Sequence record: PX405663.1
From: a phage
Reading direction: 5' to 3' (one strand)
Length of the DNA: 45,326 bases
Shown here: piece after piece, positions 1-45,326 of the stretch
How the letters are laid out: the number at the start of each line of letters is the position of its first letter
Numbering within the stretch: the first letter of the stretch is position 1
Notes under the pieces: generated by a model
Seen by the model: only the letters and a program-made list of their open reading frames with translations
What the model was told of the DNA's origin: nothing
The model's database searches: none
Made by a program: the position numbers and the translations under genes

Positions 1-818
1 TGGCACGCATCAACGCTGGGGCGGAAGTCGGCACGGGTAAGCCCCTTCTTGCCTCGGGAATACGCCTCCAGTGCGGCAATAGCGCGCTTGGATGCAAACT
101 TCGCGAATATCTCCAGCGCTTCTACCGAAATATCCCACTCCGACGCCCCGCCGCAATACGGCTGGAAGATAACCAGTCGCACGGTCGTAATGTCGTACAT
201 AGTTTGCAGCTTGCGCAGCAGGCCGAGCGCGTACAACATAAGCTGTTTGTTCTCTTTCGCCTCGACCTTATGCCGCCCGGTCTTCAGGTCGCCAACAATC
301 AGCATGTACGTCCCATCGGTCTTTTTCATGACCATGACCATATCTGCAGTACCGAACGTTTTAATCCTGTTGCCGTCGATCTCGTAGCCTGAGTGAAGGA
401 CGCGGGTCAGATCGGCGCGCATCTCAAGCTGAACAAACTCCGCCACTTCGATGAGCGGTCGCCAGTGGTCGATGTACGCGTCGCACTGTTTCACCATGTC
501 GTCGTTGACCAGTACGCCGCCTTTCGGTGCTTTCGGGTGTGCCTTTACTGGCCCCTTGCCTTCGTTCTCGACGTAGCACCCTTTATACGTCTTTGCGGTT
601 ATCAGCTTTTCACCGGCGATAATGCGGTTTAGCACCACTTCAGATACGGTGTGCATACTCGTACCGTTAATCGCGGCTTGCCCGGATTCGTTCGGGATAT
701 CTTTTTCTACCACCAGGGCAGCTGGGCAACCCATCCATTTTTTAGCACCGGATGGCCCGAGTAATGAGTGTTCCGTATTGCTACCGGATTGCGTCTTACG
801 TTTTGGTTTAATCGCCAT
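1..818 (-). CDS. Cas4/RecB-family PD-(D/E)xK exonuclease (DUF2800-like), N-terminal part; ORF runs off the window start and continues at 45199..44587 across the circular junction (about 476 aa in total)
   Basis: Codon-by-codon hand translation of the minus strand from ATG at 816..818 (TAATG overlap with upstream stop) is open to position 1: MAIKPKRKTQSG...WMGCPAAL...GTADMVMVMKKTDGTYMLIVGDLKTGRHKVEAKENKQLMLYALGL...RPSVDACQ; N-terminal Cys, D/E-K core with QxxxY, and CQWCRFADQC (C-x2-C-x5-C) spanning the junction are typical of Fe-S Cas4/AddB-type nucleases. Confidence 0.7.
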   Translation of the reverse strand, partial: MAIKPKRKTQSGSNTEHSLLGPSGAKKWMGCPAALVVEKDIPNESGQAAINGTSMHTVSEVVLNRIIAGEKLITAKTYKGCYVENEGKGPVKAHPKAPKGGVLVNDDMVKQCDAYIDHWRPLIEVAEFVQLEMRADLTRVLHSGYEIDGNRIKTFGTADMVMVMKKTDGTYMLIVGDLKTGRHKVEAKENKQLMLYALGLLRKLQTMYDITTVRLVIFQPYCGGASEWDISVEALEIFAKFASKRAIAALEAYSRGKKGLTRADFRPSVDAC

Positions 819-1006
819 TATTCCACCCGTGTAAATTGAGCAATGTAATAATCGTGTTCAACATTGGCCCGCTTCGCGGCTTCGTTCATGGTCGAGGCGA
901 GTTCGCAGGCTTGCGTCCAGCAGCGAATACAGTCCACATTCATAACAATTTCCGGTTGCTCGTCGCCGGTAATACGGCAACGAAATAAAACAAAGAATAT
1001 AGCCAT
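818..1006 (-). CDS. hypothetical protein (62 aa)
   Basis: ORF track; GGGAGA Shine-Dalgarno about 9 nt upstream; stop overlaps exonuclease start. Confidence 0.45.
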   Translation of the reverse strand: MAIFFVLFRCRITGDEQPEIVMNVDCIRCWTQACELASTMNEAAKRANVEHDYYIAQFTRVE

Positions 1007-1258
1007 TTATTTTGTCTCCCAGCGGTCAATTGTTTTTGCTTCGGATGCAACTGCGAAGCGAACATATTCCAGATTGGAATCCGCCCAAATATAAAAGTCG
1101 GGGTTAGTAAAGGTGGTGCGCTTAATTTGCGCGGGGGTGTTACGGCGTTTATCTATTACCGCAACGCGGGATTGAAAGCTGCCGATGCGTTCGAATAGCC
1201 AATAGTACGGGCGCTGGTCGCGGGAATCCACCGCCTCGATTAGCGTGAAGCGTGCCAT
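1007..1258 (-). CDS. hypothetical protein (83 aa)
   Basis: ORF track; GAGGA SD 8 nt upstream of ATG. Confidence 0.5.
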   Translation of the reverse strand: MARFTLIEAVDSRDQRPYYWLFERIGSFQSRVAVIDKRRNTPAQIKRTTFTNPDFYIWADSNLEYVRFAVASEAKTIDRWETK

Positions 1259-1306
1259 TGTCTCGTCCTCTAAAAATAGGCCCGCAGATTAGCGGGCCGG
1301 ATAATA

Positions 1307-1825
1307 TTAGTCTTCCAGTTCGAAATAAGTTTCGACGATTTCTTTAAGATCTTTGTGGAAGTCTTCGACGTCGTCATCTTCCAGCTTGGCGATTGATTTG
1401 ATCTCGAACGATTCCAGCAGGTCGTCGAATTCGTCGTTGGCATCGTCGTCGTCACCACCAGCGATAATAGCGGCATACTGTTTGATCTCGTCGCGCATCT
1501 CTGCCAGCGGATCGGCATCTTTCTTGCCTTTGCCTTTCGCCGGTGCTTTTTTACCCTTCGCCGGTTTTTCGTCTTCGGCTTCTTCATCGTCGTCATCTTC
1601 TACGACTTCTTTTTTGGCCTTACCTTTAGCCGGTGCTTTTTTGGTTTTCGCCGGTTTTTCGTCTTCGGTTTCATCGTCGTCATCTTCTACGACTTCTTTT
1701 TTGGCCTTAGACGGCTTCTTGTCTTCCGGCTTACCAACGGCAGCGCCAACGGTTTCATAATGCTTAGCGATGGTTTCCAGTGCTACTACGCCGCGAGTAA
1801 TCAGGTTTACGATTTGTTCAAACAT
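1307..1825 (-). CDS. highly charged tandem-repeat protein (172 aa), first gene of the minus-strand arm
   Basis: ORF track; GGAGA SD; protein has two copies of an approx 25-aa block KAKKEVVEDDDDE..EDEKPAK.KKAPAKGK and an acidic C-terminal half; underlying approx 75-bp tandem DNA repeat near 1540..1720. Confidence 0.6.
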   Translation of the reverse strand: MFEQIVNLITRGVVALETIAKHYETVGAAVGKPEDKKPSKAKKEVVEDDDDETEDEKPAKTKKAPAKGKAKKEVVEDDDDEEAEDEKPAKGKKAPAKGKGKKDADPLAEMRDEIKQYAAIIAGGDDDDANDEFDDLLESFEIKSIAKLEDDDVEDFHKDLKEIVETYFELED

Positions 1826-1925
1826 GGTATATCTCCGATTGGTTAAGTTTGGCGTCCGGGCGGTATGCCCGGTCGACGAGGGAGATATTAGATTGGTTGC
1901 AGAAGGGAGTCAACAACTAATTTCA

Positions 1926-1962
1926 AAAAAAAAGCGCCGAGGCAAAATGCAACGGCGCTAAC
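1926..1962 (-). terminator. hairpin plus T-run (read on minus strand) in the divergent control region; possible leader attenuator
   Basis: Plus strand shows A9 then AGCGCCG...CGGCGCT inverted repeat; on the minus strand this is a stem-loop followed by T9. Confidence 0.35.
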
Positions 1963-2025
1963 CAATAAGAGACAATGAGACGGGAATTATTATTACACGC
2001 GTGCGCGCCCGTTTCAATATCCAAA

Positions 2026-2058
2026 GGATTTGACACCGTGCAGTTTTGGGTGTAGTTT
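2026..2058 (+). promoter_or_regulatory. sigma70-like promoter for the plus-strand arm
   Basis: TTGACA, 17-nt spacer, TAGTTT about 35 nt upstream of the 2090 start codon. Confidence 0.4.
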
Positions 2059-2089
2059 CGTTGGTCATTAACCAACTGAGGGCAGAGCA

Positions 2090-2419
2090 ATGAATGTAAA
2101 CGACGCAATCGAAATGTTAACGAAGACTGTTAGCAGTGAAACAAGCCGGTCATGGGCTTATACCGATGCCGTTGGGGCGGTGTTGTTTGAAATCGAACGT
2201 CTGCGACTTACCGAAAAAGAATTGCGCGCGAAGCTGGAATTACTCAACGGTACTGCAGCAAGCAAGCTGCAAAAGCACAATGAAGAAATGGAAGAATACA
2301 AAAAACAGGTTATCCGTTTGCGCGCCGAGGGCAAATCCTGGGCAATGATTGCCGAGTTGACTGGGATTAATCAGAGCACAGTGCGCTCCTGGGTACGCAA
2401 TAATAAAACTTCTAAGTAA
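2090..2419 (+). CDS. coiled-coil plus C-terminal helix-turn-helix DNA-binding protein (109 aa)
   Basis: ORF track; GAGGG SD; C-terminal SWAMIAELTGINQSTVRSWV resembles an HTH. Confidence 0.55.
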   Translation: MNVNDAIEMLTKTVSSETSRSWAYTDAVGAVLFEIERLRLTEKELRAKLELLNGTAASKLQKHNEEMEEYKKQVIRLRAEGKSWAMIAELTGINQSTVRSWVRNNKTSK

Positions 2420-2429
2420 GGCCACGGCA

Positions 2430-4694
2430 ATGAGCTTAATTAAATTCGCTGTAACACGACCCGCTAAAAAAGGCGAAAAAGCCAGGGCGGAAAACTTCCA
2501 GATGACCACCGATGAATTTTTCGAATTTATCAAAGATGCGAAAGAAATCTCATCGGTGCATATCAACAAGACGGAAGATAAAGCCGAGTATGCGCGCCGC
2601 AAGCGTAAGGCCGATGGCATCGTAGCATATACCAGTGACGGCCTTCGCCGCAAGACCAGTGCGGTGGACCGCTCGATCCTGTTCTTCGATATCGACCGTA
2701 CCGACACCCGCACCTTACGCCGCTGCCGTAAGGCGTTCATTGACGCGGGTCTGGAACATGTGTTTCACACCACTACCGGCGACCGTCACCCGCTTAAAGG
2801 TGGAACGCGTTGCGCTCGCTTCCTGGTACTCACTGACAAGCCTGTACCGGCTGAAGACCTGGGCCGCGTCCAGTATGCACTATTACACCAACTGGGTCTG
2901 TCAGATGTGGACTTCGACGACTGCACGAAAGACACAAACCGCCTGATGTACCTGCCCCACCAGCAGTCTGTTATTAAGTGCCACTATGGCAAGCGCGCCC
3001 GCGTCCGTCGTCTGCTCCGCCTGGCTGACAAGCTGGGGGTGGAAAAAGAGGAAGTACGCCGCGAGCTTACCCAGGGCGACGACGCAGTGGCAGACGGTAT
3101 TCTGGACTGGTGCTTCCAGGCAGGATTCGAGGAGTTATCTTCCGGGCGGGGCTATGAAGTGCCGTGCCCGAACGAACATCTGCACAGCGGCGAAGGGTCC
3201 ACCGCCATAATGGTCAAGGATGGCGAGATCCGTTTCAAGTGTATGCACACCGGCAACGAGTGTTGCTCGGAACTGAATAGACACCAGCACCTGGCGCTAC
3301 GTCTTATCGGGATCCCGGACCACCTGAACGTCGAGCCACACAATATGTCCCGTAAGCAAATCGCCGCCATCCTTCCGGGGCTGGACGACGAGGAAGTCGA
3401 ATCCTTATATGAACATATTGTTGATGCGGTTGGAGACGGCGAAGAATACGGCGTGTGCACCGATGCGGATCTGGATAACGAGCCGGTTGCGCTGTTCAGT
3501 AAGCACGACCCGATTATCGAGGGGTTGATTAACTTTAAATCGACCTGGTACATGGCGGGTGAGTCGAATATCGGTAAGTCTTTCTATGTGCTGGGCCAGA
3601 TGGGCGCGGTTGCCGCCGGTATTCCGTTTGGTGGCGCGAAGGTCGTCCAGTCTCATTGCTTCTATTTCGACGCGGAAGGTGGCGAAGCCTCTAACCAGCG
3701 TAAAGAAGCATTGCAGATTAAATATGAGCACGACCTGGACAAGCTGCACATTATAGACCTGCAGTCACGCGGCTGGGATATCACCAGCAAATCAGGCTTG
3801 CGCGAAGTTATCAGCTTTATCAACCGCACCGCTAACGGCGAACCGGTTGGCCTGGTGGCGTTCGACTCACTCAACCAGACTGTTGCGTTGCGGTCCGCTG
3901 ATGCTAAACCGTTCGACGAGAACAACGCCAGCGATATGGGTGAAGTGGTCAAAGCGCTGAAGGCCATCGCGGAAAATACAGGTGGCAGTGCGGGCGTCAT
4001 CCACCACCCGGCTAAAGGTGCAAACGGCAGCAGAACGCCACGCGGGTCCGGCGCGCTGCATGGTGCTGTCGATTCTGCGTTCTTCCTGGAACAGCCGGAC
4101 GACAACCAGCCCGGACAATTGAACCTGTATCATGAGAAGTCACGTAACGGCATCAAGCAAGCGCCGCGCGGCTTCGTCCTGCTCAAGTGCAAGGTGAAGG
4201 TGGATCTCCGCAAGTCAGAAGCGTTCGAGGCGCACCAGTCCACCAGCACCGGGCCAGACTTCGGCGACGTGGTTGCCGGATGGGACGTCAAGCCGATTGC
4301 CTCCACGCCACGCGACGAGACTCTCTACCTCGTACCGGTTGCCCTGGCACCTTTCGCTATTGAACAGGCGAAGGCAGCAGGCAAGGCCGCGGTTAAGGAA
4401 GAGAACACCGCCGGACCGCGCAACGAAAAAGAGAAAGTGCTTTATGCGGCACTGGAAAAACTGATGGAAGATAACCCGGACCATACTGGATTCAGTAAAT
4501 CGGCAATTGTCCGCCAGGCGGGACTCGCGAAAGGCGGCACTTCGACGAAGGCAATCGACGATATGGTGGAGCGCGGGGTGATAGGTTTTTACACCGATCC
4601 GCACACCGGGGCCATCTATGGGTCGTCTAATTTGGTCATCAAATCGGATATCCCTATCACGCTTTCCGCGACCGATGACGATTTAAAAGATTAA
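2430..4694 (+). CDS. DNA primase-helicase (primase-polymerase-like N-terminal domain, zinc-binding region, P-loop NTPase/helicase C-terminal half)
   Basis: 754-aa ORF; FFDIDRTD and HVFHTTTGD primase-like motifs; CPNEHLHSG...CMHTGNEC zinc motif; Walker A GESNIGKS. Confidence 0.75.
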   Translation: MSLIKFAVTRPAKKGEKARAENFQMTTDEFFEFIKDAKEISSVHINKTEDKAEYARRKRKADGIVAYTSDGLRRKTSAVDRSILFFDIDRTDTRTLRRCRKAFIDAGLEHVFHTTTGDRHPLKGGTRCARFLVLTDKPVPAEDLGRVQYALLHQLGLSDVDFDDCTKDTNRLMYLPHQQSVIKCHYGKRARVRRLLRLADKLGVEKEEVRRELTQGDDAVADGILDWCFQAGFEELSSGRGYEVPCPNEHLHSGEGSTAIMVKDGEIRFKCMHTGNECCSELNRHQHLALRLIGIPDHLNVEPHNMSRKQIAAILPGLDDEEVESLYEHIVDAVGDGEEYGVCTDADLDNEPVALFSKHDPIIEGLINFKSTWYMAGESNIGKSFYVLGQMGAVAAGIPFGGAKVVQSHCFYFDAEGGEASNQRKEALQIKYEHDLDKLHIIDLQSRGWDITSKSGLREVISFINRTANGEPVGLVAFDSLNQTVALRSADAKPFDENNASDMGEVVKALKAIAENTGGSAGVIHHPAKGANGSRTPRGSGALHGAVDSAFFLEQPDDNQPGQLNLYHEKSRNGIKQAPRGFVLLKCKVKVDLRKSEAFEAHQSTSTGPDFGDVVAGWDVKPIASTPRDETLYLVPVALAPFAIEQAKAAGKAAVKEENTAGPRNEKEKVLYAALEKLMEDNPDHTGFSKSAIVRQAGLAKGGTSTKAIDDMVERGVIGFYTDPHTGAIYGSSNLVIKSDIPITLSATDDDLKD

Positions 4695-4794
4695 ATTTTG
4701 CGCGCATTGGTTGCCATTTTGCGTGCTTTTAGTCGGTCGTATTGGTTGCCGTGTAGTGTAAATATAGTGAATAGTTATGCAATAAAACTGCATA

Positions 4795-4965
4795 AAGTAA
4801 GCGGGACAAAAAGCGGGACAACCAGGGGGCGGGACAAAGCGGGACAGCACCCCTGTCCCGCCCCGGATGACGCGGCCTGGAGAGGAGCGGGACAGCGGGA
4901 CAGCACCCCAGTCTTTCAGACTAGACGGGGGGTCTGGCACCCCCCTCGTCTGAGACTGCATAAAA
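4795..4965. repeat. noncoding array 1: GCGGGACA(A/G) repeats in direct and inverted orientation ending in a conserved 51-bp imperfect hairpin (4908..4958)
   Basis: At least 7 copies of GCGGGACA within about 120 bp including the palindrome GGGACAGCACCCCTGTCCC; near-identical copy of the terminal element at 22101..22150. Confidence 0.8.
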
Positions 4966-5112
4966 TCCAGGATTGCATAATACACGGCAGCGTGATGCGA
5001 ATTGCGGTCGTCGACGAACTAGGCAACCAATACGAGTTGCAGAATGGTGGGTGAAAAATGCAGTTTGCAGTTTCAGCAGATAGCGATCAACTTTTTCATG
5101 CGCGTGATTGAT

Positions 5113-5169
5113 ATTGGTTGCACCCACCCTGGCACCCTGCTATATTGGTTGCACACCAACATGAGGACC
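5113..5169 (+). promoter_or_regulatory. tandem TATTGGTTGCA promoter-like motifs with TATATT -10 and conserved leader
   Basis: TTGCAC, 17 nt, TATATT; 27-nt stretch TATATTGGTTGCACACCAACATGAGGA is identical to the minus-strand sequence at 16214..16240. Confidence 0.55.
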
Positions 5170-5174
5170 GAACA

Positions 5175-5501
5175 ATGAAAGCGATTATCTGGAATTACGC
5201 AATGGCTATGGCGGCGGCACAAGAAGCGGCGGAGTTCGCCGGTGAAGGAGCGGAAGCGGTCGAAAGACTATCGGCAGCGTGGTCCGTTGTTCGCGTCACG
5301 CAGCAGGCCATCGCCTGTATGCTTGAGCGCCGCTTCGACACTATGGGAGAGATCCAGCCGTTGGCGAACGCTATCCAGGACTACGCGCTGGCATTTGCCC
5401 GTGAGCGCCTGGCGTATCGCTTCGGGATCGGTGAGACGGCAGCGACAAACGTCGCCCGGATTAAAGCCCAGCGCGAACTATTCGCCCAGCTTGCGAAATA
5501 A
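5175..5501 (+). CDS. hypothetical early protein (108 aa)
   Basis: ORF track frame, start moved to the ATG 7 nt after GAGGA. Confidence 0.5.
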   Translation: MKAIIWNYAMAMAAAQEAAEFAGEGAEAVERLSAAWSVVRVTQQAIACMLERRFDTMGEIQPLANAIQDYALAFARERLAYRFGIGETAATNVARIKAQRELFAQLAK

Positions 5502-5510
5502 GGGGTCAAA

Positions 5511-5780
5511 ATGGACCGCAGACGAGCTAAACGGCTTTCCTGGAGCATCCCATTGCATTGCGTACGAATATGGGCTAAGAATGCGAATGAGGGCGATTCT
5601 GTGTTCTGGTGCTACCGCGATGATGTGAAGCCGTTAACGCAGACTCGCTACTTGCACCAGTTCGCAGCACAACATGATTTCAGGGTGCGGACTTCCTTGC
5701 AACCAATGGGAATACGTATTACATTACGCCGGAAGCCCACCGTTGAGCGGGTAGGCAAACACTGGAGACTGAGCAAATGA
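5511..5780 (+). CDS. hypothetical protein (89 aa)
   Basis: ORF track; AAGGGG SD. Confidence 0.4.
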   Translation: MDRRRAKRLSWSIPLHCVRIWAKNANEGDSVFWCYRDDVKPLTQTRYLHQFAAQHDFRVRTSLQPMGIRITLRRKPTVERVGKHWRLSK

Positions 5781-5965
5781 TGATTAGGCTAAGCGACCAG
5801 GTGACGGACTCCGAGCTTGCGGAGTGGATCGCCGAAGGACGTGTCAGTTATCGATACGGGCCGCAGGTATGGGCTATTAAGCGCTGCCGTTGTGATATGC
5901 GCCCGCATAACGTGCGCAAGTTTATACGCAAGCATGGGGTATTTCTGGAGGCCGAGAAATGTTAA
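5777..5965 (+). CDS. hypothetical protein (62 aa)
   Basis: ORF track; ATGA start/stop overlap with upstream gene. Confidence 0.4.
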   Translation: MMIRLSDQVTDSELAEWIAEGRVSYRYGPQVWAIKRCRCDMRPHNVRKFIRKHGVFLEAEKC

Positions 5966-6093
5966 TAGGCGGATTCTCGCAGGAGTTTATCTACCTGCAC
6001 ATGTGCGTACTTGACTACGAACAAAACGGCATCGCTACGGTATGCGATGGCGACACGAAGACTATCGAAGAGATTGAGGAGACAGAGCAATGA
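5959..6093 (+). CDS. small acidic protein (44 aa), not in ORF track
   Basis: Hand-read ORF MLIGGFSQEFIYLHMCVLDYEQNGIATVCDGDTKTIEEIEETEQ; start overlaps the upstream stop, stop overlaps the next start (ATGA). Confidence 0.25.
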   Translation: MLIGGFSQEFIYLHMCVLDYEQNGIATVCDGDTKTIEEIEETEQ

Positions 6094-6734
6094 AATTACT
6101 ATTCCGCCGTAAAGCTGACGGCCGTATTCTGAAGCCGATCCAGACCCTGGATTCCTACGTCCGCCTACAAAACGCGGCAGGCAATCGGGTGTGGCGGGCG
6201 CCGAAACACACGCTGCCGCAGTTCTTCGACGTACTCACGCACGATATTGAGCGCGGCGATGTGCTGCGTGATATCCGCGACGGTAGTATGTGGATCGTTG
6301 AATATGTCGGGCCGCACGCGTTGCGGATGCAATCCCGCACGGATGGCGTAGCTGGTATGACTTACTTCGGGCTGGTCAACTATGAGCGAGTGGGCCGAAA
6401 ATACTGCCTTCGTGACCGCCAGCCACATGAGCGCGTTGAGTTCCGCAAGTCACAGCCCGCCTATGCGACCTACGACTCCCACCAGGTGCAGGCGAAGATG
6501 GGCCGCGCCGTACACCAAATCGTCAATCGCTTGGACGCCGTGACGAACGCACAGCGCCATGCGCAGGAATACGGTGTGGGATTCATCCGGGTAGAACGAG
6601 ACGGCAGTATGACGTCCATCGACCCGCGCTCGACCCAACTGAAGATAGTCGAAGTGAGCAAATGTTGCCGGGCAGAAGTTGTTCGCGACCCCGGCGGGCA
6701 AGCCTTCTGTCGCGAGTGTGCGGGTGTGATATGA
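6090..6734 (+). CDS. hypothetical protein with C-terminal Cys-rich zinc-ribbon-like motif (214 aa)
   Basis: ORF track; GAGGAGA SD; C-terminus KCCRAEV...CRECAG. Confidence 0.55.
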   Translation: MKLLFRRKADGRILKPIQTLDSYVRLQNAAGNRVWRAPKHTLPQFFDVLTHDIERGDVLRDIRDGSMWIVEYVGPHALRMQSRTDGVAGMTYFGLVNYERVGRKYCLRDRQPHERVEFRKSQPAYATYDSHQVQAKMGRAVHQIVNRLDAVTNAQRHAQEYGVGFIRVERDGSMTSIDPRSTQLKIVEVSKCCRAEVVRDPGGQAFCRECAGVI

Positions 6735-6877
6735 GCGCAACCATCCGTGATATGCTTATGCACAACCGTTTTGAGATAGGCGGTCGGGTATTTCGCAATT
6801 ACTTCGTGGCGCGTGCATGGGCGCGCCATATTGGCAAACCGGAAGGGGCAATTCGATGCTATACGTCTTCGCGGTAG
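6731..6877 (+). CDS. small hypothetical protein (48 aa)
   Basis: ATGA overlap with upstream gene; same frame as track ORF 6662..6877. Confidence 0.25.
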   Translation: MSATIRDMLMHNRFEIGGRVFRNYFVARAWARHIGKPEGAIRCYTSSR

Positions 6878-6953
6878 TATGTGGCGGTAGTCTGGCGGCC
6901 CTGGTGCTGTTGGCGTCGGTTATTAGTCTGGTTAAATACCTATGGAGCAGATT

Positions 6954-7241
6954 ATGATTCATGATGTGATTTATTGGTTTGGTTTGATCTGCGGGCTGTG
7001 CCTGCTTACAGCGGTGCTGTTGGGCGTCCTGATGTTCGTAGTATGGCCCGCCGTGGAAGCTGCCAGCATTACCCGCATGACGTTCGAGATATACAAGCGC
7101 CGTGGAATCAAGGAGCACCCGACCAGGTTGCGCATGTGGTGGCTGTGGTATCGGGATATGATAGGCGGTCGAACATTCGAAGCCGTCCGGTCTAGTGGAT
7201 GGGAGTGGAAAGGCGTCGGCAAGTGGTCCATTTTCGATTAA
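6954..7241 (+). CDS. small membrane protein (about 95 aa)
   Basis: ORF track 6942..7241; second in-frame ATG is 7 nt after GGAG; hydrophobic N-terminal segment. Confidence 0.45.
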   Translation: MIHDVIYWFGLICGLCLLTAVLLGVLMFVVWPAVEAASITRMTFEIYKRRGIKEHPTRLRMWWLWYRDMIGGRTFEAVRSSGWEWKGVGKWSIFD

Positions 7242-7258
7242 TTATGCAAGCGTGATAT

Positions 7259-7293
7259 AGTCCCAGTGAGCTAAAACTTACTGGGACTTTTTT
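7259..7293 (+). terminator. rho-independent terminator-like hairpin immediately before the lysis genes
   Basis: AGTCCCAGTGAGCTAAAACTTACTGGGACT followed by T6; the next ATG (7294) abuts the T-run. Confidence 0.5.
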
Positions 7294-7584
7294 ATGGATA
7301 AGCTAAACGAGTGGTTATTCGCCCTTGCGTGTCTTGCTGGTGGCTTCGTCGGCGCACGCATTCATGGCGAGGCAACGAAAGGGCCGTTGAATTTCGTTTT
7401 ATATGTCGTAGTTGGCTTCCTGTGTGCCATATTTGGTGCGCCAGCTATTGCCGAGTGGTCTGGTTTGTCTGGCGAGCGCACTGTCGCCGGTTTGGGCTTC
7501 GTAACTGCGATCTTCTGGATGCCAATCGCTGACCGGATCCGGGAGACTATTGCGTCGTTCCGACTTCCGGGGGGTGCAAAATGA
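7294..7584 (+). CDS. holin-like membrane protein (96 aa)
   Basis: ORF track; 2-3 predicted hydrophobic helices; sits immediately upstream of the endolysin. Confidence 0.5.
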   Translation: MDKLNEWLFALACLAGGFVGARIHGEATKGPLNFVLYVVVGFLCAIFGAPAIAEWSGLSGERTVAGLGFVTAIFWMPIADRIRETIASFRLPGGAK

Positions 7585-7826
7585 TTATCTCCGTCCTGTT
7601 GTTTGTTATCATAGGGGCTTCGTCCCTGTTTAACGTGTATGCGCCGTCCGTCCGGGATGGCATTTTCGGTCGGGTGCTGTATCTGTTAACGGCAATGGTC
7701 TGTATTATCGGATTGTTGCAAACAGGAGACGTATCGGATACCACCTGGACCGCGTTAATCTGGCTGTTTGCATTGCGCACCCTGCGTAATGCTGTTTTGA
7801 ATGGGGTAAAACATGCGATTCAGTGA
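7581..7826 (+). CDS. small membrane protein, holin/antiholin candidate (81 aa)
   Basis: ORF track; three hydrophobic segments; ATGA overlap with upstream gene. Confidence 0.5.
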   Translation: MIISVLLFVIIGASSLFNVYAPSVRDGIFGRVLYLLTAMVCIIGLLQTGDVSDTTWTALIWLFALRTLRNAVLNGVKHAIQ

Positions 7827-8304
7827 TAACGGTCTACGATTTACGGCAGCATGGGAGGCTTTCAGCCCGGTGCCGTATTTCGCGACCAAGAAAGAGCAGG
7901 CCCGCGGCCTGTATACCTGGGGCTATGGTCACACCGGCACTAATCCGCCTCGAAGCATTACCCGTGCTGAAGCGCTGGAACTGCTCAAGCGCGATGTGGC
8001 GTATGCCGAGGACTGGGTGAACAAATACGCACATCCGAGCATTAACCAGGCGCAATTCGACGCGCTGGTGGACCTGGTAATCAACGCCGGTCCAGGTCCG
8101 ATCGTACCGGATGACGTCGCGAATGATTTCGATGATGCGGTGCGACTGGGAGACTGGGCGAAGGTCCGGGCTACTCTGCCGCAGTTCCGCAAGCAGGGTG
8201 GATCGGTGCTCTTAGGTCTGGTCCGTCGTGCAATCGGCAGACAGGCGCTATTCGATGGTAAGCAGTGGGACGTTGCCGAGCGAATCGGGCGTAACGCAGC
8301 ATAA
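7813..8304 (+). CDS. endolysin, lysozyme-like (glycoside hydrolase family 24-like)
   Basis: 163-aa ORF with AWEAF...YTWGYGHTG...QFDALVDLVINAG pattern characteristic of phage lysozymes. Confidence 0.8.
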   Translation: MRFSDNGLRFTAAWEAFSPVPYFATKKEQARGLYTWGYGHTGTNPPRSITRAEALELLKRDVAYAEDWVNKYAHPSINQAQFDALVDLVINAGPGPIVPDDVANDFDDAVRLGDWAKVRATLPQFRKQGGSVLLGLVRRAIGRQALFDGKQWDVAERIGRNAA

Positions 8305-8320
8305 TACGAGGTAACACAGT

Positions 8321-8482
8321 ATGTTAAAAAGCATTCTTGATCATAACGCCGACGCGCTTGCCGCGCTGGCTAAAACCGAAGATCCGGGCGCGCGAGCTAT
8401 CATCGCGGACACTATCAACCACGCTGGGGTCTTCGATGCGAAGCTGCCGAGTCCGCCACCGCCGGAAGAACCAGAAGTGTAA
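8321..8482 (+). CDS. small Pro-rich hypothetical protein (53 aa), not in ORF track
   Basis: Hand-read ORF MLKSILDHNADALAALAKTEDPGARAIIADTINHAGVFDAKLPSPPPPEEPEV with GAGG SD. Confidence 0.25.
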   Translation: MLKSILDHNADALAALAKTEDPGARAIIADTINHAGVFDAKLPSPPPPEEPEV

Positions 8483-8488
8483 ACTACC

Positions 8489-8515
8489 AAGCCCGGATAA
8501 TTCCGGGCTTTTTAT
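8489..8515 (+). terminator. rho-independent terminator after the lysis cassette
   Basis: AGCCCGGATAATTCCGGGCT followed by TTTTTATT. Confidence 0.55.
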
Positions 8516-8548
8516 TGCTTGACTCGGGACCGTGGTATATTGTCCACG
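8513..8548 (+). promoter_or_regulatory. promoter-like element with inverted repeat CCGTGG..CCACGG flanking TATATTG
   Basis: TTGCTTGACT...TATATTG upstream of 8575; palindrome suggests an operator. Confidence 0.35.
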
Positions 8549-8574
8549 GTCCACTAATCAGGAATTAATTAAAT

Positions 8575-9717
8575 ATGCACCCGCAAACTAAAATTACCGA
8601 TGAGCAATTGATCGCAGAAATCCAGGCAGGGACTACAGTTAAAGAGATTGCGAAGAAATACGGGATTGCCCTACGCAATGTCTATATGCGGAAAGCCCGC
8701 CTGTCGAAAAAGGGAATTGGTCACGGCAACGATGCCGTAATCCGCAAGCGCGTTGCCGATGGCTTCGGTGTCAAGCGCGTATCGGCCCTGGTACGCGGCA
8801 ATGGCGAAGAGGTCATGTCGTGGGTCATCACTGAGCAGGACAAAGAGCGCCAACTCGAAGCTATGCGCGCTGTTGTCGAGGGTATGAACAGCGAAATCAC
8901 ACCGGCAGCGCCAGTAAAAGCCCCGCCAGTACCGATCCAGGCGCTCGACTTGCTCAACCTGTACACCGTGTCAGACTTCCACCTGGGCATGTTGGCCTGG
9001 GGTGAGGAGACTGGCGAGGACTGGGATATGGCAATCGCCGAAGATCTGTTTTACCGCTGGTTTGTCGAAGCCTTCGCACGCGCACCGGACGCGGGCACTG
9101 CCGTAATTAATATTCTCGGTGATATGGCGCACTTTGATAGTCTCGATGCTGTCACTCCGGCAAGTGGTCACATACTGGACGCTGACACCCGCTACCAGAA
9201 ACTGGTCCGATACATGATTCGCATGGTGCGCAACGTAGTCGAACTGGCGCTGCAAAAACACCACAAAGTCAAACTGCTAATCGTCCAGGGAAATCATGAC
9301 GAGTCGGGTATGATTTGGCTGGCTGAGATGTTCAATACTCTGTACGAGAACGAGCCGCGCGTCGATGTGGATACGTCACCGGACGTATACAAGATGGTGC
9401 AGCACGGTAAGACCACGCTGTTTTTCCACCACGGGCACAAAGCGCGATTCGATGCTATCGAGCAGGTTATGATCGCTAAATTCAGACAGGCTTTCGGGTC
9501 CAGTGAGTACAGCTACGCGCACGTAGGCCACTTGCACCACCAGAAGATTGTAGAGTCACGCAACATGATTGTTGAACAGCACCGAACGCTCGCAGCGAAA
9601 GACGCCTACGCCAGCCGTGGCGGATGGATGTCAGGTCGTAGTGCCAACGTCATTACCTACAGCGCCAACTACGGCGAAGTTGCACGCTTAACCATTAGCC
9701 CGGAAATGTTGAAGTAA
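8575..9717 (+). CDS. N-terminal HTH domain fused to calcineurin-like metallophosphoesterase
   Basis: 380-aa ORF; metallophosphatase motifs ILGDMAHFD, GNHDES, HHGH, GHLHH. Confidence 0.6.
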   Translation: MHPQTKITDEQLIAEIQAGTTVKEIAKKYGIALRNVYMRKARLSKKGIGHGNDAVIRKRVADGFGVKRVSALVRGNGEEVMSWVITEQDKERQLEAMRAVVEGMNSEITPAAPVKAPPVPIQALDLLNLYTVSDFHLGMLAWGEETGEDWDMAIAEDLFYRWFVEAFARAPDAGTAVINILGDMAHFDSLDAVTPASGHILDADTRYQKLVRYMIRMVRNVVELALQKHHKVKLLIVQGNHDESGMIWLAEMFNTLYENEPRVDVDTSPDVYKMVQHGKTTLFFHHGHKARFDAIEQVMIAKFRQAFGSSEYSYAHVGHLHHQKIVESRNMIVEQHRTLAAKDAYASRGGWMSGRSANVITYSANYGEVARLTISPEMLK

Positions 9718-9847
9718 CGGCGACCCGTAACCCTCCCAGCCTGCCGATTTGGTGGGCTTTTTTGCGCCTGTTATAATCCCCCTTAGATGGCAGGGCCGTC
9801 TCCTATGTTGCCGATGGTCGGCGCATATGAACAAAAGGGCTTATATC

Positions 9848-10399
9848 ATGGCAGAAATCAAAGTTAAGGGCCGACGCGCCAAACTGGACGGACGAGTAGC
9901 AGTAACCCCGCGCCGTAAACCAGGCGAGCAAACAGAGCATACCAATCTCGGACCTGAGATCGAGTACGGCAAACGTCGTAAAGGCGGCAAATGCGGACGC
10001 CCTACTGACTACCGATCTGTTTACTGCGACCAGCTTCGTCGCTATTTCGCCGATGCCGTAGCCTGGCAGATCAACTACTCTGACAAGGGCGCTGCGCAAG
10101 TCATCCCCCGCCACAAGATGCCGACTCTCGGTCGCTTTGCCGCGGATATTGGCGTGGGCATTGCCTGCCTGTATCGCTGGGCGCGCGCACATGAGGAGTT
10201 CGCCGAGGCGATGGCTGACGCTATGGAGTTACAGAAAACGTTCCTGATGGAAGCTGGCGGCGTGACCATCGCGGCGGGCTTCGCTACATTCCTGCTTAAA
10301 GCAAACCACGGCGTCCGGGACGATATTCCACTGGATGACGACGAAGATGATAACGGCGACGTCGTTGTCGAACCTACCGGCAAAGGTCAGGGCGAATAA
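9848..10399 (+). CDS. terminase small subunit (candidate); start may instead be 9827
   Basis: ORF track 9749..10399; internal ATG with AAAGGG SD; basic N-terminus, acidic C-terminus; stop overlaps TerL start (TAATG). Confidence 0.5.
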   Translation: MAEIKVKGRRAKLDGRVAVTPRRKPGEQTEHTNLGPEIEYGKRRKGGKCGRPTDYRSVYCDQLRRYFADAVAWQINYSDKGAAQVIPRHKMPTLGRFAADIGVGIACLYRWARAHEEFAEAMADAMELQKTFLMEAGGVTIAAGFATFLLKANHGVRDDIPLDDDEDDNGDVVVEPTGKGQGE

Positions 10400-11784
10400 T
10401 GCGTAACTATGCGGCAGAACACCGCGCACTGGAGCGCACGATCGCAAAGCGCAACCGACCACCACGCCCGACGCGCGTTGCGCAGGCCGTCCGCCTGTAC
10501 CAGCCTGATTGCCTTCCGCACCAGGTGGAACTACTGCGCGACACGAAGACTAAAATCCTCGGCCTGTGTTCCGGCTTCGGTGGTGGAAAGTCGTGGGTCG
10601 CTGCGAGAAAGGTCATCCAGCTTCTGACACTGAACCCGGGGCATGACGGCATCGTGACCGAGCCGACTATCCCACTCCTGGTTAAAATCATGTATCCGGA
10701 ACTGGAGAAGGCTTTCGACGAGGCGGGCTTCCGGTGGAAGTTCAACAAGCAGGACAAGATCTATAGCGTTCTGGTGAAAGGAAAATGGACCCGCGTTATC
10801 TGCGAGTCAATGGAGAACTACACCCGCCTAATCGGGGTTAACGCCGCGTGGATTGTTGCCGACGAGTTCGACACCACGAAGCAAGACGTCGCAATGGCGG
10901 CTTATCACAAATTGCTCGGTCGTCTGCGTGCAGGTCTTGTCCGCCAGTTTGTCATCGTGTCCACGCCGGAAGGCTTCCGGGCGATGTATCAAATCTTCGA
11001 GGTGGAGAAGGATAGCCAAAAGCGCCTGATCCGGGCGAAGACCACCGACAACCACCATTTACCGGCAGACTTTATCGACACGCTTCGCAGTCAGTACCCG
11101 GCTAACCTGATCGATGCGTACCTGAACGGTATGTTTGTTAACCTTACGTCGGGCGCGGTATACAAGATGTTTAACCGTGAGGAGAACGCAAGCACCGAAG
11201 AAGTGCAGCCGGAAGACACGCTGATTATCGGTATGGACTTTAACGTCACGAAAATGGCGGCGGTCGTGTATGTAAGACGGCAGCGTACCACCGAGAACAA
11301 GGAGTTCCGCGACGAGATTCACGCGGTGGATGAATTTGTGGACCTGTTTGACACACCGGCTATGATTGAGGCGATCGAGGAGCGCTACCCAGATCATTGC
11401 GCTGCCGGTAAGGTTGTCGTTTACCCGGACAGCAGCGGCAAATCCCGCAAGACGGTCAACGCGTCGTCGTCCGATATCGCACAACTGGAAGATGCGGGCT
11501 TCGAGGTGGAATATGACAGTGTTAACCCGCCTGTGAAAGACCGATTGATCGCGATGAATACGATGATGTGCAACTCGAAGGGTGTGCGCCAGTATTTTGT
11601 CAACCTGGATAAATGCCCTACACTAGCGAAATGTCTGGAACAGCAGGTGTACGACCTGAAGAAAGGCGAGCCGGATAAAACTGCCGGTGTGGACCACATG
11701 AATGACGCAGCGGGCTACCCTATTGCGCACTTGTTCCCTGTGATTCGTCCGATCGCCGTTGTTCCTACCGTAGATTTCTACTAA
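10399..11784 (+). CDS. terminase large subunit
   Basis: 461-aa ORF; Walker A GFGGGKS near N-terminus, ADEFD Walker B-like, nuclease-like C-terminal half. Confidence 0.85.
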   Translation: MRNYAAEHRALERTIAKRNRPPRPTRVAQAVRLYQPDCLPHQVELLRDTKTKILGLCSGFGGGKSWVAARKVIQLLTLNPGHDGIVTEPTIPLLVKIMYPELEKAFDEAGFRWKFNKQDKIYSVLVKGKWTRVICESMENYTRLIGVNAAWIVADEFDTTKQDVAMAAYHKLLGRLRAGLVRQFVIVSTPEGFRAMYQIFEVEKDSQKRLIRAKTTDNHHLPADFIDTLRSQYPANLIDAYLNGMFVNLTSGAVYKMFNREENASTEEVQPEDTLIIGMDFNVTKMAAVVYVRRQRTTENKEFRDEIHAVDEFVDLFDTPAMIEAIEERYPDHCAAGKVVVYPDSSGKSRKTVNASSSDIAQLEDAGFEVEYDSVNPPVKDRLIAMNTMMCNSKGVRQYFVNLDKCPTLAKCLEQQVYDLKKGEPDKTAGVDHMNDAAGYPIAHLFPVIRPIAVVPTVDFY

Positions 11785-11795
11785 GGAAACCGACC

Positions 11796-13316
11796 ATGAC
11801 CGTTAACGTTGACAACCAGCACCCGCTCTATGCGCGCATCGCGCCAGAGTGGAAAATGATCCGTGACTGCGTAGCGGGGGAGCGCGCCGTGAAGGCGTGC
11901 GGCCCCTTGTACCTACCACACCCCGCAAGCGGCGACACAACCGACCCGAAATCACGGGCACGGTATAAGGCGTATAAGCAACGTGCTGTCTTCCTGAACG
12001 CCACCGCCCGCACACTGAATGCGCTGTTAGGTGTCGCCTTCGCCAAACCGGTGAGTATGGACCTTTCCGGGGCAATGGCTGACCTGATTGATGACGTAGA
12101 CGGCAGCGGGATGCCGCTGGCGCAACTCCTGCGCGGCGCTATGTCTGAAGTTCTGCAATCAGGCCGTGCCGGGTTTATGGTAGACTACGACCGCCAGGCG
12201 CATTTTGACGAACTGGGTAACGTAGTACCGCAGACAGCCGCGGAGATGGCGGCACACCGCCCGCTTATCCGCCTGTATACGGCTGAACAGATCATTAACT
12301 GGCGGCAGACCCACGGGGTTGACACGCTAATCGTGCTGAAGGAAACGGACGAAATCAGCACCGAAGACCCGGACGACTTCGCAAACCACGAAGTAACGAT
12401 CTGGACCGAGCTTCGCATGATTGCAGGTAAGGCCCACGCCCGCCGCTGGTTTTACAACGCGGACACGTCCGAGGTGCAGATGGACTTGCCGCGAGGCTTC
12501 ACCCGCACCGACCTTGTACCGTTGGTGGATGCTGCCGGTAACGCGCTTACGCAACTGCCTTTCTGTTGGTGTGGTGCGGTTGATAACAATGCAACACCAG
12601 ATGCCGCACCGCTGGCGGATATCGCGTCCATCAACATTAAGCACTACAACGCCGAAGCGGACGTCGCCGAGATTGCGCACATCGTGGGCCAGCCTACGCT
12701 CATTACAACCGGCCTGACTCAATCATGGGCGGACAAAAACCTGAAGGGCGGGATCGCACTAGGCGCAACTAAGGGTGTTATCCTGGGCCAGAACATGGAC
12801 GCTAAACTTCTTCAGGCGGAGGAGCGCAACCTGTCGGTTGCCCTATGTGAGCGCCGTGAATTGCAAATGGCTAAACTGGGCGCTGCCCTGGTTGAGAAGG
12901 GGACCGCACCTAAGACGGCAACGGAGGCGGCTTATGATGCGCAGACTGATAACAGTATCTTGTCGCTGATTGCCGGTAATGTTGAGAAGGCTTTCAACCG
13001 TGCGCTGCAAATCGTCCAGCTTTTCACGGGGGACGCCGCAACCCAGCAAGTCACGTTGAATAAGTTCTACACCGAAATCACGGTTGACGCGCAGCTTATG
13101 ACCGCAATGATGTCGGGGGTGCAGACTGGTACTATCCGTCTGGCAGACTTTATCAAGTGGATGATGGCCCAGGGCGTTATCGATGACTCGCAAACCGTTG
13201 AGCAGGTGGAAGACGAATTGCGAAATCAGAATCCATTGCCTCAAATGTCCCCGGATGCGGTAGAATCTACCGAAGAAGACCCGGACAAGGTAGCGGACAA
13301 TGGCGAAGACAATTAA
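11796..13316 (+). CDS. portal protein
   Basis: 506-aa ORF immediately after TerL with AAGGA SD; size and position. Confidence 0.8.
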   Translation: MTVNVDNQHPLYARIAPEWKMIRDCVAGERAVKACGPLYLPHPASGDTTDPKSRARYKAYKQRAVFLNATARTLNALLGVAFAKPVSMDLSGAMADLIDDVDGSGMPLAQLLRGAMSEVLQSGRAGFMVDYDRQAHFDELGNVVPQTAAEMAAHRPLIRLYTAEQIINWRQTHGVDTLIVLKETDEISTEDPDDFANHEVTIWTELRMIAGKAHARRWFYNADTSEVQMDLPRGFTRTDLVPLVDAAGNALTQLPFCWCGAVDNNATPDAAPLADIASINIKHYNAEADVAEIAHIVGQPTLITTGLTQSWADKNLKGGIALGATKGVILGQNMDAKLLQAEERNLSVALCERRELQMAKLGAALVEKGTAPKTATEAAYDAQTDNSILSLIAGNVEKAFNRALQIVQLFTGDAATQQVTLNKFYTEITVDAQLMTAMMSGVQTGTIRLADFIKWMMAQGVIDDSQTVEQVEDELRNQNPLPQMSPDAVESTEEDPDKVADNGEDN

Positions 13317-14403
13317 TCAATATATGGCGGATCGCATGATTCGCCGTCACATCTTCACCCAGCGCCTGAGTAATGACCAGGCGCGGAGGGTGCTGGCTAT
13401 GTGGGAGAAGTTCCGGCCCACGTTACTGGGTAAGCTGACCGAGTTACTTGATGGCAAAAAGTCCATGAATAACAAAGCACTTACCACACTGTTAACGCAA
13501 CTCGACAAGACCGTCAAAACGGAACTGCGCACCGAGTTTAAGGCGTTGGCTGAAAGCCTTCAGGAGTTCGCCGACACCGAGGCTGATTATCTCGCCGACA
13601 CATTAACGGCAGCGATCCAGCCGGTAGTCGCCGTACCGGCGGTCGAGGTGGTTGGCGTAGTGACCGGCTCGCAGATCGCAGCAACGGCAATGAAAAACCC
13701 GTTCCAGGGCAATACCATGATGCAATGGCCCGACTCACTTTCTGAGTGGACCAGGACGCAGATCGGTAATCAGGTGCGGGCGGGATTCATCCAGGGCAAG
13801 CCAACGATGGAAATTATCGCGGACGTGAGGCGCGCGCTAGGCGGTCGTAGTGCGCAAGCTATATCGAGCGTTGTTAAGTCCGCAGTCAACCACTATGCGG
13901 CGACCGCCCGCGAATTAATGGTGAAAGCTAATGACGATATTCTCGAAGGTCGCCAATGGTTATCTACATTGGACACGCATACTTCTCCCATGTGCCAGCT
14001 ACGCGATCGCCTGTTTTATCCGGTTGATGTTACTCCCGATACGAAAGGGAAGCGAGGCGGAAAAGTGGTGGCGGGATCACAATATGGCGCCGGTCCGGGC
14101 AAGCTACATTATTGCTGCCGCTCGACGGAGACGTGGAAAGTCAAAGGTATGGAAGATTGGCCCAGTGGTAAGCGTCCGGCACTGAAGGCCGACGCAGGCA
14201 GATTGCTGAGTGAGCAGGTCGACGCGCAGACTGATTTCTTCTCATGGGTGCAGCGCCAGCCGCGCCATATCCTGGAGGAATTATATGGAGTGCAACGCGC
14301 CGACCAGATTATGCGCGGCGTGAAAGTGCCGAAGATGTTCGCCGATTCTGGTGAACTGATGTCTATTGCACAGCTTAAAAACCGGGGGTTATGGCGTGAT
14401 TAA
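13300..14403 (+). CDS. head morphogenesis / minor head protein
   Basis: 367-aa ORF directly after portal, overlapping its end; position and size. Confidence 0.6.
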   Translation: MAKTINQYMADRMIRRHIFTQRLSNDQARRVLAMWEKFRPTLLGKLTELLDGKKSMNNKALTTLLTQLDKTVKTELRTEFKALAESLQEFADTEADYLADTLTAAIQPVVAVPAVEVVGVVTGSQIAATAMKNPFQGNTMMQWPDSLSEWTRTQIGNQVRAGFIQGKPTMEIIADVRRALGGRSAQAISSVVKSAVNHYAATARELMVKANDDILEGRQWLSTLDTHTSPMCQLRDRLFYPVDVTPDTKGKRGGKVVAGSQYGAGPGKLHYCCRSTETWKVKGMEDWPSGKRPALKADAGRLLSEQVDAQTDFFSWVQRQPRHILEELYGVQRADQIMRGVKVPKMFADSGELMSIAQLKNRGLWRD

Positions 14404-14725
14404 ATACGCAGCGATTGGGCTGGTTATCGGTCTGGCGGTAGGATTCTGGCTAGGTGACTCCTATCGCGCTGGCGTAGTGGCGGAGGCGGCGCAAGAAGCG
14501 CAAGCCCAAGCCCAACGGCAGCAAACTAAAGTTGTTGAGCGCTCCGTGCAGGCCGAACAAGCCCGCGACGTAGAATACCGGACTATCACGAAAGAGGTTG
14601 TTAAATATGTTACGCGCCCTAACCGCCCTGATTGTAGTTTTGATGCTGAGCGCGTGCGGATCAAGCAACGTGCCGTTGATGCCGCTAACGGAGTCGGCGC
14701 TGCGACAGCCGTGCAAGTTCGATAA
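14396..14725 (+). CDS. i-spanin (Rz-like): N-terminal TM helix plus periplasmic coiled coil; start uncertain (track ORF 14366..14725 begins at TTG, GTG at 14396 has a GGGGG SD)
   Basis: AIGLVIGLAVGFWLG TM then AEAAQEAQAQAQRQQ coiled coil; o-spanin gene starts inside it in another frame. Confidence 0.55.
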   Translation: MIKYAAIGLVIGLAVGFWLGDSYRAGVVAEAAQEAQAQAQRQQTKVVERSVQAEQARDVEYRTITKEVVKYVTRPNRPDCSFDAERVRIKQRAVDAANGVGAATAVQVR

Positions 14726-14837
14726 CCCGTCCGCGGACCCCGACGAAGATTTGATGATTGACGTGAAAAATATGGAGTGCGGGGCGAGGCTGAGGGCGCA
14801 GGTCCTGGAGTTGCAGCAAATAATGAAGGGGCCGTAA
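14598..14837 (+). CDS. o-spanin (Rz1-like outer-membrane lipoprotein), overlapping the i-spanin gene
   Basis: 79 aa; signal peptide with lipobox LSAC; Pro-rich mature part; AAAGAGG SD. Confidence 0.6.
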   Translation: MLNMLRALTALIVVLMLSACGSSNVPLMPLTESALRQPCKFDNPSADPDEDLMIDVKNMECGARLRAQVLELQQIMKGP

Positions 14838-14849
14838 TGGCCCCTTTTT
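14826..14849 (+). terminator. rho-independent terminator at the o-spanin stop
   Basis: GGGGCCGTAATGGCCCC followed by TTTTT. Confidence 0.5.
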
Positions 14850-14851
14850 CG

Positions 14852-15616
14852 TTATCGCGGAATACCGCAAATCTCGTTGAGAGTTTTCACATCCAGCGCC
14901 ACCGCCGTGGATTTTGGCTTGTCCGGGTAAGGGATGAATTGCTCAACTTCAGGCCATGCCTTAATCAGCTTCTTGTCAGTATTGTGCAGGTCCAGCACAC
15001 CGGTAACGGTCAACTTGAACGCGTCATACTTAGCCCGCAACTCACGGCGGGCCTTGTCGTTACGGTCCAGGCGCTTACAGAAATCATGATCCGCCGGGAA
15101 ATCCGCACGGCAGTGTGGCTTATAGATCGGCAGCGCTTTCCCGTCCTCGTCCACTTCGCACACTGACGCGAGCATAACTTCTTCAAACCCCGGTACGATA
15201 TCGCCTAAATCGGGGGATAGCTTATTCATGTATTTATATTCCCAGTATCCGCGATGTGCGCGGCATTGGCGACCGTCACCGCTCAAGGATAAGGTGCGAA
15301 CATTTCCGCCTGCGTTGATTTCGAAAGTGGCGTCGTAAACGCTGCCGATACCTTTCGGGCGGTCGGCGTCATAACGATATGTCGCCTTGTTGGTGTAGAC
15401 GCAGACGCCGTACATCTGCGACGGGTCATCGCTGATTGCCTCGATACGCTCGCGGAGCGCTGCGAACGTGCGAATGCCTTCCGGCATACAGTCCAGCGTA
15501 ATGGCGTACGCCAGGTCGCGAGAGTCCATCATGATTTGTTTGGCTTCGGTTGCGATTTCGTGGTCGCGCAGGATGTTAGCCAGAATCTGATTTTTAATGT
15601 CTTTCGTCAGTCTCAT
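14852..15616 (-). CDS. hypothetical protein (254 aa), antisense island within the morphogenesis module
   Basis: ORF track; GAGGA SD 8 nt upstream; no motif recognised. Confidence 0.6.
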   Translation of the reverse strand: MRLTKDIKNQILANILRDHEIATEAKQIMMDSRDLAYAITLDCMPEGIRTFAALRERIEAISDDPSQMYGVCVYTNKATYRYDADRPKGIGSVYDATFEINAGGNVRTLSLSGDGRQCRAHRGYWEYKYMNKLSPDLGDIVPGFEEVMLASVCEVDEDGKALPIYKPHCRADFPADHDFCKRLDRNDKARRELRAKYDAFKLTVTGVLDLHNTDKKLIKAWPEVEQFIPYPDKPKSTAVALDVKTLNEICGIPR

Positions 15617-15697
15617 TTTTGTGTCCTCGTTGTTGGGGCTTTCGCCCCGTTTGGTTTAGTTAAACTTGATGTTGCCGCCAATAGGGTGCTTTGTTAG

Positions 15698-16210
15698 CTA
15701 CAAACGCATCGGCATGATAACAAGGAAGGCACCGCCTTTGAACAGCACACGTGTCGCCTTGTCTACTCCCTGAAATTCCAGTTTTAAGCTATCAAACTTA
15801 CGGTCGAACAATTTAGCAATTTTGCAGGCGTCGGACAGGTATACCCCGGCAAACCCTATAGCCTCCACTTTAGCGCTGTCGAAAGACGTAACACGACGCC
15901 AGTCTGGGAATCTGCCGTCTATGATCTCTACGGGTATGGTACCGATTAATACGTCTTTACTATCAAAGAACGCAGCGGATGTGCCGTCTATGTTGCAGTA
16001 TTCGAATTTTGTAGGTAAGCGGCCTTTAATTGCTACTATTTTACTTTCACCTTCGGGAATAACCGCGGACCCGCAGAACAAACGATGACCGTCGGTGGCC
16101 ACGATGAATCCTTTCTCGTCGAAAAATACACCCTTCAGATAGTACCGCACGTCATTAGTTGCGGCGCACATCATAGCGGCTTTAAGATCGGCATAGTTAA
16201 CTTTAATCAT
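15698..16210 (-). CDS. truncated DnaN-like protein (DNA polymerase III beta sliding-clamp domain fragment, about 170 aa)
   Basis: Track ORF 15698..16657 trimmed to the ATG 7 nt after GAGGA; VRYYLKGVFFDEKGFIVATDGHRLF, IIDGRFPDWRRV and C-terminal VIMPMRL closely match conserved E. coli DnaN segments. Confidence 0.7.
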   Translation of the reverse strand: MIKVNYADLKAAMMCAATNDVRYYLKGVFFDEKGFIVATDGHRLFCGSAVIPEGESKIVAIKGRLPTKFEYCNIDGTSAAFFDSKDVLIGTIPVEIIDGRFPDWRRVTSFDSAKVEAIGFAGVYLSDACKIAKLFDRKFDSLKLEFQGVDKATRVLFKGGAFLVIMPMRL

Positions 16211-16213
16211 TGT

Positions 16214-16262
16214 CATTTCCTCATGTTGGTGTGCAACCAATATACTGCAACCAACATACGCA
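16214..16262 (-). promoter_or_regulatory. tandem TATTGGTTGCA promoter-like motifs driving the antisense DnaN-like operon
   Basis: Minus strand reads TATGTTGGTTGCAGTATATTGGTTGCACACCAACATGAGGA; 27 nt identical to 5143..5169. Confidence 0.55.
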
Positions 16263-16358
16263 ACGCAAGCGAATTTTGCGATTATTTTTATCGCTGATAA
16301 TATTAGAAGCGTGAAGTCAAGCGGGTGGCCCGCTTTGCCACAATCCCAGGGGGATAGC

Positions 16359-17060
16359 ATGAAACTTACTAAAGCTGAATATGACGCGTTGCCGGAAGGT
16401 ATGAAAGCGCTTTTTGTTGCCGATGGTGACGGGTATAAATCAACGTTCATGACCGCCGAAGAAGTACAGGCGGAGATCAAGGGTCTGAAAGACAACAACG
16501 CGAAGCTGGTTAGCGAGAAGAAAGCAGAAGCCGAACGCCGCGCCGAAGCCGAGCGCCTTGCGAAAGAGAAAGAGGAAGCCGCAGCGCGCAAAAATGGCGA
16601 CCTCGAAGCGATCGACAAGTCCTGGAAAGATAAGTTTGCGAAACACGAAGCAGACACATCGGGAAAAATCGAAGCCTACCGCAAGCAGATCCACGACCTA
16701 ACCATCGGCAGCGCTGCCAAAGATTTGGCCTCGAAGCTGTTCGGTAAGAATGCGGGCATCATGCAACGCCACGTTATGGACCGTCTGACGCTGGAAGATG
16801 GCGAAGACGGCAGCTTGAAGGTGCGTGTCTTGCAGGATGGCAAACCGTCAGCGCTGACTATGGAAGAGCTTGAAAAAGAGTTCCGTAATAACGCCGATTT
16901 TGCATCCGTCCTGGCGGGCACGCCAGCCGGTGGTGCGCCGAGCAAACCGACGCAGGTCGTCGAAGATGTGAAGTCTAAAATCACTATGGGCCACAGCTTT
17001 GGCATCACCGACCTGACGAAACAGGCGGGTGAAATCATCGCTAAAATGGGCGACGAGTAA
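16359..17060 (+). CDS. scaffolding protein (candidate)
   Basis: Track ORF 16311..17060 trimmed to the ATG after AGGGGGA; Ala/Glu/Lys-rich coiled coil; directly upstream of the major capsid gene. Confidence 0.6.
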   Translation: MKLTKAEYDALPEGMKALFVADGDGYKSTFMTAEEVQAEIKGLKDNNAKLVSEKKAEAERRAEAERLAKEKEEAAARKNGDLEAIDKSWKDKFAKHEADTSGKIEAYRKQIHDLTIGSAAKDLASKLFGKNAGIMQRHVMDRLTLEDGEDGSLKVRVLQDGKPSALTMEELEKEFRNNADFASVLAGTPAGGAPSKPTQVVEDVKSKITMGHSFGITDLTKQAGEIIAKMGDE

Positions 17061-17156
17061 GCAAATGCCCGCGAAAGCGGGCAATTTTGCGAGCGCGTAA
17101 ATCTAGGGTAACATTAACGGTACTGGGCGAATGCTCACAACTCAAAGGATTCCGAT

Positions 17157-18257
17157 ATGTCTTTAACAGTGTTCCAGCGTAAACTCGTCACCGCGGTTAC
17201 GCAAATGATCCCTGATAACCTGAACGTGTTCAACGCTGCCGCTAACGGTGCTGTTGTTCTCGGTACGGGTGAAGTGCTGAAGGACGTTGTAGAAAAAATG
17301 TCCGTAGGCTTGATCGCCAACCTCGTTACCGACCGTAACGCCTATGCCCCTGTCGGTACTCCGGCGACCGCAAAAGTGCTGGCGCGTATGCTGACCAACT
17401 CCGTCAACCTGTCCGCGAAAGTGGGTCCGGTAGCAATCACTAAGGCTATGATGGCTAAAATCGAAACCAACGTTAACAGCGTTGCGGCTGAGATTGCGGC
17501 ACAGGCTACTCAAGCGATTATGCTGCATTACCTGAAGGCTGGCATCGGCGCAAGTAAAGCGGCGATCGAAAGCAACGCAGCGGCAAAATACACCCAACCG
17601 GCGCGCGTTGACGGCGTTGGCGGTCGCACCTTCCCGACCCTGGCAGACTTCCCGCTGGCGGCTTCTAAGTTCGGCGATCAGGCGTCTTTGATTAAGTCCT
17701 GGTTTATGGACGGCGTTACCTGGGCAAACTTCATTGCGTACCAGGCACTCCCTTCCGCGGAACAGGTATTCGCAATTGGCGATCTCCAGGTAATGGGTGA
17801 TGGCCTGGGCCGTCGCTTCATTATCTCCGATGCCGCTGCCGATGCTATGGGCGCGGGTAACATGTTGGGTCTGGTCCCTGGCGCGGTTGCAGTTACCACC
17901 AACGGCCTTGATATGCTGGCGCAGGAGAAAGGCGGTAACGAGAACATCGAACGCTGGTGGCAGGGCGAGTTCGACTTCAACGTGGCGGTTAAAGGCTATC
18001 GTCTGAAGGCGTCCGCACGTACTCCGGTCGAAGGTGTTCGCTCGTTCAAACTGTCCGACATCACCACTTCCGCTAACTGGGAACTGGATCAGGGCCAAGT
18101 AGACAACGCACCGGCAACCGTTCAGGATGTTGGCGCTGTTGGTGACGGCGATACTAAAGGCCGTCGTAAGACCCAGGCCGCGCAGGAAGTGCCGACCCGT
18201 CACATCAAAGAAACGGCAGGCGTACTGGTTACGCTTACCCCGACCAAAGCGTCCTGA
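17157..18257 (+). CDS. major capsid protein
   Basis: 366-aa ORF after scaffold, AAGGA SD, followed by a strong terminator. Confidence 0.75.
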   Translation: MSLTVFQRKLVTAVTQMIPDNLNVFNAAANGAVVLGTGEVLKDVVEKMSVGLIANLVTDRNAYAPVGTPATAKVLARMLTNSVNLSAKVGPVAITKAMMAKIETNVNSVAAEIAAQATQAIMLHYLKAGIGASKAAIESNAAAKYTQPARVDGVGGRTFPTLADFPLAASKFGDQASLIKSWFMDGVTWANFIAYQALPSAEQVFAIGDLQVMGDGLGRRFIISDAAADAMGAGNMLGLVPGAVAVTTNGLDMLAQEKGGNENIERWWQGEFDFNVAVKGYRLKASARTPVEGVRSFKLSDITTSANWELDQGQVDNAPATVQDVGAVGDGDTKGRRKTQAAQEVPTRHIKETAGVLVTLTPTKAS

Positions 18258-18275
18258 TCTACGCACATCCCAAAT

Positions 18276-18301
18276 GGGCGGGCATAAGCCCGCCTTTTTT
18301 A
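18276..18301 (+). terminator. rho-independent terminator after the capsid gene
   Basis: GGGCGGGCATAAGCCCGCC followed by T6. Confidence 0.6.
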
Positions 18302-18315
18302 TAGGAGTGAATCTA

Positions 18316-18816
18316 ATGTATGGCGACCCGCAAACATTTGTTGTTTATGCCGCGGCGCGAGGCGTTGAAATTACGCAGAGCGACGCAACGCGACACCTTA
18401 CCATTGTTAATGACTTCCTTAACGGCATCGACTGGATCGGCGAACAAGCGGACCCGACCGGAATTGACGCATGGCCCCGCGTCAACTACCCGTCAGACGG
18501 TAAGCCGGTGCAAAACACGCTTACTGAAGATTTGACAGTAGTTCCGGCGGGGCAGATTGTAGACTTCGCATCAATCCCTGTTGCCGTTGAGCAAGCAGTT
18601 TACCGGCTGGCAATGTTGGTGGCGGACGATGTTGATATTTCTCCGGTCAGCGATGGAAAGGAGACTATCCGTGAAACGGTAGGCCCGATCACGATGGAGT
18701 ATGACGCCGCGACGATTGGTAGCGGTGTGTCTTTCCCGTGGTGGGATGGCTTGCTGGGCTACTGGGTGAATGTAGACGGCAACGCAGCGGGTAATTTTGA
18801 CGTATTCCGGGGGTGA
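18316..18816 (+). CDS. head completion / head-tail connector protein (candidate)
   Basis: Track ORF 18127..18816 trimmed to the ATG after AGGAGTG; position between capsid and neck genes. Confidence 0.5.
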   Translation: MYGDPQTFVVYAAARGVEITQSDATRHLTIVNDFLNGIDWIGEQADPTGIDAWPRVNYPSDGKPVQNTLTEDLTVVPAGQIVDFASIPVAVEQAVYRLAMLVADDVDISPVSDGKETIRETVGPITMEYDAATIGSGVSFPWWDGLLGYWVNVDGNAAGNFDVFRG

Positions 18817-18920
18817 TATGAATCCTGCATTACTGGCGGCTATTATCGCCGCAAATACTAAACGCCAACCGGAACAGGAACCAGCGCCAGAACCGGAACC
18901 ACCGGTACAGGAGGATGAAA

Positions 18921-19274
18921 ATGGCGGGCTTTAATTACACGGGATTAAAGCGGAAAGTCAATCCGCTGATTAAAAAGTTCGGCATGACCGTTACGGTTAC
19001 GCGTCCTGGGTCGGTTGACCGCGTAGACGGCGACGAAGTGGTCATCCCTGCGACCTCGTTTGACGTCATCGGGCTTCGCGAGGAGTACAAGCCGAGCGAG
19101 ATCGACGGTACGCGTATCGTTGCCGGGGATGTGAAGTTTTTATGCCGGGCCGTCAAGGAAGTAAAGGTCGGAGATTTGGTTAGCCTGAACAATACAGACT
19201 ACCGGGTTATCAACCCCAACCCCCTGCAACCGGCGGGCATTACCATGCTGTTTCAATTACAGCTAAGGGGCTAA
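18921..19274 (+). CDS. head-tail joining protein (lambda FII-like position and size)
   Basis: Track ORF 18915..19274; second ATG is 7 nt after CAGGAGG; 117 aa. Confidence 0.5.
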   Translation: MAGFNYTGLKRKVNPLIKKFGMTVTVTRPGSVDRVDGDEVVIPATSFDVIGLREEYKPSEIDGTRIVAGDVKFLCRAVKEVKVGDLVSLNNTDYRVINPNPLQPAGITMLFQLQLRG

Positions 19275-19275
19275 C

Positions 19276-19869
19276 GTGGCTGAGGTCTACTCATTCGCTG
19301 CCACCATTGCAACATGGGTGGATAAGACGAAGGAGAACAACGATAAGGCGGTGCGGGCGTACGGTATGCAAATACTCGGACGCCTTATTGAGATCTCCCC
19401 GGTGGGCGACCCTCGCCGGTGGAAGATTAACAAGGCTTATGCGATGGCCCGCCAGCACGCGAACAAGGTGAACGCCGCACAGCGCCGCAAGAATGGCGGC
19501 AAACTGAAGCGCGGGCAGAAGAAGCACGCCAGTGTGCTCATCTCATTTAAAACTAAAAACGGCAACGTCACGTTCCGCCAACGTGGCTGGGCTGCGAAGA
19601 ATTACACCGGCGGACGCTTCCGGGGAAACTGGCAGGTTACGTTCGACCGCCCGGCTGTTGGCGCTATTGACCGCGTGGATAAGGCCGGAACGGCAACATT
19701 AGCCGCTGGGCGTGAAGTGTTGGCGCACTATGATTCGAGTGAATACGGATCGATCTGGTTTACTAACAACGTGCCATACGCGCAGAGACTTGAGTATGGC
19801 TGGAGTAAACAAGCGCCCGCGGGGATTGTTCGCGTCGTAGCGGCAGAAATTAATTCGAAGGTGAAATAA
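19276..19869 (+). CDS. tail completion protein (lambda Z-like position)
   Basis: 197-aa ORF with GTG start per track; synteny. Confidence 0.5.
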   Translation: MAEVYSFAATIATWVDKTKENNDKAVRAYGMQILGRLIEISPVGDPRRWKINKAYAMARQHANKVNAAQRRKNGGKLKRGQKKHASVLISFKTKNGNVTFRQRGWAAKNYTGGRFRGNWQVTFDRPAVGAIDRVDKAGTATLAAGREVLAHYDSSEYGSIWFTNNVPYAQRLEYGWSKQAPAGIVRVVAAEINSKVK

Positions 19870-20291
19870 TGAGCAATACCGTAATCCGCAAAGCGCTTAA
19901 CAGCGTGGTAGAAGAGTTATCGGCGAGCATGAGCACAAGCCCGAGTCCGATCAAGGTTAACTGGGAGAACGTGCAAGGGGACCACGCAAACGGGAGTGGT
20001 ATCTACCTGGAGCCGTACCTGCTACCTGCCCCGACCCAGTTTGTTGGCCTACAGCAAAAGGGGAGAATCTATGCAGGCGTATATCAGGTTGCCGTGGTGT
20101 TCCCTGCGGGCACGGGCACACAGTACGCGAGCGAACTGGCGGACGCCATCGCTACGTCGGATAAGTGGCTGACGGTAAAGATTTCCGGCGCTGCATTCCA
20201 GCTTCAGGACGCGCCATACACCAGTTCAGTGGTTGAGGACGTTGATCGCGCCCGCATCGTAGTTACCGTCCCCTACACCTGTTGCGTCTGA
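19869..20291 (+). CDS. tail terminator protein (lambda U-like position)
   Basis: 140-aa ORF, ATGA overlap with upstream gene; synteny. Confidence 0.5.
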   Translation: MSNTVIRKALNSVVEELSASMSTSPSPIKVNWENVQGDHANGSGIYLEPYLLPAPTQFVGLQQKGRIYAGVYQVAVVFPAGTGTQYASELADAIATSDKWLTVKISGAAFQLQDAPYTSSVVEDVDRARIVVTVPYTCCV

Positions 20292-20352
20292 TTTGGCGCT
20301 ATTCTGCGCGTGCTGTATCATTGAACCGTATATCTAAACAGGAGCGTTCATT

Positions 20353-21078
20353 ATGGGTTATCAACTTCCTAACGGGTCCAGCGTCCAGATTGGGTCCGTA
20401 CTGGGCAACGGCATCGCTGTTACGGCAGCTACCAACGCCGCCGCGTCGATCTCTGATCTTACGAAAGGTTGCGTTATCACCTGCGCGGCTTCTCATGGCC
20501 TGAAAGTTGGTGACGTGGTTATGTTCACTAAGACCCCGTGGGTCCGTGCGCTGAACCGCGCGTTCATCGTGGGCAAAGTGGCGACTAACGACGTTACACT
20601 GGCGCGCTTCGATACTCAAGACGTCACCAAATACCCTACCGGCGCTTTCAGCACAGGCACACCGGGTGAGGTGGTGAAGGTGTCGAGCTTTGTCGACTTC
20701 CCGTATATCACTAACGTTGCCGTGTCGGGTGGCGACCAGCAGACAACCACTTTCCAGCCGTTGCAGGTGAATACTGCGATCAGTCTGAATACCACGAAAA
20801 ACCCGTTGGTCCAGACCTACACTTTCACCCACGACGAAGAAGACCCGATCCGCCCGATTCTGGAAGACCTGGACGACACACAGAAAACCACTGTGATTAA
20901 GTTCACTAACCCGGCAGCGGCGAGCGGCAAAGGTGAGATCCGCATTTACCCGGCTAAGGTGTCTTTCCAGAAGATTCCATCGGCTGAAGTAAACAACGTG
21001 GAGACAGTGGAGGCCACGCTGACCATGCAGTCCGATATGGTTATTTACCGTAAGGACTTGGTCGAGGCGCTGTCTTGA
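20353..21078 (+). CDS. major tail protein (lambda V-like position)
   Basis: 241-aa ORF, GGAG SD, directly upstream of the chaperone and tape measure genes. Confidence 0.6.
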   Translation: MGYQLPNGSSVQIGSVLGNGIAVTAATNAAASISDLTKGCVITCAASHGLKVGDVVMFTKTPWVRALNRAFIVGKVATNDVTLARFDTQDVTKYPTGAFSTGTPGEVVKVSSFVDFPYITNVAVSGGDQQTTTFQPLQVNTAISLNTTKNPLVQTYTFTHDEEDPIRPILEDLDDTQKTTVIKFTNPAAASGKGEIRIYPAKVSFQKIPSAEVNNVETVEATLTMQSDMVIYRKDLVEALS

Positions 21079-21146
21079 TTTGGTCGCTTAAATAGCGGGT
21101 GATAATATGGGGCCAGCACGGCCCCTTTTTATTGGAGAATACTACA

Positions 21147-21509
21147 ATGGCTAAAGCACCACTCTTTACACTTGACCCTAAGCCTACCTTTAAGCTGCCG
21201 ATTGAGATCCCGCGCCCTGGTGAGAACGAACCGGGCAAAATGACGTTTACCGTGCGCCACCGTCCGATCGACGAGTTTTCGCAGACCATGCAGGATACTG
21301 AGCGCAAGTTGTCGGAATATGACGACAATGATCCTGACGGCTTTAACGTTATGGTCGAGGCCATCATGCACGTCGCAGAAGGCTGGAATCTGCCGGACGA
21401 ATTTAACGCGGAGAACGTCCGCCGCCTGGTGGTCAACTATCCGCGCGCGTTCGGCGTGTTCCACACTTCGTACTATCTCGAACTGATGGGATTGCGTGAA
21501 AAAAACTAA
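21147..21509 (+). CDS. tail assembly chaperone (lambda G-like)
   Basis: Track ORF 21099..21509 trimmed to the ATG after GGAGA; ends in slippery A_AAA_AAC. Confidence 0.6.
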   Translation: MAKAPLFTLDPKPTFKLPIEIPRPGENEPGKMTFTVRHRPIDEFSQTMQDTERKLSEYDDNDPDGFNVMVEAIMHVAEGWNLPDEFNAENVRRLVVNYPRAFGVFHTSYYLELMGLREKN

Positions 21510-21823
21510 TTGAGGCGGCGCGACGCTTTTATGGCCCGCCGCCACCCTCCGAAGATTTAGCCGCGAGTTTATGGGGGGCGACCCCTGAAGACGTTTGCCC
21601 CCCGATTGCACTATGGCCCGACAATGCGAAGGTAGTCGCAGTCTTCACAGATTGCTCCACGCAATGGCGCACCGGATTCGGTGGCGCATACGGCATCGAC
21701 TACGGTGTACTGGAATGGCTATTTAAGATGCACGGCATCGAAAACGCGCAACGTGCGTTTAAAGATATCAAGCTAATGGAACGCGTTGCGCTTGATGAAA
21801 TGGCGCGGCAGAACCCCACATAG
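21147..21823 (+). CDS. tail assembly chaperone frameshift product (lambda GT-like) via programmed -1 ribosomal frameshift at A_AAA_AAC (21500..21506)
   Basis: The -1 frame from 21506 is open for 105 codons to TAG at 21821..21823 (hand translated: LIEAARRFYGPPPPSEDLAAS...MARQNPT); position just upstream of the tape measure gene matches the conserved G/GT arrangement. Confidence 0.5.
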
Positions 21824-22160
21824 TTAAGCGGGACAGGCGGGACGTCCCGTTCTGTCCCGTTCCGTCCCGCCTCCTGCAAAACTGCATACTTACGCACCAC
21901 ATTTGCATAAACTAAAAGCGGGACAGGGGTGCTGTCCCGATCCGTCCCACCCCAAAAATGTGAATGTCTATTCAGTTTTAGTGCATAAAACAAACGGGAC
22001 AAAAAGCGGGACAGAATTGGGCGGGACAAAGCGGGACAGCACCCCTGTCCCCGCCAGTGCTGCCGCGGGTTTTAGCCAATCAGGACAGGCGGGACAAAGC
22101 CCAGTCTTTCAGACTAGACGGGGGTCGATGGCCCCCCTCGTCTGAGACTGAATAAGGTTT
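21824..22160. repeat. noncoding array 2: more than 15 GGGACA-core repeats in both orientations plus the conserved 51-bp hairpin (22101..22150), inserted between the tail chaperone and tape measure genes
   Basis: GCGGGACAG, GCGGGACG, CGTCCCG, CTGTCCCG and others; the palindrome GGGACAGCACCCCTGTCCC is shared with array 1. Confidence 0.8.
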
Positions 22161-22218
22161 GTTTTAAATTCGCTGATACAATGACCGACGGCAACTGCAT
22201 AAAAAGGGGGACTGCATA

Positions 22219-24861
22219 ATGGCAGATCAGGCAGCGGGCATCACGCTCAAGGCGGACGTCGCGCAAATTAAAACGGCTAATACTGTGCTGGACACATTTG
22301 CGCAGAAATCCGAGAACACAGAACAGAAAGTAAAAAAATTAAACGACACCCTCGGCAAGTCGAAAAAGGTTACTGGCGACGCCGCGGGCGGAATGGAAAA
22401 GTTAGCGACTGAATCGCAGCGCGCCGCCGACGGCATGACGAAACAGGAGCGACTCGCCAGCCGATTAGGCATGTCGACCAAAAACCTGGGATTTGCTTCA
22501 CGGAACGCGGCATTCCAGTTACAAGATATTGCGGTAACGCTTGAGATGGGTATGCCGGTGCACCGCGTCATGCTTCAGCAGTTACCACAGCTAACCGGCG
22601 CATTCGGCGGATTAGGTAACACGCTGCGTTATGTTGCGGGCTTCCTCGGCCCAGTAGGGATCGGACTTGCGGCAGTAACGGCGACGTTAGGCGTGGGCGT
22701 GGCAATCACGTCACGGGCAGAGAACCAGGTAGCCGCGCTTAATAAGACGCTGGCGCTGTCCGGTAATATCTCCGGCCTCACAGCTAACCAGATCCTGGTG
22801 CTGTCCGAGAACGCTGAGCGCATGGGCGGGTCATTTCGCAAGACGCGTGACACAATCCAGGCGCTGGCGGCGGCGGGTGTGAAAGCGGGTGGTGACTTCG
22901 GCGCATTGGCTAAGGTAGTTAATGACTTTGCGAAGGTGTCCAGCCAGCCGATCGAGGATGTGGTAGCGGCGGTGGCGAAGCTGTCAACCGACCCCGTTGG
23001 CGGACTGCGTGCGCTGGCGGATAAGTATCACGTCGTAAACGAAGCGCAGATCCAGCAGGTACAGTCGCTTGTTGATGCGGGTCGTGAGACAGACGCAGTT
23101 GCGTTGGCTAATAAAACAGCCGCTGCGTCGTTCACTAGCATGACCAATGAGATCAAGACGAACATGGGAACGCTTGAGCGGTCTATGAACGTCGTCACAT
23201 CGGCAGCGAAATCTATGTGGGACGCCATCCTGGATGTAGGCCGCGCGCAGTCCTCCAATGAATCCGAGATGAAAGCGCGCGAATCACTGCAGCGGCTGAC
23301 CACTGCTTACTATGCCGAGATGAAAGCGGTAAACGCTGCCGGTGGGGTAATGACTGAAGCGCAGAAAGCACGTATTAACATGCTTTACAGCGAACTGGTC
23401 GCCCAGGAAAAAGTGGTGGCATCGCTCACCCTGCGTAACCGTGCTGAGCGAGACAACGCCCGCGCCGCAGACGAATCCGCAAAGGCGAACGAGGAGGCCA
23501 ACCGCACTGCCCGTGACCGCGCCGCGTTCGAGAAGGAATACGCCACCAACGCTAAGAAACGCGCCGACGAGATCGCCCGTCTCAATTTGCTGAATAAGCG
23601 CGGCGTTATCGACGAGAAAGAGCTTGCCGAGGCGGTGAAGCAGGTAAACGAGCGGTACAAAGACCCAGCCCCGAAGAAGGCCGCCGCTGTTCGCGTGGAT
23701 GCCGGTATGAAAATGCTGGAAGTCGCACGGAGCGAACTGGCCCAGCTTCGAGAATCCGGCAAGCAGATCGAAGCCAACGCATCGACGCAGACCCGCACGC
23801 AACGCGCTCAAGCGGCCTTAAACAAGCTGATCGCGGATAATGAGCAGTTAATCGCCGCAAGCAAAGAAAGGGCGCTAACGGCAGCAGAAAAGCAGCAGAT
23901 GGTCGAATTCGGACGCGTGAAGGAAGTGCGCGAGCAGATCGTCGAAGAAGCCAAATTGCTGGACGCGAAAGAGAAGCAGGTTAAGGCGCACGCGCAGATC
24001 GATGCCTTCGTTAAGAACCAGAACGCCGAACTAAAAGCCACCGCCGCGGGGTATGCGCTTTCCACTCGCGAAGCGGCAAACCTGCGCGAAGAATTGCAGC
24101 TAATTGACCGCCTGAAGCGGGTTGGCGCTAACGATACCGATATTGACAAGGCGGTGTCTAAGCTGCGAGAAGTGCAGGAAGCACAGACCGGCGCTAACGC
24201 CTCGTTATGGGATGGATTCAGTCGCGGGCTTAAAGATAGCGTGGATGAAATGGGTAACGGATATACGCAGATGGCGTCGCTCACGAAATTCACATTCAGC
24301 GCTATGCAAGACACGATGAACGAGTTTTTCGAGACTGGCAAGCTGAACGCAAAGGATATGGTTAAATCCATCCTGAGCGAACTAATCAAGCTGGCTACCT
24401 CGCAGGCGTTCAAGTCCATCGTTAGCGCTTTCGGTGGCGACGGCGGCAAAAACGGATTGTTCGGCGCTATATTCTCTGGCCTCACTAAGAATGCGGACGG
24501 CGGAGCGTACGCAGGAGGCAATCTCGCGGCCTATTCGGGGAAAGTCGTAAGCCAGCCTACCTTTTTCAGTTATGGCGTCCAGGCGTTCGCTAAGGGCGCT
24601 GGGTTGATGGGTGAGGCTGGACCCGAGGCCATCATGCCACTGAAGCGCGGGCCGGACGGGAAACTGGGCGTTGCCGCGTCTGGCGCAGGCGGTGGTATGG
24701 TCGTGACGACTAACGTTTACACGGGGACCGGTAAAACGGATACCAGTGTCAGCGGGCCGGACCCCCGTACTGCGCAAGCGTTCGGCAAGCAAATCACCGA
24801 GGCGGTGAAGGCCGAGATCGTGAAGGCTACGAAACCGGGTGGTGTACTTTACAAACGATGA
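22219..24861 (+). CDS. tail tape measure protein
   Basis: 880-aa Ala/Gln/Lys-rich coiled-coil ORF; synteny. Confidence 0.85.
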   Translation: MADQAAGITLKADVAQIKTANTVLDTFAQKSENTEQKVKKLNDTLGKSKKVTGDAAGGMEKLATESQRAADGMTKQERLASRLGMSTKNLGFASRNAAFQLQDIAVTLEMGMPVHRVMLQQLPQLTGAFGGLGNTLRYVAGFLGPVGIGLAAVTATLGVGVAITSRAENQVAALNKTLALSGNISGLTANQILVLSENAERMGGSFRKTRDTIQALAAAGVKAGGDFGALAKVVNDFAKVSSQPIEDVVAAVAKLSTDPVGGLRALADKYHVVNEAQIQQVQSLVDAGRETDAVALANKTAAASFTSMTNEIKTNMGTLERSMNVVTSAAKSMWDAILDVGRAQSSNESEMKARESLQRLTTAYYAEMKAVNAAGGVMTEAQKARINMLYSELVAQEKVVASLTLRNRAERDNARAADESAKANEEANRTARDRAAFEKEYATNAKKRADEIARLNLLNKRGVIDEKELAEAVKQVNERYKDPAPKKAAAVRVDAGMKMLEVARSELAQLRESGKQIEANASTQTRTQRAQAALNKLIADNEQLIAASKERALTAAEKQQMVEFGRVKEVREQIVEEAKLLDAKEKQVKAHAQIDAFVKNQNAELKATAAGYALSTREAANLREELQLIDRLKRVGANDTDIDKAVSKLREVQEAQTGANASLWDGFSRGLKDSVDEMGNGYTQMASLTKFTFSAMQDTMNEFFETGKLNAKDMVKSILSELIKLATSQAFKSIVSAFGGDGGKNGLFGAIFSGLTKNADGGAYAGGNLAAYSGKVVSQPTFFSYGVQAFAKGAGLMGEAGPEAIMPLKRGPDGKLGVAASGAGGGMVVTTNVYTGTGKTDTSVSGPDPRTAQAFGKQITEAVKAEIVKATKPGGVLYKR

Positions 24862-24896
24862 TAAAATGGCCCTCACTACAACGTGGGGGCTTTTTT

Positions 24897-25496
24897 ATGT
24901 CACAAGGTACAATCACACTAACGAACGGAAGTAAGACCGTCACGGGCGCGGGGACGGCGTTCCTGAGCGAGATTGGGAAGGTCCGCGTATTTGCCCGCAT
25001 CGACGGCAACGACTACACCGGAAAAATTGCGGCATTCAACTCTAACACCGTAATCACCCTGGCGGATAACTGGGCAGGCCCGACAAAAGTCGGTGCAGCT
25101 TATGAGCTAATCGAAGCGCACGACCCGCGATCAAACGAATGGCCCTATTACTGGCACATGCAATTGCAGGGCGGTGGCGACGTGCAGTTAGCTTTCCGGT
25201 CGGAGGAATTGCAATTCGGTAATGGCTACGGACAGAACATCGCGGACGGCCCGAACGCCGAAACGAAACAGTTCCCCGTGCAATTCGTCGGGCTGACTAC
25301 TGACAAATGGTGTAACCCCAAACTGGTTTACAACTTCCTTCGCGGGCACTTCGTAAAACCGTTTGTCGTCACCGCGCCGGATGGCGAAACAGGTTTATTC
25401 GTGGTCGAGCGTTCGAGCTTGTCGTACACGGACAACGGGCACAACACGGCAACCGTATCCGCCACCCTTAAGACTGCTATTGGATTCGTAAGATGA
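24897..25496 (+). CDS. minor tail protein (lambda M position); alternative start 24858 overlapping the tape measure stop
   Basis: Track ORF 24858..25496; N-terminus MSQGTITLTNGSKTVTGAGTAF resembles the tail fibre N-terminus MAAGTLSVTNNSKAVVGVGTTF. Confidence 0.6.
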   Translation: MSQGTITLTNGSKTVTGAGTAFLSEIGKVRVFARIDGNDYTGKIAAFNSNTVITLADNWAGPTKVGAAYELIEAHDPRSNEWPYYWHMQLQGGGDVQLAFRSEELQFGNGYGQNIADGPNAETKQFPVQFVGLTTDKWCNPKLVYNFLRGHFVKPFVVTAPDGETGLFVVERSSLSYTDNGHNTATVSATLKTAIGFVR

Positions 25497-26281
25497 ATAA
25501 ACTATATCGCGAGGCGACACGCTTCGACCCATCTGGACGCGTTCGCCTGATTCACATTGACGCGCAGGACGTGGAACCTGGAGACGGTGCGATCGGCGCG
25601 GGCCATCACTATTTCCACTACTGCTTTATCCCGCACACTGCCGAGGATATTGCTGCCGCTGGTGGTGACGAGGATAAGCTAAAACCTAAATCCATCTTCT
25701 TCGGCGGGCAGGAGTTCGAATTCTGGCCCTTCGATCTGTCTGGCCTTAACTTCTCCACATCGACGGCAGCGGAACCGCAGCTAACCATCGTTGATATTGG
25801 CGGAATAATCACCAGGCTGTCGCTAAACCATGACCAGCTACTGGGCGCGAAGGTTGAGATCATTGATACGTTCGCGAAGTTCCTGGACAACGGGACAGAT
25901 CCAGACCCGACGCAGAAGCGAGTCCAGGAGTATTACATCGACTCGCAGGTCGGGCGCAATCCGGGCAAGCAAATTACCTTCGCACTATCCTCGCCTGCGG
26001 ATATGGAAGGGCAGGTCGTTCCCCGTCGCCAAATCATGAATATGTGCGAATGGGCGCTCAACGGGAAGTACGCCAGCGGGGACGGGTGCACCTGGAACCT
26101 TGCGAAACCCGGCATCAAGTATTACGACGAGCGAGGTAATGAAGTCATTGCGATGAATATGGACCGATGCGGCGGCTGTTTGTCCGACTGTTATCTTCGA
26201 TTTGGGCAAGGGCTTGCGGACCCGAAAGCGGCGGTGCTGGACTTCGGCGGCTTTCCGGGGTCCAGATTAATTAAGGGGTAG
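25493..26281 (+). CDS. minor tail protein (lambda L-like)
   Basis: 262 aa; C-terminal Cys cluster DRCGGCLSDC consistent with the Fe-S-containing L family; synteny. Confidence 0.65.
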   Translation: MNKLYREATRFDPSGRVRLIHIDAQDVEPGDGAIGAGHHYFHYCFIPHTAEDIAAAGGDEDKLKPKSIFFGGQEFEFWPFDLSGLNFSTSTAAEPQLTIVDIGGIITRLSLNHDQLLGAKVEIIDTFAKFLDNGTDPDPTQKRVQEYYIDSQVGRNPGKQITFALSSPADMEGQVVPRRQIMNMCEWALNGKYASGDGCTWNLAKPGIKYYDERGNEVIAMNMDRCGGCLSDCYLRFGQGLADPKAAVLDFGGFPGSRLIKG

Positions 26282-26283
26282 TT

Positions 26284-27024
26284 ATGTTAACGAAGAAGGT
26301 TAAAAGCGATATCGCCGCACACGTCGCGGCATGTCTGCCGGAAGAAGCCTGCGGCCTTGTTGTCATGGTGGGTCGCAAACAAGTTTTTATCCCGTGCGTT
26401 AACGTATTCGAAGACCCTACCGGTGCGCGCTCGCGTAAGGACGCGTTTACCATTAGTGATACGGCCTGGATGGACGCTGAGGATATGGGCGACGTCGTTC
26501 GCGTAGTCCACTCACACCCGGGTCAGCGCGAGTTAACCCCATCATTGGGTGACGTTAACGGATGCAACGGCAGCGGCGTCGTCTGGACCATCACTAACGA
26601 ATATGGCGACTTTATCGAGATCGACCCGGAAGACCCGCCGCTGGTGGGCCGCCGATTTGTTCTCGGAATTACGGATTGTTACGGCCTCGTCATGGACTGG
26701 CACAAAAAGCAGGGGGTAAACCTGCCAGACTTCCGCGTGCCGTATAACTGGTGGGAGACAGGCGAAAACCTGTATATGGACAATTGGTACGGTGCGGGCT
26801 TCAGGGAATGCGAGGAGAATACGCCGGGGGCGATGGTTATCATGCAGATCAGCGCGCCAGTACCTAACCATGCCGGGATATTCCTTCCGGGCAACCAACT
26901 ACTACACCACATCTACGGCAGCCTGTCGAGCGTGATACCCTTCCGATCAGGATTTTTCCGGGACAATGTGGTTAAATGGGTACGTCATAAAGACCTACCG
27001 GGGAATATAACAGAATGGCAATGA
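26284..27024 (+). CDS. tail tip protein K-like (MPN/JAB metalloprotease plus NlpC/P60 domains)
   Basis: EACG...VHSHPGQRELTPSLGD JAMM motif; TDCYGL and NHAGIF Cys/His NlpC-P60-like motifs. Confidence 0.75.
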   Translation: MLTKKVKSDIAAHVAACLPEEACGLVVMVGRKQVFIPCVNVFEDPTGARSRKDAFTISDTAWMDAEDMGDVVRVVHSHPGQRELTPSLGDVNGCNGSGVVWTITNEYGDFIEIDPEDPPLVGRRFVLGITDCYGLVMDWHKKQGVNLPDFRVPYNWWETGENLYMDNWYGAGFRECEENTPGAMVIMQISAPVPNHAGIFLPGNQLLHHIYGSLSSVIPFRSGFFRDNVVKWVRHKDLPGNITEWQ

Positions 27025-27632
27025 CCACATTTAAATTATACGGCGTTTTAGGACGTCGATTCGGTAAAGTGCATAAGCTGGACTGCTTCACACCGGGTGA
27101 AGGAATCACCGGCTTATGTGTGAAGTTGCCAGGCTTACAGGACTTTCTAATGTCGGCCCACCTGGACAACATGATGTTCAAAGTGCGCAAGGGCAATCAC
27201 ACTATGACCGGCTACGACGAATTGGGTGAGTTCCACGGCAACCGTGTCGTCACCATCGCGCCGGTTATGACTGGCGCAAAACGCGGACTAGGCCAATTGC
27301 TGGCGGGTGTAGCGATCGTAGTGGCGTCGTTCTATACGGGCGGGCTTGCTACTGCCGCTTTCGGGGCTTCGGCTGCCACCGCTGCCGCTATCGGTACGGC
27401 GACGTTTTCGTTCGGTATGTCGATGGCGCTGGGTGGCGTTATGCAATTGCTGTCGCCACAGCCGAAAGGATTGCAGACACGGCAGGACGTAGATAACAAG
27501 GCGTCTTATGCGTTCGGCGGGCCAGTAAATACGACCGCGCAAGGTACGGCGCTTGGTGTATTATGGGGGGAGCGTGAGATCGGCGGCGCTATTATTTCCG
27601 CCGGAATCGTAACCGAGGACTTGAACGAATGA
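27015..27632 (+). CDS. tail assembly protein I-like
   Basis: 205 aa, Gly/Ala-rich hydrophobic C-terminus; synteny. Confidence 0.65.
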   Translation: MAMTTFKLYGVLGRRFGKVHKLDCFTPGEGITGLCVKLPGLQDFLMSAHLDNMMFKVRKGNHTMTGYDELGEFHGNRVVTIAPVMTGAKRGLGQLLAGVAIVVASFYTGGLATAAFGASAATAAAIGTATFSFGMSMALGGVMQLLSPQPKGLQTRQDVDNKASYAFGGPVNTTAQGTALGVLWGEREIGGAIISAGIVTEDLNE

Positions 27633-30600
27633 CGATTATCTACGACGTCACAGGGCATAAAGGCGGCGGCGGCAAACAGCACACCCCACAGGAGACGCCC
27701 GATAGCCTGCATTCGATGGCTAAAATCCGCATCTTGCTCGCACTGGGCGAAGGGGAATTCGAAGGCATTCCCGACCCTAACGAATTGCGTCAGCGCGTAT
27801 ATCTTGACGGCACCCCGATCCAGAACGAGGACCGGTCCGAAAACTTCCCGGGCGCGCGCGTGGAGTTCCGCCCAGGCACACAGCACCAGGATGTGATCCA
27901 CGGATTTTCGGCGGTGGAAAGTGAGCAATCTGTCAGCGTAAAACTGGAAAACGGCACGCCGTGGGTGCGCCAGATTAACGATACCAGTCTGGACGCCGTT
28001 CGCATTCGAGTCGGCATACCGGCCCTGTACACTAACGAAGATAATGGCGACCTGGTTGGCGGGCGCATCGACTATAAAATCGTGGTGTATACGGATAACG
28101 CCGACCCGCGTGAGTTCAGATTCGCCGCCGTTGGTAAAACAATGTCGCTGTACGAGCGCGACCACCGCATCGAATTACCGCCAAACGTGAATACTGGCTG
28201 GCGAGTGGAGGTGCACCGCATAACGGCAGACTCCACATCGGCGAAAGTGGTTAATGATATCCGGGTGCAATCCATCACTGAGATTATCGACGCCCGCCTG
28301 CGTTACCCGCTAACCGCGCTGTTGTTTGTGGAGTTCGACGCTAAAGCGTTCCAGAACATCCCGCGCGTGTCCATCAAGTGCAAAGGCCGCAAAGTTCTAA
28401 TACCTAACAACTACGACCCGATTAATCATACCTATTCCGGGGACTGGGACGGCACGTTTAAACGCGCATGGACGGATAACCCGGCGTGGCACTGGTACGA
28501 TATTTGTATTACTGAGCGCTTCGGCCTCGGTCGCCGGATCAAGCCGCAAATGCTGAACCGGTACGCGCTTTACCAGATTGCGCAGCGCTGCGATCAACTG
28601 GTCAGTGACGGCAACGGTGGTCGAGAAATCCGCTTTAAGAATGATATGTACATTCAGTCACAGACGGATGCCTGGACCGTGCTTAAGGATTTAGCCGCCA
28701 TCTTCGCCGGAATGACCTGGTGGGGCAACCAGATGTTGAATATCGTCAGTGACCAGCCGGTAGCAGCGGTGTCCCACACTATCACCAACGCCTCGGTTAT
28801 TGATGGGCGCTTCGACTACGCGTCCGGTAGCCAGAAAACTCGGTACTCCACGTTCGCAGTAGCATACGGCAACCCGAAGAACCACTATGAAGATGCCATC
28901 GCAACGGGGCAACGTGTCGAACTGGTACGCCGCCATAAGATTAACCGTCTTGATATTACGGCGATCGGCTGTACGCGTGAATCTGAAGCGCAACGCCGCG
29001 GGCACTGGGCGCTAATTTCCAACCAGCTTGACCAGCAAGTTAGCTTTAAGGTGGGCATGGAGGGGTTATTCTTTATCCCTGGTAGCGTAGTCGCGATCGC
29101 AGATACTAATATTTCTGGCGGATTCGAGACTCGTGGCGGTCGACTGTTGTCAGACCCCGGAACGCGTACCGTGCTGAACACGGACAGCGAAATCACGTTC
29201 CGCCCTGGCGATAAGTTCCTGGTGCGCACCGATAGCGGTAATGTGGAGACTCGCGAGATCGCCAGCGTCAACGGCAACAAGGTTACGCTAAAAACTGCAC
29301 TGGATGCCGACCCGATTCCAGACCAGCCGTTTTGCGTTGATGGCAACGATATCCAGTTGCAGAAGTTCCGCATAACCGACCTGGAATATGACGACTCTAC
29401 CAGCACTTTTTCGGTGCGCGGGATTGAATACAACGATAGCAAATATGATGCCGTTGATAATGGCGCGCGCCTTGACCCAGGCATCTTTACGCAAGTGCCG
29501 GACGGTGTGATGAAGGGGCCGGAATCCGTGACCATAACCCCGTCGCAGATTTCATCGCAAGGCCAGCTAATCACCAACGTGGATATTGTTTTCCCGCCGG
29601 TTAAGGATGCCGTGGTGTATGAAATCCAGTGGCGACGTACCAGCTTGCAGAATATGGAAATCCAGTGGGGCAACGACTGGGTGAATATTCCGCGCACGGC
29701 GTCGAATGGCGCGCACATTCCTAACGTGTTCTCCGGTAACTACCAGGCACGCGTCCGTGCGATCGGTATGGGCGAGATTTCGTCCCCGTGGGTGTCGTCC
29801 GCTATCACGCCGATAGAAGGTCGTCTCGGCGGGCTTAACGCGCCTATCATCACCAACGCGATTTCGGGCCTCCACCAAATTTTGTGGAAGTGGAACCACA
29901 ACAACGCCGCGACGGATATTTCGTACACCGAGCTTGAAGTGCGCAAGACCGGTGAAACGGAGTGGAAATTTCTTACCAACGTCCCATATCCAGGGGCGGA
30001 GTATGCGCAAACGTCACTGGAGTTCGGGATCTATCAGCAGTTGCGCGCCCGTGTAGCGGATAAAATCGGCAACCTGTCGGACTGGTCGGCCCCGTTTGAA
30101 GGGCAGGTGAGTGACAAAGTTGACGAATACATGAAGGGGCTTGATGACGAGTTCTTGACTTCCGAGGACGGTAAACGCTTCCAGGAAGCGATCGACACCA
30201 TGCCGCAAGGTATCTATGAGTCTATGCTTACGGACGCCCAGCAGCTATTCAATGCCCGCGCCGAGTATAAAGGGATTTATGCGGAAATCACGGTGGCGTA
30301 TAACGTGGCGGCGGACGCGCATAAAGCCGTAGCGCAACTGGAAACGTTGATCGGCACGCGCCTTGATGACGCCGAAGCATCAATCCACACGTTGCAGACT
30401 GCGCAAAGCACACATGAACAAGCGTTCGCCCAGTACCAGCAAACTGTTGCCGCTAAGTTTTCGGAACAGGAAGCAGCCATCCAGCAGGTACAAACGGCAA
30501 CGGCGGACGTGGCTGGCGCACTGGCTGAGTACAAGACCCAGGTCGCGGCGCAGTTCGGTCAGCAGTCCGCAGCTATCGAGCAGAAGATGACGTCTTCGTT

Positions 30601-31075
30601 TAACCATGCTGGTGGCAGCGCCACGTACAGTCTTAAGGCTGGCGTGACGTATAACGGGACTTACTATGACGCCGGTATGCAGCTTTCGGTTGTGACGTCT
30701 GGCAACGCAGTTAAATCGCGTATTGCGTTCAAAGCCGACCAGTTCTATATCATGCACCCATCTAATGGGTCGCTTTCGTCCGCGTTTATCGTTGATGGTG
30801 GGCAGGTGTACATCGACACGGCACGCATCAAGGATGCGTCAATCAACTTTGCACAGATCACGGACACGCTGCAATCAAATAACTTCGTTTCCGGGTCACG
30901 TGGCTGGCGTATCCAGAAAGGCGGGGCCGCGGAGTTTAACGAGGTGACGGTGCGCGGCAACTTGTTCGCGACTACTGGTAACTTCGGGTTTTCCGGCGGG
31001 ACGGTGACGATCGACGCCACAGGCGTTAATGTGCCATTACCCGGCGGGGGGAGGGTGAAAGTCGGTACGTGGTAA
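27629..31075 (+). CDS. central tail fibre / tail tip protein J-like
   Basis: 1148-aa ORF, ATGA overlap with upstream gene; size and position. Confidence 0.85.
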   Translation: MTIIYDVTGHKGGGGKQHTPQETPDSLHSMAKIRILLALGEGEFEGIPDPNELRQRVYLDGTPIQNEDRSENFPGARVEFRPGTQHQDVIHGFSAVESEQSVSVKLENGTPWVRQINDTSLDAVRIRVGIPALYTNEDNGDLVGGRIDYKIVVYTDNADPREFRFAAVGKTMSLYERDHRIELPPNVNTGWRVEVHRITADSTSAKVVNDIRVQSITEIIDARLRYPLTALLFVEFDAKAFQNIPRVSIKCKGRKVLIPNNYDPINHTYSGDWDGTFKRAWTDNPAWHWYDICITERFGLGRRIKPQMLNRYALYQIAQRCDQLVSDGNGGREIRFKNDMYIQSQTDAWTVLKDLAAIFAGMTWWGNQMLNIVSDQPVAAVSHTITNASVIDGRFDYASGSQKTRYSTFAVAYGNPKNHYEDAIATGQRVELVRRHKINRLDITAIGCTRESEAQRRGHWALISNQLDQQVSFKVGMEGLFFIPGSVVAIADTNISGGFETRGGRLLSDPGTRTVLNTDSEITFRPGDKFLVRTDSGNVETREIASVNGNKVTLKTALDADPIPDQPFCVDGNDIQLQKFRITDLEYDDSTSTFSVRGIEYNDSKYDAVDNGARLDPGIFTQVPDGVMKGPESVTITPSQISSQGQLITNVDIVFPPVKDAVVYEIQWRRTSLQNMEIQWGNDWVNIPRTASNGAHIPNVFSGNYQARVRAIGMGEISSPWVSSAITPIEGRLGGLNAPIITNAISGLHQILWKWNHNNAATDISYTELEVRKTGETEWKFLTNVPYPGAEYAQTSLEFGIYQQLRARVADKIGNLSDWSAPFEGQVSDKVDEYMKGLDDEFLTSEDGKRFQEAIDTMPQGIYESMLTDAQQLFNARAEYKGIYAEITVAYNVAADAHKAVAQLETLIGTRLDDAEASIHTLQTAQSTHEQAFAQYQQTVAAKFSEQEAAIQQVQTATADVAGALAEYKTQVAAQFGQQSAAIEQKMTSSFNHAGGSATYSLKAGVTYNGTYYDAGMQLSVVTSGNAVKSRIAFKADQFYIMHPSNGSLSSAFIVDGGQVYIDTARIKDASINFAQITDTLQSNNFVSGSRGWRIQKGGAAEFNEVTVRGNLFATTGNFGFSGGTVTIDATGVNVPLPGGGRVKVGTW

Positions 31076-31102
31076 ATGCGAAGGGGCCATCCGGCCCCAT
31101 TT

Positions 31103-32068
31103 TCAATACATATTTGGGATGACGAGTAGCGGGGTAGGTACGGCAATATTTTTACCCGGCATCTGAAATTGCTGCCGTGAGTAGTTGCCGATGACGCGGT
31201 TTTTAGCGACGCGCACATTATTACCCGCCATGCGAATACCGTTCATGCGGACGTGATTATAGCCCCCGTTGTTCTGAATCAGCGCACCGGTGTATGAAAG
31301 CTGGATCAGGCTGTTTCCAATATTCTGGTCGCCCGTTCCGATGTTAATAGTGCGGTCATATACGAACGGCTTGTTCACCGTCGAGAACGTGACCTGATTC
31401 TGGCTATTCGTCATGGTGATCCCGGCCCCTGGCGTTGGTGGTGTATTGTTGAATATTACCAAATCCATGTCCACCGAAGCCGCCACATCGTCGATGCCAC
31501 CGTAGGACGCGTTGCGGACGATAATACTGCCGCCGTCGAAGCCTACTGATACGTTGCCATCGTCCCATCGGGCGAATGGGACACCGCTAACGGGCAATGC
31601 CATACTACCGTTGACGCGCACGCGCTGTGCGTATCGGCAGGTCATTAGCTTAGTCACGTTGGATATAGCGGTGAAGTCCGTCGAGTTCTCCACCAGTAAG
31701 CCCGCGTTACGTGAACCAACCGGCAGCACTTCCATTATGACGCCTGCCCATTGTGGTAAGCCAGAGTACGCGCCATACGCATCCTCCCCGCGCAGGGTGA
31801 TACCACTATTCCCGTTGCGGGTAACAGACGTAACGTAAAACGGGTCGGGAATTACCAGGGTCTGGTCGAATACCTCAATCACTTCTACCGGGCGAGTAAG
31901 CGCGACGACGACCTGCGACCCCTCCGTAAGAGGGGTATTAATCGTAAGCGTCTTGTTGGACTGGCAGCGCTGATCAAACGCAGTGCAGTATGACGGAGCG
32001 CGCAACCCGGCGGTTATCTCCATTACCGGCCTGCCGTCGTTATAGTCGATAAGTATTCCAGCGCCCAT
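31103..32068 (-). CDS. Asn/Gly/Val-rich beta-rich protein (about 321 aa), antisense between J and the tail fibre; receptor-related candidate
   Basis: Track ORF 31103..32077; the second ATG has the better GGGAG spacing. Confidence 0.5.
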   Translation of the reverse strand: MGAGILIDYNDGRPVMEITAGLRAPSYCTAFDQRCQSNKTLTINTPLTEGSQVVVALTRPVEVIEVFDQTLVIPDPFYVTSVTRNGNSGITLRGEDAYGAYSGLPQWAGVIMEVLPVGSRNAGLLVENSTDFTAISNVTKLMTCRYAQRVRVNGSMALPVSGVPFARWDDGNVSVGFDGGSIIVRNASYGGIDDVAASVDMDLVIFNNTPPTPGAGITMTNSQNQVTFSTVNKPFVYDRTINIGTGDQNIGNSLIQLSYTGALIQNNGGYNHVRMNGIRMAGNNVRVAKNRVIGNYSRQQFQMPGKNIAVPTPLLVIPNMY

Positions 32069-32070
32069 TA

Positions 32071-32292
32071 TTACCACTCCCGTGATTTAACTGATACTGT
32101 GCCTGAGAAGTTGCCGTCGCTATCGGATGACAGCCCAGTGAATCGCATGTCTACATCTCCTGCCGGGACTTTTTGCCCGTCAACGTAGCGCAACATGCAG
32201 CTACCGTAAGCAACCGTAACGCAATCGCCGTTGTTGCGATCTACGGCGCAACCGGACAAAAGAACCGCACAAATCATAATTAAAGTTTTCAT
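32071..32292 (-). CDS. small lipoprotein (about 73 aa), candidate superinfection-exclusion lipoprotein
   Basis: Track ORF 32071..32355 trimmed to MKTLIMICAVLLSGCAV (signal peptide with lipobox LSGC). Confidence 0.55.
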   Translation of the reverse strand: MKTLIMICAVLLSGCAVDRNNGDCVTVAYGSCMLRYVDGQKVPAGDVDMRFTGLSSDSDGNFSGTVSVKSREW

Positions 32293-32334
32293 GGTATCAT
32301 CTCTTATATTTGGTTGAGTTTTAGTATTACACCG

Positions 32335-32362
32335 CTCAACCAGGATTGCAACCAATTTACGA
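32335..32362 (-). promoter_or_regulatory. TATTGGTTGCA-type promoter-like motif oriented toward the antisense lipoprotein gene
   Basis: Minus strand reads AAATTGGTTGCAATCC about 45 nt upstream of the lipoprotein start; overlaps the tail fibre SD on the other strand. Confidence 0.45.
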
Positions 32363-32372
32363 GGATTTAGCT

Positions 32373-34688
32373 ATGGCAGCGGGTACGCTATCCGTAACGA
32401 ACAATAGCAAGGCGGTAGTAGGGGTCGGCACGACGTTTACCGCGTTTAAAGCTGGCGACTTCTTAACGCTGGTGGTAGGACAAGTCCCATACACCGTGGC
32501 AATCGCGTCCGTTGAAAGCGCAACCGCGCTTACGCTGGTGCTGCCGTTCGACGGCCCAACGGCAACCGGCCTCGCGTGGGATGGTGTTAAGCGCGATACC
32601 ATGTCACTGGCGACGATGGGCGTAACCGTACAGGCGCAGAAAGCGTTGCGATTGATGATCGCCGATGAAAACAACTGGCGTGCAATCTTCGGAGACGAAG
32701 AAGAAATCTCGATCACGCTGCCGAATGGTCAGGTAATGCAGGGTATGTCGTGGGGCTACCTGTCGTCTTTGCTGAAGGAAGTAGACCCCGTTGAGATGCG
32801 CAACCTGCAACAACAAGCCGCCGCATCTGAAGCCGCCGCGCAAGGATTTCGCAATGAGGCGGAAGGCTTCAAGAACACCGCGAATACCGCGAAAGATGCC
32901 GCAGTAGCAGCGAAGACCGCGGCGGAGACTGCACGGGGCGAAGCCAACACCGCAAAAACGGCAGCAGAGTCCGCAAAGACCGCCGCGGAGACCGCTAAAG
33001 ACCAGGCCGTAACCGCTAAAGACCAGGCTAAAGTCTTCCGCGACGAGGCCGAGGGTTTCGCAAATAGCACAGACGCGTCACAGAAAGTGCCGTACGCGGG
33101 TGTGCAAGTAGCATCTGCAACTGGAATGGCGGACCTGCTCAAGCAGTTGCGCGATAATGTTAAAGGTGGATTCTGGCGCATCGCTAATACATCTCAGTTC
33201 CCCGAGGGCGAACTGAGACCTTTTACACACGGACCCGGTATTTGTGGTGGTGCTGGGGATACATTCTTTGCTATTAACGTTGATTACTCATCAGCGCGCG
33301 TTAAAGTTTACGCTGGAAACAATAACGCTATCAATGGTACGAGTGGACAGGTGCGCGCCCTTGAGTTGGCTAGGCTAGATTCCCCCACTTTTACGGGTAA
33401 AGTGAATGCGCCTAATATTGGGGTTGGCACGGTTACACTACGGCCCGTAACTTCCGGGGAAGGCAGCGGTGACGGGGTTGTTTGGGAGTCTAGAAACGCC
33501 TCGGAGGCAAGTTTCGGTATTGCGAATGTCGGCGGGGGGTCCGCGGTTTTCCACAACTACTCAAAACCGGCAAACGGATCCGGCGTGGCTACAGGAGTGC
33601 TTATTGGGGGGTATGGGTCGCGTCCGTGGACTGGTACTACATATACGGACCACTCAAACGTGTCGCAGCACTTCCTCATGGACGGGACCGCTTCGGATAC
33701 TAACCACGGCGGCTGGTTTAGGTTGCTAACAACCCCATTGAATAAGACCAACGCCGACCGGAGGCAAACATTCGCGACCAGCAACAACGGCGACCTTTAT
33801 ATAGGTTTCGATGTGCCTATGGGGCTTTATAAGCTAACGCAGGAAAGTTACAACGGATTGGAAGTATTAAACGGTCGCGGTCTTAAACAAGTAAATAACA
33901 CAGCTAATGAAATAGCCTTAATCACCCCACGAAACGGGTCGACCGCTAATATAAACATCCGAGGTGTGGCTTTTGACGGCACAATGGCTGGCACTAAGGG
34001 GGCAACTCAGCCGGGAGACAACTTGTGGCTATCTTTTGCAGGTCACGATGGGGTGAAATTCACGGGTGCCGCTGCCGGTATGCGTATTCAGGCGTCGACT
34101 GGCTGGTCAACCACAAACACGCAATGCGGAATAACGTTTGCGACAACGAAAGCAGGGTCCACGCAGAGGGTGGATCGGTGGAGCATTACGAGCGACGGGT
34201 CGCTGTCCCCCGCAGCCGACAACACATACCCGATCGGCAGTGCAGTCTCCCGTGTTACCGCAGTCTTTGCCACAAATGGTGCAATACAGACCTCGGATGC
34301 AAGAATGAAGACCGAGGTTAGGGGTTTAACAGCGGCTGAGATGGGTGCCTCTAAAGAAATCGCCCGTGAGATTGGTATTTTCCAGTGGCTTGCGCGAGTA
34401 GCCGAAGAGGGGGATGAGGCGAGGCTCCATGCCGGTATTACCGTGCAGAAAGTGATGGAAATCATGCGGTCTTACGGTCTGGACCCCTTGAAGTATGGAT
34501 TCGTGTGTTACGACGAATGGGAGGAGACTTCAGAGGTTATAAGCGACCCCGATGATAATTCGAAGTCGACGATCAAGATAACCCCCGCGGGCAATAGATA
34601 TAGCTTGCGATATTCGGAACTAAACGTGTTTATCGCCCGAGGACTTGAGCAAAGAATCTCAGAACTGGAGGCTAAGTTAGCTGGTTGA
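32373..34688 (+). CDS. side tail fibre with C-terminal intramolecular chaperone (peptidase S74-like) domain
   Basis: Track ORF 32346..34688 (TTG) trimmed to the ATG 8 nt after GAGGA; C-terminal SDARMK...IGIFQWL...LKYGFVCYDEWEE...RISELEAKLAG resembles the self-cleaving chaperone of endosialidase/L-shaped fibres. Confidence 0.75.
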   Translation: MAAGTLSVTNNSKAVVGVGTTFTAFKAGDFLTLVVGQVPYTVAIASVESATALTLVLPFDGPTATGLAWDGVKRDTMSLATMGVTVQAQKALRLMIADENNWRAIFGDEEEISITLPNGQVMQGMSWGYLSSLLKEVDPVEMRNLQQQAAASEAAAQGFRNEAEGFKNTANTAKDAAVAAKTAAETARGEANTAKTAAESAKTAAETAKDQAVTAKDQAKVFRDEAEGFANSTDASQKVPYAGVQVASATGMADLLKQLRDNVKGGFWRIANTSQFPEGELRPFTHGPGICGGAGDTFFAINVDYSSARVKVYAGNNNAINGTSGQVRALELARLDSPTFTGKVNAPNIGVGTVTLRPVTSGEGSGDGVVWESRNASEASFGIANVGGGSAVFHNYSKPANGSGVATGVLIGGYGSRPWTGTTYTDHSNVSQHFLMDGTASDTNHGGWFRLLTTPLNKTNADRRQTFATSNNGDLYIGFDVPMGLYKLTQESYNGLEVLNGRGLKQVNNTANEIALITPRNGSTANINIRGVAFDGTMAGTKGATQPGDNLWLSFAGHDGVKFTGAAAGMRIQASTGWSTTNTQCGITFATTKAGSTQRVDRWSITSDGSLSPAADNTYPIGSAVSRVTAVFATNGAIQTSDARMKTEVRGLTAAEMGASKEIAREIGIFQWLARVAEEGDEARLHAGITVQKVMEIMRSYGLDPLKYGFVCYDEWEETSEVISDPDDNSKSTIKITPAGNRYSLRYSELNVFIARGLEQRISELEAKLAG

Positions 34689-34717
34689 AAAAGAAAGGGC
34701 CATACGGCCCTTTCTTA
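34688..34717. terminator. bidirectional rho-independent terminator between the convergent arms
   Basis: A-rich run, GGGCCATACGGCCC hairpin, T-rich run; flanked by stop codons of both convergent genes. Confidence 0.65.
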
Positions 34718-35290
34718 ATTTGAGTTTTCCCAGTCCATTTTGCGCCGCACCAGAGGGCTTTCGTAGTATTCCTTACCTTCAACCTCCACTAAAGGCCAAT
34801 CGTTCACGATCACGTATGGCTCTGCTATATCCTCAATCACACCGTGCGCGCTATGCTGCCCGAACGACACACCGACCAGAATAACACCGGCAACTCGACG
34901 GGTCAGATACTCGCGAGCGCAACGTGCCTCGACCAGTCCTCGACGGATGCCGCTGGTGGCTTTGACCTCATAGGTCCAGACGGCATCAATCATATGTTCG
35001 CGGAAGTCAGGGCCGGACTTAACCTTGCGCTTGCCGACCATGATGATATCGCCGCGGTCAATGGTGTTGGCGCTAAACAGGCCGGTACGCATAAGTAAGC
35101 CTTGCGGTATGCAACTACGCCCGCCCGCCTGCCCCTCAAGGTACATGCCCGCAAACATCTCGCCCAGCACACCGACAAGACGGCTTTGCTTGCACGCGTC
35201 AGACTTTAGGCGCCATTGGTCAAACTCGATGCTTGCGATCATTGCCGCCAGGTGGAATTGTTTACCGGTTATTTCATATTCGCCGTACAT
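34715..35290 (-). CDS. hypothetical protein (191 aa), possible PD-(D/E)xK-like fold
   Basis: ORF track; GAGGA SD; weak D...E.K pattern only. Confidence 0.5.
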   Translation of the reverse strand: MYGEYEITGKQFHLAAMIASIEFDQWRLKSDACKQSRLVGVLGEMFAGMYLEGQAGGRSCIPQGLLMRTGLFSANTIDRGDIIMVGKRKVKSGPDFREHMIDAVWTYEVKATSGIRRGLVEARCAREYLTRRVAGVILVGVSFGQHSAHGVIEDIAEPYVIVNDWPLVEVEGKEYYESPLVRRKMDWENSN

Positions 35291-35332
35291 TGTGTGGTCC
35301 TCATTGATGCGGGCCGAAGCCCGCGATTAGAG

Positions 35333-35827
35333 TTATTTAAGTGCGCCAGTCACCAGTGTTTTTTCCATGTTGCGGAAGTCTTCCGGCGTCATGAGGATTT
35401 TGGATCCGTCTTCGCCGGTGAGCACGACCATAGGCTGGAATTCTTGACCCGCAATGCCGAACTTAGCAGCATTGAAATTAGTGGCTTTGATCTTGGTAGG
35501 CCAGTCTTTTAGGCTGTCGTATTGCGCTGCCGTTGTATCGACCTGGATCTCGTCCTGCACGGTCATATAAGACTCGCCCAGCAGGGCGGCATACGCCACC
35601 AGATCCACGATATTATCTTCCTGGTGCTTACGGTGCTGGCGCACCAGCTTCAGGCAGATCAGGAAGGTCCAGGCTTCTTGCTCGGTCAGGTCGCGACCGG
35701 TAAGCGCGTTAAACACGGCGGCGATCTGTTTAGCGCTGCGTTCTTCTTTCGCGTTGTCATAGCCGTTTTCTTTCCCGCGCTGTTCCATAGTGGTGGCGGC
35801 GTTTTTGCAGTATTCGTATGCTTTCAT
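35333..35827 (-). CDS. hypothetical protein (about 164 aa)
   Basis: Track ORF 35333..35953 trimmed to MKAYEY with AAGGA SD. Confidence 0.5.
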   Translation of the reverse strand: MKAYEYCKNAATTMEQRGKENGYDNAKEERSAKQIAAVFNALTGRDLTEQEAWTFLICLKLVRQHRKHQEDNIVDLVAYAALLGESYMTVQDEIQVDTTAAQYDSLKDWPTKIKATNFNAAKFGIAGQEFQPMVVLTGEDGSKILMTPEDFRNMEKTLVTGALK

Positions 35828-35837
35828 TATGTTTTCC

Positions 35838-35905
35838 TTTTTAGTGGGGGCGGTATTGCCCCCGACGTGATTAAGATACTGCAACCAACCTATTGGTTGC
35901 AAGTG
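35838..35905 (-). promoter_or_regulatory. inverted pair of TGCAACCAA/TTGGTTGCA motifs followed by a leader hairpin
   Basis: Plus strand 35880..35902 TGCAACCAACCTATTGGTTGCA; GGGGGCGGTATTGCCCCC hairpin between motif and SD. Confidence 0.45.
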
Positions 35906-36360
35906 AATTTTGCAACGTTTATCGCATAAATTTTCGGGACCAGATCGCCGCACGCCCGACGAATTGCCGCGATGTTCTTCGGACAGTCTTCAATGATGAC
36001 CAGTTCCGACACGTCCGCGTAACAGACCATTTTGAACACGGCGCACGCCTTAAACTCTGGTGGCGGGGTGTCGTCCAGCATGTGGCGCATAAACAACCGG
36101 CCTACAGGGAATACCTCCAATTGCTCGGCGGTAGTGTCCCAACATTCTCTCTGCCGGTTGGTCAGATACGCGATCTCGAAGCCTTGATCTCTGTACATGC
36201 GCAGCAGCGGCAGCATATCCATGTTCAGGTCTTCGCGTACGTGCGCTTTGTGCCACTTCGCCCAAAATGTTGATTTGGTTTTTATACCCGGAACCAGGTC
36301 GGCACGCGCATCGCTTGAACCGTTAATAACGCCATCCAGATCGCAAATCAGTAATTTCAT
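35890..36360 (-). CDS. HAD-superfamily phosphatase-like protein
   Basis: 156 aa; N-terminal LICDLDGVI matches HAD motif I; GAGGAG SD. Confidence 0.5.
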   Translation of the reverse strand: MKLLICDLDGVINGSSDARADLVPGIKTKSTFWAKWHKAHVREDLNMDMLPLLRMYRDQGFEIAYLTNRQRECWDTTAEQLEVFPVGRLFMRHMLDDTPPPEFKACAVFKMVCYADVSELVIIEDCPKNIAAIRRACGDLVPKIYAINVAKFTCNQ

Positions 36361-36581
36361 TTCAACTCCTCGATCAGATTCATACGAACAACACGGGCAG
36401 AAAAAGCGTCACACACAAGATGACAACGGGCGGACATTACAAGCCAGCCGGTAAGGTCCATGCCGAGCAATTGCTCTGGGCGACTGACCCGCTGCACTTT
36501 GTTCTCCCTCGGGTTAATTTGGTAGCGTTTAACGATTTCGTCCACGACGCGCATACTGCGGTCAACGACTAAGATATTCAT
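36357..36581 (-). CDS. small hypothetical protein
   Basis: Track ORF 36357..36590 (GTG) or the ATG at 36581. Confidence 0.3.
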   Translation of the reverse strand: MNILVVDRSMRVVDEIVKRYQINPRENKVQRVSRPEQLLGMDLTGWLVMSARCHLVCDAFSARVVRMNLIEELK

Positions 36582-37047
36582 GTAGCTCACTCTCGCTCAT
36601 TATTTCAATTTGTGCGCTGCCGCTGGGCGGCGCTTCGTCAAATATTATTAATTGCTGGCACTTGTTATTGCTCGGACCGACTTCGCCGGTGACGGCGTGG
36701 ATGAATCTAATCCGCCAGTCCAGAAGAATTATCATATTGGCGGTCTTCCGGGCCAGCCTCGCCCACTTCGTCGACGTGTCCTGATTCAGCAGCATGACAG
36801 TCCGGCGTCCGTGCGCTGCGCACTCGACCCACGGCAGCGGATCGGAATATGGCGGGTTGCACCATTTCCACCCTTTCAACTCGGACCAGTCAGCATCAAG
36901 CGCGCTGTGTTCCGCCGTGAAGTATCGCGGTAGCAGGTGATTGGCATCGCTTGCCGCCATATCGTAACGGAATCGGTATTTCCGGCGCAGCGGTTTAAAT
37001 AAAGCTGGCGGCGTGCGCCAGCTATCTTTCTGCTCACTCTTCGTCAT
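36562..37047 (-). CDS. DNA N6-adenine methyltransferase (phage Dam-like)
   Basis: Track ORF 36562..37164 trimmed to avoid a 130-nt overlap; WRTPPALF and WCNPPYS (NPPY catalytic motif). Confidence 0.65.
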   Translation of the reverse strand: MTKSEQKDSWRTPPALFKPLRRKYRFRYDMAASDANHLLPRYFTAEHSALDADWSELKGWKWCNPPYSDPLPWVECAAHGRRTVMLLNQDTSTKWARLARKTANMIILLDWRIRFIHAVTGEVGPSNNKCQQLIIFDEAPPSGSAQIEIMSESELHEYLSR

Positions 37048-37492
37048 TCTGCGGGTCCAGTGCGTACAGGGCCGTTTTCTTGTCTCGGGTAAGTACGCGC
37101 TGGATCCGCGCCATCTCATCCTTGCCAAGAGGTCGGCTATCGGAATAGTAGCTGCCGTTCGCACGCCACGCTATCAGCACCAGGTCTTTCCTGTCGATCT
37201 TAGACTGGCGGCCCTTCGGTCGCACGTACTCCTCGGCGCGTTTACAATGCTCGCGCAGACCTTCGGCAGTGATGCGGTTTAGCGCCACGCTGGTGGTGTA
37301 TCCTGTGCGCTGCATAATCCCCATCAATTCGAAAAGCAGTTCGAAGCGCTCCTCTAACTCCATGCGGCGCTTTTCTTCCGTTTCATAGCTTGACAGGTAG
37401 GTATCTGCCAGCGCGCTGACGCGTTCTGCCTGCTCGCGGGCTTTAAGGCATTGCGCGGACCAGTAATCTTTTTCTTCTTGTAAAATTTTCAT
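37034..37492 (-). CDS. hypothetical coiled-coil protein (152 aa)
   Basis: ORF track; GGAG SD. Confidence 0.5.
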   Translation of the reverse strand: MKILQEEKDYWSAQCLKAREQAERVSALADTYLSSYETEEKRRMELEERFELLFELMGIMQRTGYTTSVALNRITAEGLREHCKRAEEYVRPKGRQSKIDRKDLVLIAWRANGSYYSDSRPLGKDEMARIQRVLTRDKKTALYALDPQNDEE

Positions 37493-37501
37493 CGTGTTGT
37501 C

Positions 37502-37580
37502 TCCAGGTATTAAAAAGGGCGTCCAAACCGGACACCCTCAATATAATGCAACCAATACGATTATGCAACCAATTTACGCA
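37502..37580 (-). promoter_or_regulatory. tandem TATTGGTTGCA motifs with TATATT, followed by leader hairpin plus T-run
   Basis: Minus strand reads AAATTGGTTGCATAATCGTATTGGTTGCATTATATTGAG then GGGTGTCCGGTTTGGACGCCC TTTTT then SD and ATG. Confidence 0.5.
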
Positions 37581-37897
37581 TAAAAGTTAGGGTCGCGCGC
37601 AACGTCCACCAAATAAAGATTGCTGATCCGGTTGCCGTAATGGCCTGGCGTGCGCTGACGGCACACAACGGCGAAGCCTGGGGGGATTGTATTGCCGGTC
37701 GCGATAATCCACGCCACGCGCGCGCCAGACAGCGTCTTGCCGTTGCATTCGATACGAGTACCGCCATCGGCAGTATTGAGGTTGCCAATCTTGCAGCCGG
37801 TTGACTTAAGGCGGATAACGCCGGTCTTGCTGTCGTAGGAAAAAAGCTGATTGGTCATTGCCACTGAAAAGTCGATGGCGTCGAATGCAGTATTCAT
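37574..37897 (-). CDS. HNH endonuclease-like protein (possibly degenerate)
   Basis: 107 aa; ARVAWIIATG...GHYGNRISNL resembles phage HNH homing-endonuclease layout but canonical His residues are not all evident. Confidence 0.35.
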   Translation of the reverse strand: MNTAFDAIDFSVAMTNQLFSYDSKTGVIRLKSTGCKIGNLNTADGGTRIECNGKTLSGARVAWIIATGNTIPPGFAVVCRQRTPGHYGNRISNLYLVDVARDPNFYA

Positions 37898-38589
37898 TTT
37901 AAATTTTCCTCGTTAACCGCTATTGCGAAGCCGCGCGGGGTGAGCGACCTGATTAATTTGGTGCGGGCAGATTTGCCTCCGAGGCGACTATACTGCTTCG
38001 AGTACCCTTTTTCAACGAAAACAGGTTTCTTCTCTGGCATACGGAAGCCGTTGCCGGTCCATAAGCAGGTCAGCTTCGGATATGAATCGCGGGCGTTGAT
38101 GTATTCCGGGAATAACGGGTGCACGTCATCCTCCGGCAGATATCCGCCATACTCCCACGGATCAAACGAGTGGTCCGGCTTACGCCATTGAGTTGATAGC
38201 ACGCTGCGCGGATTCTCAATCATATATGGCACTTCGAAGAAGTCACCCAGGTAAGCGGCGATCTTCGCGGTGCGCACCGCCTTAAGCTGAAAGGCTGGGT
38301 CTTTTGCACGCTTGCGCGGGAAAGCTGGCGCACCGCTCACCGCCAGATCCGTACACGGTGGGAACGCATAAATGATATCCGGCGTACCGAAATCGCCATT
38401 CATCGCGCGGTCTACAAAGTCCAGATCAATAAACTCATTGCGATATCGGATCCCGCGACCATAAATCCGGTAGTCCAGGTAAGACCCGTGATCAGCTTCG
38501 GAGTAGTTGAAGCAATAACACTTATGCCCCATCTCGGCAGCACGCTCAATCATCAAGCCGCTGCCGTCAAACAATGACCAGATAATCAT
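37894..38589 (-). CDS. divergent C5-cytosine methyltransferase-like protein (231 aa)
   Basis: SLFDGSG (motif I-like FxGxG), FPPCTD (motif IV-like Pro-Cys), ENP (motif VI-like); shorter than typical; ATGA overlap with helicase gene. Confidence 0.4.
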   Translation of the reverse strand: MIIWSLFDGSGLMIERAAEMGHKCYCFNYSEADHGSYLDYRIYGRGIRYRNEFIDLDFVDRAMNGDFGTPDIIYAFPPCTDLAVSGAPAFPRKRAKDPAFQLKAVRTAKIAAYLGDFFEVPYMIENPRSVLSTQWRKPDHSFDPWEYGGYLPEDDVHPLFPEYINARDSYPKLTCLWTGNGFRMPEKKPVFVEKGYSKQYSRLGGKSARTKLIRSLTPRGFAIAVNEENLK

Positions 38590-40010
38590 TTGCGCGCCTT
38601 TTTAGCTTTCATGTATTCCATCAAGTCGTCCTGAATATCGCGCTTACTGTCGCGACGCTCGGCGACCAGTTCGTCAAGTGTGCCGCGTGCCTGGATAATA
38701 TAGACGAATACAGGACGGGGGTGTCCGGCTTGCATCTGGCGAACCGGCCCGATACGCTCCACGATCTGCGCAAAGTGCTCATAGTTCCAGGTGTCTGAGA
38801 AGATAGCAAGGTGGTGTCCGCCATCCTGCAAGTTAAGGCCGTGACCCGCCGATGCCGGGTGTGCGAACATGATGGGGATCTCGCCCCTGTTCCACGCTTC
38901 CATATCCTTATTGCCTTGCTTTCCCTTACCCATAGCGACGCCGTGTGGGAATTTCTTCTTAAGACGTGCCAAGTCATGCTTGTACTGGTATGCGACGAGC
39001 AACGGTGCGCCGTTCAACTCCTCCACGATACTTTCCAGCGCGTCCAGCTTAGCGTCGTGAATTTTCACCCATTCGTCGGTCCGTTCGCCGTCTTCGTCGA
39101 CCTTATACACGGCCCCGGAAGCAAGCTGAAGGCACTTAATGGTCTTCGACGCAGCGTTCGCCGCCTCCACAGTTCCGCTTTCCAGTTCGGCAAATAGCTC
39201 CGCTTCGAACTGGTCATAAATCTTGCGGGCTTTCCTCGGCAGGTCCACAACAACCGGCGTATAGATTGGTTTATCACATCCGAAGTATTCAGCCGCGTCA
39301 ACGGTGAGCGATACGTCAGACAGGCGTTGTTGTATTTCTTTCTCGGAGTTCTTGAGCGGGGCGTGTTGCATCGTGAAGCTGCCAGGCTTAACAGGCTTGC
39401 TAATAAACCAGCGGTCCGTAAATGCCTTATAGCTACTGCCGAGGCGTTCGCCACCATCGACAAACCACGTCTGACCCCACAGGTCTTTCAGTCCGTTTGG
39501 CGCGGGTGTGCCTGTAAGGTTAATCCAGCGCTTGACGCGCTTATGTGCGATCGCCGCCAGGGCGCGGGCGCGCTTACTGCCCTGCTTGCTGCGGTAGCCT
39601 TTCAGCTTAGTGGATTCATCGGCAACAACGACCGTAAAGGGCCACTCGTCGCCGCAATAGTCAACCAGCCACTCAACCACATCATAGTTAACACAAACCA
39701 CGTTAGCGTCGCTCTCAAGCGCAGCGATGCGGTCCTTCTCTGACCCGGTGCCGTCTACTACCAGCAGGGCGGGGAAGCGCCATTTCTCCTGCTCCGGGGG
39801 CCATGTACCGGACGCAACGCGCAGCGGGGCCAGCACCAGTACGCGGTCCTCCTGGTTGGACAGGATACCAGTCTGGAACATTTTATTCAGCGCCCACATA
39901 GTCGCGCCGGTTTTACCCGACCCCATTGTCGCCCATATATTGCATCGCTTATGCTTGAGGATGAACGCGGTTATCAACTTCTGATATTCGCGACGTCGGA
40001 AACGTGCCAT
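38586..40010 (-). CDS. SNF2/DEAD-like superfamily 2 helicase
   Basis: Track ORF 38586..40100 trimmed to MARFRR; Walker A GSGKTG, DEST Walker B-like, C-terminal helicase domain. Confidence 0.75.
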   Translation of the reverse strand: MARFRRREYQKLITAFILKHKRCNIWATMGSGKTGATMWALNKMFQTGILSNQEDRVLVLAPLRVASGTWPPEQEKWRFPALLVVDGTGSEKDRIAALESDANVVCVNYDVVEWLVDYCGDEWPFTVVVADESTKLKGYRSKQGSKRARALAAIAHKRVKRWINLTGTPAPNGLKDLWGQTWFVDGGERLGSSYKAFTDRWFISKPVKPGSFTMQHAPLKNSEKEIQQRLSDVSLTVDAAEYFGCDKPIYTPVVVDLPRKARKIYDQFEAELFAELESGTVEAANAASKTIKCLQLASGAVYKVDEDGERTDEWVKIHDAKLDALESIVEELNGAPLLVAYQYKHDLARLKKKFPHGVAMGKGKQGNKDMEAWNRGEIPIMFAHPASAGHGLNLQDGGHHLAIFSDTWNYEHFAQIVERIGPVRQMQAGHPRPVFVYIIQARGTLDELVAERRDSKRDIQDDLMEYMKAKKARK

Positions 40011-40014
40011 ATCT

Positions 40015-40233
40015 TTATTCCGCCTTTTTCCAGACTTCGGTTTCACTGTTCCAATTCCTTTTTGTGGCGTCGTAGTTGGTGCGGTGCCCGATGTGCACAC
40101 CCGTCGCCCTGAAGCCCTTAAATTTTTGCCAGCATACCGTCAACGGCAGCGGGTCGTTCATGCCCGCGATAAACCATACGCGATCGCCCGGTTTACATTC
40201 GCCCAGCTTGGTGAGTCGGTAATGATCTTTCAT
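40015..40233 (-). CDS. hypothetical protein (about 72 aa)
   Basis: ORF track 40015..40239; AGGAGA SD favours the second ATG. Confidence 0.4.
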   Translation of the reverse strand: MKDHYRLTKLGECKPGDRVWFIAGMNDPLPLTVCWQKFKGFRATGVHIGHRTNYDATKRNWNSETEVWKKAE

Positions 40234-40244
40234 CGTCATGTCTC

Positions 40245-40270
40245 CTAAAAATGGCGGGCTTGTCCCGCCG
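40245..40270 (-). terminator. intra-operon hairpin plus T-run (minus strand) whose stem is GCGGGACAAGCCCGC
   Basis: Read on the minus strand: stem-loop followed by ATTTTT. Confidence 0.4.
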
Positions 40271-40276
40271 TATTAA

Positions 40277-40450
40277 TTATTTTTGCGCTGCGCGGTAGCG
40301 GCGCTGCCGTTCACGCTCTTTTTTATTGCGGCACGATTTGCACTCGGCACGATACCCATCGGGGCTGCGCGCAGTTTTGCCGGTGTATTTGTGGAACTGG
40401 GATAGCGGCTTGACGCAACCGCAATTACTACAACGTTTTTCTTCAACCAT
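40277..40450 (-). CDS. small zinc-ribbon protein (about 57 aa)
   Basis: Track ORF 40277..40522 trimmed to MVEEKRCSNCG with GAGGA SD; CxxC...CxxC. Confidence 0.4.
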   Translation of the reverse strand: MVEEKRCSNCGCVKPLSQFHKYTGKTARSPDGYRAECKSCRNKKERERQRRYRAAQK

Positions 40451-40490
40451 TTCTAAAATCCTCGATAGGGCTAACCTGCCAACTATACTG

Positions 40491-40769
40491 CTACGCGACC
40501 AATTCAGCAACCAATAAATCACAGTCGGCTATGTTGTCGATGACGCGAACGTCCGCACCGCGGCGGGCCATTCGCTCATGTTCTCGTACCTGGTGCGGCT
40601 TCGGTTTTCCTCTGGGGCGCTTCACTTCGACGAACACTATTTTGCCGTTGATTATAATAATCAGGTCGGGCGCACCTGCGCGCCCCTCCCATGCCAGTTT
40701 GCGGCAGAATCCGCCGACCTCTTTCACCCGTCGCATCAGGTGACTTTGAATCTTGCCTTCTGGTGTCAT
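40491..40769 (-). CDS. VRR-NUC domain nuclease
   Basis: 92 aa; APDLIIIINGKIVFVEVKRPRGKPKPHQVREHERM matches the VRR-NUC D..EVK..Q pattern. Confidence 0.65.
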   Translation of the reverse strand: MTPEGKIQSHLMRRVKEVGGFCRKLAWEGRAGAPDLIIIINGKIVFVEVKRPRGKPKPHQVREHERMARRGADVRVIDNIADCDLLVAELVA

Positions 40770-40957
40770 TTGGTCTGCAACTCCACGTTACGCAGACGGA
40801 GGTCTACCGGTATATCCGATCGCCCGGTTAGCGCCAGCGCCAGGTTTTCAGGCGTGACAAGTGCAGTTATGGTCTTGCCGCGTTCCAGTCTAATGACAAT
40901 TCGAATCTCGTCATTGTCCGTCGCGCCAGCGCGCATTATGCTCATTTCTGCTTTCAT
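40766..40957 (-). CDS. hypothetical protein (about 63 aa)
   Basis: Track ORF 40766..41002 trimmed to the ATG after AGGAAA; lies just after the polymerase stop. Confidence 0.4.
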   Translation of the reverse strand: MKAEMSIMRAGATDNDEIRIVIRLERGKTITALVTPENLALALTGRSDIPVDLRLRNVELQTK

Positions 40958-40961
40958 AATC

Positions 40962-43253
40962 TTATTTCCTGTATCTGTACATAATGTCGCCTTCCGCGGC
41001 AAGCGGGAAGCCTTTCGCCCAAACAGGCAGGTCGCACATCAGCGCGCATAGCTCCTCGGTCGTGTAGTCGTCAGTATCCGGAACTTCGGTGATCAATTCA
41101 TCGTGCACTGACAGGACGATCTCATAGCCAGCAGCCTCAACGCCGGGCATGGACCACGCGAGGATATCGCGACACAGCGCCTGTACGATGTTTTCCGTCA
41201 GTTTGCCGCCGTAGGTATACTGGAAGCCCCACTGGCGCGTCGTCTGATTCTCGCCCTGGTATTTGATGCGGGTGCTGGTGCGCTTCTTGCCGGTGTCTTC
41301 GTCGATCTCGGTCGTGACAGACAGCGCGATGCCGGGGTAGCTCATGATGCGCCCTGACGGCAACTCAATTTTCAACCACCACCCCGCGGCGTTCGGGTCG
41401 TCGCGCTCCTCGTCGAAGGTGGGGTCGTGCTTCGCCTTCGTGCGGACTATCTTGAGCGCTTTCTTGCCATCCGGGCGAACGTTCGCGCCAGCCCAGTACG
41501 CTTTGCCCGGATTGCGGATCGCGCAGAGCACCGCGTCTTCCAGTTCAGCCCAAAATTCTACCGTCTTCGGGTGCGACTCGCGCCACATTCGTTTGATCGC
41601 ATCACACGTCAACCATACGTTTTTCGGCAGTATATAAGTTGGGCGCTCGTCCTTCTTGCCAGGCTTCGGCGGGCGCTTCGCTTCGTTGATCCGGGCGTAC
41701 TCATAACCCCGTTTCGCCGCCGCCCAAATGTGATCGGGGAATGTGCCCTTCATCACTTCAGCCATCGCGTAAAGGTCGAGGCCCAGGTTTTTAGCGAACT
41801 GCAAGAACGCCGCCACGCCACCACCATAGCCCAGGCCCAATTCGCACGCCTTACCGATCTGGCGTAAGTCTTTGCGGTTGGCTTTAATGTATTCCGGGTC
41901 GAGGCCAAACATCTTACCGGCAGTTTCACAATAGATATCGCGACCCGCCCTAAACACCATTAGCGCGGTTTTCTCGCCAGCGATCCAGGCGAGGCCACGC
42001 CCTTCTACGTTGGAGAAGTCCGCTACGACAAACTTCTTACCCTTCGCCGGAATAATGCACCCGCGAACAGTAGAGGCCGTTAGCTTCGATATGTCATACG
42101 CCCAGTGTGCGGTCCCGCGTAACAGGGAGTTGATGCCGTTGGTGAGCATGTGCGACCGCACCCAAAACGCGACGTCGCTCTCGCCATCCCGGCGCTTAAT
42201 CTTCCCTTCGTGGTCGTCGCTATACTCGCCACGTGCCAGGTTTTGCGGCTGGAAGCCCTTTCCGGCCCAGCGTAGCGTGCGCTTTGCCCCACCATACTGA
42301 AGACAACCACGGCGGCGTCCATCGGCAGACAGCCCATTTACGAGCGGATTGTACTTAGTCGATGCCGTTGATGACGCGCCGAGGCGCATCTCGATAAGCA
42401 CTTTGCCCTCGTCGGGGAAGTCCGGGTCTTCCAGCAGTTCGTTAAGCGTGGATTTCTGCGCGTTGTGTATTGTGAACGCAGGTGCGAGGTCGCGCAGCGC
42501 TGGCAGGAAGTCATTGCCGGTCAGCTTACCGCCGAAGCGCTCCCATGCTTCTTCCTTCAATTCTTCCTTATGCGCCTGCACCGCTTTGATCGCGGCGTTA
42601 GCCAGGTCAACGTCCACATAGAAGCCGCGGTCGTTAATCATCTGGTCAATAAGCAGGATTTCATCTTCCTTCGGCGTGTTGCCCCAGTCTGGTATGCGCC
42701 AGTAGACTTCACGCATAGCAACAATATCCAGCGCGGCGTAGCGCAGGAATTTAGCCCACTCCTCGGGGTGCGTCTCGCGCGTATAGCGACGGATTTTGTA
42801 GGTCTTAGGGGTTGGCTTACAGAATCGTTTGATTAGCGCCTTGCCAGCCTTATCCTTCGCGTGCTCTGCGTCAACGCCCAACACCTGGCACTGCATATCG
42901 AGGCTACCCGGCAGCGCGTGGCGAAAGGCCATAATCATGGTATCTTCGATCTGGCCTACCGGCAGGTCAATGCCCCACTTCTCGCGAATAACCAGGCGGT
43001 CAAACAGGAGGCCGTTAGCCATCACGATTTTTGCTTTCTTGCGGGATACCCGGCGGAGCGCCTTGCGCAGTTCACGCGGCATTGTGGGGGATTCGGTGCA
43101 ATCCCATGTCTGTACGCGGCCCTCGTCGATGGCGTATGTGCAAATCATAATCTCGGTAGTTGGGTGTTCCGCGTAGGCGTATGCGCCCACTTTCTTCAGG
43201 TCCACCCCGCTAAATGTCTCGGTATCGAGAAAAAGGCGTTCGAAGTCTTTCAT
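40962..43253 (-). CDS. family A DNA polymerase with 3'-5' exonuclease domain
   Basis: 763-aa ORF; N-terminal LFLDTETFSG (Exo I DxE), C-terminal polymerase region; GAGGA SD. Confidence 0.9.
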   Translation of the reverse strand: MKDFERLFLDTETFSGVDLKKVGAYAYAEHPTTEIMICTYAIDEGRVQTWDCTESPTMPRELRKALRRVSRKKAKIVMANGLLFDRLVIREKWGIDLPVGQIEDTMIMAFRHALPGSLDMQCQVLGVDAEHAKDKAGKALIKRFCKPTPKTYKIRRYTRETHPEEWAKFLRYAALDIVAMREVYWRIPDWGNTPKEDEILLIDQMINDRGFYVDVDLANAAIKAVQAHKEELKEEAWERFGGKLTGNDFLPALRDLAPAFTIHNAQKSTLNELLEDPDFPDEGKVLIEMRLGASSTASTKYNPLVNGLSADGRRRGCLQYGGAKRTLRWAGKGFQPQNLARGEYSDDHEGKIKRRDGESDVAFWVRSHMLTNGINSLLRGTAHWAYDISKLTASTVRGCIIPAKGKKFVVADFSNVEGRGLAWIAGEKTALMVFRAGRDIYCETAGKMFGLDPEYIKANRKDLRQIGKACELGLGYGGGVAAFLQFAKNLGLDLYAMAEVMKGTFPDHIWAAAKRGYEYARINEAKRPPKPGKKDERPTYILPKNVWLTCDAIKRMWRESHPKTVEFWAELEDAVLCAIRNPGKAYWAGANVRPDGKKALKIVRTKAKHDPTFDEERDDPNAAGWWLKIELPSGRIMSYPGIALSVTTEIDEDTGKKRTSTRIKYQGENQTTRQWGFQYTYGGKLTENIVQALCRDILAWSMPGVEAAGYEIVLSVHDELITEVPDTDDYTTEELCALMCDLPVWAKGFPLAAEGDIMYRYRK

Positions 43254-43419
43254 TGCTTAATCCTCACTACGGCGTCAGCGCTGCCGATCATGGAGAATAT
43301 ACCGTCGGAAAGGGCTATCTCCTCGCCGTTGTTGCGGATCTCGGCAACTGTGAAATACTCCCCCAGTAGCTTGGACCATACCCGCATTCCGACTTTTACT
43401 TCGCTGGCTTTAATGCGCA
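43252..43419 (-). CDS. small hypothetical protein (about 55 aa), not in ORF track
   Basis: Hand-read ORF MRIKASEVKVGMRVWSKLLGEYF...; stop overlaps polymerase start (ATGA). Confidence 0.3.
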
Positions 43420-43433
43420 TTTTTCATTGTCCT

Positions 43434-43460
43434 ATTAAAAAGCCCGCATTAAGCGGGCTT
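43434..43460 (-). terminator. rho-independent terminator (minus strand) after the SSB-like gene
   Basis: Minus strand AAGCCCGCTTAATGCGGGCTT followed by TTTTT. Confidence 0.55.
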
Positions 43461-43478
43461 GATTAGTGGGCTTTGCCC

Positions 43479-44261
43479 TTAACGGCGGCGACGTTTGCGT
43501 GGCGCTTCGTCTTCGTCGTCGTCCTCATCTTCGTCATCGCGTGGCTTACGACGTTTGCGAGGTTTTTCATCTTCCTCGTCGTCGTCGTCATCGCGGCGCT
43601 TGGACTTTTTGGACTTGCGCGGCTTGTCATCTTCATCATCGTCATCACGACGTTTTGACTTCTTAGCCTTGCGCGGTGCTTCGTCTTCGTCATCGTTGTC
43701 CAGGTCTTCATCGGAGCAAGAAGAACCACCACCACCGAAGGATTCGCCGTCATCACGGAAGCGCAGACCCAGCAAGCCAGCACCGAGTCCCTTGCCGTTG
43801 GTATTGTTCCACGCCCAGATATCGAGTGACACGTTGCAATAACAACCGGAGTAGATCTCCTGGCCTTCGATCTCGTCGCCGTCGATGGTCAGGCCTTGTT
43901 CCGTCTGCTTCTCGCCGAGTGACGTTTGAATGATCGGCTGTTTGAACGATTTGGCGTTGATGTACAACATGCCTTCGAACTCTTCGGTTACTTCATCGCG
44001 CTCGTCGCCGTCGCGAACTGCGCATTCCTTAGAATCCTGTGCGTAGTGGCGGTCCATCCACTTATCGGCATTCTTCTCGGATTTCAGCTTGTCGGTGAGC
44101 ACTGCGCGCGCTGCCGCTTCCACTTTGTCCACCTGCGGATCTTCTTTATCAAGAAGAATCACGGCGCGGTATGCCGGTTTTTGTCCATCCTGTTTAGGGG
44201 TATCACGTTCCCAAATTTTCAGGAAACATACGCGCACATTTTTCAGGTTGACTTTAGCCAT
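43479..44261 (-). CDS. DUF2815-like putative ssDNA-binding protein with charged repeat C-terminal tail
   Basis: Track ORF 43479..44282 trimmed to MAKVNLKNVRV with GAGGAA SD; C-terminal repeats of DDDDE/KPRKSKKSKRR blocks; sits between exonuclease and polymerase genes. Confidence 0.5.
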   Translation of the reverse strand: MAKVNLKNVRVCFLKIWERDTPKQDGQKPAYRAVILLDKEDPQVDKVEAAARAVLTDKLKSEKNADKWMDRHYAQDSKECAVRDGDERDEVTEEFEGMLYINAKSFKQPIIQTSLGEKQTEQGLTIDGDEIEGQEIYSGCYCNVSLDIWAWNNTNGKGLGAGLLGLRFRDDGESFGGGGSSCSDEDLDNDDEDEAPRKAKKSKRRDDDDEDDKPRKSKKSKRRDDDDDEEDEKPRKRRKPRDDEDEDDDEDEAPRKRRRR

Positions 44262-44351
44262 TTTCCAATTCCTCATTTTCACATGTATCGGGGCTATTGG
44301 AAGCCACCCCGTTCGGCTTGGTTGCTAATCTACTTGGTTGCGCCTAAGCGG

Positions 44352-44594
44352 TCAAGCATTTTCATTAAAAAGATTTCGGGTAACGTAGTTGGTGGCGTTC
44401 TCGATCCAGCTTAACGGCGGTCGGTCGATGTTCTTCGCCACCCACCCGACGGCGGCGTCGCTATAGCCGTCGTCAAGCCAGCGGGTTGGATGACGAATCA
44501 TCCAGGCCACCATTAGCACGCCTTGCGCGCAATGCAGGATAAAGCCCAGCGCGCCGAGCAAAAACATCAATAAGATTGCGAATACTTTATTCAT
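44352..44594 (-). CDS. small membrane protein (80 aa)
   Basis: ORF track; GAGGAC SD; two hydrophobic helices. Confidence 0.45.
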   Translation of the reverse strand: MNKVFAILLMFLLGALGFILHCAQGVLMVAWMIRHPTRWLDDGYSDAAVGWVAKNIDRPPLSWIENATNYVTRNLFNENA

Positions 44595-45326
44595 TGCTTA
44601 AGTCCTCATCAGTGGCTTCAGACCATGCAGGGCGCGGGTCGTCGATTGGGGCTAATACCGGTTTAGCCGGTGCGCGTGTGATTTTATCACACAGCTTCGC
44701 CCACACTTTTGGTTTTTCGTCCTTCAATACCTTCTCGGCATCCGTAGGGCTGAGCAATGTTTCTTTGTACATCACATCGCGCTTGATCCGGGCCTTCGTG
44801 AAGATTTCAATCACTTCGCTCTCGTCCGCCCACTTACGGATCCCTTCCTTACCGGCAACCATCTTGAGGCCCAGCGATTCGCCATCGCCCGCCATTACAG
44901 CCTTAAATACCGCGGACTCGATCGCTTTGATGTGCTGGCGCATTGCGTCCAGGCCCTCATAAGCCTTGCGCAGTTCCGCAGCGCTCATAGCTCCGGGGGC
45001 CGCTTCTTTCTTACCACGCTTCGCACGTCGTGCCGCCTTCCGGGCTTCGCGGGCCATATTGCGGTCGTGGTTGGCGCATTCTTCCTCTGTCGCAATACTC
45101 ACGTCGTCGCCCAGGTCTTCGTCGGTTGCCGTTGGCGGTGTCATCGTATCGATTGCGGCCTTAGCGCGGGCACTACACTGATCCGCAAATCGGCACCACT
45201 GGCACGCATCAACGCTGGGGCGGAAGTCGGCACGGGTAAGCCCCTTCTTGCCTCGGGAATACGCCTCCAGTGCGGCAATAGCGCGCTTGGATGCAAACTT
45301 CGCGAATATCTCCAGCGCTTCTACCG
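44587..45326 (-). CDS. C-terminal part of the junction-spanning Cas4/RecB-family exonuclease (unique part 44587..45199; 45200..45326 duplicates 1..127)
   Basis: Track ORF 44587..45144 is the downstream part of a frame that stays open upstream to the window end and is in frame with the minus-strand ORF at 818..1. Confidence 0.7.
   Translation of the reverse strand, partial: VEALEIFAKFASKRAIAALEAYSRGKKGLTRADFRPSVDACQWCRFADQCSARAKAAIDTMTPPTATDEDLGDDVSIATEEECANHDRNMAREARKAARRAKRGKKEAAPGAMSAAELRKAYEGLDAMRQHIKAIESAVFKAVMAGDGESLGLKMVAGKEGIRKWADESEVIEIFTKARIKRDVMYKETLLSPTDAEKVLKDEKPKVWAKLCDKITRAPAKPVLAPIDDPRPAWSEATDEDLSNE
45200..45326. repeat. 127-bp exact duplicate of positions 1..127 (assembly overlap of a circular or terminally redundant genome)
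   Basis: Identical sequence at both window ends; the coding frame is continuous across the join. Confidence 0.85.

What the first reader, a model, noticed from the sequence alone, without database searches (positions are those of the whole stretch)
8513..9717. HTH-metallophosphoesterase fusion gene directly upstream of terminase, preceded by a promoter with an operator-like palindrome
A 380-aa protein combines an N-terminal HTH with a full set of calcineurin-like phosphoesterase motifs, at a position where many phages carry an HNH endonuclease that assists terminase. Its promoter region contains CCGTGG-TATATTG-TCCACGG, suggesting autoregulation or repressor binding. It could be a packaging-associated nuclease/phosphatase or a regulator.
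Basis: partly seen in the sequence, partly recalled or inferred. Interest (0 to 1): 0.4.

Follow-up and report, generated by a model that had tools for sequence, protein, structure and literature searches.

The report
Phage DNA-binding metallophosphoesterase, probable nuclease
The gene is real and encodes a DNA-binding domain fused to a nuclease-like metal-dependent phosphoesterase, but it belongs to a large, already catalogued and biochemically untested phage family (phage T1 has one), and neither a DNA-packaging role nor self-regulation through the promoter palindrome is supported.

Summary
The window is a complete Dhillonvirus (HK578-like coliphage) genome. ORF 8575-9717 (+) encodes a 380-aa protein identical to vB_EcoS_PNS1 gp40 and under strong purifying selection (dN/dS 0.035).

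- **Family:** PHROG 704 "DNA repair exonuclease", found in more than 2,000 phage records including T1 gp16 (45% identical). I found no biochemical study.
- **Terminase link:** adjacency is essentially Dhillonvirus-specific (3 of 46 dereplicated loci). Elsewhere the gene sits beside lysis genes, or directly before a Pnk-type 3'-phosphatase and a dNMP kinase.
- **Palindrome:** the 9-bp inverted repeat over the extended -10 is present, but falls to 3-6 of 9 matches in sister phages whose HTH is identical. About two such repeats are expected per genome by chance.

Best reading: an HTH-tethered DNA phosphodiesterase of phage DNA and nucleotide metabolism, transcribed as its own unit. This is an ordinary, already annotated gene whose function is still open.

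The parts
8489..8510 (+). Intrinsic terminator (9-bp stem, T-run) that ends the lysis-gene unit upstream
   Evidence: Terminator scan. Conserved in all relatives examined.
8515..8541 (+). Predicted host-type promoter: weak -35-like TTGCTT/TTGACT (8515-8524) and extended -10 TGgTATATT (8533-8541)
   Evidence: Read from the sequence. The TGnTATATTG element is conserved in all 18 distinct Dhillonvirus upstream variants. It is one of about 7 intergenic extended -10 sites on the + strand of the window. It was not called by the canonical sigma-70 scan. The transcription start has not been mapped.
8527..8552 (.). Perfect 9-bp inverted repeat GGACCGTGG-N8-CCACGGTCC straddling the -10
   Evidence: Unique in the window. 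As single-stranded DNA it folds at -10.8 kcal/mol, z = -3.7. Arm complementarity is 8-9 of 9 in about half of the distinct relatives' variants and 3-6 of 9 in the rest. About 2 such repeats per genome are expected by chance.
8560..8564 (+). Ribosome-binding site AGGAA, 10 nt before the ATG
   Evidence: Read from the sequence. AATCAGGAA is conserved in Dhillonvirus and also present in Jerseyvirus.
8575..9717 (+). CDS of the 380-aa HTH-metallophosphoesterase (PHROG 704)
8599..8709 (+). LuxR/GerE-type helix-turn-helix, residues 9-45
   Evidence: AlphaFold2 helices 9-17, 22-29 and 33-45. HTH Pfam families hit many family members. The family profile hits GerE (PDB 1fse) at E 0.018. Foldseek top hits are the DosR, VraR, LiaR and RcsB DNA-binding domains, probability 0.97, E >= 0.055.
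8764..8892 (+). Beta-hairpin (residues 64-88) plus helix (90-106), a family-specific linker module containing the nearly invariant G77 and W83
8935..9714 (+). Binuclear metallophosphoesterase domain, residues 121-380, with motifs DxH (134-136), GDxxH (182-186), GNHD (239-242), HHGH (285-288) and GHxH (318-321)
9738..9758 (+). Intrinsic terminator closing the single-gene unit
   Evidence: Terminator scan.
9749..9777 (+). Separate promoter for the terminase operon (TTGGTG-17 nt-TATAAT, with TGt extended -10), overlapping the terminator
   Evidence: Read from the sequence. Extended -10 scan.

Best explanation
The gene encodes a two-module enzyme. A LuxR/GerE-type helix-turn-helix holds it on double-stranded DNA. 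A divergent two-metal phosphoesterase domain, closest in fold to the DNA nucleases PolD-DP1, Mre11 and SbcD, cuts phosphodiester bonds in DNA.

It is a core gene of Dhillonvirus and of several other siphovirus groups, including T1 gp16. It is transcribed as a one-gene unit between two terminators from its own host-type extended -10 promoter.

Its most likely job is in phage DNA and nucleotide metabolism: breaking down DNA (host chromosome or replication/recombination intermediates) and feeding nucleotide supply. It is unlikely to act in packaging or gene regulation.

What is shown: the architecture, the intact active site, the fold neighbours, the family size and the variable synteny. What is inferred: DNA as the substrate, nuclease activity, the biological role and the timing of expression.
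For: - All metallophosphoesterase metal and catalytic residues are invariant in 70 homologues. Motif II reads GDxxH, as in Mre11's GDLFH (the Mre11 motif is from my own knowledge).
- The structure model is confident: pLDDT 93.1, pTM 0.81.
- In the family-profile search of PDB sequences, the only marginal matches to the phosphoesterase domain are SbcD, Mre11 and P. putida Nuclease MPE, at E 0.5-2.
- A DNA-binding HTH is present across the family and is duplicated in at least one longer member.
- In Pectobacterium phage PP99 the gene sits in a run of exonuclease - endonuclease VII - MPE - HAD 3'-phosphatase - dNMP kinase - ligase.
- The trio MPE - HAD_PNKP phosphatase - T4 gp1-like dNMP kinase recurs in Webervirus, PY100 and PP99. 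Vibrio phage SBP1 has HAD - HNH - MPE.
- An independent pangenome study of 522 Drexlerviridae calls the gene persistent. It reports 'polynucleotide kinase' and dNMP kinase as its commonest downstream neighbours, read as nucleotide supply (PMC13164509).
- Strong purifying selection: dN/dS 0.035.
- Precedent: the mycobacteriophage A10ZJ24 Gp48 metallophosphoesterase is an early protein that disrupts host genomic DNA (PMC12287305).
Against: - No biochemical or genetic data exist for any member of this family in the literature I could search.
- The sequence-profile links to Mre11 and SbcD are not significant.
- There is no Mre11 capping domain and no Rad50/SbcC partner.
- In this phage the HAD-like phosphatase (35890-36360, - strand) lies far away and no dNMP kinase homologue was found. 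The salvage-cluster argument therefore comes from other genera.
- The commonest neighbour overall is the lysis cassette (14 of 46 loci), which says nothing about DNA metabolism.
Confidence: 0.5

Rival explanations
1. Packaging helper: the phosphoesterase acts as a nuclease that assists terminase, in the way HNH endonucleases do in some phages.
For: The gene lies immediately upstream of TerS and TerL in Dhillonvirus. Two environmental relatives (L185, L203) also have terminase-like genes just downstream.
Against: - A terminator (9738-9758) and a separate promoter lie between it and the terminase genes.
- Terminase adjacency occurs in only 3 of 46 dereplicated loci.
- In 508 of 522 Drexlerviridae the gene is fixed next to holin-endolysin-spanin, not terminase (PMC13164509).
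- In Jerseyvirus it sits in a reverse-strand island inside the tail genes, about 12 kb from the terminase.
- TerL is Terminase_6N/6C with its own RNaseH-like nuclease domain, a headful type.
Confidence: 0.04
2. Autoregulated regulator: the HTH binds the 8527-8552 palindrome over its own -10 and shuts the promoter off, or another phage repressor binds there.
For: - There is a perfect 9-bp inverted repeat centred on the -10.
- The HTH is of the LuxR/NarL type, whose members (from my own knowledge) bind inverted repeats as dimers.
- The left arm is fairly well conserved, and 9 of 18 distinct variants keep at least 8 of 9 pairs.
Against: - Phages with identical or near-identical HTH residues 1-57 (YD-2008.s, Envy) have only 5/9 and 4/9 complementarity. 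Teewinot, mckay, Kente, StarDew, Pubbukkers and Gluttony have 3-6/9.
- No compensatory substitutions are seen.
- Conservation of the left arm is explained by the extended -10 and promoter spacer.
- The site is unique in the genome.
- Such repeats are expected about twice per genome by chance.
- Jerseyvirus homologues (75% identical) have no comparable palindrome upstream.
Confidence: 0.1
3. Not a DNA nuclease but a healing or signalling phosphodiesterase. Either it removes 2',3'-cyclic or 3'-phosphates from broken nucleic-acid ends together with the neighbouring Pnk-type 3'-phosphatase (repair of host-inflicted tRNA or DNA breaks), or it degrades nucleotide second messengers of defence systems.
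For: - It recurs next to a stand-alone HAD_PNKP phosphatase, and in PP99 next to a ligase.
- Metallophosphoesterase domains do such healing chemistry in C. thermocellum Pnkp and lambda phosphatase (PMC2190708, listed; abstract only).
Against: - The HTH, duplicated in one member, points to double-stranded DNA rather than small molecules.
- The gene is a core, strongly conserved gene of whole genera rather than a patchy accessory gene, as most counter-defence genes are.
- There are no PADLOC matches, and the top fold hits are nucleases.
- The partner annotated as 'polynucleotide kinase' has no kinase domain, so a full end-healing and sealing set is absent in most phages.
Confidence: 0.15
4. Protein phosphatase of the lambda-PP kind that reprogrammes host proteins.
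For: It belongs to the same superfamily and carries a GNHD motif.
Confidence: 0.03

Closest known systems
PHROG 704 'DNA repair exonuclease', including phage T1 gp16 and the 'persistent DNA repair exonuclease' of Drexlerviridae
   Same: Full-length match, E 1.1e-161. T1 gp16 is 45% identical over 377 residues. Same HTH plus metallophosphoesterase architecture and same invariant residues.
   Different: In Drexlerviridae the gene precedes the lysis cassette. Here it follows the lysis genes and precedes the terminase. The family name is an annotation by similarity; no activity has been tested.
Mre11 / SbcD nucleases (also T4 gp47 and T5 D13, from my own knowledge)
   Different: No capping domain. 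No Rad50/SbcC ATPase partner in the genome. DNA contact would come from an N-terminal HTH instead. Sequence-profile similarity is not significant.
PolD small subunit DP1 (3'-5' proofreading exonuclease)
   Different: No DP2 catalytic partner. No OB fold was identified. 13% sequence identity. The phage carries a family A polymerase.
Cluster A mycobacteriophage metallophosphoesterases (A10ZJ24 Gp48; Bxb1 gp47)
   Same: Phage-encoded metallophosphoesterases with all five motifs. Gp48 is an early protein with phosphodiesterase activity that disrupts host genomic DNA (PMC12287305).
   Different: About 255 aa with no HTH; motif I starts near residue 10. Related only at superfamily level (hhalign probability 4.8%). 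From my own knowledge, Bxb1 gp47 also serves as the recombination directionality factor.
Pseudomonas putida Nuclease MPE
   Same: A stand-alone Mn2+-dependent DNA endonuclease of the superfamily that needs no Rad50 (PMC7826289, abstract seen).

Membership tests
Calcineurin-like binuclear metallophosphoesterase superfamily | Five motifs carrying the metal ligands and catalytic His: DxH, GD, GNH[DE], H, GHxH | tested here: met
   D134/H136, G182/D183, N240/H241, H286 and G318/H321 are invariant in 70 homologues; H319 is at least 90% conserved.
Calcineurin-like binuclear metallophosphoesterase superfamily | Score above Pfam's gathering threshold for Metallophos or Metallophos_2 | tested here: not met
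   23.2 vs 27 bits and 20.2 vs 21.5 bits for this protein. 17 of 70 family members hit Metallophos at E <= 0.01, and P0127 passes at 25.1 bits. This is a divergent branch.
Calcineurin-like binuclear metallophosphoesterase superfamily | The superfamily fold (a beta-sandwich flanked by helices) | tested here: met
Mre11/SbcD nuclease family | Motif II histidine (GDLFH-like) | tested here: met
   LGDMAH186; H186 is at least 90% conserved. The comparison with the Mre11 motif is from my own knowledge.
Mre11/SbcD nuclease family | C-terminal capping domain | tested here: not met
Mre11/SbcD nuclease family | Rad50/SbcC ATPase partner gene | tested here: not met
   The ORF list of the window and the annotation of the 95%-identical phage Opt212 show no such gene.
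Terminase-associated HNH endonucleases | HNH (beta-beta-alpha-metal) domain, with conserved position next to terminase | tested here: not met
   No HNH profile hit. Terminase adjacency in 3 of 46 loci. The terminase is a headful type.
LuxR/GerE (NarL/FixJ-type) HTH DNA-binding domains | Profile match to the GerE or Sigma70_r4 families | tested here: inconclusive
   This protein scores 15.2 bits on GerE against a cut-off of 23.5. Family members reach GerE 2.4e-8 and Sigma70_r4_2 1.5e-9. The family profile against PDB GerE gives E 0.018.
LuxR/GerE (NarL/FixJ-type) HTH DNA-binding domains | Fold of the DNA-binding domain | tested here: met
   Foldseek top hits are the DosR, VraR, LiaR, RcsB and GerE C-terminal domains, probability 0.9-0.97, but E >= 0.055. 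The fourth (dimerisation) helix is short or absent.
Self-repressed promoter with palindromic operator | Operator symmetry conserved together with the DNA-binding domain | tested here: not met
   The HTH is identical in YD-2008.s, yet the arms match only 5/9. Eight of 18 distinct variants have <= 6/9, with no compensatory changes.
Moron (promoter-gene-terminator insertion, patchy distribution) | Own promoter and flanking terminators | tested here: met
   Terminators at 8489-8510 and 9738-9758, and a predicted extended -10 promoter.
Moron (promoter-gene-terminator insertion, patchy distribution) | Variable presence among close relatives | tested here: not met
   All 157 Dhillonvirus records with a DNA match hold the region, 144 of them over at least 80% of the query. 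In Drexlerviridae the module containing it was found in 508 of 522 phages.
Lambda-type Ser/Thr protein phosphatases (PPP) | GDxVDRG / GNHE signatures and close fold match | tested here: not met

The most novel reading that the evidence does not exclude
The HTH-phosphoesterase family is the unrecognised host-DNA-destroying nuclease of T1-like, Jersey-like and HK578-like phages. Its LuxR-type HTH loads it on double-stranded DNA. It forms the first step of a conserved scavenging line (nuclease, then Pnk-type 3'-phosphatase, then dNMP kinase) that turns the host chromosome into phage DNA precursors. If so, it could correspond to the classical but never cloned host-DNA-degradation function of phage T1. 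That T1 genetics is my recollection and was not verified here.
Probability: 0.2. Interest if true: 0.55.

Novelty: already known. Interest (0 to 1): 0.28.

Why it matters
This is one of the larger phage protein families without a tested function. It has about 4,670 clusters at 50% identity and appears in more than 2,000 sequenced phages. It is a core gene of the T1-like, Jersey-like and HK578-like coliphages and Salmonella phages that are used in phage therapy and in defence-system research.

Knowing whether it degrades host DNA would bear on three things: host shut-off, the generalized-transduction risk of therapeutic phages, and triggering of defence systems that sense genome degradation.

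For this particular window the finding adds little. The gene is identical to a deposited one and is already labelled a phosphoesterase or exonuclease.

Tried and rejected
- **Sequence search of solved structures** with the protein gave only spurious repeat-protein hits. With the family profile it gave only weak HTH hits and non-significant SbcD/Mre11 hits.
- **NCBIfam and PADLOC** gave nothing useful.
- **afdb50 fold library** was unavailable. The BFVD viral library returned relatives with no functional labels.
- **Literature:**
  - Searches on Dhillonvirus, SECphi4, Drexlerviridae, Jerseyvirus and T1 host-DNA degradation found no characterisation of the family.
  - The escaper-mutant study that used SECphi4 does not mention the gene.
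  - The CRISPRi-ART phage PTXU04 proved to be an unrelated phage.
  - The Metis and STAND-receptor preprints do not concern it.
  - The phage Tn-seq preprint has no Dhillonvirus or T1-like data.
- **The search for related loci** with the 70-sequence alignment failed for lack of conserved stretches. Single-protein queries were used instead.
- **Second copies of the palindrome or its half-site** as a shared operator: none exist.
- **Whether the TGCAACCAA boxes are the target of this protein's HTH:** Jerseyvirus 'pink', whose homologue is 75% identical, has no such boxes. No link is shown, although the recognition helices differ at a few positions.
- **Homology to the Bxb1 gp47-type phage phosphoesterases:** superfamily level only.

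Full report
**What the window is.** Megablast of 8300-9900 finds 157 phage records, almost all Escherichia or Shigella Dhillonvirus (HK578-like siphoviruses), at 80-99% identity. The target protein is 100% identical to vB_EcoS_PNS1 gp40. The 45.3-kb window is therefore essentially a whole Dhillonvirus genome. The local gene order is holin, holin, endolysin, a 53-aa ORF, the target gene, TerS, TerL, portal.

**Checking the observation.**
- The ORF runs 8575-9717 on the + strand (380 aa), with an AGGAA ribosome-binding site 10 nt upstream.
- Against the orthologue of phage YD-2008.s it is 93% identical in DNA and 98% in protein, with dN/dS 0.035. It is a functional gene.
- All five calcineurin-like motifs are present. 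In an alignment of 70 homologues that are 33-49% identical to it, D134, H136, G182, D183, N240, H241, H286, G318 and H321 are invariant.
- Pfam sees the domain only below its curated thresholds. A naive profile check would half-fail, because this is a divergent branch.
- The AlphaFold2 model is confident (pLDDT 93.1, pTM 0.81). It shows three modules: a three-helix HTH (residues 9-45), a beta-hairpin plus helix (64-106), and the phosphoesterase domain (121-380).
- The HTH is a family-wide feature. Among the 70 members, Sigma70_r4_2 (best E 1.5e-9), GerE (2.4e-8), HTH_1, HTH_8 and others are hit.
- The family profile weakly matches GerE, RhlR, DesR and sigma factors in the PDB.
- A separate model of residues 1-122 finds the LuxR/NarL-type DNA-binding domains of DosR, VraR, LiaR and RcsB as best folds (probability 0.97, E >= 0.055).

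**Promoter and palindrome.**
- The gene sits between two intrinsic terminators, 8489-8510 and 9738-9758.
- Upstream lies TGgTATATT (8533-8541), an extended -10. No good -35 lies at 16-18 nt, so the canonical scan did not call a promoter. About seven intergenic extended -10 sites of this kind lie on the + strand, including one for the terminase operon at 9769-9777.
- The inverted repeat is GGACCGTGG-N8-CCACGGTCC (8527-8552). It is perfect and unique in the genome.
- Perfect 9-bp inverted repeats with a 3-12 nt spacer occur at 7 distinct loci in the window, mostly terminators. About 2 are expected by chance.
- Comparison of 18 distinct upstream variants from Dhillonviruses is more telling. TGnTATATTG is conserved in all of them.
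- Arm complementarity is 9/9 or 8/9 in about half of the variants. It is 3-6/9 in YD-2008.s, Envy, Kente, Teewinot, mckay, StarDew, Pubbukkers and Gluttony, without compensatory changes.
- HTH residues 1-57 are identical in YD-2008.s, which has 5/9, and nearly identical in Envy, which has 4/9.
- The palindrome is therefore not co-conserved with the DNA-binding domain. Autoregulation remains possible but unsupported.

**A deletion in this phage.** Many relatives (SECphi4, HK578, SO-1, mckay) carry about 150 bp more between the terminator and the palindrome. That segment holds a promoter and a 26-codon hydrophobic ORF, and the window has lost it. The same junction is seen in phage Teewinot.

**What the protein is.**
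- PHROGs places it full-length in phrog_704 "DNA repair exonuclease" (E 1e-161).
- tblastn finds it in 2,065 phage records: Dhillonvirus, Jerseyvirus, Kagunavirus, Drexlerviridae, PY100, a T7-like Pectobacterium phage, N4-like Vibrio phages and Rhodobacter phages.
- An exhaustive search finds 4,670 clusters at 50% identity.
- Phage T1 gp16 is 45% identical over its whole length.
- Motif II reads GDxxH, as in Mre11.
- There is no capping domain and no Rad50/SbcC gene in the genome. It is therefore not a member of the Mre11/SbcD family, although it may work like one.
- One longer family member carries a second HTH module, and other long members show N-terminal HTH hits. That fits a DNA-directed enzyme.

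**Gene context across the family.** I read annotated contexts in 13 lineages. I also clustered neighbours in 177 loci and dereplicated them to 46 by phosphoesterase identity below 80%. Within four genes of the target:

| Neighbour | Loci (of 46) |
|---|---|
| Lysozyme | 14 |
| Pnk-type HAD phosphatase | 7 (directly downstream in 5) |
| T4 gp1-like dNMP kinase | 6 |
| Terminase | 3 (this window, L185, L203) |

- The neighbours annotated "polynucleotide kinase" contain only the HAD_PNKP 3'-phosphatase domain.
- The P-loop neighbour is homologous across PP99, Webervirus, PY100 and T1.
- In the T7-like phage PP99 the order is exonuclease, endonuclease VII, phosphoesterase, HAD phosphatase, dNMP kinase, ligase.
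[quoted passage not shown] It names polynucleotide kinase and dNMP kinase as the commonest genes right after the exonuclease, and reads them as nucleotide supply (PMC13164509).
- In Jerseyvirus the gene lies in a small reverse-strand island inside the tail module.
The terminase is a headful type (Terminase_6N/6C; P22 gp3/Sf6-like TerS) with its own nuclease domain.

**Most likely mechanism.** An HTH-tethered two-metal phosphodiesterase acts on DNA in phage DNA and nucleotide metabolism, and is expressed from its own unit.
- Shown: the architecture, the intact catalytic centre, the nuclease-like fold neighbours and the DNA-metabolism neighbours in several lineages.
- Inferred: the substrate, the activity and the biological role.
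- The nearest functional precedent is the mycobacteriophage A10ZJ24 Gp48 metallophosphoesterase, an early protein with phosphodiesterase activity that disrupts host DNA (PMC12287305). It is related only at superfamily level.
- Rivals, in falling order: end-healing or second-messenger phosphodiesterase, autoregulator, packaging helper, protein phosphatase. They are weighed in the rival-explanations section.

**Novelty and verdict.** The gene and its family are already in the databases and are described as a persistent phage gene. Nothing about this copy is unusual, except that it has lost the upstream small ORF and promoter. The family's function is untested, which keeps a modest interest. I score interest at 0.28 and rate the finding as already known.

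Noticed in passing
window 1893, 4707/4742, 5114/5145, 5698, 16232/16246, 32347, 35880/35893, 37547/37564, 44318/44334: The motif TGCAACCAA(T) occurs 11 times exactly, against about 0.35 expected. With up to 1 mismatch there are 22 matches against 11.2 expected, and 0 of 100 shuffles reach that number. Copies lie in intergenic, promoter-like regions, often as pairs 14-31 nt apart that abut a -10-like hexamer. Dhillonvirus Opt212 also has 11 copies. Jerseyvirus 'pink' has none and T1 has 2. This looks like the genus's real phage-specific promoter or operator box. The factor that binds it is unknown.
   Followed up: partly
window 8524/8525 junction; compare L006 (SECphi4) 500-690 and L008 (HK578): Relative to SECphi4, HK578, SO-1 and mckay, the window lacks about 150 bp. 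The missing segment carries a promoter with two TGCAACCAA-type boxes and a 26-codon hydrophobic ORF (MARKDIWVLAIWTTAAFIGMVICELI) just upstream of the phosphoesterase gene. Teewinot shares the same deletion junction. YD-2008.s, Envy and Kente have a different one.
   Followed up: partly
window 7253-7294: An extended -10-like TGATATAGT is followed at once by a 12-bp stem (one mismatch, the repeat finder I15) and a T-run (AGTCCCAGTGAG...CTTACTGGGACTTTTTT) that ends at the holin start codon (7294). This is either the terminator of the upstream unit or a promoter-proximal terminator that could make the lysis genes depend on antitermination.
   Followed up: no
window 35890-36360 (- strand): A 156-aa HAD-type phosphatase-like protein (Acid_phosphat_B, 21.8 bits, below cut-off; labelled 'C-terminal phosphatase' in Opt212). 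It is a possible distant counterpart of the Pnk-type 3'-phosphatase that lies next to the phosphoesterase in other phage genera. An inverted pair of TGCAACCAA boxes sits at its 3' end.
   Followed up: partly
window 2090-2419 (+): A 109-aa protein with a C-terminal HTH that passes Pfam thresholds (HTH_23, HTH_28, Sigma70_r4_2). GenBank relatives label it variously as 'transposase' or 'Gam-like nuclease inhibitor'. It is a candidate phage transcription regulator.
   Followed up: no
window 8321-8482 (+): A conserved 53-aa ORF lies between the endolysin and the phosphoesterase unit (gp57 of Sodalis phage SO-1). It has no Pfam match. The escaper study on SECphi4 cloned a '56aa protein of unknown function' from that phage. 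I did not establish whether it is this gene.
   Followed up: no
L047, L048, L051, L043 (phages PP99, PY100, PhiKpNIH-2, T1): Genes annotated 'polynucleotide kinase' in these phages (152-192 aa) match only the HAD_PNKP 3'-phosphatase domain of Pnk and have no kinase domain. The database product name is misleading.
   Followed up: yes
L209 and L212 (IMG/VR contigs): Some environmental relatives of the phosphoesterase have a protein that looks like a tyrosine recombinase/integrase (judged by eye from the sequence) 3-4 genes downstream. The family may therefore also occur in temperate phages or prophages.
   Followed up: no

Follow-up and report, generated by a model that had tools for sequence, protein, structure and literature searches.

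The antisense gene in the head module of a Dhillonvirus is nmad5, a member of the phage-specific Nmad5 family beside a variable gene slot

Two adjacent genes in the genome of a small siphovirus are read against the head genes that surround them, which raises the question of what they encode and whether they are acquired cargo. The window analysed here (sequence record PX405663.1, the whole stretch of 45,326 nucleotides) is a complete Dhillonvirus genome. The gene of main concern is an ATG-initiated ORF of 254 aa at positions 14852..15616 of the minus strand (ORF listing). In the first-pass annotation its product had no assigned function and no recognisable motif, and the gene was co-transcribed with a DnaN-like gene.

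Identity, conservation and published genetics of nmad5

The predicted protein is neither an orphan nor devoid of recognisable features. It matches the Pfam family PF18757 (Nmad5) with an E-value of 1.7e-59 (201.8 bits; gathering cutoff 27) from end to end, residues 1-253 aligning to profile positions 1-206 of 206, and belongs to PHROG 1965 (E 1.3e-61); the family comprises at least 834 representative clusters. Identity to Nmad5 of phage SM_A8 is 90% over 254/254 residues, without gaps, and orthology with SM_A8 CDS7 is supported by the same flanking genes, the high identity and the presence of K216. In the window the gene is flanked by spanin, mini-clamp and scaffold genes. The ORF is Dhillonvirus nmad5 and belongs over its full length to the Nmad5 family, which is specific to phages; it has already been described in the literature and is not a discovery.

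All positions conserved in the family are present in the window protein, namely R2-L3-T4, G104, G113, T213, K216, L217, W221-P222-E223, P229, L246-N247, G251 and P253 (residue frequencies from an alignment of 108 sequences). Within this alignment N247 is the sole invariant residue, and G104, T213, L217, W221, P222, P229 and L246 are conserved in at least 90% of members. Position 216 is occupied by lysine in 13/13 Dhillonvirus sequences compared and by lysine or arginine in 82/108 family members. Nmad5 of Dhillonviruses is approximately 50 residues longer than the family norm of ~200 aa, a difference due to insertions at about 78-94, 118-130 and 144-165, all within the central beta region. With a pI of 6.2 (family median 6.9) the protein is close to neutral, and its sequence properties revealed no hydrophobic or membrane segment and no obvious nucleic-acid-binding segment; the sequence thus gives no clue to the target.

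The coding status of the ORF is supported by a median dN/dS of 0.12 among 54 pairs of Dhillonvirus orthologues, and nmad5 is under strong purifying selection. The terminal parts (residues 1-45 plus 176-254) evolve at a dN/dS of 0.036 versus 0.19 in the middle, where we saw no positive selection (median 0.19, maximum 0.43). The gene occupies the same locus in ~146/159 related phage records; the type phage HK578 lacks it, and some relatives carry a truncated version. Two scans of bacterial genomes yielded no nmad5 in the first and one copy, in an Enterobacter prophage, in the second.

In phages SM_A8 and SM_S22, the substitution K216E/K296E in Nmad5 escapes the Tmn defence (PMC11846954; Yamashita et al. 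2025, Commun Biol). Deletion of nmad5 is viable but leaves the phage Tmn-sensitive, and the gene was toxic to clone and could not be cloned (PMC11846954). The same study treats Nmad5 as a DNA modification enzyme. The published 'long' form of 334 aa is probably an annotation artefact and not a real variant. As judged by sequence comparison, the phenotypes published for SM_A8 can reasonably be transferred to the window gene.

The antisense unit and its upstream slot

The view of the 254-aa and DnaN-like genes as an antisense unit lying within the head module was borne out, as was the claim of a promoter of their own. The DnaN-like ORF (15698..16210, minus strand) lies 81 nt upstream of nmad5 on the same strand and is preceded by a promoter-like module with its leader (16207..16268, minus strand), composed of a TTGCGT -35-like hexamer (16268-16263), an 18-nt spacer, a TATATT -10 element (16244-16239), a GAGGA ribosome-binding site and the ATG at 16210. 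The consensus promoter scan missed the module at 16268-16239, its -35 hexamer matching the consensus at only 3/6 positions. The promoter/leader is kept in 11/11 Dhillonvirus loci examined, whatever first gene follows. It carries two TTGGTTGCA motifs (16254-16246 and 16240-16232), a motif with 22 matches against 11.5 expected. A 38-nt stretch of it is an inverted copy, 89% identical, of positions 5141-5178, which come after the helicase-primase gene, and it is also related to 35873-35913. On this sequence evidence, transcription of nmad5 appears to start from a conserved promoter/leader of its own and to run opposite to the head genes.

The two genes had also been called the only minus-strand genes of an otherwise plus-strand arm, which does not hold: a second minus-strand pair is located at 31103..32355, consisting of a 324-aa RBP-like gene and a lipoprotein gene, annotated so in phage StarDew. 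The proposed bracketing by terminators stands at one end only. At the 3' end, 4 nt past the nmad5 stop, folding energies support a bidirectional intrinsic terminator (14825..14847, both strands), a G+C-rich hairpin with 10-bp and 8-bp stems containing 6 G-C pairs, followed by a U5 tail on the plus strand and by a weaker one on the minus strand; this terminator-like element may be common to the convergent Rz/Rz1 (plus) and nmad5 (minus) transcripts. The 5' end, on the other hand, is a divergent promoter region.

The spacer between the two genes contains a GGGGC-GAAA-GCCCC hairpin (15634..15649) that lacks a U-tract on the minus strand, resembles a terminator on the plus strand only and is therefore compatible with the suggested co-transcription of the DnaN-like gene and nmad5. 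This hairpin is missing from loci with other slot alleles, which suggests that it moves together with the DnaN-like cassette. A sigma-70-like site within the 3' end of the DnaN-like gene (15714..15742, minus strand; TTCAAA, 17 nt, TATCAT preceded by TG) could possibly drive nmad5 alone as an internal promoter; it is the only consensus match in the region, and one match against 2.4 expected in shuffles is not significant alone.

The 170-aa product of the DnaN-like gene, hereafter mini-clamp, aligns with beta sliding clamps of the PDB in phmmer searches (E 6e-8 to 2e-7), its residues 10-144 corresponding to clamp residues about 140-304, i.e., domain II plus part of domain III. It stays below the cutoffs of Pfam DNA_pol3_beta_2 (E 2e-4; 22.1 versus 27) and TIGR00663 (E 5e-6; 25.7 versus 137.65), and belongs to PHROG 3007 and 947. 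A canonical DnaN is a three-domain, ring-forming subunit of ~366 aa that scores above the Pfam and TIGRFAM cutoffs; on these alignments the 170-aa protein is a homologue of DnaN and not a canonical clamp. At 80% identity or more it is found in 16 phage records only, with distant homologues in 250 other records.

Behind one conserved promoter/leader, the slot upstream of nmad5 has at least five alternative occupants, and most Dhillonviruses carry a different gene or no gene there. The slot alleles of 104, 135 and 53 aa have no Pfam match, and among them only the 104-aa allele has a PHROG (24635, function not assigned there). The hypervariable, horizontally exchanged element is this slot, occupied here by the DnaN-like gene, and not nmad5. 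Acquired cargo is therefore an apt description in part: the slot is variable and the locus is tied to Tmn (PMC11846954), but nmad5 itself persists in most of the related records and under purifying selection. The comparison of relatives recommended at the outset confirmed that related phages carry different cargo at this locus; they do not all share these two genes with structural-protein homology.

Both genes had been regarded as non-structural, and we agree. A role of Nmad5 in head assembly or as another structural protein would draw on its position between head morphogenesis and scaffold genes and on nothing else; the opposite strand and own promoter, the absence from HK578 and truncation in some relatives, the viable deletion (PMC11846954), the homologues in early operons of unrelated phages and the lack of similarity to structural proteins leave it with practically no credence.

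A conserved mini-clamp–Nmad5 gene pair was considered and rejected: the ~170-aa proteins encoded upstream in other phages show no relationship to the mini-clamp, and the phage distributions of both families are largely non-overlapping. These observations bear on a further explanation, in which Nmad5 and the mini-clamp form a host-takeover module acting on the host replisome, e.g., by poisoning or hijacking the beta clamp, which would explain the toxicity. The two genes are adjacent here and probably co-transcribed, nmad5 is toxic to clone, and RIIB, the Tmn trigger of phage T2, has been described as replisome-associated (PMC13001434). Against this, the pairing is not conserved among Dhillonviruses, most mini-clamp phages lack Nmad5 and vice versa, the genes are about 5 kb apart in phage C130_2, and no canonical clamp-binding motif was found when the Nmad5 sequence was read by eye. 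We regard a takeover module as very improbable.

Ksap1, the Avs2 trigger of Dhillonviruses, was also considered as a gene of the nmad5 locus but dismissed, since its 74-aa gene is located in the other arm, flanked by methyltransferase and phosphatase genes.

Predicted fold, family neighbourhoods and DNA modification

The family was reportedly named 'Nucleotide modification associated domain 5' by Iyer et al. in 2013. An AlphaFold (AF2) run with 8 sequences gave a poor model (pLDDT 60) and was replaced by one with the 108-sequence alignment, which is confident (pLDDT 89.7). Foldseek searches of BFVD, a collection of predicted viral structures, with this model retrieved an Nmad5-named protein (E 1.8e-27, TM 0.80), a protein of phage C130_2 (1.1e-10) and further phage proteins at E-values reaching 2e-5; all matches at E ≤0.02 were Nmad5-named or unnamed phage proteins, none with an assigned function. 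The predicted fold thus seems common to the window protein and other Nmad5 members. Among solved structures the model has no neighbour, and neither fold nor sequence matched any solved enzyme. The remote-homology and structure predictions proposed in the first-pass annotation delivered the family membership but no structural neighbour.

In the 108-sequence alignment we identified no conserved Asp/His/Cys/Ser constellation and no cofactor motif. In 108/108 members the Nmad5 domain stands by itself, neither fused to another domain nor accompanied by a convincing match to a further Pfam family. By the general features of DNA-modifying enzymes the protein does not qualify, having neither catalytic or cofactor residues nor fold similarity to a transferase, kinase or glycosylase.

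Homologues are placed in various genomic settings. In lambdoid and Stx phages the gene is located directly after N in the pL operon; others adjoin genes for RecT, ERF, SSB, RdgC, Kil, DNA methyltransferases, helicase-primase or cI-type repressors, and distant homologues reside in early operons near recombination, SSB, methyltransferase and immunity genes. Both the family name and the methyltransferases recurring nearby count against regarding the protein as non-catalytic. In YuA/M6/SN1-like phages, Nmad5 lies inside a thymidine-hypermodification cassette (PMC9476957). The M6 5-NedU pathway has been reconstituted with gp51-gp55, and Nmad5 is not among the enzymes as listed in the paper text (PMC8989533).

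For the close relative EP23, the annotation contains no hypermodification cassette; its only annotated modification gene is a small methyltransferase ~20 kb away, in the other arm. By its neighbours here and the EP23 annotation, nmad5 shows no genomic link to base-modification genes, which is a contextual feature and not a sequence criterion. Dhillonviruses are restriction-sensitive, as opposed to deazaguanine-modified phages (PMC8594841).

These data bear on the reading of Nmad5 as a true DNA- or nucleotide-modifying enzyme, where Tmn would recognise phage DNA by its modification, which K216E would alter. It can draw on the family name, the place inside the hypermodification cassette (PMC9476957), the recurrent DNA methyltransferase neighbours and its adoption by the authors of PMC11846954. 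It is nevertheless quite improbable: catalytic constellation, cofactor motif and fold relation to any enzyme are all missing, hypermodification in M6 is accounted for by other enzymes, and most homologues occur in phages without modification cassettes (lambdoid, Stx, Dhillonviruses), of which the Dhillonviruses are restriction-sensitive (PMC8594841). Moreover, deletion should remove the modification and shift sensing by Tmn, and it does not (PMC11846954). Nmad5 is probably not itself a DNA-modifying enzyme. A fold without precedent may still conceal an enzyme that lacks a known catalytic motif, and the protein may serve modification otherwise, e.g., as a specificity or recruitment factor. The label 'DNA modification enzyme' is supported neither by the sequence, nor by the predicted fold, the genomic distribution or the M6 biochemistry, and escape from Tmn then reads as a changed protein interface and not as sensing of modified DNA.

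Proposed role and comparison with known systems

The evidence as a whole is best explained if Nmad5 is an accessory protein of the early or middle phase that has no catalytic activity and acts through binding to a partner, a reading to which we assign a probability of roughly 45%. Candidate partners are host defence proteins and/or conserved components, from host or phage, of DNA replication, recombination or modification. The binding surface of Nmad5 would be formed by helical parts at both termini that hardly vary (N-terminal RLTxxI...N; TxxK216LxxxWPE; C-terminal LNxxCGxP), with the lineage-variable central beta region as a tolerated or adaptive surface. The protein is not required in the laboratory and is toxic if produced by itself. 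Reversing the charge of the conserved K216 would alter the interface in a way that renders Tmn immunity no longer effective. Because deletion does not escape Tmn, K216E is most likely a gain or change of function; the mutant protein might serve as an unproductive decoy for Tmn or sequester the real trigger. The decoy is suggested by analogy and not by data. The neighbourhoods of homologues and the copy of the promoter/leader after the helicase-primase gene suggest the early, accessory role; the slowly evolving termini (dN/dS 0.036), the lysine or arginine at position 216 and the single-residue parallel in RIIB point to an interface.

Nmad5 could instead be devoted to counter-defence, inhibiting at least one host immune system, with K216E retuning or extending its specificity to Tmn. 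The gene is non-essential yet strongly conserved under purifying selection, adjoins the hypervariable cargo slot, occupies the early pL accessory region in lambdoid phages and interacts genetically with Tmn; single-residue changes of specificity are also reported for a separate anti-Tmn gene of Dhillonvirus phages (PMC11846954). On the opposing side, the termini evolve very slowly, whereas anti-defence proteins often evolve fast, and the family is kept across phages of very different hosts, which argues for a conserved target and not a sporadic defence system. To our knowledge, no defence system is inhibited by wild-type Nmad5. Neither Nmad5 nor the mini-clamp matched the PADLOC models at E-values up to 1, in a library that covers defence and not anti-defence proteins. 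We judge a dedicated counter-defence function unlikely.

The partner-binding reading can be extended to the locus as a whole. Nmad5 would be a phage-wide, non-enzymatic binding module of unprecedented fold whose invariant termini dock on a host or replisome component that is itself conserved; in small siphoviruses, the island of antisense genes within the head module would be a promoter-equipped recombination slot that swaps early accessory and counter-defence genes; and K216E would turn the protein into an unproductive decoy for the Tmn sensor. In its entirety this is a rather doubtful proposition. The hot spot of exchange is the neighbouring slot and not nmad5, and it is the place to seek new accessory or counter-defence genes in these therapeutically used coliphages. 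Nmad5 itself, a widespread family with a confident, unprecedented predicted fold and the K216E handle, is a reasonable, not urgent, target for biochemistry.

The window protein resembles the PF18757/PHROG 1965 family in its full-length match far above cutoff, conserved residues and predicted fold, and differs by its ~50 additional residues and by the lack of adjoining hypermodification genes. Papers found on the family report no defined biochemical activity of Nmad5. The proteins of lambdoid and Stx phages (HK542c102, SH2026Stx1 gp17) are likewise stand-alone and encoded in an early accessory region, with 34-35% identity over the C-terminal 80-100 residues; they belong, however, to temperate phages, are encoded within the pL operon and not in an antisense island, and measure 207 aa. 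The literature found contains no reported phenotype for them. YuA gp15 and the M6/SN1 proteins are members of the same family (PMC9476957), but are flanked by kinase, aGPT-Pplase, radical-SAM and PLP enzymes, none of which is annotated in EP23; the M6 pathway in vitro, as the paper text gives it, used gp51-gp55 and did not need Nmad5 (PMC8989533).

The closest counterpart is Nmad5 of SM_A8/SM_S22, from the same genus and from a locus between spanin and scaffold genes, also of 254 aa, 90% identical and with K216. SM_A8 differs in having the 104-aa gene, and not the DnaN-like gene, in the upstream slot, and it is for SM_A8/SM_S22 that the phenotypes were published. T2 RIIB, a trigger of Tmn, is unrelated in sequence, and its loss of function escapes Tmn whereas deletion of nmad5 does not, so that Nmad5 cannot simply be the trigger. 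The two are alike as early, non-essential phage proteins in which a single residue decides Tmn immunity, and one residue of RIIB is enough to separate binding to Tmn from its activation (PMC13001434).

Identity of the 254-aa antisense gene

The phage belongs to Dhillonvirus, small siphoviruses of E. coli and Shigella, and the window is its complete genome. A perfect 127-nt direct repeat at the ends (1-127 and 45200-45326) is either a terminal redundancy or, if the genome is circularly permuted, an overlap left by assembly. The 3.2 kb around the gene under study match 159 phage records and are 92.6% identical to Shigella phage EP23. The ORF lies exactly where the first-pass annotation placed it (14852..15616, minus strand, ATG start) and, judged from its sequence, is a real gene (median dS 0.54 and dN/dS 0.12 for 11 Dhillonvirus orthologues). 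No motif had been recognised in its product; however, the protein matches the entire profile of PF18757 (Nucleotide modification associated domain 5, Nmad5) with E 1.7e-59 and 201.8 bits against a cutoff of 27, and also PHROG 1965 (function unknown). Exactly this gene, nmad5, was studied in Dhillonvirus phages SM_A8 and SM_S22 by Yamashita et al. 2025 (PMC11846954), and in view of the profile match and the work on the orthologue it is therefore already known. The protein of the window is 90% identical to SM_A8 Nmad5 over 254/254 residues without gaps, retains K216, and is encoded in the same gene order.

In that study, mutants escaping Tmn, a membrane KAP/YobI-type NTPase defence, carried K216E (K296E by a longer annotation); reversion of K216E restored Tmn sensitivity and its introduction conferred escape, while an nmad5 deletion phage was viable, yet still blocked by Tmn. 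Cloning of nmad5 was unsuccessful, apparently due to toxicity (PMC11846954). The K296 numbering of SM_S22 comes from a ‘long’ 334-aa Nmad5 (296 − 216 = 80) and K296E is the same change as K216E. A comparison phage locus, L017, reproduces this form (3761-4765), and the extension peptide is also present upstream of the start of the neighbouring DnaN-like gene in the window (ORF 15698..16657). Since the 80 extra residues are an antisense translation of the 5' end of the scaffold gene and the divergent promoter region, and the conserved RBS and MRLTKDIK start fall within the 334-aa form, the extension is probably untranslated and the long annotation, on sequence grounds, probably a mis-called start.

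An exhaustive profile search yielded 834 representative clusters of the Nmad5 family at E <=0.001, most of them about 180-230 aa long; Dhillonvirus members exceed this norm by ~50 residues because of insertions in the central region. All 108 aligned members consist of a single Nmad5 domain and nothing else. Conservation in this alignment is concentrated at both ends: the N-terminus (R2-L3-T4...I7...I11...N14), the block T213-x-x-K216-L217-x-x-x-W221-P222-E223...P229 and the extreme C-terminus (L246-N247-x-x-C/I-G251-L/I-P253), where N247 is the sole invariant residue; glycines G104 and G113 are conserved as well. The Tmn-escape position 216 is occupied by K in 66 and by R in 16 of the 108 sequences. 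Within Dhillonviruses, dN/dS is 0.036 for the ends and 0.19 for the middle, with no sign of positive selection. AlphaFold2 with a deep alignment gave a confident model (pLDDT 89.7, pTM 0.82), in which a small β-sheet is predicted to be surrounded by long N- and C-terminal helices. Matches among BFVD predicted viral structures at E <=0.02 were all Nmad5-named or unnamed phage proteins, none with an assigned function. From its sequence, the protein is predicted to be soluble, near neutral (pI 6.2) and devoid of hydrophobic segments.

A conserved gene beside an exchangeable neighbour

We found nmad5 in 146 phage records at at least 80% query coverage, all with at least 80% identity, and in a constant position between the spanin and scaffold genes; it is a near genus-level gene and not sporadic cargo. 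It is not universal: HK578, the type phage of the genus, is without it, and truncated copies occur in a few relatives (SM_S24, Teewinot), both of which fit the published viability of the deletion. The antisense island of HK578 (JQ086375.1 5078-5500, comparison locus L056) holds only a 135-aa gene, making this phage a natural nmad5-null strain for comparison. The spanin genes themselves (Rz/Rz1-type, embedded, 14366-14837; the o-spanin begins MLNMLRALTALIVVLMLSACGSS) are located in the head module directly before the island, with the genes for holin and endolysin (at about 7294-8304) some 6 kb away.

The variable part of the locus is the slot directly upstream of nmad5, whose alternative occupants all stand behind one conserved control region. 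The window, EP23, AV129 and others (16 records at >=80% identity) carry a DnaN-like 170-aa gene there, about 61 records a 104-aa gene (PHROG 24635), about seven the 135-aa gene and four a 53-aa gene, and the slot is empty in StarDew, KS_S9 and Gluttony-like phages. Every one of these genes has homologues in unrelated Pantoea, Serratia, Erwinia or Salmonella phages, which indicates horizontal exchange.

The DnaN-like ORF of the window (15698..16210, minus strand) lies 81 nt upstream of nmad5 and starts at the second of two in-frame ATGs, 7 nt after GAGGA, as annotated in EP23. Its product shares homology with the beta clamps of bacteria (solved structures matched at E 6e-8 to 2e-7, over clamp residues about 140-304), although it is less than half the size of a clamp subunit and scores under curated cutoffs. 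The RefSeq label ‘RusA-like resolvase’ stems from a PHROG name and is unsupported here. The gene is widespread in other enterobacterial siphoviruses (265 matching records, mostly without Nmad5). Only a minority of Dhillonviruses combine it with nmad5, and for this reason we do not regard the pair as one functional system.

Kagunavirus phage Snoke has the DnaN-like gene alone at the equivalent antisense position of the head module, with a bidirectional terminator beside it, and a metagenomic phage (locus L042) has Nmad5 alone, antisense, within what gene sizes suggest is a structural module. In these siphoviruses, then, the antisense island represents an old slot that can be reused. The comparison of related phages that the first-pass annotation had proposed revealed differing slot genes and a mostly constant nmad5. 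Its view of the 254-aa gene as acquired cargo is half right: the unit is accessory, non-structural and defence-relevant, but the gene itself is a conserved one that has a name and a published study, and the cargo that can be swapped is the gene next to it. The underlying observation was largely correct.

Transcription of the antisense island

The two genes had been described as bracketed by terminators, which holds for the 3' end, where a clear bidirectional terminator (14825-14847) is shared by nmad5 and the convergent Rz/Rz1 genes; the 5' end is instead a divergent promoter region. A consensus scan there found no promoter, because the minus-strand −35 hexamer TTGCGT (16268-16263) matches only 3/6 positions; after a spacer of 18 nt comes a good −10 element, TATATT (16244-16239). 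We argue that this promoter is real, since all 11 Dhillonvirus loci that we compared conserve the entire segment between the scaffold start codon and the RBS, regardless of the downstream gene, and an inverted copy exists at 5141-5178 (38 nt, 89% identical to 16207-16244, covering −10, leader, RBS and ATG). This copy follows the helicase-primase gene and stands at the start of an operon that runs towards the lysis genes. In Hungariovirus-like phages, Nmad5 is found between helicase-primase and holin/lysozyme, in exactly such an operon, and the promoter/leader module common to both operons suggests that the cassette may have been duplicated or relocated together with its promoter. Co-transcription of the two genes is plausible, as the intergenic hairpin is without a U-tract on the minus strand; the scan gave a weak internal promoter-like site at 15742-15714 (minus strand).

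The antisense promoter is built around the 9-mer TTGGTTGCA, with 11 exact copies in the window and 22 with at most one mismatch (11.5 ± 3.2 expected). The motif recurs, mostly paired, at other operon starts and adjoins or overlaps TATATT −10 elements (5114-5153, 16232-16254, 35880-35901, 37547-37572, 4707-4750 and 44318-44342). We consider it a candidate for a promoter or operator element specific to the phage, whose regulon would include the nmad5 operon. Elsewhere, two ~200-nt intergenic modules 17.19 kb apart (4767-4963 and 21826-22155) both contain GCGGGACA-type repeats in arrays as well as a conserved CAGTCTTTCAGACTAGACGGGGG segment, with blocks 71-100% identical plus inverted copies.

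Contrary to the earlier reading, the island is not the only minus-strand pair in the plus-strand arm: a second, at 31103..32355, comprises a 324-aa gene whose product is probably the receptor-binding protein, together with one for a lipoprotein (MKTLIMICAVLLSGC...) that likely serves superinfection exclusion. Two further minus-strand ORFs (1270-1825 and 43463-44282) contain Asp/Glu-rich acidic stretches encoded by tandem and dispersed repeats (families D1 and D3), and their products could be DNA-mimic-like or disordered acidic proteins.

Modification enzyme or binding protein

The name of the Nmad5 family derives from genomic context: Pseudomonas phages of the YuA/M6/SN1 type carry the gene within a thymidine hypermodification cassette (PMC9476957), which would favour an enzyme of nucleotide modification; however, Lee et al. 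report the in vitro reconstitution of every enzymatic step of the M6 5-NedU pathway with purified recombinant gp51-gp55 (aGPT-Pplase, PLP enzyme, radical-SAM enzyme and kinase), and ‘Nmad’ as a word is absent from that paper (PMC8989533). Most other homologues, moreover, belong to phages without such cassettes: in HK542 and Stx phages they directly follow antiterminator N in the pL operon, and others adjoin genes for RecT/ERF, SSB, RdgC, Kil, cI-type repressors or helicase-primase, with DNA methyltransferases of the ordinary kind as recurrent neighbours. No hypermodification genes are annotated in the closely related EP23. Relative to phages with 7-deazaguanine in their DNA, Dhillonviruses are sensitive to restriction (PMC8594841), and catalytic-type residues are not conserved in the family. 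Finally, if Tmn sensed a modification made by Nmad5, deletion should change the outcome, and it did not. Taken together, these points make an enzymatic role unlikely, and the ‘modification enzyme’ label is probably wrong.

Beyond the established identity, conservation, separate promoter, early-operon contexts elsewhere and published genetics of nmad5, we propose that its product would act by binding, not catalysis, through the invariant helical ends; its target, engaged during the early or middle stage of infection, may be a conserved component of DNA metabolism or host defence. The apparent toxicity on cloning would agree with disturbance of a host process. Nmad5 is a widespread phage family with a predicted fold without precedent. 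As the point mutant escapes Tmn and the deletion does not, K216E represents a change or gain of function. According to a 2026 preprint, T2 RIIB triggers Tmn by binding to it directly, and a single residue separates binding from activation (PMC13001434); by analogy, Nmad5-K216E may form an unproductive complex with Tmn or sequester whatever acts as the real trigger in Dhillonviruses.

Follow-up and report, generated by a model that had tools for sequence, protein, structure and literature searches.

A phage-encoded, shortened DnaN homolog that appears to keep the partner-binding pocket of the sliding clamp but not the ring

The DNA analyzed here (the window; all 45,326 nucleotides of sequence record PX405663.1) comes from a Dhillonvirus, an HK578/EP23-like siphovirus of E. 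coli and Shigella. As a whole, the window is ~90% identical to Escherichia phage AV129, with blocks rearranged, and a 5-kb query around the gene described below matched 159 phage records at 80–99% identity. In Dhillonvirus that gene, here called the mini-clamp, lies antisense in the head-gene block, with the Rz/Rz1 spanin genes on one side and the scaffold gene on the other, at a variable accessory locus. The features of the locus in the window are:

14825–14847, no strand: bidirectional terminator-like hairpin that seals off the antisense accessory locus from the Rz/Rz1 spanin pair
14852–15616, minus strand: Nmad5-domain gene, 254 aa (Pfam PF18757, E 1.7e-59)
15634–15649, no strand: GC-rich hairpin GGGGC-GAAA-GCCCC, past the mini-clamp stop and ahead of the Nmad5 start
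15698–16210, minus strand: mini beta-clamp coding sequence, from ORF and translation, 513 nt including the TAG stop at 15698–15700
16217–16222, minus strand: Shine-Dalgarno GAGGAA, from the sequence, 6 nt before the mini-clamp ATG at 16210
16232–16254, minus strand: two direct copies of TTGGTTGCA (16254–16246 and 16240–16232), flanking the -10 hexamer and kept in related phages
16239–16268, minus strand: putative sigma70-like promoter, with -35 TTGCGT (16268–16263), an 18-nt spacer and -10 TATATT (16244–16239)

The mini-clamp product is 170 aa long (MIKVNY...VIMPMRL). A second possible ATG is present at 16216; the start at 16210 is favored because homologs are mostly 169–171 aa in length. The Shine-Dalgarno sequence is kept in five related phages, one of them with a different upstream gene. 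The promoter was spotted by eye and placed with a coordinate script, the automatic scan having made no call, and its sequence is kept as TTGCAx-17/18-TATATT in AV129, EP23, and L014. Judging by these signals, the gene would probably have a promoter of its own that host RNA polymerase uses, and the TTGGTTGCA repeats around the -10 may serve as the operator site of a regulator, from either phage or host.

Several forms of the accessory locus were observed within the genus: Nmad5 alone in StarDew and most other members, Nmad5 together with the mini-clamp in the window phage and EP23, the mini-clamp alone in AV129, and another small gene with the mini-clamp in the Dhillonvirus designated L012. A close copy of the mini-clamp was present in ~16 records, as compared with the 159 sharing its flanks; the gene is dispensable within Dhillonvirus. 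Nmad5 was considered as an obligate partner of the mini-clamp and rejected, given that StarDew carries Nmad5 without the mini-clamp and AV129 the mini-clamp without Nmad5. Because each gene occurs without the other, Nmad5 is best described as an independent cassette of a shared accessory locus; beside mini-clamps outside Dhillonvirus it was not found, the pairing being confined to the genus. The same GC-rich hairpin lies in L012 directly upstream of the mini-clamp ribosome-binding site, and its position in the two phages makes it look like a boundary element of exchangeable cassettes. In Dhillonvirus, a single Lys-to-Glu change in nmad5 allows escape from Tmn defense, and the gene, toxic when cloned, can be removed (PMC11846954). 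There, nmad5 is CDS6 or CDS7 and, in one phage, the scaffold gene is CDS9 (PMC11846954); from this order, the published nmad5 appears to occupy the same locus as that of the window. The mini-clamp was also considered as the published anti-Tmn factor of Dhillonvirus and rejected, since that factor is ORF35, a helical rod and thus a different fold (PMC11846954).

Two further observations concern other genes of these phages. The Rz/Rz1-type spanin pair (14366–14725 and 14598–14837, both on the plus strand, Rz1 being embedded and bearing a lipobox-like LSAC) is located within the head-morphogenesis block, at a distance from the lysin gene, with the terminator at 14825–14847 following it. The family-A DNA polymerase is 763 aa in the window (40962–43253, minus strand) versus 1062 aa in AV129 (L001 21928–25116); the window protein lacks an equivalent of residues 471–734 of the AV129 polymerase, and this hints at an insertion of intein or homing-endonuclease type in AV129.

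A first-pass annotation, made from the window sequence without database searches, had described the mini-clamp as a phage-encoded, shortened homolog of DnaN, the beta sliding clamp, and had proposed profile searches and structure prediction as checks. Both bear the description out, with similarity far beyond chance. As a single sequence, the mini-clamp matched only beta clamps in the PDB, at E 6e-8 to 2e-7 (phmmer; residues 12–116 against DnaN 140–254), and a profile of 50 family members reached E 5e-21 (hmmsearch). Alignment by hhalign to a reference sequence of E. coli DnaN, whose numbering reproduces the canonical residues and whose segment 140–254 agrees with the PDB alignments, gave a probability of 99.25% and E 5.6e-20. 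The sole Pfam clamp domain matched, DNA_pol3_beta_2, scored 22.1 bits (cut-off 27), and TIGR00663 scored 25.7 (cut-off 137.65); because it falls below both cut-offs, the protein is a DnaN homolog and not a full DnaN. AlphaFold2, with the family alignment as input, returned a compact, confident monomer model (pLDDT 93.3, pTM 0.89), the structural neighbors of which are clamps throughout, and BFVD contains many phage proteins of 170–260 aa with the same fold (TM up to 0.87). The homologous clamp fold, built of beta-alpha-beta-beta-beta repeats, is present in the mini-clamp. Recent capture from a host was rejected as its origin, because identity to E. coli DnaN is only ~30% and the family is deep and diverse.

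The annotation had singled out three segments as resembling DnaN (VATDGHRL, DGRFPD(W/Y)RRV, and a C-terminal MPMRL). All three are located in the 170-aa product, which divides into two parts:

15869–16210, minus strand: residues 1–114, equivalent to DnaN domain II (DnaN ~131–254) plus the domain II–III connector (hhalign, phmmer, hmmsearch)
16079–16102, minus strand: VATDGHRL, residues 37–44, identical to E. coli DnaN 170–177
15890–15919, minus strand: DGRFPDWRRV, residues 98–107, versus DGRFPDYRRV at DnaN 238–247
15701–15868, minus strand: residues 115–170, a single beta-alpha-beta-beta-beta repeat in place of domain III (hhalign, AlphaFold model)
15701–15715, minus strand: MPMRL, residues 166–170, matching DnaN 362–366

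The domain II part holds RYYL (residues 22–25) as well as VATDGHRL and DGRFPDWRRV, and hhalign places residues 8–114 colinear with DnaN 138–254. Residues 115–170 are then aligned to DnaN 314–366, DnaN 255–313 being deleted. The retained repeat carries IGFxxxY (with the N320/Y323 equivalents), A152 (the S346 equivalent), and the C-terminal VIMPMRL; these signature residues (IGFN..Y, A at the S346 position, and V(I/V)MPMR) are those of the DnaN C-terminal repeat. HMMER gave the same solution as hhalign along with a colinear alternative into DnaN 255–290, which arises because the halves of domain III are internal repeats. Following the connector, the AlphaFold model contains one helix and three strands only, and domain III has therefore been cut from two beta-alpha-beta-beta-beta repeats to one. 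Domain I is missing. The product is indeed, as had been claimed, too short for a three-domain clamp, with domain I and DnaN 255–313 absent from its 170 aa. In the model, a short, 9-residue, Pro-containing loop (residues 62–70) takes the place of helix alpha2 of domain II, and there are two long channel-type helices (residues 6–15 and 122–135) compared with the twelve that line the DnaN channel. The head-to-tail dimer interface of DnaN, formed by domain I and the I272/L273 side of domain III, was not found in the mini-clamp, although the HMMER alternative leaves some doubt on the helix-loop. Because domain I, half of domain III, and one channel helix have been lost, the mini-clamp does not qualify as a canonical ring clamp; what is left amounts to a quarter-ring arc, consisting of domain II and the domain III half that packs against it. 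The earlier suggestion of a dominant-negative subunit is unlikely for the same reason: with domain I absent and the I272/L273-bearing half of domain III deleted in the hhalign alignment, it lacks a structural basis.

Conservation was examined in 50 family members, which share 33–94% identity with the window mini-clamp. The positions best conserved are those lining the clamp-binding-motif pocket. Eight columns are invariant (Y24, L25, D40, G41, H42, R43, G99, and P102), corresponding to DnaN Y154, L155, D173, G174, H175, R176, G239, and P242, respectively. Fourteen pocket residues are at least 96% conserved among the 50: the equivalents of R152, Y153, Y154, L155, T172, G174, H175, and R176, and likewise those of P242, R246, Y323, M362, P363, and R365. 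Identity to E. coli DnaN amounts to 79% over 22 pocket columns versus 23% over the 143 others (permutation p < 1e-5). The exceptions within the pocket are L177 of subsite 1, which is Ala in 24 of the 50 members, N320, which is Ala in the window phage, and M364, which is variable. At the level of sequence, the mini-clamp thus appears to keep the hydrophobic pocket (subsites 1 and 2) that receives clamp-binding motifs, in agreement with the earlier claim that the retained segments build the partner-binding pocket. Other residues, F45, K130, A132, and K133, are conserved specifically within the family; K130 and K133 lie on the helix which in DnaN faces the channel. The pI is 7.7 at the family median and 8.6 in the window protein, as compared to 5.55 in the equivalent part of DnaN. 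The basic pI and K130/K133 suggest DNA binding or a second interface, neither of which a pure decoy would need. Informative pairs among six Dhillonvirus copies yielded dN/dS values of 0.17–0.28; the mini-clamp gene is under purifying selection (dN/dS ~0.2).

A profile search covering 1.84 billion cluster representatives recovered 2,611 of them at E ≤ 1e-10, and the best 150 of the 2,611 are all stand-alone proteins of ~165–220 aa that cover the whole profile. Relatives are encoded in 248 GenBank phage records; the hosts are mostly Salmonella, Escherichia, and Klebsiella, but also Serratia, Proteus, Vibrio, Burkholderia, and Acinetobacter. The protein, earlier called a fragment, is not a random one; it belongs to a large, ancient, stand-alone family under purifying selection. 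GenBank labels its members "DNA polymerase III beta subunit" or "beta clamp domain-containing protein", the AV129 record adding "possible moron"; the earlier remark that the function was not an annotated one is accordingly only half right, since a DNA polymerase III beta subunit is what GenBank already names. Full-text literature searches returned no paper dissecting the architecture of the mini-clamp or testing its function. The resemblance to DnaN is already known, and the pocket-only architecture of a large phage family is new.

A conflicting label is in wide use. The mini-clamp belongs to PHROG 3007 (E 1e-55), for which PHROG, RefSeq, and Pharokka give "RusA-like Holliday junction resolvase"; RefSeq examples are NC_016566.1 EP23p08, NC_005887.1 gp31, and NC_021563.1 Eta_0010. 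In a Pfam search, the mini-clamp had no RusA match even at E ≤ 10, and with all structural neighbors being clamps we rejected this identity. The RusA label is erroneous and continues to spread, now standing in hundreds of RefSeq and Pharokka annotations.

Outside Dhillonvirus, the mini-clamp belongs to early or replication operons. The gene order is SSB-ParB-miniclamp-helicase in Serratia phage Eta and DNA polymerase-miniclamp-endonuclease-helicase in Burkholderia phage BcepC6B. In the 47-kb siphoviruses of Salmonella and Klebsiella the mini-clamp follows a ParB-like gene; elsewhere it lies between cro and an O-type replication gene in a lambdoid prophage (cro-miniclamp-x-repO), and at the end of a pL-type recombination operon in a Serratia prophage next to guaA. 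An annotated DNA polymerase is absent from Eta and from Salmonella phage STGO-35-1, and no polymerase gene was found within 8 kb of the mini-clamp in lambdoid prophages. Across 79 IMG/VR loci, with seven lineages sampled, the mini-clamp had no universal neighbor; ParB-like and SF2-helicase genes recur beside it in some lineages only. Clamp-binding motif patterns (QL[SD]LF, QxxLxF, and PIP-like) were sought in the ORFs of the window, in proteins with replication roles from AV129, BcepC6B, and Eta, and at the ends of 2,041 neighbor proteins; no terminal motif proved to be conserved. PADLOC gave no defense-system match for the mini-clamp.

Some details of these genomes deserve separate mention. 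In the Serratia prophage next to guaA (L094/L095, 3103–3369 and 8001–8534), a homolog of Pol III theta (PF06440, Hot-like) and a mini-clamp are encoded in one operon, so that two imitations of host Pol III holoenzyme subunits occur in one element. SNF2/DEAD-type helicases end in a PIP-box-like or clamp-motif-like sequence with a basic tail in AV129 (QDDLMEYMKAKKARK; L001 19549–20973) and in BcepC6B (QDILLDAMKRRAGR; gp28, L010 26110–27489), and an acidic SSB-like tail is seen at the end of several more replication proteins. Both kinds of ending may be docking peptides.

From the structure and distribution of the family we infer what follows about peptide binding, ligand identity, oligomeric state, and physiological outcome. 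Our preferred reading, to which we assign a probability of about 40%, is that the mini-clamp would be a free-standing clamp pocket module that captures host clamp-binding motifs as a DnaN mimic, off the ring. Its pocket would bind, in solution, the QL[S/D]LF-type motifs carried by host proteins, the possible clients being Pol III alpha, epsilon, clamp-loader delta, Hda, MutS/MutL, and Pol II/IV/V. The outcome would be that low-abundance clamp clients are re-routed or titrated toward phage DNA replication, the replisome not being fully shut down. A conserved pocket on a non-ring anatomy argues that motif binding is the conserved activity. That the pocket should be DnaN-identical across phages of Escherichia, Salmonella, Klebsiella, Serratia, Vibrio, and Burkholderia fits a ligand constrained by the host clamp, and since neither a phage neighbor nor a terminal motif is conserved, a host clamp client is the more likely ligand. 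For the many carriers that must use host Pol III, recruitment, re-routing, or selective titration of low-abundance clients also makes more sense than a blanket poison. Some evidence runs against the pocket module, however. Pocket residues are also the best conserved of DnaN generally, and their conservation may be partly structural; L177 is replaced by Ala in 24 of the 50 members and N320 by Ala in the window phage; the family is basic (median pI 7.7 versus 5.55), with K130 and K133 conserved; Pol III alpha and delta, both needed by polymerase-less carriers, would be bound by a soluble pocket as well; and the gene is dispensable within Dhillonvirus, which tells little about the process it serves. 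Given that the pocket residues are conserved, a decoy for clamp-binding motifs, as the first-pass annotation had put it, stays a live hypothesis, alongside that of an adaptor.

That adaptor would be a non-ring processivity factor, with the concave, helix-bearing face binding DNA and the pocket holding a polymerase or helicase: the host Pol III core in polymerase-less phages, and the phage family-A polymerase or an SF2 helicase in Dhillonvirus and BcepC6B. Such an adaptor, working without a clamp loader, would be akin to herpesvirus UL42/UL44. We regard it as possible but doubtful. It would account for the replication-module contexts beside polymerase or helicase genes, for a pI above that of the DnaN equivalent, and for the conserved K130/K133 on a channel-side helix, and carriers that depend on host Pol III stand to gain by recruitment and not by inhibition. 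However, only two channel-side helices are left and the basic shift in pI is mild; no clamp-binding motif was detected at either end of the phage polymerase, no partner gene co-occurs consistently, and most Dhillonviruses have the same polymerase and helicase without the mini-clamp. A stronger form of the decoy, in which the soluble pocket sequesters Pol III alpha or delta and so halts host DNA synthesis, is unlikely. Phage N4 gp8 brings about such a shut-off by way of delta, and Twort gp168 by way of the clamp. Conservation of the pocket is compatible with such a replication poison, monomeric beta binds delta far more tightly than the ring does, and the Dhillonvirus mini-clamp is an antisense accessory gene with its own putative promoter in a phage that has polymerase, helicase, and primase. 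Yet Eta, STGO-35-1, and the lambdoid prophages, apparently without a DNA polymerase, must use host Pol III and clamp loader, and in polymerase-less carriers the gene is co-transcribed with replication or recombination genes; blanket poisoning of the replisome would be self-defeating in the many carriers that lack a DNA polymerase of their own.

A decoy directed at defense, the pocket absorbing an immune effector or a rival mobile element's protein that reaches phage DNA by way of a clamp-binding motif, is distinctly improbable. Such a role would suit a gene that is patchy within its genus and sits in a variable accessory locus, one common to Nmad5, mutation of which lets Dhillonviruses escape Tmn (PMC11846954). 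No defense system with a clamp-binding effector was identified, however, and PADLOC found no match; the published anti-Tmn protein is a different one, ORF35; and outside Dhillonvirus the setting is replication operons. It is very unlikely that the mini-clamp is a true clamp, whether as four copies joined head-to-head and tail-to-tail in a 12-repeat ring or as one copy that caps or pairs with a host DnaN protomer. Three repeats in each of four copies would equal the 12 repeats of the beta2 ring, AKLFDRKF (consensus AKLFNPKF) resembles AILSNEKF of DnaN (residues 271–278, including I272/L273) in the HMMER colinear alignment, and the UV-induced, two-domain beta* of E. coli is reported as a clamp. 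Set against these points are the absence of domain I and the loss of one channel helix, the placement by hhalign of the retained repeat on DnaN 314–366 and not on the interface half, and a compact, confident monomer model (pTM 0.89). As for a decaying, functionless remnant of a captured dnaN, shortness and scores below the Pfam and TIGRFAM cut-offs would be expected of one, but such a reading is scarcely credible: dN/dS is ~0.2, diverged stand-alone homologs of the same length number in the thousands, the promoter sequence and Shine-Dalgarno are conserved, and the fold is compact and confidently predicted. The purifying selection and the 2,611-cluster family effectively refute it.

A wider proposal, which we offer tentatively and with more doubt than conviction, is that short clamp-pocket modules would form a widespread and so far unrecognized class of replisome hijackers, free copies of the docking site that capture host Pol III core or clamp-loader subunits by their clamp-binding motifs and couple them to a phage helicase-primase or origin complex, or else form a new two-faced ring. 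If true, it would explain how polymerase-less phages with their own helicase recruit the host polymerase. The pocket of the beta clamp is a hub for at least a dozen bacterial replication and repair proteins, and an antibiotic target; a phage family without the ring but with the pocket suggests that viruses exploit this hub by mimicry and not by binding alone. The ligand of the mini-clamp would show how polymerase-less phages commandeer Pol III or, alternatively, how clamp clients are disarmed, and the protein itself could provide assays of pocket binding and the design of inhibitors with a natural minimal scaffold.

Among known systems, the natural reference is DnaN itself (Pol III beta; PF00712/PF02767/PF02768, TIGR00663), which has 366 aa to the 170 aa of the mini-clamp. 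DnaN forms a head-to-tail dimer ring, whereas the mini-clamp is without domain I, has one domain III repeat and one channel helix fewer, and is more basic. E. coli beta*, a UV-inducible short DnaN made from an internal start and reported to act as a clamp, is a natural form that has likewise lost N-terminal sequence and starts, as the mini-clamp does, close to where domain II begins; beta* retains domains II and III in full, however, whereas the mini-clamp lacks half of domain III and constitutes a separate, ancient gene family. Herpesvirus UL42, UL44, PF-8, and BMRF1 are non-ring factors with the clamp fold, each made of two complete domains, with a strongly basic face that binds DNA and a viral polymerase dedicated to it; the mini-clamp differs in having ~1.5 domains and in being carried by many phages without a polymerase. 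Phage P1 Hot is likewise a host Pol III holoenzyme subunit copied into a phage, and it engages the host replicase, but Hot is a full-length substitute for theta, whereas the mini-clamp is a truncated derivative unable to substitute for beta. Phage proteins directed at the clamp or the clamp loader are also known: Twort gp168 and G1 ORF240 bind DnaN, and N4 gp8 binds clamp-loader delta. The mini-clamp would share their point of attack. All three are, however, unrelated small binders of the clamp or its loader, and Twort gp168 and N4 gp8 are functional opposites of the mini-clamp, which imitates the clamp's own binding site.

What the first reader, a model, noticed from the sequence alone, without database searches (positions are those of the whole stretch)
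16214..16240. Identical 27-nt promoter-leader (TATATTGGTTGCACACCAACATGAGGA) shared by an early plus-strand gene and the antisense DnaN-like operon
The sequence from -10 through the Shine-Dalgarno at 5143..5169 (+) is repeated exactly at 16214..16240 (-). This implies the antisense island inside the structural module is co-regulated with early gene 5175..5501, or that a promoter cassette was duplicated when the island was acquired.
Basis: seen in the sequence. Interest (0 to 1): 0.5.

Follow-up and report, generated by a model that had tools for sequence, protein, structure and literature searches.

The report
Shared promoter-operator before swappable phage genes
The repeated 27 bases are real: they are two copies of a 21-base promoter-plus-operator that every phage of this genus keeps at the same two places, each switching on a slot of interchangeable accessory genes, so it is an undescribed but fairly ordinary kind of phage control element.

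Summary
The 27-mer is present exactly twice, at 5141-5167 (+) and 16218-16244 (-), 2-4 nt off the stated coordinates and far beyond chance. The window is a complete Dhillonvirus (HK578-like coliphage) genome. About 160 sequenced relatives all carry two copies. The conserved unit is a 21-mer, TATATTGGTTGCACACCAACA. The extra TGAGGA identity is specific to this sub-lineage. Homology between phages collapses just after the 21-mer, so it is a fixed promoter in front of variable cargo: clamp-like gene + nmad5 here, other genes elsewhere. It was not duplicated when the island arrived.

The 21-mer contains TTGGTTGC, the most over-represented word in the genome (about 18 sites, all conserved in relatives), and an inverted repeat TTGGT-N5-ACCAA over the expected start site. 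That repeat occurs only three times; the third copy is at the promoter of the only HTH protein found (2090-2419).

Best model: a sigma70 -10 element overlapped by the operator of this phage regulator, which autoregulates and co-controls both cargo slots. Binding and start sites are inferred, not shown. Undescribed element of a known kind; modest interest.

The parts
5141..5167 (+). 27-mer copy 1. The genus-conserved 21-mer core is 5141-5161. It comprises -10 TATATT (5141-5146), TTGGTTGC (5145-5152), the inverted repeat TTGGT-N5-ACCAA (5145-5159) and SD GAGGA (5163-5167). The predicted start site is about A5153.
16218..16244 (-). 27-mer copy 2. The genus-conserved 21-mer core is 16224-16244. 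It comprises -10 TATATT (16239-16244), the inverted repeat (16226-16240) and SD GAGGA (16218-16222). The predicted start site is about A16232.
5114..5123 (+). Upstream TTGGTTGCA copy at locus 1. Its TTGCAC (5118-5123) is the candidate -35, 17 nt from TATATT.
16246..16268 (-). Upstream TTGGTTGCA copy at locus 2 (16246-16254, within the promoter spacer), plus the candidate -35 TTGCGT (16263-16268), 18 nt from TATATT.
2030..2082 (+). Early promoter of the HTH gene: TTGACA (2030-2035), 17 nt, TAGTTT (2053-2058). It is followed by the third and only other TTGGT-N5-ACCAA inverted repeat (2061-2075) and the CCAACTGAGG leader. This is the candidate autoregulatory operator.
2090..2419 (+). 109-aa protein with a C-terminal helix-turn-helix (HTH_23 / Sigma70_r4_2). 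It is the candidate regulator that reads TTGGTTGC. Residues 47-106 are invariant across the clade.
5175..5501 (+). First cargo gene of locus 1 (108 aa, phrog_9839, unknown function). SO-1 and HK578 have an unrelated 59-aa gene here instead.
15698..16210 (-). First cargo gene of locus 2: a 170-aa homologue of beta sliding clamp domains II-III (about half a protomer).
15625..15648 (-). GNRA hairpin GGGGCGAAAGCCCC followed by CCAACAACGAGG, a relic of the 21-mer's 3' end plus SD in front of nmad5. It marks the clamp-like gene as an insertion into the nmad5 leader.
14852..15616 (-). Second cargo gene of locus 2: Nmad5-domain protein. Its homologue is the reported trigger of the Tmn defence system in Dhillonvirus.
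   Evidence: PMC11846954
14825..14847 (.). Bidirectional intrinsic-terminator-like hairpin. It closes both the rightward operon and the antisense cargo unit.
37547..37572 (-). Tandem TTGGTTGCA pair. The TTGCAT of the upstream copy lies 17 nt from a TATATT -10. This is the promoter of 37034-37492.
35880..35901 (.). Perfect inverted pair TGCAACCAA-ccta-TTGGTTGCA, upstream of a leftward gene.
40506..40514 (-). TTGGTTGCT site whose TTGCTG lies 17 nt from TATAGT. This is the promoter of the Lar-like gene 40273-40446.
32347..32355 (-). TTGGTTGCA site whose TTGCAA lies 16 nt from TAATAC. This is the promoter of the lipoprotein gene.
4707..5030 (.). Three conserved TTGGTTGCC sites (4707+, 4742+, 5022-) in the repeat-rich non-coding region after the primase-helicase gene.
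44318..44342 (+). Tandem TTGGTTGCT / TTGGTTGCG pair in a leftward intergenic gap, in inverted orientation relative to local transcription.

Best explanation
The repeat is two copies of a genus-wide 21-bp promoter-operator, TATATTGGTTGCACACCAACA.

- TATATT is a sigma70-type -10 hexamer, with a weak TTGCAx -35 located 17-18 nt upstream.
- The rest of the 21-mer lies over the predicted start site. It is one instance of TTGGTTGC, a cis-element with about 18 conserved sites in the genome, arranged here as an imperfect inverted repeat TTGGT-N5-ACCAA spanning about -8 to +7.
- The most likely reader of this element is the phage's own 109-aa helix-turn-helix protein (2090-2419), the first gene behind the strong rightward early promoter.
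- The same inverted repeat sits just after the -10 of that gene's own promoter. The protein would therefore autoregulate and, once made, shut down both 21-mer promoters together.
- Each 21-mer promoter fronts a slot of interchangeable accessory genes. Locus 2 is a moron-like antisense unit (promoter, clamp-like gene, nmad5, terminator) between the lysis/head-morphogenesis operon and the scaffold gene.
- The short leader after the operator (CCAACA...GAGGA) also acts as the joint at which cargo genes have been inserted or stacked.

Shown: the repeat, its conservation, the motif family, the cargo variability and the leader relic. Inferred: promoter activity, the start site, the binding protein and the direction of regulation.
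For: - **Exact repeat:** far beyond chance.
- **Two copies per genome:** about 160 Dhillonvirus records (324 places in 164 records).
- **Invariant 21-mer:** conserved at both loci in 8 genomes and 24 further copies. The only variable base is the third position of TATATT, the -10 position known from sigma70 promoter studies to tolerate change best.
- **Footprint profile:** at locus 2, identity is 0.88-0.98 upstream, 0.72 in the -20..-1 spacer, 1.00 in the 21-mer, then 0.3-0.5. Locus 1 shows a spacer dip to 0.52 and 0.94 in the 21-mer.
- **Variable cargo:** only 8 of 160 records share the locus-2 cargo and 52 of 158 the locus-1 cargo. There are at least four locus-2 arrangements.
- **Motif enrichment and conservation:** TTGGTTGCA is the top 9-mer, 11 observed vs 0.35 expected. 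All ~18 TTGGTTGC sites are retained in six relatives while their flanks drift. The motif is also enriched at the same architectural positions in a more distant lineage.
- **Inverted repeat:** TTGGT-N5-ACCAA occurs 3 times vs 0.05 expected: the two 21-mers and the HTH gene's promoter. That third site is conserved. In the distant lineage it reads TATATT-ct-TTGGTCTGCAACCAA, with GCAACCAA invariant.
- **Candidate regulator:** the HTH protein is the only one of 31 window proteins scanned against Pfam that has a DNA-binding domain. Its HTH half is invariant across the clade. The model is confident, with a long helix plus an HTH that superposes on DNA-bound HTH units.
- **Unit boundary:** a terminator closes the antisense unit.
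- **Leader relic:** the same leader sits in front of nmad5.
Against: - No expression or binding data exist for any Dhillonvirus, and no paper in the searched library describes the motif or these promoters.
- The simple sigma70 consensus scanner does not flag either site, because the -35 is only 3/6.
- Site spacing and orientation are heterogeneous (tandem at 9-35 bp, or inverted; by my reading of the site list, about 11 co-oriented with transcription and 6 not). That is unusual for a simple dimeric repressor.
- At four promoters the motif supplies the -35 rather than covering the start site, so the same protein might activate there, or the motif may be a promoter-specificity element.
- The HTH family is confined to this clade, so protein-motif covariation could not be tested.
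- Many small ORFs have no assigned function and could encode the true binder.
Confidence: 0.55

Rival explanations
1. Promoter-class element without a repressor. TTGGTTGC(A) would be a promoter-specificity determinant, either an extended -35 read by host RNA polymerase or by polymerase modified by a phage factor. On this view the copy over the start site in the 21-mer only sets promoter strength or initial transcription, and the two loci share it because they belong to the same promoter class.
For: At 5114, 37564, 40506 and 32347 the TTGCAx of the motif lies 16-17 nt upstream of a good -10. Most sites are intergenic and, by my reading of the site list, most are co-oriented with transcription. 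The candidate protein's HTH also matches Sigma70_r4_2, the -35-reading domain.
Against: In the 21-mer, in the HTH gene's promoter and in the distant lineage, the motif sits downstream of the -10, where it cannot act as a -35. Conserved sites also occur in inverted orientation and inside genes (5022, 5698, 44318/44334). Sigma70 contacts would not constrain the TTGG preceding TTGC.
Confidence: 0.17
2. Recombination joint as the primary role. The conserved promoter-leader would persist because it is the homology patch through which accessory-gene cassettes are swapped between co-infecting phages (as proposed for PeSL cassettes of T4-type phages), with regulation being secondary.
For: Inter-phage homology breaks right after the 21-mer at both loci. 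The leader CCAACA..GAGGA flanks the inserted first gene on both sides at locus 2. Opt212 has deleted the 31 bp between two direct motif copies.
Against: There are only two fixed copies per genome in about 160 genomes. No cargo is shared between the two loci in 8 genomes. The long conserved flanks already provide homology for exchange. The base-by-base invariance, with a variable spacer immediately upstream, is a functional footprint rather than a recombination scar. No stem-loop or terminator is part of the repeated unit.
Confidence: 0.1
3. Replication element. TTGGTTGC sites would be iterons bound by the primase-helicase (or a host replication factor). The two 21-mers would then be outlying iterons that happen to overlap promoters.
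For: Five sites cluster in the 480-bp repeat-rich non-coding region directly after the primase-helicase gene, which the SO-1 record marks as a repeat region. The distant lineage has sites at the end of and just after that gene.
Against: More than half of the sites are scattered over 40 kb, directly upstream of genes at promoter-like positions. Pfam finds only an AAA_25 domain in the primase-helicase and no DNA-binding domain. A different repeat (AGCGGGACA) forms the dense arrays expected of an origin.
Confidence: 0.08
4. Host transcription factor site. A host regulator would bind the motif and tie these promoters to host physiology. One candidate is CytR, whose half-site GTTGCATT (recalled from memory) resembles part of the motif.
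For: Some copies read GTTGCATT exactly, e.g. 37547 and the upstream copies in relatives.
Against: Conservation covers TTGGTTGC, including TTGG, which lies outside that half-site. The bases after GC vary freely (A, C, G, T; then anything) at conserved sites. I saw no CRP-like site beside the motif copies in the stretches I read by eye; no systematic search was run.
Confidence: 0.04
5. RNA leader element. The TTGGT...ACCAA inverted repeat would act as a hairpin in the mRNA 5' end (stability or processing) rather than as a DNA operator.
For: The arms are invariant while the loop differs between the 21-mer and the HTH-gene copy.
Against: The hairpin is weak and no better than shuffles (-3.4 to -4.6 kcal/mol, z -0.4 to +0.1). 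From the predicted start site the leader is unstructured. The 5' arm overlaps the -10 hexamer, so it would not be transcribed from this promoter. In the distant lineage only one arm is conserved.
Confidence: 0.03

Closest known systems
Phage morons (autonomous promoter-gene-terminator units inserted between conserved genes, as defined for HK97/lambdoid phages; from established knowledge)
   Same: Locus 2 is a self-contained unit on the opposite strand, between the lysis/head-morphogenesis operon and the scaffold gene. It has its own promoter-like element and a terminator, and its content varies between close relatives. The SO-1 GenBank record already calls its clamp-like gp7 a 'possible moron'.
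   Different: Here the promoter is not part of the mobile unit. It is a fixed, genus-wide feature, and only the genes behind it change. The phage is virulent, so the unit is not expressed from a prophage. Locus 1 is co-oriented with its operon.
Shared operators of phage repressors, e.g. lambda OL/OR read by CI/Cro (from established knowledge)
   Same: Near-identical short operator sequences overlap the core elements of two separate, oppositely oriented promoters. A related site lies at the regulator's own promoter. This gives coordinated control plus autoregulation.
   Different: There is no lysogeny module. The sites are mostly single asymmetric 8-mers with irregular spacing rather than 17-bp symmetric operators in triplets. 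The candidate protein is a long helix plus a C-terminal HTH, with no detectable homology to CI or Cro. Binding is untested.
Stoperators of cluster A mycobacteriophages (L5 gp71 repressor; many asymmetric 13-bp sites across the genome; from established knowledge)
   Same: One short asymmetric word is repeated about 18 times across the genome, mostly in short intergenic gaps. It is conserved among relatives, and an HTH protein is the presumed reader.
   Different: Orientation relative to transcription is not uniform (by my reading of the site list, about 11 co-oriented and 6 not). Many sites coincide with -35 or start-site positions of promoters rather than acting as elongation blocks. The phage is virulent.
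PeSL promoter-stem-loop cassettes of T4-type phages (Arbiol et al. 2010; from memory, not read here)
   Same: A conserved promoter-containing sequence marks the boundary of hypervariable accessory ORFs. Short repeats of it flank an inserted gene.
   Different: There are only two fixed copies per genome, and no stem-loop or terminator in the repeated unit. No cargo is shared between the copies.

Membership tests
sigma70-dependent promoter | -10 hexamer close to TATAAT, with A at position 2 and T at position 6 | tested here: met
   TATATT is 5/6. Across 32 copies, only position 3 ever varies.
sigma70-dependent promoter | -35 hexamer close to TTGACA at 16-18 nt | tested here: inconclusive
   TTGCAC lies at 17 nt (locus 1) and TTGCGT/TTGCAA/TTGCAT at 18 nt (locus 2). 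These match only 3-4 of 6, and the consensus scanner does not flag them.
sigma70-dependent promoter | Mapped transcription start about 7 nt after the -10 | not testable with these tools
   I know of no transcript data for any Dhillonvirus, and the one literature search aimed at this was uninformative. The predicted starts are A5153 (+) and A16232 (-).
Repressor operator with autoregulation | Inverted repeat overlapping the core promoter or start site | tested here: met
   TTGGT-N5-ACCAA spans about -8..+7 in both 21-mers. It occurs 3 times vs 0.05 expected.
Repressor operator with autoregulation | Related site at the regulator gene's own promoter | tested here: met
   The site is at 2061-2075, right after the -10 of the HTH gene's promoter. 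It is conserved in 8 of 9 Dhillonvirus genomes and, as GCAACCAA, in the distant lineage.
Repressor operator with autoregulation | Cognate protein binds the site and lowers transcription | not testable with these tools
   Only a candidate exists: the 109-aa HTH protein. No covariation test was possible.
Moron | Own promoter and terminator flanking the ORF(s) | tested here: met
   The 21-mer promoter-like element is at 16224-16244, and the bidirectional terminator-like hairpin at 14825-14847. Promoter activity itself is inferred.
Moron | Presence or content varies between otherwise collinear relatives | tested here: met
   Arrangements seen: clamp-like + nmad5 (window, EP23); clamp-like alone (SO-1); 109-aa gene + nmad5 (YD-2008.s); the same 109-aa first gene (Kente; its second gene was not examined); unrelated 140-aa gene (HK578); nmad5 alone (LM40P1, Opt212, SM_S22).
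Moron | The whole unit, including its promoter, is the inserted element | tested here: not met
   The promoter region is conserved in about 160 genomes regardless of cargo. Variability begins after the 21-mer.
PeSL-type mobile regulatory cassette | Repeat unit comprises a promoter plus a stem-loop/terminator, present in many copies flanking variable ORFs | tested here: not met
   There are two copies per genome and no stem-loop within the repeated unit. The upstream flanks are locus-specific.
L5-type stoperators | Many asymmetric sites, all in one orientation relative to transcription | tested here: not met
   About 18 sites exist, but at least 6 are anti-oriented or inverted: 5022, 5698, 26890, 35893, 44318, 44334.
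Beta sliding clamp (DnaN), for the gene downstream of copy 2 | Three-domain protomer of about 366 aa | tested here: not met
   The protein is 170 aa and aligns only to clamp residues ~140-300 (E 6e-8). The Pfam DNA_pol3_beta_2 score of 22.1 bits is below the 27-bit cut-off. It is a homologue of clamp domains, not a full clamp.

The most novel reading that the evidence does not exclude
A strictly lytic coliphage genus runs a single-regulator circuit. One small HTH protein, made first from a consensus early promoter, reads about 18 copies of an 8-bp word. Through start-site operators it shuts off its own gene and two conserved 'cargo slots'. These slots hold rapidly exchanged genes involved in phage-host defence conflict: nmad5, the reported Tmn trigger, sits in one. 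The same word at -35 positions switches on middle genes. One of these middle genes may be the anti-Tmn homologue. The 21-mer slots would then be natural, co-timed expression sites for defence-related accessory genes, and the leader would be the joint through which they are stacked.
Probability: 0.3. Interest if true: 0.55.

Novelty: new member of a known kind. Interest (0 to 1): 0.35.

Why it matters
Dhillonviruses are common therapeutic-candidate coliphages and are already being engineered, for example to evade Tmn. I found no description of their transcriptional programme.

If the model holds, the finding provides three things:
- A defined regulon word (TTGGTTGC) and a candidate master regulator.
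- Two natural, conserved insertion slots with a native promoter, operator and ribosome-binding leader, where payload genes could be placed with predictable timing.
- An explanation for why defence-related accessory genes such as nmad5 vary at exactly these positions.

It also corrects the annotation of the 109-aa 'transposase' and gives concrete start-site and binding predictions that are cheap to test.

Tried and rejected
- **Chance or recent duplication:** rejected by shuffles and by the two-copy state in about 160 genomes.
- **Longer duplicated coding segment:** rejected. The flanks and the encoded proteins are unrelated.
- **Cargo shuttling between the two loci:** no cross-locus tblastx or blastn hit in 8 genomes.
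- **RNA hairpin:** no better than shuffles.
- **Strong consensus promoter:** the scanner flags nothing at either site, so the promoter call rests on the -10, the spacing, the position and conservation.
- **Literature on the motif or on Dhillonvirus promoters:** nothing relevant. One search was badly specified and uninformative.
- **Fold search of the HTH model:** no significant whole-chain match. Only generic HTH superpositions (DeoR, LuxR/GerE, resolvase, IstA), so no family assignment.
- **Covariation between the HTH protein and the motif:** not possible, because all homologues found have the same recognition helix.
- **Element outside the clade:** only two unrelated chance matches in IMG/VR, L016 and L019.
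- **Sigma54 reading (TGGCAC-N5-TTGCA):** considered by eye. The spacings do not fit.
- **ORF35 (anti-Tmn) = PhiSMS22 CDS0035:** could not be proven from the paper's main text.

Full report
**1. Observation**

The 27-mer TATATTGGTTGCACACCAACATGAGGA is present exactly twice, at 5141-5167 on the + strand and 16218-16244 on the - strand. There are no further hits at up to three mismatches, and none in 100 dinucleotide-preserving shuffles.

In both places the stretch ends in GAGGA, 7 nt before an ATG: 5175 (+) and 16210 (-). Upstream of the 27-mer the two loci differ. Downstream only the bases around the start codon agree. The encoded proteins are unrelated, so this is not the edge of a longer duplicated coding segment.

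**2. What the window is**

The window is about 92% identical over long stretches to Dhillonvirus genomes, the HK578/SO-1/EP23-like virulent E. coli siphophages. Its first and last 127 nt are identical, so it is a circularly closed assembly of a complete genome of about 45.2 kb.

Gene content around the two copies:
- **Copy 1** sits at the right edge of a 480-bp repeat-rich non-coding region that follows the primase-helicase gene (2430-4694). It precedes a 108-aa protein of unknown function.
- **Copy 2** sits in the 148-bp divergent gap between the head scaffold gene (16359-17060, +) and a leftward pair of genes.
- The first of that pair is a 170-aa protein that aligns to beta sliding clamp residues ~140-300 (E 6e-8). 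Its Pfam score is below the cut-off.
- The second is an Nmad5-domain protein (E 1.7e-59).
- A bidirectional terminator-like hairpin at 14825-14847 closes this leftward unit.

**3. The repeat is genus-wide, and the conserved unit is 21 nt**

A 32-nt query around copy 1 finds 324 places in 164 phage records, essentially two per Dhillonvirus genome. In the window, seven fetched genomes and 24 further copies from IMG/VR contigs, the stretch TATATTGGTTGCACACCAACA is invariant at both loci. The single exception is its third base (TATATT, TAGATT, TACATT or AATATT).

The six bases that extend the identity to 27 nt are specific to the window and one other contig, L013. EP23 and SO-1 carry the same clamp-like gene but read ...ACAACGAGGaaatgacaATG. 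Phages with other cargo read ...ACAGAGATAtgaagg....

The two-copy state therefore predates the radiation of the genus. It was not created when this phage obtained its clamp-like gene.

**4. Fixed promoter, variable cargo**

Mean pairwise identity among eight genomes was measured around each locus.
- **Locus 2:** 0.88-0.98 upstream, 0.72 in the 20 nt before the 21-mer, 1.00 in the 21-mer, then 0.3-0.5.
- **Locus 1:** the same spacer dip (0.52) and a conserved 21-mer (0.94), with a slower decay.

BLAST shows the same pattern across about 160 records. Most alignments to the window stop inside or a few bases after the 27-mer. Only 8 of 160 records share the locus-2 cargo, and 52 of 158 the locus-1 cargo.

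Cargo seen behind the locus-2 promoter:
- clamp-like gene + nmad5 (window, EP23)
- clamp-like gene alone (SO-1)
- a 109-aa gene + nmad5 (YD-2008.s); Kente has the same 109-aa first gene, but its second gene was not examined
- an unrelated 140-aa gene (HK578)
- nmad5 alone (LM40P1, Opt212, SM_S22 and two IMG/VR contigs)

Behind the locus-1 promoter there is either a 101-108-aa family or an unrelated 59-aa gene. No cargo is shared between the two loci.

**5. How cargo was added**

Where nmad5 directly follows the promoter, its leader reads ...CACACCAACAACGAGGACACAAAA-ATG. In the window, EP23 and YD-2008.s, nmad5 is the second gene, and its leader is ...GGGGCGAAAGCCCCAACAACGAGGACACAAAA-ATG. The 3' end of the 21-mer plus the SD is thus retained behind a GNRA hairpin, with no -10.

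The word CCAAC-N(1-4)-GAGG occurs five times in the genome (1.1 expected). Four of these are directly in front of start codons: the HTH gene, the locus-1 cargo, the clamp-like gene and nmad5.

The first gene at locus 2 therefore looks like an insertion into the nmad5 leader, bounded on both sides by the same leader word. What recurs, however, is the leader acting as a joint, not a duplication of the promoter.

**6. The 21-mer belongs to a genome-wide motif family**

TTGGTTGCA is the most over-represented 9-mer in the genome: 11 observed vs 0.35 expected under a third-order Markov model. With one mismatch allowed there are 22 sites vs 11.5 expected. About 18 TTGGTTGC sites exist, often in pairs and mostly in intergenic gaps.

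In six relatives the 8-bp core is retained at essentially every site, while the bases immediately beside it drift. That is a clear phylogenetic footprint.

A more distant lineage was found through homologues of the HTH protein. It has the same gene order but a divergent sequence. It also has the word enriched, and in the same places: the early divergent region, the end of the primase-helicase gene, and a tandem pair before the first gene after the gap.

**7. Position relative to promoter elements**

At 5114, 37564 and 40506 the TTGCAx part of the motif lies 17 nt upstream of TATATT, TATATT and TATAGT respectively. At 32347 it lies 16 nt upstream of TAATAC. At these sites it can serve as a -35.

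In the 21-mer the motif lies downstream of the -10. Taking TATATT as -12..-7, TTGGTTGC covers -8..-1 and the inverted repeat TTGGT-tgcac-ACCAA covers -8..+7.

This inverted repeat (TTGGT-N5-ACCAA) occurs only three times in 45 kb (0.05 expected). Two are the 21-mers. The third is at 2061-2075, two bases after the -10 of TTGACA-17-TAGTTT, the promoter of gene 2090-2419. The HK578 record annotates consensus promoters in that same divergent early region.

The third site is conserved in eight of nine Dhillonvirus genomes. In the distant lineage it reads TATATT-ct-TTGGTCTGCAACCAA. There GCAACCAA (TTGGTTGC on the other strand) is invariant, while the other arm varies.

The only variable base of the 21-mer is the third position of the -10 hexamer. 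From established knowledge of sigma70 promoters, this is the least constrained position, which supports the -10 assignment.

The simple consensus scanner does not call either promoter, because the -35 is only 3/6.

As RNA, the inverted repeat is no more stable than shuffled sequence. From the predicted start the leader is unstructured.

**8. Candidate reader**

Gene 2090-2419 encodes a 109-aa protein that databases label 'transposase'. Pfam finds only a C-terminal HTH (HTH_23, HTH_28, Sigma70_r4_2). Its residues 47-106, including the presumed recognition helix, are invariant across the whole clade, while the N-terminus varies freely.

The AlphaFold model (mean pLDDT 85) is a long helix ending in a compact HTH. 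Foldseek gives no significant whole-chain match. The HTH superposes at about 1 A on DNA-binding units of DeoR, LuxR/GerE-type regulators, resolvases and IstA.

Among 31 window proteins scanned against Pfam, it is the only one with a sequence-specific DNA-binding domain.

It is the first gene behind the strong rightward early promoter, and it carries the operator-like repeat at that promoter. Autoregulation plus co-repression of the two 21-mer promoters is therefore the most economical model.

This link is inferred. The family is confined to this clade, so covariation could not be tested. Many small ORFs remain unassigned.

**9. Comparison with known systems**

- **Morons.** Locus 2 behaves like a moron, and the SO-1 record already says 'possible moron' for gp7. 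Here, though, the promoter is fixed and only the genes change.
- **Phage operators.** The shared start-site operator plus an autoregulatory site works like classical phage operator sets such as lambda OL/OR. There is no lysogeny module, however, and the sites are mostly asymmetric 8-mers with irregular spacing.
- **Stoperators.** The many dispersed asymmetric sites recall L5 stoperators, but their orientation is not uniform.
- **PeSL cassettes.** The boundary role recalls PeSL cassettes of T4-type phages, but there are only two fixed copies and no stem-loop in the repeat.

Searches of the paper library for the motif strings and for promoter descriptions in this phage group found nothing relevant.

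A Dhillonvirus study shows that nmad5, 'located near the capsid gene', is the trigger sensed by the Tmn defence system (PMC11846954). This places a defence-relevant gene in one of the slots.

**10. Verdict**

The co-regulation idea is plausible and is now better grounded. The 'duplicated on acquisition' idea is not supported.

The feature is an undescribed but conventional kind of element: a conserved promoter-operator of a phage regulon, fronting two accessory-gene slots. Interest is modest. Its main value is as a concrete, testable map of Dhillonvirus regulation and as natural payload sites for engineering.

Noticed in passing
window 1-127 and 45200-45326: The first and last 127 nt are identical. 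The window is therefore a circularly closed assembly of a complete genome of about 45.2 kb, and the exonuclease gene spans the junction.
   Followed up: partly
window 4770-4990 and 21827-22045: There are dense arrays of AGCGGGACA / GGGACA repeats (9 exact copies vs 0.30 expected), plus TGCATAA repeats. They lie in two non-coding regions, one after the primase-helicase gene and one before the tape-measure gene. These correspond to 'region B' and 'region A' annotated as repeat regions in the Sodalis phage SO-1 record, and are candidate origin(s) of replication.
   Followed up: partly
window 15617-15697 (- strand): Between the clamp-like gene and nmad5 lies a GNRA hairpin, GGGGCGAAAGCCCC, with no T-tract after it. 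It is followed by a relic of the 21-mer leader. The same spacer follows a different first gene in YD-2008.s, and the two unrelated first genes share their last codons (...GNIKFN*).
   Followed up: partly
window 37034-37492 (-): The product is 75% identical to PhiSMS22 CDS0035 (labelled 'DNA ligase'). That CDS may be the anti-Tmn ORF35 of PMC11846954, but the equivalence is not proven. The gene is absent from HK578 and lies directly behind the TTGGTTGCA pair promoter at 37547/37564.
   Followed up: partly
window 35880-35901: A perfect 9-bp inverted repeat, TGCAACCAA-ccta-TTGGTTGCA. It is the only head-to-head pair of full motif copies, and is conserved in five of the six relatives examined (only one arm aligned in LM40P1).
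   Followed up: partly
window 32290-32355 (- strand): The promoter of the lipoprotein gene has an 8-bp inverted repeat, TGGTTGAG...CTCAACCA, bracketing its -10 (TAATAC). This is a second motif-like palindrome, next to a full TTGGTTGCA site.
   Followed up: no
window 15698-16210 (-): The 'DnaN-like' protein is only 170 aa and aligns to clamp domain II and part of III, so it is about half a clamp protomer. PHROGs labels its family 'RusA-like Holliday junction resolvase', which looks like a mis-annotation.
   Followed up: partly
L007 (Opt212) 6736-6762: At locus 1, Opt212 has lost exactly the 31 bp between the two direct ATATTGGTTGCA copies, leaving one copy. This is consistent with recombination between the direct repeats.
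   Followed up: no
window 2090-2419 (+): This protein is annotated as 'transposase' (or 'Gam-like') in public records. It has only an HTH and a long helix, with no catalytic domain. Its N-terminal 45 residues are hypervariable, while residues 47-106 are invariant across the clade.
   Followed up: yes
window 2030-2058 (+): Within the early promoter of the HTH gene, GACACC...GGTGT forms an additional inverted repeat between the -35 and the -10. It is conserved in relatives.
   Followed up: no

What the first reader, a model, noticed from the sequence alone, without database searches (positions are those of the whole stretch)
21824..22218. Second, larger paralogous GGGACA array inserted between the tail chaperone (G/GT) and tape measure genes
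About 400 bp of noncoding sequence carries more than 15 GGGACA-core repeats in both orientations (e.g. GCGGGACAGGCGGGACGTCCCG..., GCGGGACAGGGGTGCTGTCCCG), CTGCATA(A) boxes and the same terminal hairpin as array 1. In lambda-order tail modules G/GT and the tape measure gene are normally adjacent, so a large structured noncoding insert here is unusual; it could be a late promoter/antiterminator site, a second origin, or a packaging-related site.
Basis: partly seen in the sequence, partly recalled or inferred. Interest (0 to 1): 0.75.

Follow-up and report, generated by a model that had tools for sequence, protein, structure and literature searches.

The report
Second replication-origin-like repeat array in phage tail genes
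The 395-base gap before the tape-measure gene of this Dhillonvirus-type coliphage holds a conserved copy of the short-repeat array that follows the phage's primase-helicase gene, so it is most likely a second (possibly the main) replication origin, with a small promoter for the tail genes at its end.

Summary
Bases 21824-22218 are a noncoding gap between the G/GT tail chaperone and the tape-measure gene. It carries 14 GGGAC/GTCCC cores against 0.36 expected, TGCATA boxes, and a 49-nt hairpin. Its 3' half is a 79%-identical paralog of array 1 (4767-4965), which starts 108 nt after the stop of the 754-aa primase-helicase.

The gap is not a recent insert. All 159 Dhillonvirus records have it. More distant relatives (eiAU, a metagenomic contig) also have two gaps, and each pair shares its own lineage-specific repeat.

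GGGACA arrays with the same layout sit at the 3' end of Prim-Pol/AAA_25 helicase genes in 42 of 49 unrelated viral contigs and in an integrative element. The layout is direct repeats, a GC hairpin, then inverted repeats.

The window's helicase ends in a predicted winged helix. In array 2, opposite-facing pentamers flank two AT-rich spacers, as in SaPI pri-rep-ori origins.

Best reading (about 0.55): an iteron origin or cis-replication region, plus an invariant extended -10 promoter for the tape-measure gene. Main rival (about 0.2): binding sites for a phage transcription regulator. No binding or replication data exist. I rate it a new variant of a known kind.

The parts
21099..21823 (+). Context: tail assembly chaperone G (21099-21509) and its -1 frameshift extension T (to TAG 21821-21823). 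The slippery heptamer A AAA AAC is at 21500-21506.
   Evidence: PF08748 for G, PF08809 for T.
21828..21870 (.). Iteron block A, GC-rich and palindromic. It has 2 forward GGGAC (21830, 21839) and 3 reverse GTCCC (21844, 21854, 21864; the reverse copies are 10 bp apart).
   Evidence: DNA hairpin -15.4 kcal/mol, z -4.0. AT fraction 0.26.
21873..21917 (.). AT-rich spacer 1 (62% AT) with two TGCATA boxes: CTGCATA at 21882-21888 and TTGCATAAA at 21903-21911.
   Evidence: The boxes are conserved in 18 relatives.
21918..21950 (.). Iteron block B, with 1 forward GGGAC (21920) and 2 reverse GTCCC (21934, 21944). It is an inverted copy of the 3' part of block C (33 nt, 88% complementary).
   Evidence: (repeat I1).
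21953..21993 (.). AT-rich spacer 2 (73% AT) with the boxes TGTGAATGTCTATTCAG and GTGCATAAAAC. It is flanked on the left by two GTCCC and on the right by GGGACA copies, so the iterons face in opposite directions. This is the candidate DNA-unwinding element.
   Evidence: It is paralogous to the AT-rich stretch 4752-4799 upstream of array 1.
21994..22052 (+). Iteron block C, with four direct CGGGACA (21996, 22008, 22023, 22033; spacing 12, 15 and 10 bp) and one inverted TGTCCC (22046).
   Evidence: The forward cores are invariant in 18 relatives, whereas the inverted copy varies.
22053..22098 (+). GC-rich spacer containing the invariant CAGTGCTGCCGCG, followed by iteron block D (AGGACAGGCGGGACA; GGGACAGGCGGGACA in relatives).
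22102..22150 (.). Long imperfect hairpin shared with array 1 (4909-4958). The stems are invariant and the loop varies among relatives. A homologous hairpin closes the pre-tape-measure gap of phage eiAU.
22174..22182 (+). Extended -10 promoter-like element TGATACAAT. It has no good -35 hexamer. It lies in a roughly 30-nt segment that array 1 lacks. The predicted transcription start is near 22189.
   Evidence: Invariant in 18 relatives. Absent from array 1. The two-hexamer scan found nothing. Promoter function is inferred.
22193..22221 (+). Tape-measure 5' leader: two CTGCATAA boxes (22195-22202, 22212-22219), Shine-Dalgarno AGGGGGA (22203-22209) and ATG at 22219.
4752..4980 (+). Array 1, the paralog. 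It consists of an AT-rich stretch with TGAATA/TGCATA boxes, four direct CGGGACA plus one inverted copy, two more GGGACA, the hairpin at 4909-4958, and two TGCATAA boxes. It begins 108 nt after the helicase stop codon.
2430..4694 (+). The 754-aa primase-helicase and candidate iteron-binding initiator. It has a primase-like N-terminus, an AAA_25 (RepA-like) core at residues 357-531, and a predicted winged helix in the last roughly 90 residues.
2090..2419 (+). The 109-aa protein with a C-terminal HTH (HTH_23 / sigma-70 region 4 type), directly upstream of the helicase gene. It is the alternative candidate binder.
   Evidence: The same type is present in L168, the GGGACA lineage. HTH_3-type proteins replace it in L166 and L167, which have other iterons.

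Best explanation
Array 2 is a cis-acting DNA element of the phage's replication system. It is an iteron array paralogous to the one that follows the primase-helicase gene.

Proposed mechanism, all of it inferred: the 754-aa primase-helicase, through its C-terminal winged helix, or a lineage-specific partner protein, binds the GGGAC(A) pentamers and hexamers. The clusters face each other across two AT-rich spacers (21873-21917 and 21953-21993). Bound protein melts these spacers and the helicase loads itself there, with one hexamer heading each way. The primase domain makes the first primers and the phage's family-A DNA polymerase extends them.

Array 2 has the full layout, with AT-rich centres flanked by opposite-facing iterons. 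Array 1 has only one side of that layout. Array 2 may therefore be the principal bidirectional origin, and array 1 a helicase-linked partner site, as in P4 ori/crr. Alternatively, both may fire.

The last 70 nt (22151-22218) add an extended -10 promoter and leader for the tape-measure operon. The gap therefore also restarts tail-gene transcription.
For: (1) Paralogy. Positions 21957-22155 align with array 1 at 79% identity. The shared features are the AT-rich boxes, four direct plus one inverted CGGGACA, two more GGGACA, and the hairpin.

(2) Array 1 is in the canonical place for an origin next to a rep gene, 108 nt after the primase-helicase stop.

(3) The linkage is general.
- A scan of IMG/VR for three spaced CGGGACA returned more than 120 stretches.
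- The helicase is the only window protein with recurrent homologs in those loci.
- 49 loci carry a homolog, and in 42 the array starts within -220 to +54 nt of its stop codon. These arrays have 5-17 copies, and 39 of the 42 have copies in both orientations.
- The layout is conserved: direct repeats, two repeats, a GC hairpin such as cccctttagggg, then inverted repeats.
- The same layout with GGGACA follows an AAA_25 gene in an int-HTH-helicase element on a Xanthobacter plasmid, where no late genes follow. It also occurs with other iterons in a Methylobacterium plasmid and in phage BcepGomr.
- The neighbouring genes are replication genes: SSB-like proteins and nucleases.

(4) Rep/iteron-style co-variation in orthologous, syntenic relatives: CGGGACA (Dhillonvirus and L168, helicase 68% identical), CTCGCAA (L166, 48%), GCTGCCAAC (L167, 46%) and GGGGAGA (Salmonella phage L162, 44%).

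(5) Both gaps co-vary.
- eiAU shares CGCCCC(G) iterons in an 88%-identical 52-bp block, GCAACCAAC repeats, and the homologous hairpin between its post-helicase and pre-tape-measure gaps.
- Contig SRR26384698_5047 shares CGCTGCCAACA, and GGGAT/ATCCC at 9-30 per kb against about 2 per kb in the background.
- L170 keeps a 13-core GGGAC array in front of the tape-measure gene.

(6) The helicase C-terminus is predicted as a winged helix. The core has pLDDT 80-89. The 50 best Foldseek PDB matches listed are predominantly winged-helix proteins (MarR-family PcaV/MepR, ORC4 WH, Rio2 wHTH, ScpB, linker histone H1), and helix 3 differs between iteron lineages.

(7) Purifying selection. The cores are 95% identical across relatives, against 87% for non-core columns of the array, and each of 18 relatives keeps 13-16 cores.

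(8) The layout matches the experimentally characterised SaPI origins. These have penta/hexanucleotide iterons in 6-12 copies, an AT-rich centre with at least two iterons on each side pointing in opposite directions, and are read by the C-terminal winged helix of a self-loading Rep (PMC9371898).
Against: There is no experimental evidence of binding, melting or initiation for any member.

The binder is not identified. The small HTH gene upstream of the helicase also changes with iteron type.

The C-terminal domains of the Dhillonvirus helicase and of the environmental GGGACA-linked helicases are not detectably homologous (hhalign probability 0.8%). Either two unrelated domains read the same hexamer, or something else does.

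The Foldseek matches are weak (E 0.02-0.4).

Kagunavirus, and by its gene map Jerseyvirus, relatives with a helicase about 32% identical, have no noncoding gap after the helicase gene. Their next gene starts 15-18 bp downstream. The Kagunavirus locus has no GGGAC cluster near the gene.

Both arrays also sit at the heads of rightward operons, next to promoter-like sequence. The two-site, co-varying pattern would equally fit a lineage-specific transcription factor.

GC skew follows gene orientation and gives no information about origins.
Confidence: 0.55

Rival explanations
1. Transcriptional control region. The GGGAC(A) repeats are binding sites for a lineage-specific phage regulator, for example the 109-aa HTH protein at 2090-2419. 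This regulator would switch on or repress the promoters at the heads of two rightward operons: one after the helicase gene and one before the tape-measure gene. The hairpin would act as a terminator, RNase III site or stabiliser between the chaperone and tape-measure transcripts.
For: Both arrays end next to promoter-like sequence. Array 2 has the invariant TGATACAAT; array 1 has TGCATAAT followed by the conserved CGGCAGC.

The small HTH gene type co-varies with the iteron type.

In L170 the array stays attached to the tape-measure side when genes are inserted after T.

The HK578 annotators marked a rho-independent terminator in block A.
Against: The 109-aa HTH protein has no homolog in the 112 environmental loci, whereas the helicase does.

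The genes upstream of those helicases are heterogeneous replication genes.

The same array follows the helicase in an integrative element where no phage late genes follow.

Seven to seventeen sites in both orientations around AT-rich spacers are typical of origins, not of phage activator sites (my own knowledge).

The long hairpin has no adjacent T-run and was not called as a terminator.
Confidence: 0.2
2. Cis-acting RNA element. When transcribed from the chaperone operon, the repeats and hairpins would form a structured RNA. This could be a put- or nut-like antitermination site, a processing site, or a small RNA running from the TGCATA-box promoter-like units to the hairpin.
For: The local hairpins are significantly stable (z -2.4 to -4.3). 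Each AT-rich unit resembles a weak promoter (TGCAT-N18-CATAAA) placed about 6 nt before a GGGACA block (read).
Against: Rfam gives no match.

The conserved positions are the pentamer cores, while partner positions in the hairpins change without compensation. Examples are the inverted copy in block C, and block B compared with block C.

The same motifs occur in both orientations and in arrays overlapping the 3' ends of ORFs.

No sigma-70 promoter with both hexamers was found.
Confidence: 0.07
3. Packaging or terminus-related site: a pac site or physical genome end.
For: Several independent records and contigs start or stop inside this gap. These are CHD5UKE2, UAE_MI-01, Kente, IMG/VR contig 3300045988_009799, and eiAU, which starts 221 bp before its tape-measure gene.
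Against: Most records are linearised elsewhere, near the terminase genes.

The breakpoints fall inside sequence that is repeated in the genome (the array 1 / array 2 paralogy, or the eiAU tandem ACAATGCAACCAAC). Assemblers tend to break at such places.

The arrays are 4.8 kb and 12 kb from the terminase small-subunit gene.

The environmental linkage is to helicase genes, not to terminase genes.
Confidence: 0.05
4. A functionless duplicate of the origin module, or a small mobile repeat element that happened to land in the tail operon.
For: It is a paralog of array 1. The closest full-length helicase relative examined in a complete genome (Salmonella phage L162) has one array only.
Against: It is kept in all 159 Dhillonvirus records, with the cores more conserved than the spacers. 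The same position is occupied in eiAU and other distant relatives by repeats that track the lineage's own iteron.
Confidence: 0.03

Closest known systems
SaPI pri-rep-ori replicons (Staphylococcus aureus pathogenicity islands; PMC9371898)
   Same: Both use short penta/hexanucleotide iterons in roughly 6-12 or more copies. In both, an array lies immediately downstream of the primase/helicase gene (array 1 here). Both have an AT-rich centre with at least two iterons on each side pointing in opposite directions (array 2, spacer 2). The initiator-helicase carries a C-terminal winged helix. The iteron sequence differs between lineages.
   Different: The helicase core here is AAA_25 / RepA-like (RecA fold), not the SF3/AAA+ type of SaPI Reps. 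There are two arrays 17 kb apart, and the one with the complete layout is not next to the rep gene. A conserved long GC hairpin is part of the module. Binding has not been shown.
Satellite phage P4 ori plus crr bound by the alpha primase-helicase (from my own knowledge: Flensburg and Calendar 1987; Ziegelin et al. 1993-95; Yeo et al. 2002)
   Same: P4 also has two separated regions carrying the same short iteron (TGTTCACC). One of them (crr) lies just after the primase-helicase gene and the other is several kb away. The iterons are read by a C-terminal winged helix of a multifunctional primase-helicase.
   Different: There is no detectable homology to alpha (no Pfam or PDB sequence match). The distance and genomic context differ, since this element lies inside a tail operon of a virulent siphovirus. 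Whether both sites are required is unknown here.
Bacillus phage SPP1 oriL and oriR bound by G38P (from my own knowledge: Missich et al. 1997)
   Same: SPP1 is a siphovirus with two paralogous initiator-binding regions. One is in the replication module and the other is far away among late genes.
   Different: The SPP1 initiator is a separate replisome organiser, not a primase-helicase fusion. The repeat types differ, and oriL lies inside gene 38.
Iteron oriV immediately downstream of repA in PIME integrative elements (bioRxiv 10.64898/2026.01.12.698999)
   Same: The origin is placed in the gap just after the rep gene, with direct repeats and AT-rich stretches. Function was shown by cloning repA-oriV.
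   Different: The Rep family and iterons are different, there is a single origin, and a DnaA box is present. DnaA-box matches are not enriched here.

Membership tests
Iteron origin of a self-loading primase/helicase initiator (SaPI type) | Short (5-6 nt) iterons, about 6-12 copies | tested here: met
   There are 14 GGGAC/GTCCC cores in 21828-22098, of which 10 are full hexamers, against an expectation of 0.36.
Iteron origin of a self-loading primase/helicase initiator (SaPI type) | The array lies immediately downstream of the rep/helicase ORF | tested here: not met
   Array 2 is 17 kb from the helicase gene. The feature is met by its paralog array 1 (108 nt after the stop) and by 42 of 49 environmental loci.
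Iteron origin of a self-loading primase/helicase initiator (SaPI type) | AT-rich centre with at least two iterons on each side pointing in opposite directions | tested here: met
   Spacer 2 (21953-21993, 73% AT) has GTCCC at 21934 and 21944 on its left and GGGAC at 21996 and 22008 on its right. Spacer 1 (62% AT) lies between blocks A and B. Array 1 has iterons on one side only.
Iteron origin of a self-loading primase/helicase initiator (SaPI type) | The initiator-helicase carries a C-terminal winged-helix DNA-binding domain | tested here: met
   The AF2 model of residues 636-754 has the topology H-beta-H-H-beta-beta, with core pLDDT 80-89. The Foldseek PDB hits are winged-helix proteins, but weak (E 0.02-0.4). 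This is a prediction only.
Iteron origin of a self-loading primase/helicase initiator (SaPI type) | SF3 / AAA+ helicase core | tested here: not met
   The core matches PF13481 AAA_25 (RepA-like, RecA fold) at E 2e-19.
Iteron origin of a self-loading primase/helicase initiator (SaPI type) | The initiator binds the iterons specifically and the region supports replication | not testable with these tools
   This needs EMSA or footprinting, plasmid origin assays, or marker-frequency analysis.
Bipartite origin (P4 ori/crr type) | Two separated regions share the same iteron, one of them next to the primase-helicase gene | tested here: met
   The pairing co-varies in eiAU and in contig SRR26384698_5047.
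Bipartite origin (P4 ori/crr type) | Homology of the initiator to P4 alpha (Toprim primase plus D5-type SF3 helicase) | tested here: not met
   Pfam, NCBIfam and PDB sequence searches give only AAA_25.
Bipartite origin (P4 ori/crr type) | Both regions are required in cis for replication | not testable with these tools
   Genetic test needed.
Intrinsic (rho-independent) terminator | A GC-rich stem-loop followed directly by a run of T | tested here: not met
   The 22102-22150 hairpin is followed by AATAAGGTTTG, and its array 1 copy by CATAAAATCC. It was not listed by the terminator scan. In the window, block A has TTCT where relatives have TTTT.
Sigma-70 promoter | -35 and -10 hexamers at 16-18 nt spacing, or an extended -10 TGnTATAAT | tested here: inconclusive
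   The two-hexamer scan found none in 21000-23000. TGATACAAT at 22174-22182 fits an extended -10 and is invariant in 18 relatives.
Known RNA family (Rfam 15) | A covariance-model match at gathering score | tested here: not met
   There were 0 matches in the whole window.
DnaA-box-containing origin | A cluster of TTATNCACA boxes | tested here: not met
   There were 23 matches at up to 1 mismatch in the window against 26.8 expected. Two are in array 2 and none in array 1.

The most novel reading that the evidence does not exclude
A whole clade of virulent siphoviruses (Dhillonvirus, Eiauvirus and their relatives) replicates from a bipartite origin. It consists of two co-evolving iteron arrays about 17 kb apart, and the more complete one lies inside the tail operon, just before the tape-measure gene. 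Origin firing could thereby be coupled to re-initiation of tail-gene transcription.

The module of GGGACA iterons plus a GC hairpin would be a widespread and so far undescribed origin type for SF4 (AAA_25) primase-helicases in phages, plasmids and integrative elements. The same hexamer would be read across very divergent initiators.
Probability: 0.3. Interest if true: 0.7.

Novelty: new variant of a known kind. Interest (0 to 1): 0.55.

Why it matters
No replication origin has been described for Dhillonvirus or Eiauvirus in the literature I could search. Annotators either mark this gap as 'hypothetical protein', 'terminator' or 'repeat_region', or leave it blank.

If the reading is right, four things follow.
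- It gives a testable origin for a phage genus that is widely used in defence-system and phage-therapy work.
- It explains why a large noncoding block is tolerated inside a tail operon.
- It supplies a simple sequence rule for finding origins next to AAA_25 primase-helicase genes in many uncultured phages and mobile elements: an iteron array with a GC hairpin at the 3' end of the gene.
- It warns phage engineers not to treat the chaperone/tape-measure junction as a neutral insertion site.

Tried and rejected
- Rfam at gathering score over the whole window gave nothing.
- The sigma-70 and terminator consensus scans around both arrays found no two-hexamer promoter, and the long hairpin was not called as a terminator.
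- GC skew follows gene orientation only and gives no origin signal.
- TGCATAA boxes read as DnaA boxes: TTATNCACA at up to 1 mismatch is not enriched, and only 2 matches fall in array 2.
- The 109-aa HTH protein as the universal binder: jackhmmer found no homolog in the 112 environmental loci.
- A shared C-terminal DNA-binding domain between the Dhillonvirus helicase and the environmental GGGACA-linked helicases: hhalign was not significant. The environmental group does share its own motif, W-R-x-x-F-Y ... (K/R)KAFxR.
- A long-range RNA or DNA stem between blocks B and C: block B changes in relatives without a compensating change in block C.
- Thirteen of the IMG/VR pattern hits are forward-only repeats inside ORFs. 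They are coding repeats and were excluded.
- Kagunavirus and Jerseyvirus relatives have no noncoding gap after the helicase gene. The linkage is common but not universal.
- Literature searches for GGGACA or TGTCCC iterons, Dhillonvirus promoters or repeats, and eiAU origins found no description.
Full report
**What the window is.** The window is a Dhillonvirus-type Escherichia coli siphophage. A 2-kb query around the finding matches 159 phage records, the best being phage Psq-1 at 95%. The matches include HK578, JL1, SSL-2009a and EP23. The gene order follows the annotated relative Pandora71.

**The observation.** The -1 frame extension of the tail chaperone ends at TAG 21821-21823. G runs from 21099 to 21509 and matches PF08748. 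The T part matches PF08809. The slippery heptamer A AAA AAC is at 21500-21506. The 880-aa tape-measure ORF starts at 22219.
- The 395 nt between them hold 15 GGGAC/GTCCC cores. One of these belongs to the Shine-Dalgarno sequence. There is also a degenerate AGGACA.
- The rest of the window predicts 0.36 cores in this length (P about 1e-19).
- CGGGACA is enriched in the window as a whole (20 copies against 6.3 in shuffles), and 16 of the 20 lie in two places, 4802-4902 and 21829-22096.
- TGCATAA boxes are likewise nearly confined to the two arrays.
- No ORF is conserved in the gap. Open frames differ in strand and frame among 18 relatives, and nine 1-nt indel columns occur.
- Rfam finds nothing.

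**Anatomy of array 2**, in order:
- Block A (21828-21870) has two forward and three reverse cores.
- AT-rich spacer 1 (62% AT) has two TGCATA boxes.
- Block B (21918-21950) has one forward and two reverse cores.
- AT-rich spacer 2 (73% AT) has two boxes.
- Block C (21994-22052) has four direct CGGGACA and one inverted copy.
- A GC-rich spacer follows.
- Block D has two cores.
- A 49-nt imperfect hairpin (22102-22150) folds at -13.4 kcal/mol, z -3.2.
- A 68-nt tail contains TGATACAAT (22174-22182), two CTGCATAA boxes and the ribosome-binding site.

From 21957 to 22155 the array is a 79%-identical paralog of array 1 (4767-4965). Array 1 lacks blocks A and B and the TGATACAAT segment.

**Conservation.** The gap is present in all 159 records, and 152 of them cover at least 80% of it at 80-93% identity. 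In an alignment of 18 non-identical copies, the pentamer cores are 95% identical and the non-core array columns are 87% identical. Each phage keeps 13-16 cores. The hairpin stems and TGATACAAT are invariant, while the hairpin loop varies. One caveat applies: the IMG/VR copies were fetched by an exact match to the 5' arm of the hairpin, so invariance of that arm is partly by construction. Hairpin partners inside the blocks change without compensation, which argues for constraint on the duplex DNA motif rather than on an RNA fold.

**The lead: what sits next to array 1.** Array 1 begins 108 nt after the stop of a 754-aa protein (2430-4694). This protein has an AAA_25 (RepA-like) core. It belongs to PHROG 3228, 'replicative helicase-primase', and has a primase-like N-terminus. 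A 109-aa HTH protein is encoded just upstream of it.

**Generality.** I scanned IMG/VR for CGGGACA-N2-8-CGGGACA-N2-12-CGGGACA. By my own rough estimate only a handful of chance matches would be expected.
- When all window ORFs were compared with these loci, only the helicase had recurrent homologs: 30 loci by tblastn and 49 by iterated HMM search.
- In 42 of the 49, the array starts between -220 and +54 nt of the helicase stop codon. These loci have GC 0.52-0.69 and 5-17 hexamers, and 39 have copies in both orientations.
- The relatives are Prim-Pol plus AAA_25 fusions, for example L088.
- The layout recurs: four to five direct CGGGACA at about 10-11 bp spacing, a spacer, two more, a GC-rich palindromic hairpin such as cccctttagggg, then two to three inverted TGTCCC.
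- Thirteen loci were forward-only coding repeats and were discarded.
- Two of a further five loci, inspected directly (L058, L092), have an approximately 700-aa Toprim/P-loop ORF ending at a similar array.
- The genes upstream of the helicases are varied replication genes, SSB-like proteins and nucleases, not a conserved regulator. The 109-aa HTH protein has no homolog there.
- The same layout with GGGACA follows an AAA_25 gene in an integrase-HTH-helicase element on a Xanthobacter plasmid, where no phage late genes follow.
- The layout also occurs with other iterons: CGCAACA in a 35-kb Methylobacterium plasmid, and GAAAAATAAAT in Burkholderia phage BcepGomr.

**Co-variation with the helicase lineage.** Full-length orthologs of the window's helicase keep the same synteny: small HTH gene, helicase, a 450-900 bp gap, then small genes, lysis genes and terminase. 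The repeat in the gap changes with the lineage:
- CGGGACA in Dhillonvirus and in L168 (helicase 68% identical)
- CTCGCAA, 9 copies, in L166 (48%)
- GCTGCCAAC in L167 (46%)
- GGGGAGA in a Salmonella phage (44%)

The Salmonella phage also keeps the GTGAATAGTTATG box of array 1 and a GC hairpin. This is the pattern expected of a Rep protein and its iterons.

**Co-variation of the two gaps.** This is the test that bears directly on array 2.
- In L170 (tape-measure protein 60% identical, GGGACA lineage), a 13-core array with the same hairpin precedes the tape-measure gene. It stays there even though two reverse-strand genes have been inserted after T.
- In contig SRR26384698_5047 (helicase 46%, tape-measure protein 52%), the 236-nt T/tape-measure gap shares three things with the post-helicase gap: CGCTGCCAACA, a CAACGGCAGCAT box just before the next gene, and GGGAT/ATCCC pairs at 30 and 9 per kb against about 2 per kb elsewhere.
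- In Edwardsiella phage eiAU (tape-measure protein 38%), the 897-nt post-helicase gap and the 518-nt pre-tape-measure gap share GCAACCAAC repeats and an 88%-identical 52-nt block. The block is built of CGCCCC(G) repeats plus an AT-rich stretch.
- The eiAU pre-tape-measure gap also ends with a hairpin homologous to the window's.
- The Salmonella phage has only the helicase-linked array.

A two-site system with a lineage-specific repeat is therefore old in this clade. Array 2 is not a recent insertion.

**The candidate binder.** The last roughly 90 residues of the helicase are conserved as helix, strand, helix, helix, wing. An AlphaFold2 model has mean pLDDT 72 and core pLDDT 80-89. The 50 best Foldseek PDB matches listed are predominantly winged-helix proteins: MarR family, ORC4 WH, Rio2 wHTH, ScpB and histone H1. 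The E-values are only 0.02-0.4. Helix 3 differs between iteron lineages: TSTKAIDDM, DRYKILKDL, KRRPAIQSL and NYKKVLEEL.

Two cautions apply:
- The small upstream HTH gene also switches type with the iteron. It is HTH_23 / sigma region 4 in Dhillonvirus and L168, and HTH_3 in L166 and L167.
- The environmental GGGACA-linked helicases share a different C-terminal motif, W-R-x-x-F-Y ... (K/R)KAFxR. That motif is not detectably related to the Dhillonvirus C-terminus.

Who reads the hexamer therefore remains an inference.

**Comparison with what is known.** SaPI replicons have been characterised experimentally. Their Rep initiator-helicase uses a C-terminal winged helix to read penta- or hexanucleotide iterons. 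Six to twelve iterons lie immediately downstream of rep. An AT-rich region sits at the centre with at least two iterons on each side pointing in opposite directions, and two hexamers are thought to self-load there (PMC9371898, read).
- Array 1 matches the position.
- Array 2 matches the internal layout better than array 1. Spacer 2 has GTCCC at 21934 and 21944 on its left and GGGAC at 21996 and 22008 on its right.
- The helicase core differs: AAA_25 rather than SF3.
- P4 (ori plus crr, the latter just after the alpha primase-helicase gene) and SPP1 (oriL plus oriR among late genes) are precedents for two initiator-binding regions in one phage genome. Both are cited from my own knowledge.
- An iteron oriV just downstream of repA has also been shown to function in PIME elements (bioRxiv 10.64898/2026.01.12.698999).

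**Transcription.** The long hairpin is not followed by a T-run and was not called as a terminator. No promoter with both hexamers was found. TGATACAAT fits an extended -10, is invariant, and is specific to array 2. I infer a promoter for the tape-measure operon with a start near 22189. The HK578 annotators marked the GGGACGTCCC palindrome of block A as a terminator. In the window the following T-run is broken (TTCT).

**Verdict.** The best-supported reading is a replication-origin-type iteron array, either a second origin or the main one paired with array 1, with a promoter for the tape-measure operon at its end. Confidence is about 0.55, because no binding or replication data exist and a lineage-specific transcription factor would produce the same two-site co-variation. 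I found no published description of these arrays. I rate it a new variant of a known kind, with interest 0.55.

Noticed in passing
window 1893; 4707/4742; 5023(-)/5114/5145; 16233/16247(-); 35881(-)/35893; 37548/37565(-); 40507(-); 44318/44334: A second repeated motif, (TA)TTGGTTGC, has 18 exact copies, mostly in pairs in intergenic gaps. At 5117-5145 it overlaps a good sigma-70 promoter (TTGCAC-N17-TATATT). It brackets array 1. In relatives it also accompanies the pre-tape-measure gap (L170; eiAU has 10 and 6 copies of GCAACCAAC in its two gaps). It is probably an early-promoter or operator motif.
   Followed up: partly
records MZ234029.1, NC_073074.1 / MW862804.1, OX460974.1, NC_042029.1; IMG/VR contig 3300045988_009799 (L035): Several independent genome records and one metagenomic contig begin or end inside the chaperone/tape-measure gap. 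Two of them fall within 11 bp of each other in the hairpin. This most likely reflects assemblies breaking at the array 1 / array 2 repeat, but a physical end was not excluded.
   Followed up: no
IMG/VR loci L050-L161; L165 4230-4360; L172 3586-3710; L173 3532-3650: There is a widespread module at the 3' end of Prim-Pol/AAA_25 (and Toprim/P-loop) primase-helicase genes. It consists of direct iterons, two more iterons, a GC hairpin with a TTTA/TATA-type loop (for example cccctttagggg), then inverted iterons. GGGACA is the iteron in at least 42 unrelated viral contigs and in a Xanthobacter integrative element. Other lineages use CGCAACA or GAAAAATAAAT.
   Followed up: partly
environmental helicase C-termini (alignment A5): The GGGACA-linked Prim-Pol/AAA_25 helicases share a C-terminal motif, W-R-x-x-F-Y ... 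(K/R)KAFxRA ... V-W, with invariant R, K and R. It looks like a helix-turn-helix plus wing. It is not detectably related to the Dhillonvirus C-terminal domain.
   Followed up: partly
L162 (PV593526.1) both ends: The Salmonella phage SaI_NFG_5579 record carries the same roughly 450 bp at both ends (the 3' end of the helicase gene plus the start of the array). The deposited linear sequence therefore overlaps itself.
   Followed up: no
one search hit list: OQ221563.1, MG065648.1, PQ843332.1: Records named 'Acinetobacter phage NJ01' and 'Campylobacter phage A144' are about 93% and 83% identical to this E. coli Dhillonvirus region, so their host labels look doubtful. Record P-GXEC-L2P5 is 88.6 kb, with 5-8 matching places, as if two genome copies were joined.
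   Followed up: no
window 21500-21509: There is a textbook -1 frameshift site for G/GT, the slippery heptamer A AAA AAC immediately before the G stop codon. Many relatives annotate the T part as a separate hypothetical protein or leave it unannotated.
   Followed up: partly
L150 1290-1340 and L151 10030-10160 (contig IMGVR_UViG_3300044823_000014): One unrelated viral contig also has two GGGACA arrays about 11 kb apart. One abuts the helicase gene and the other lies in a distant intergenic region. Second arrays are therefore not unique to the Dhillonvirus clade.
   Followed up: partly
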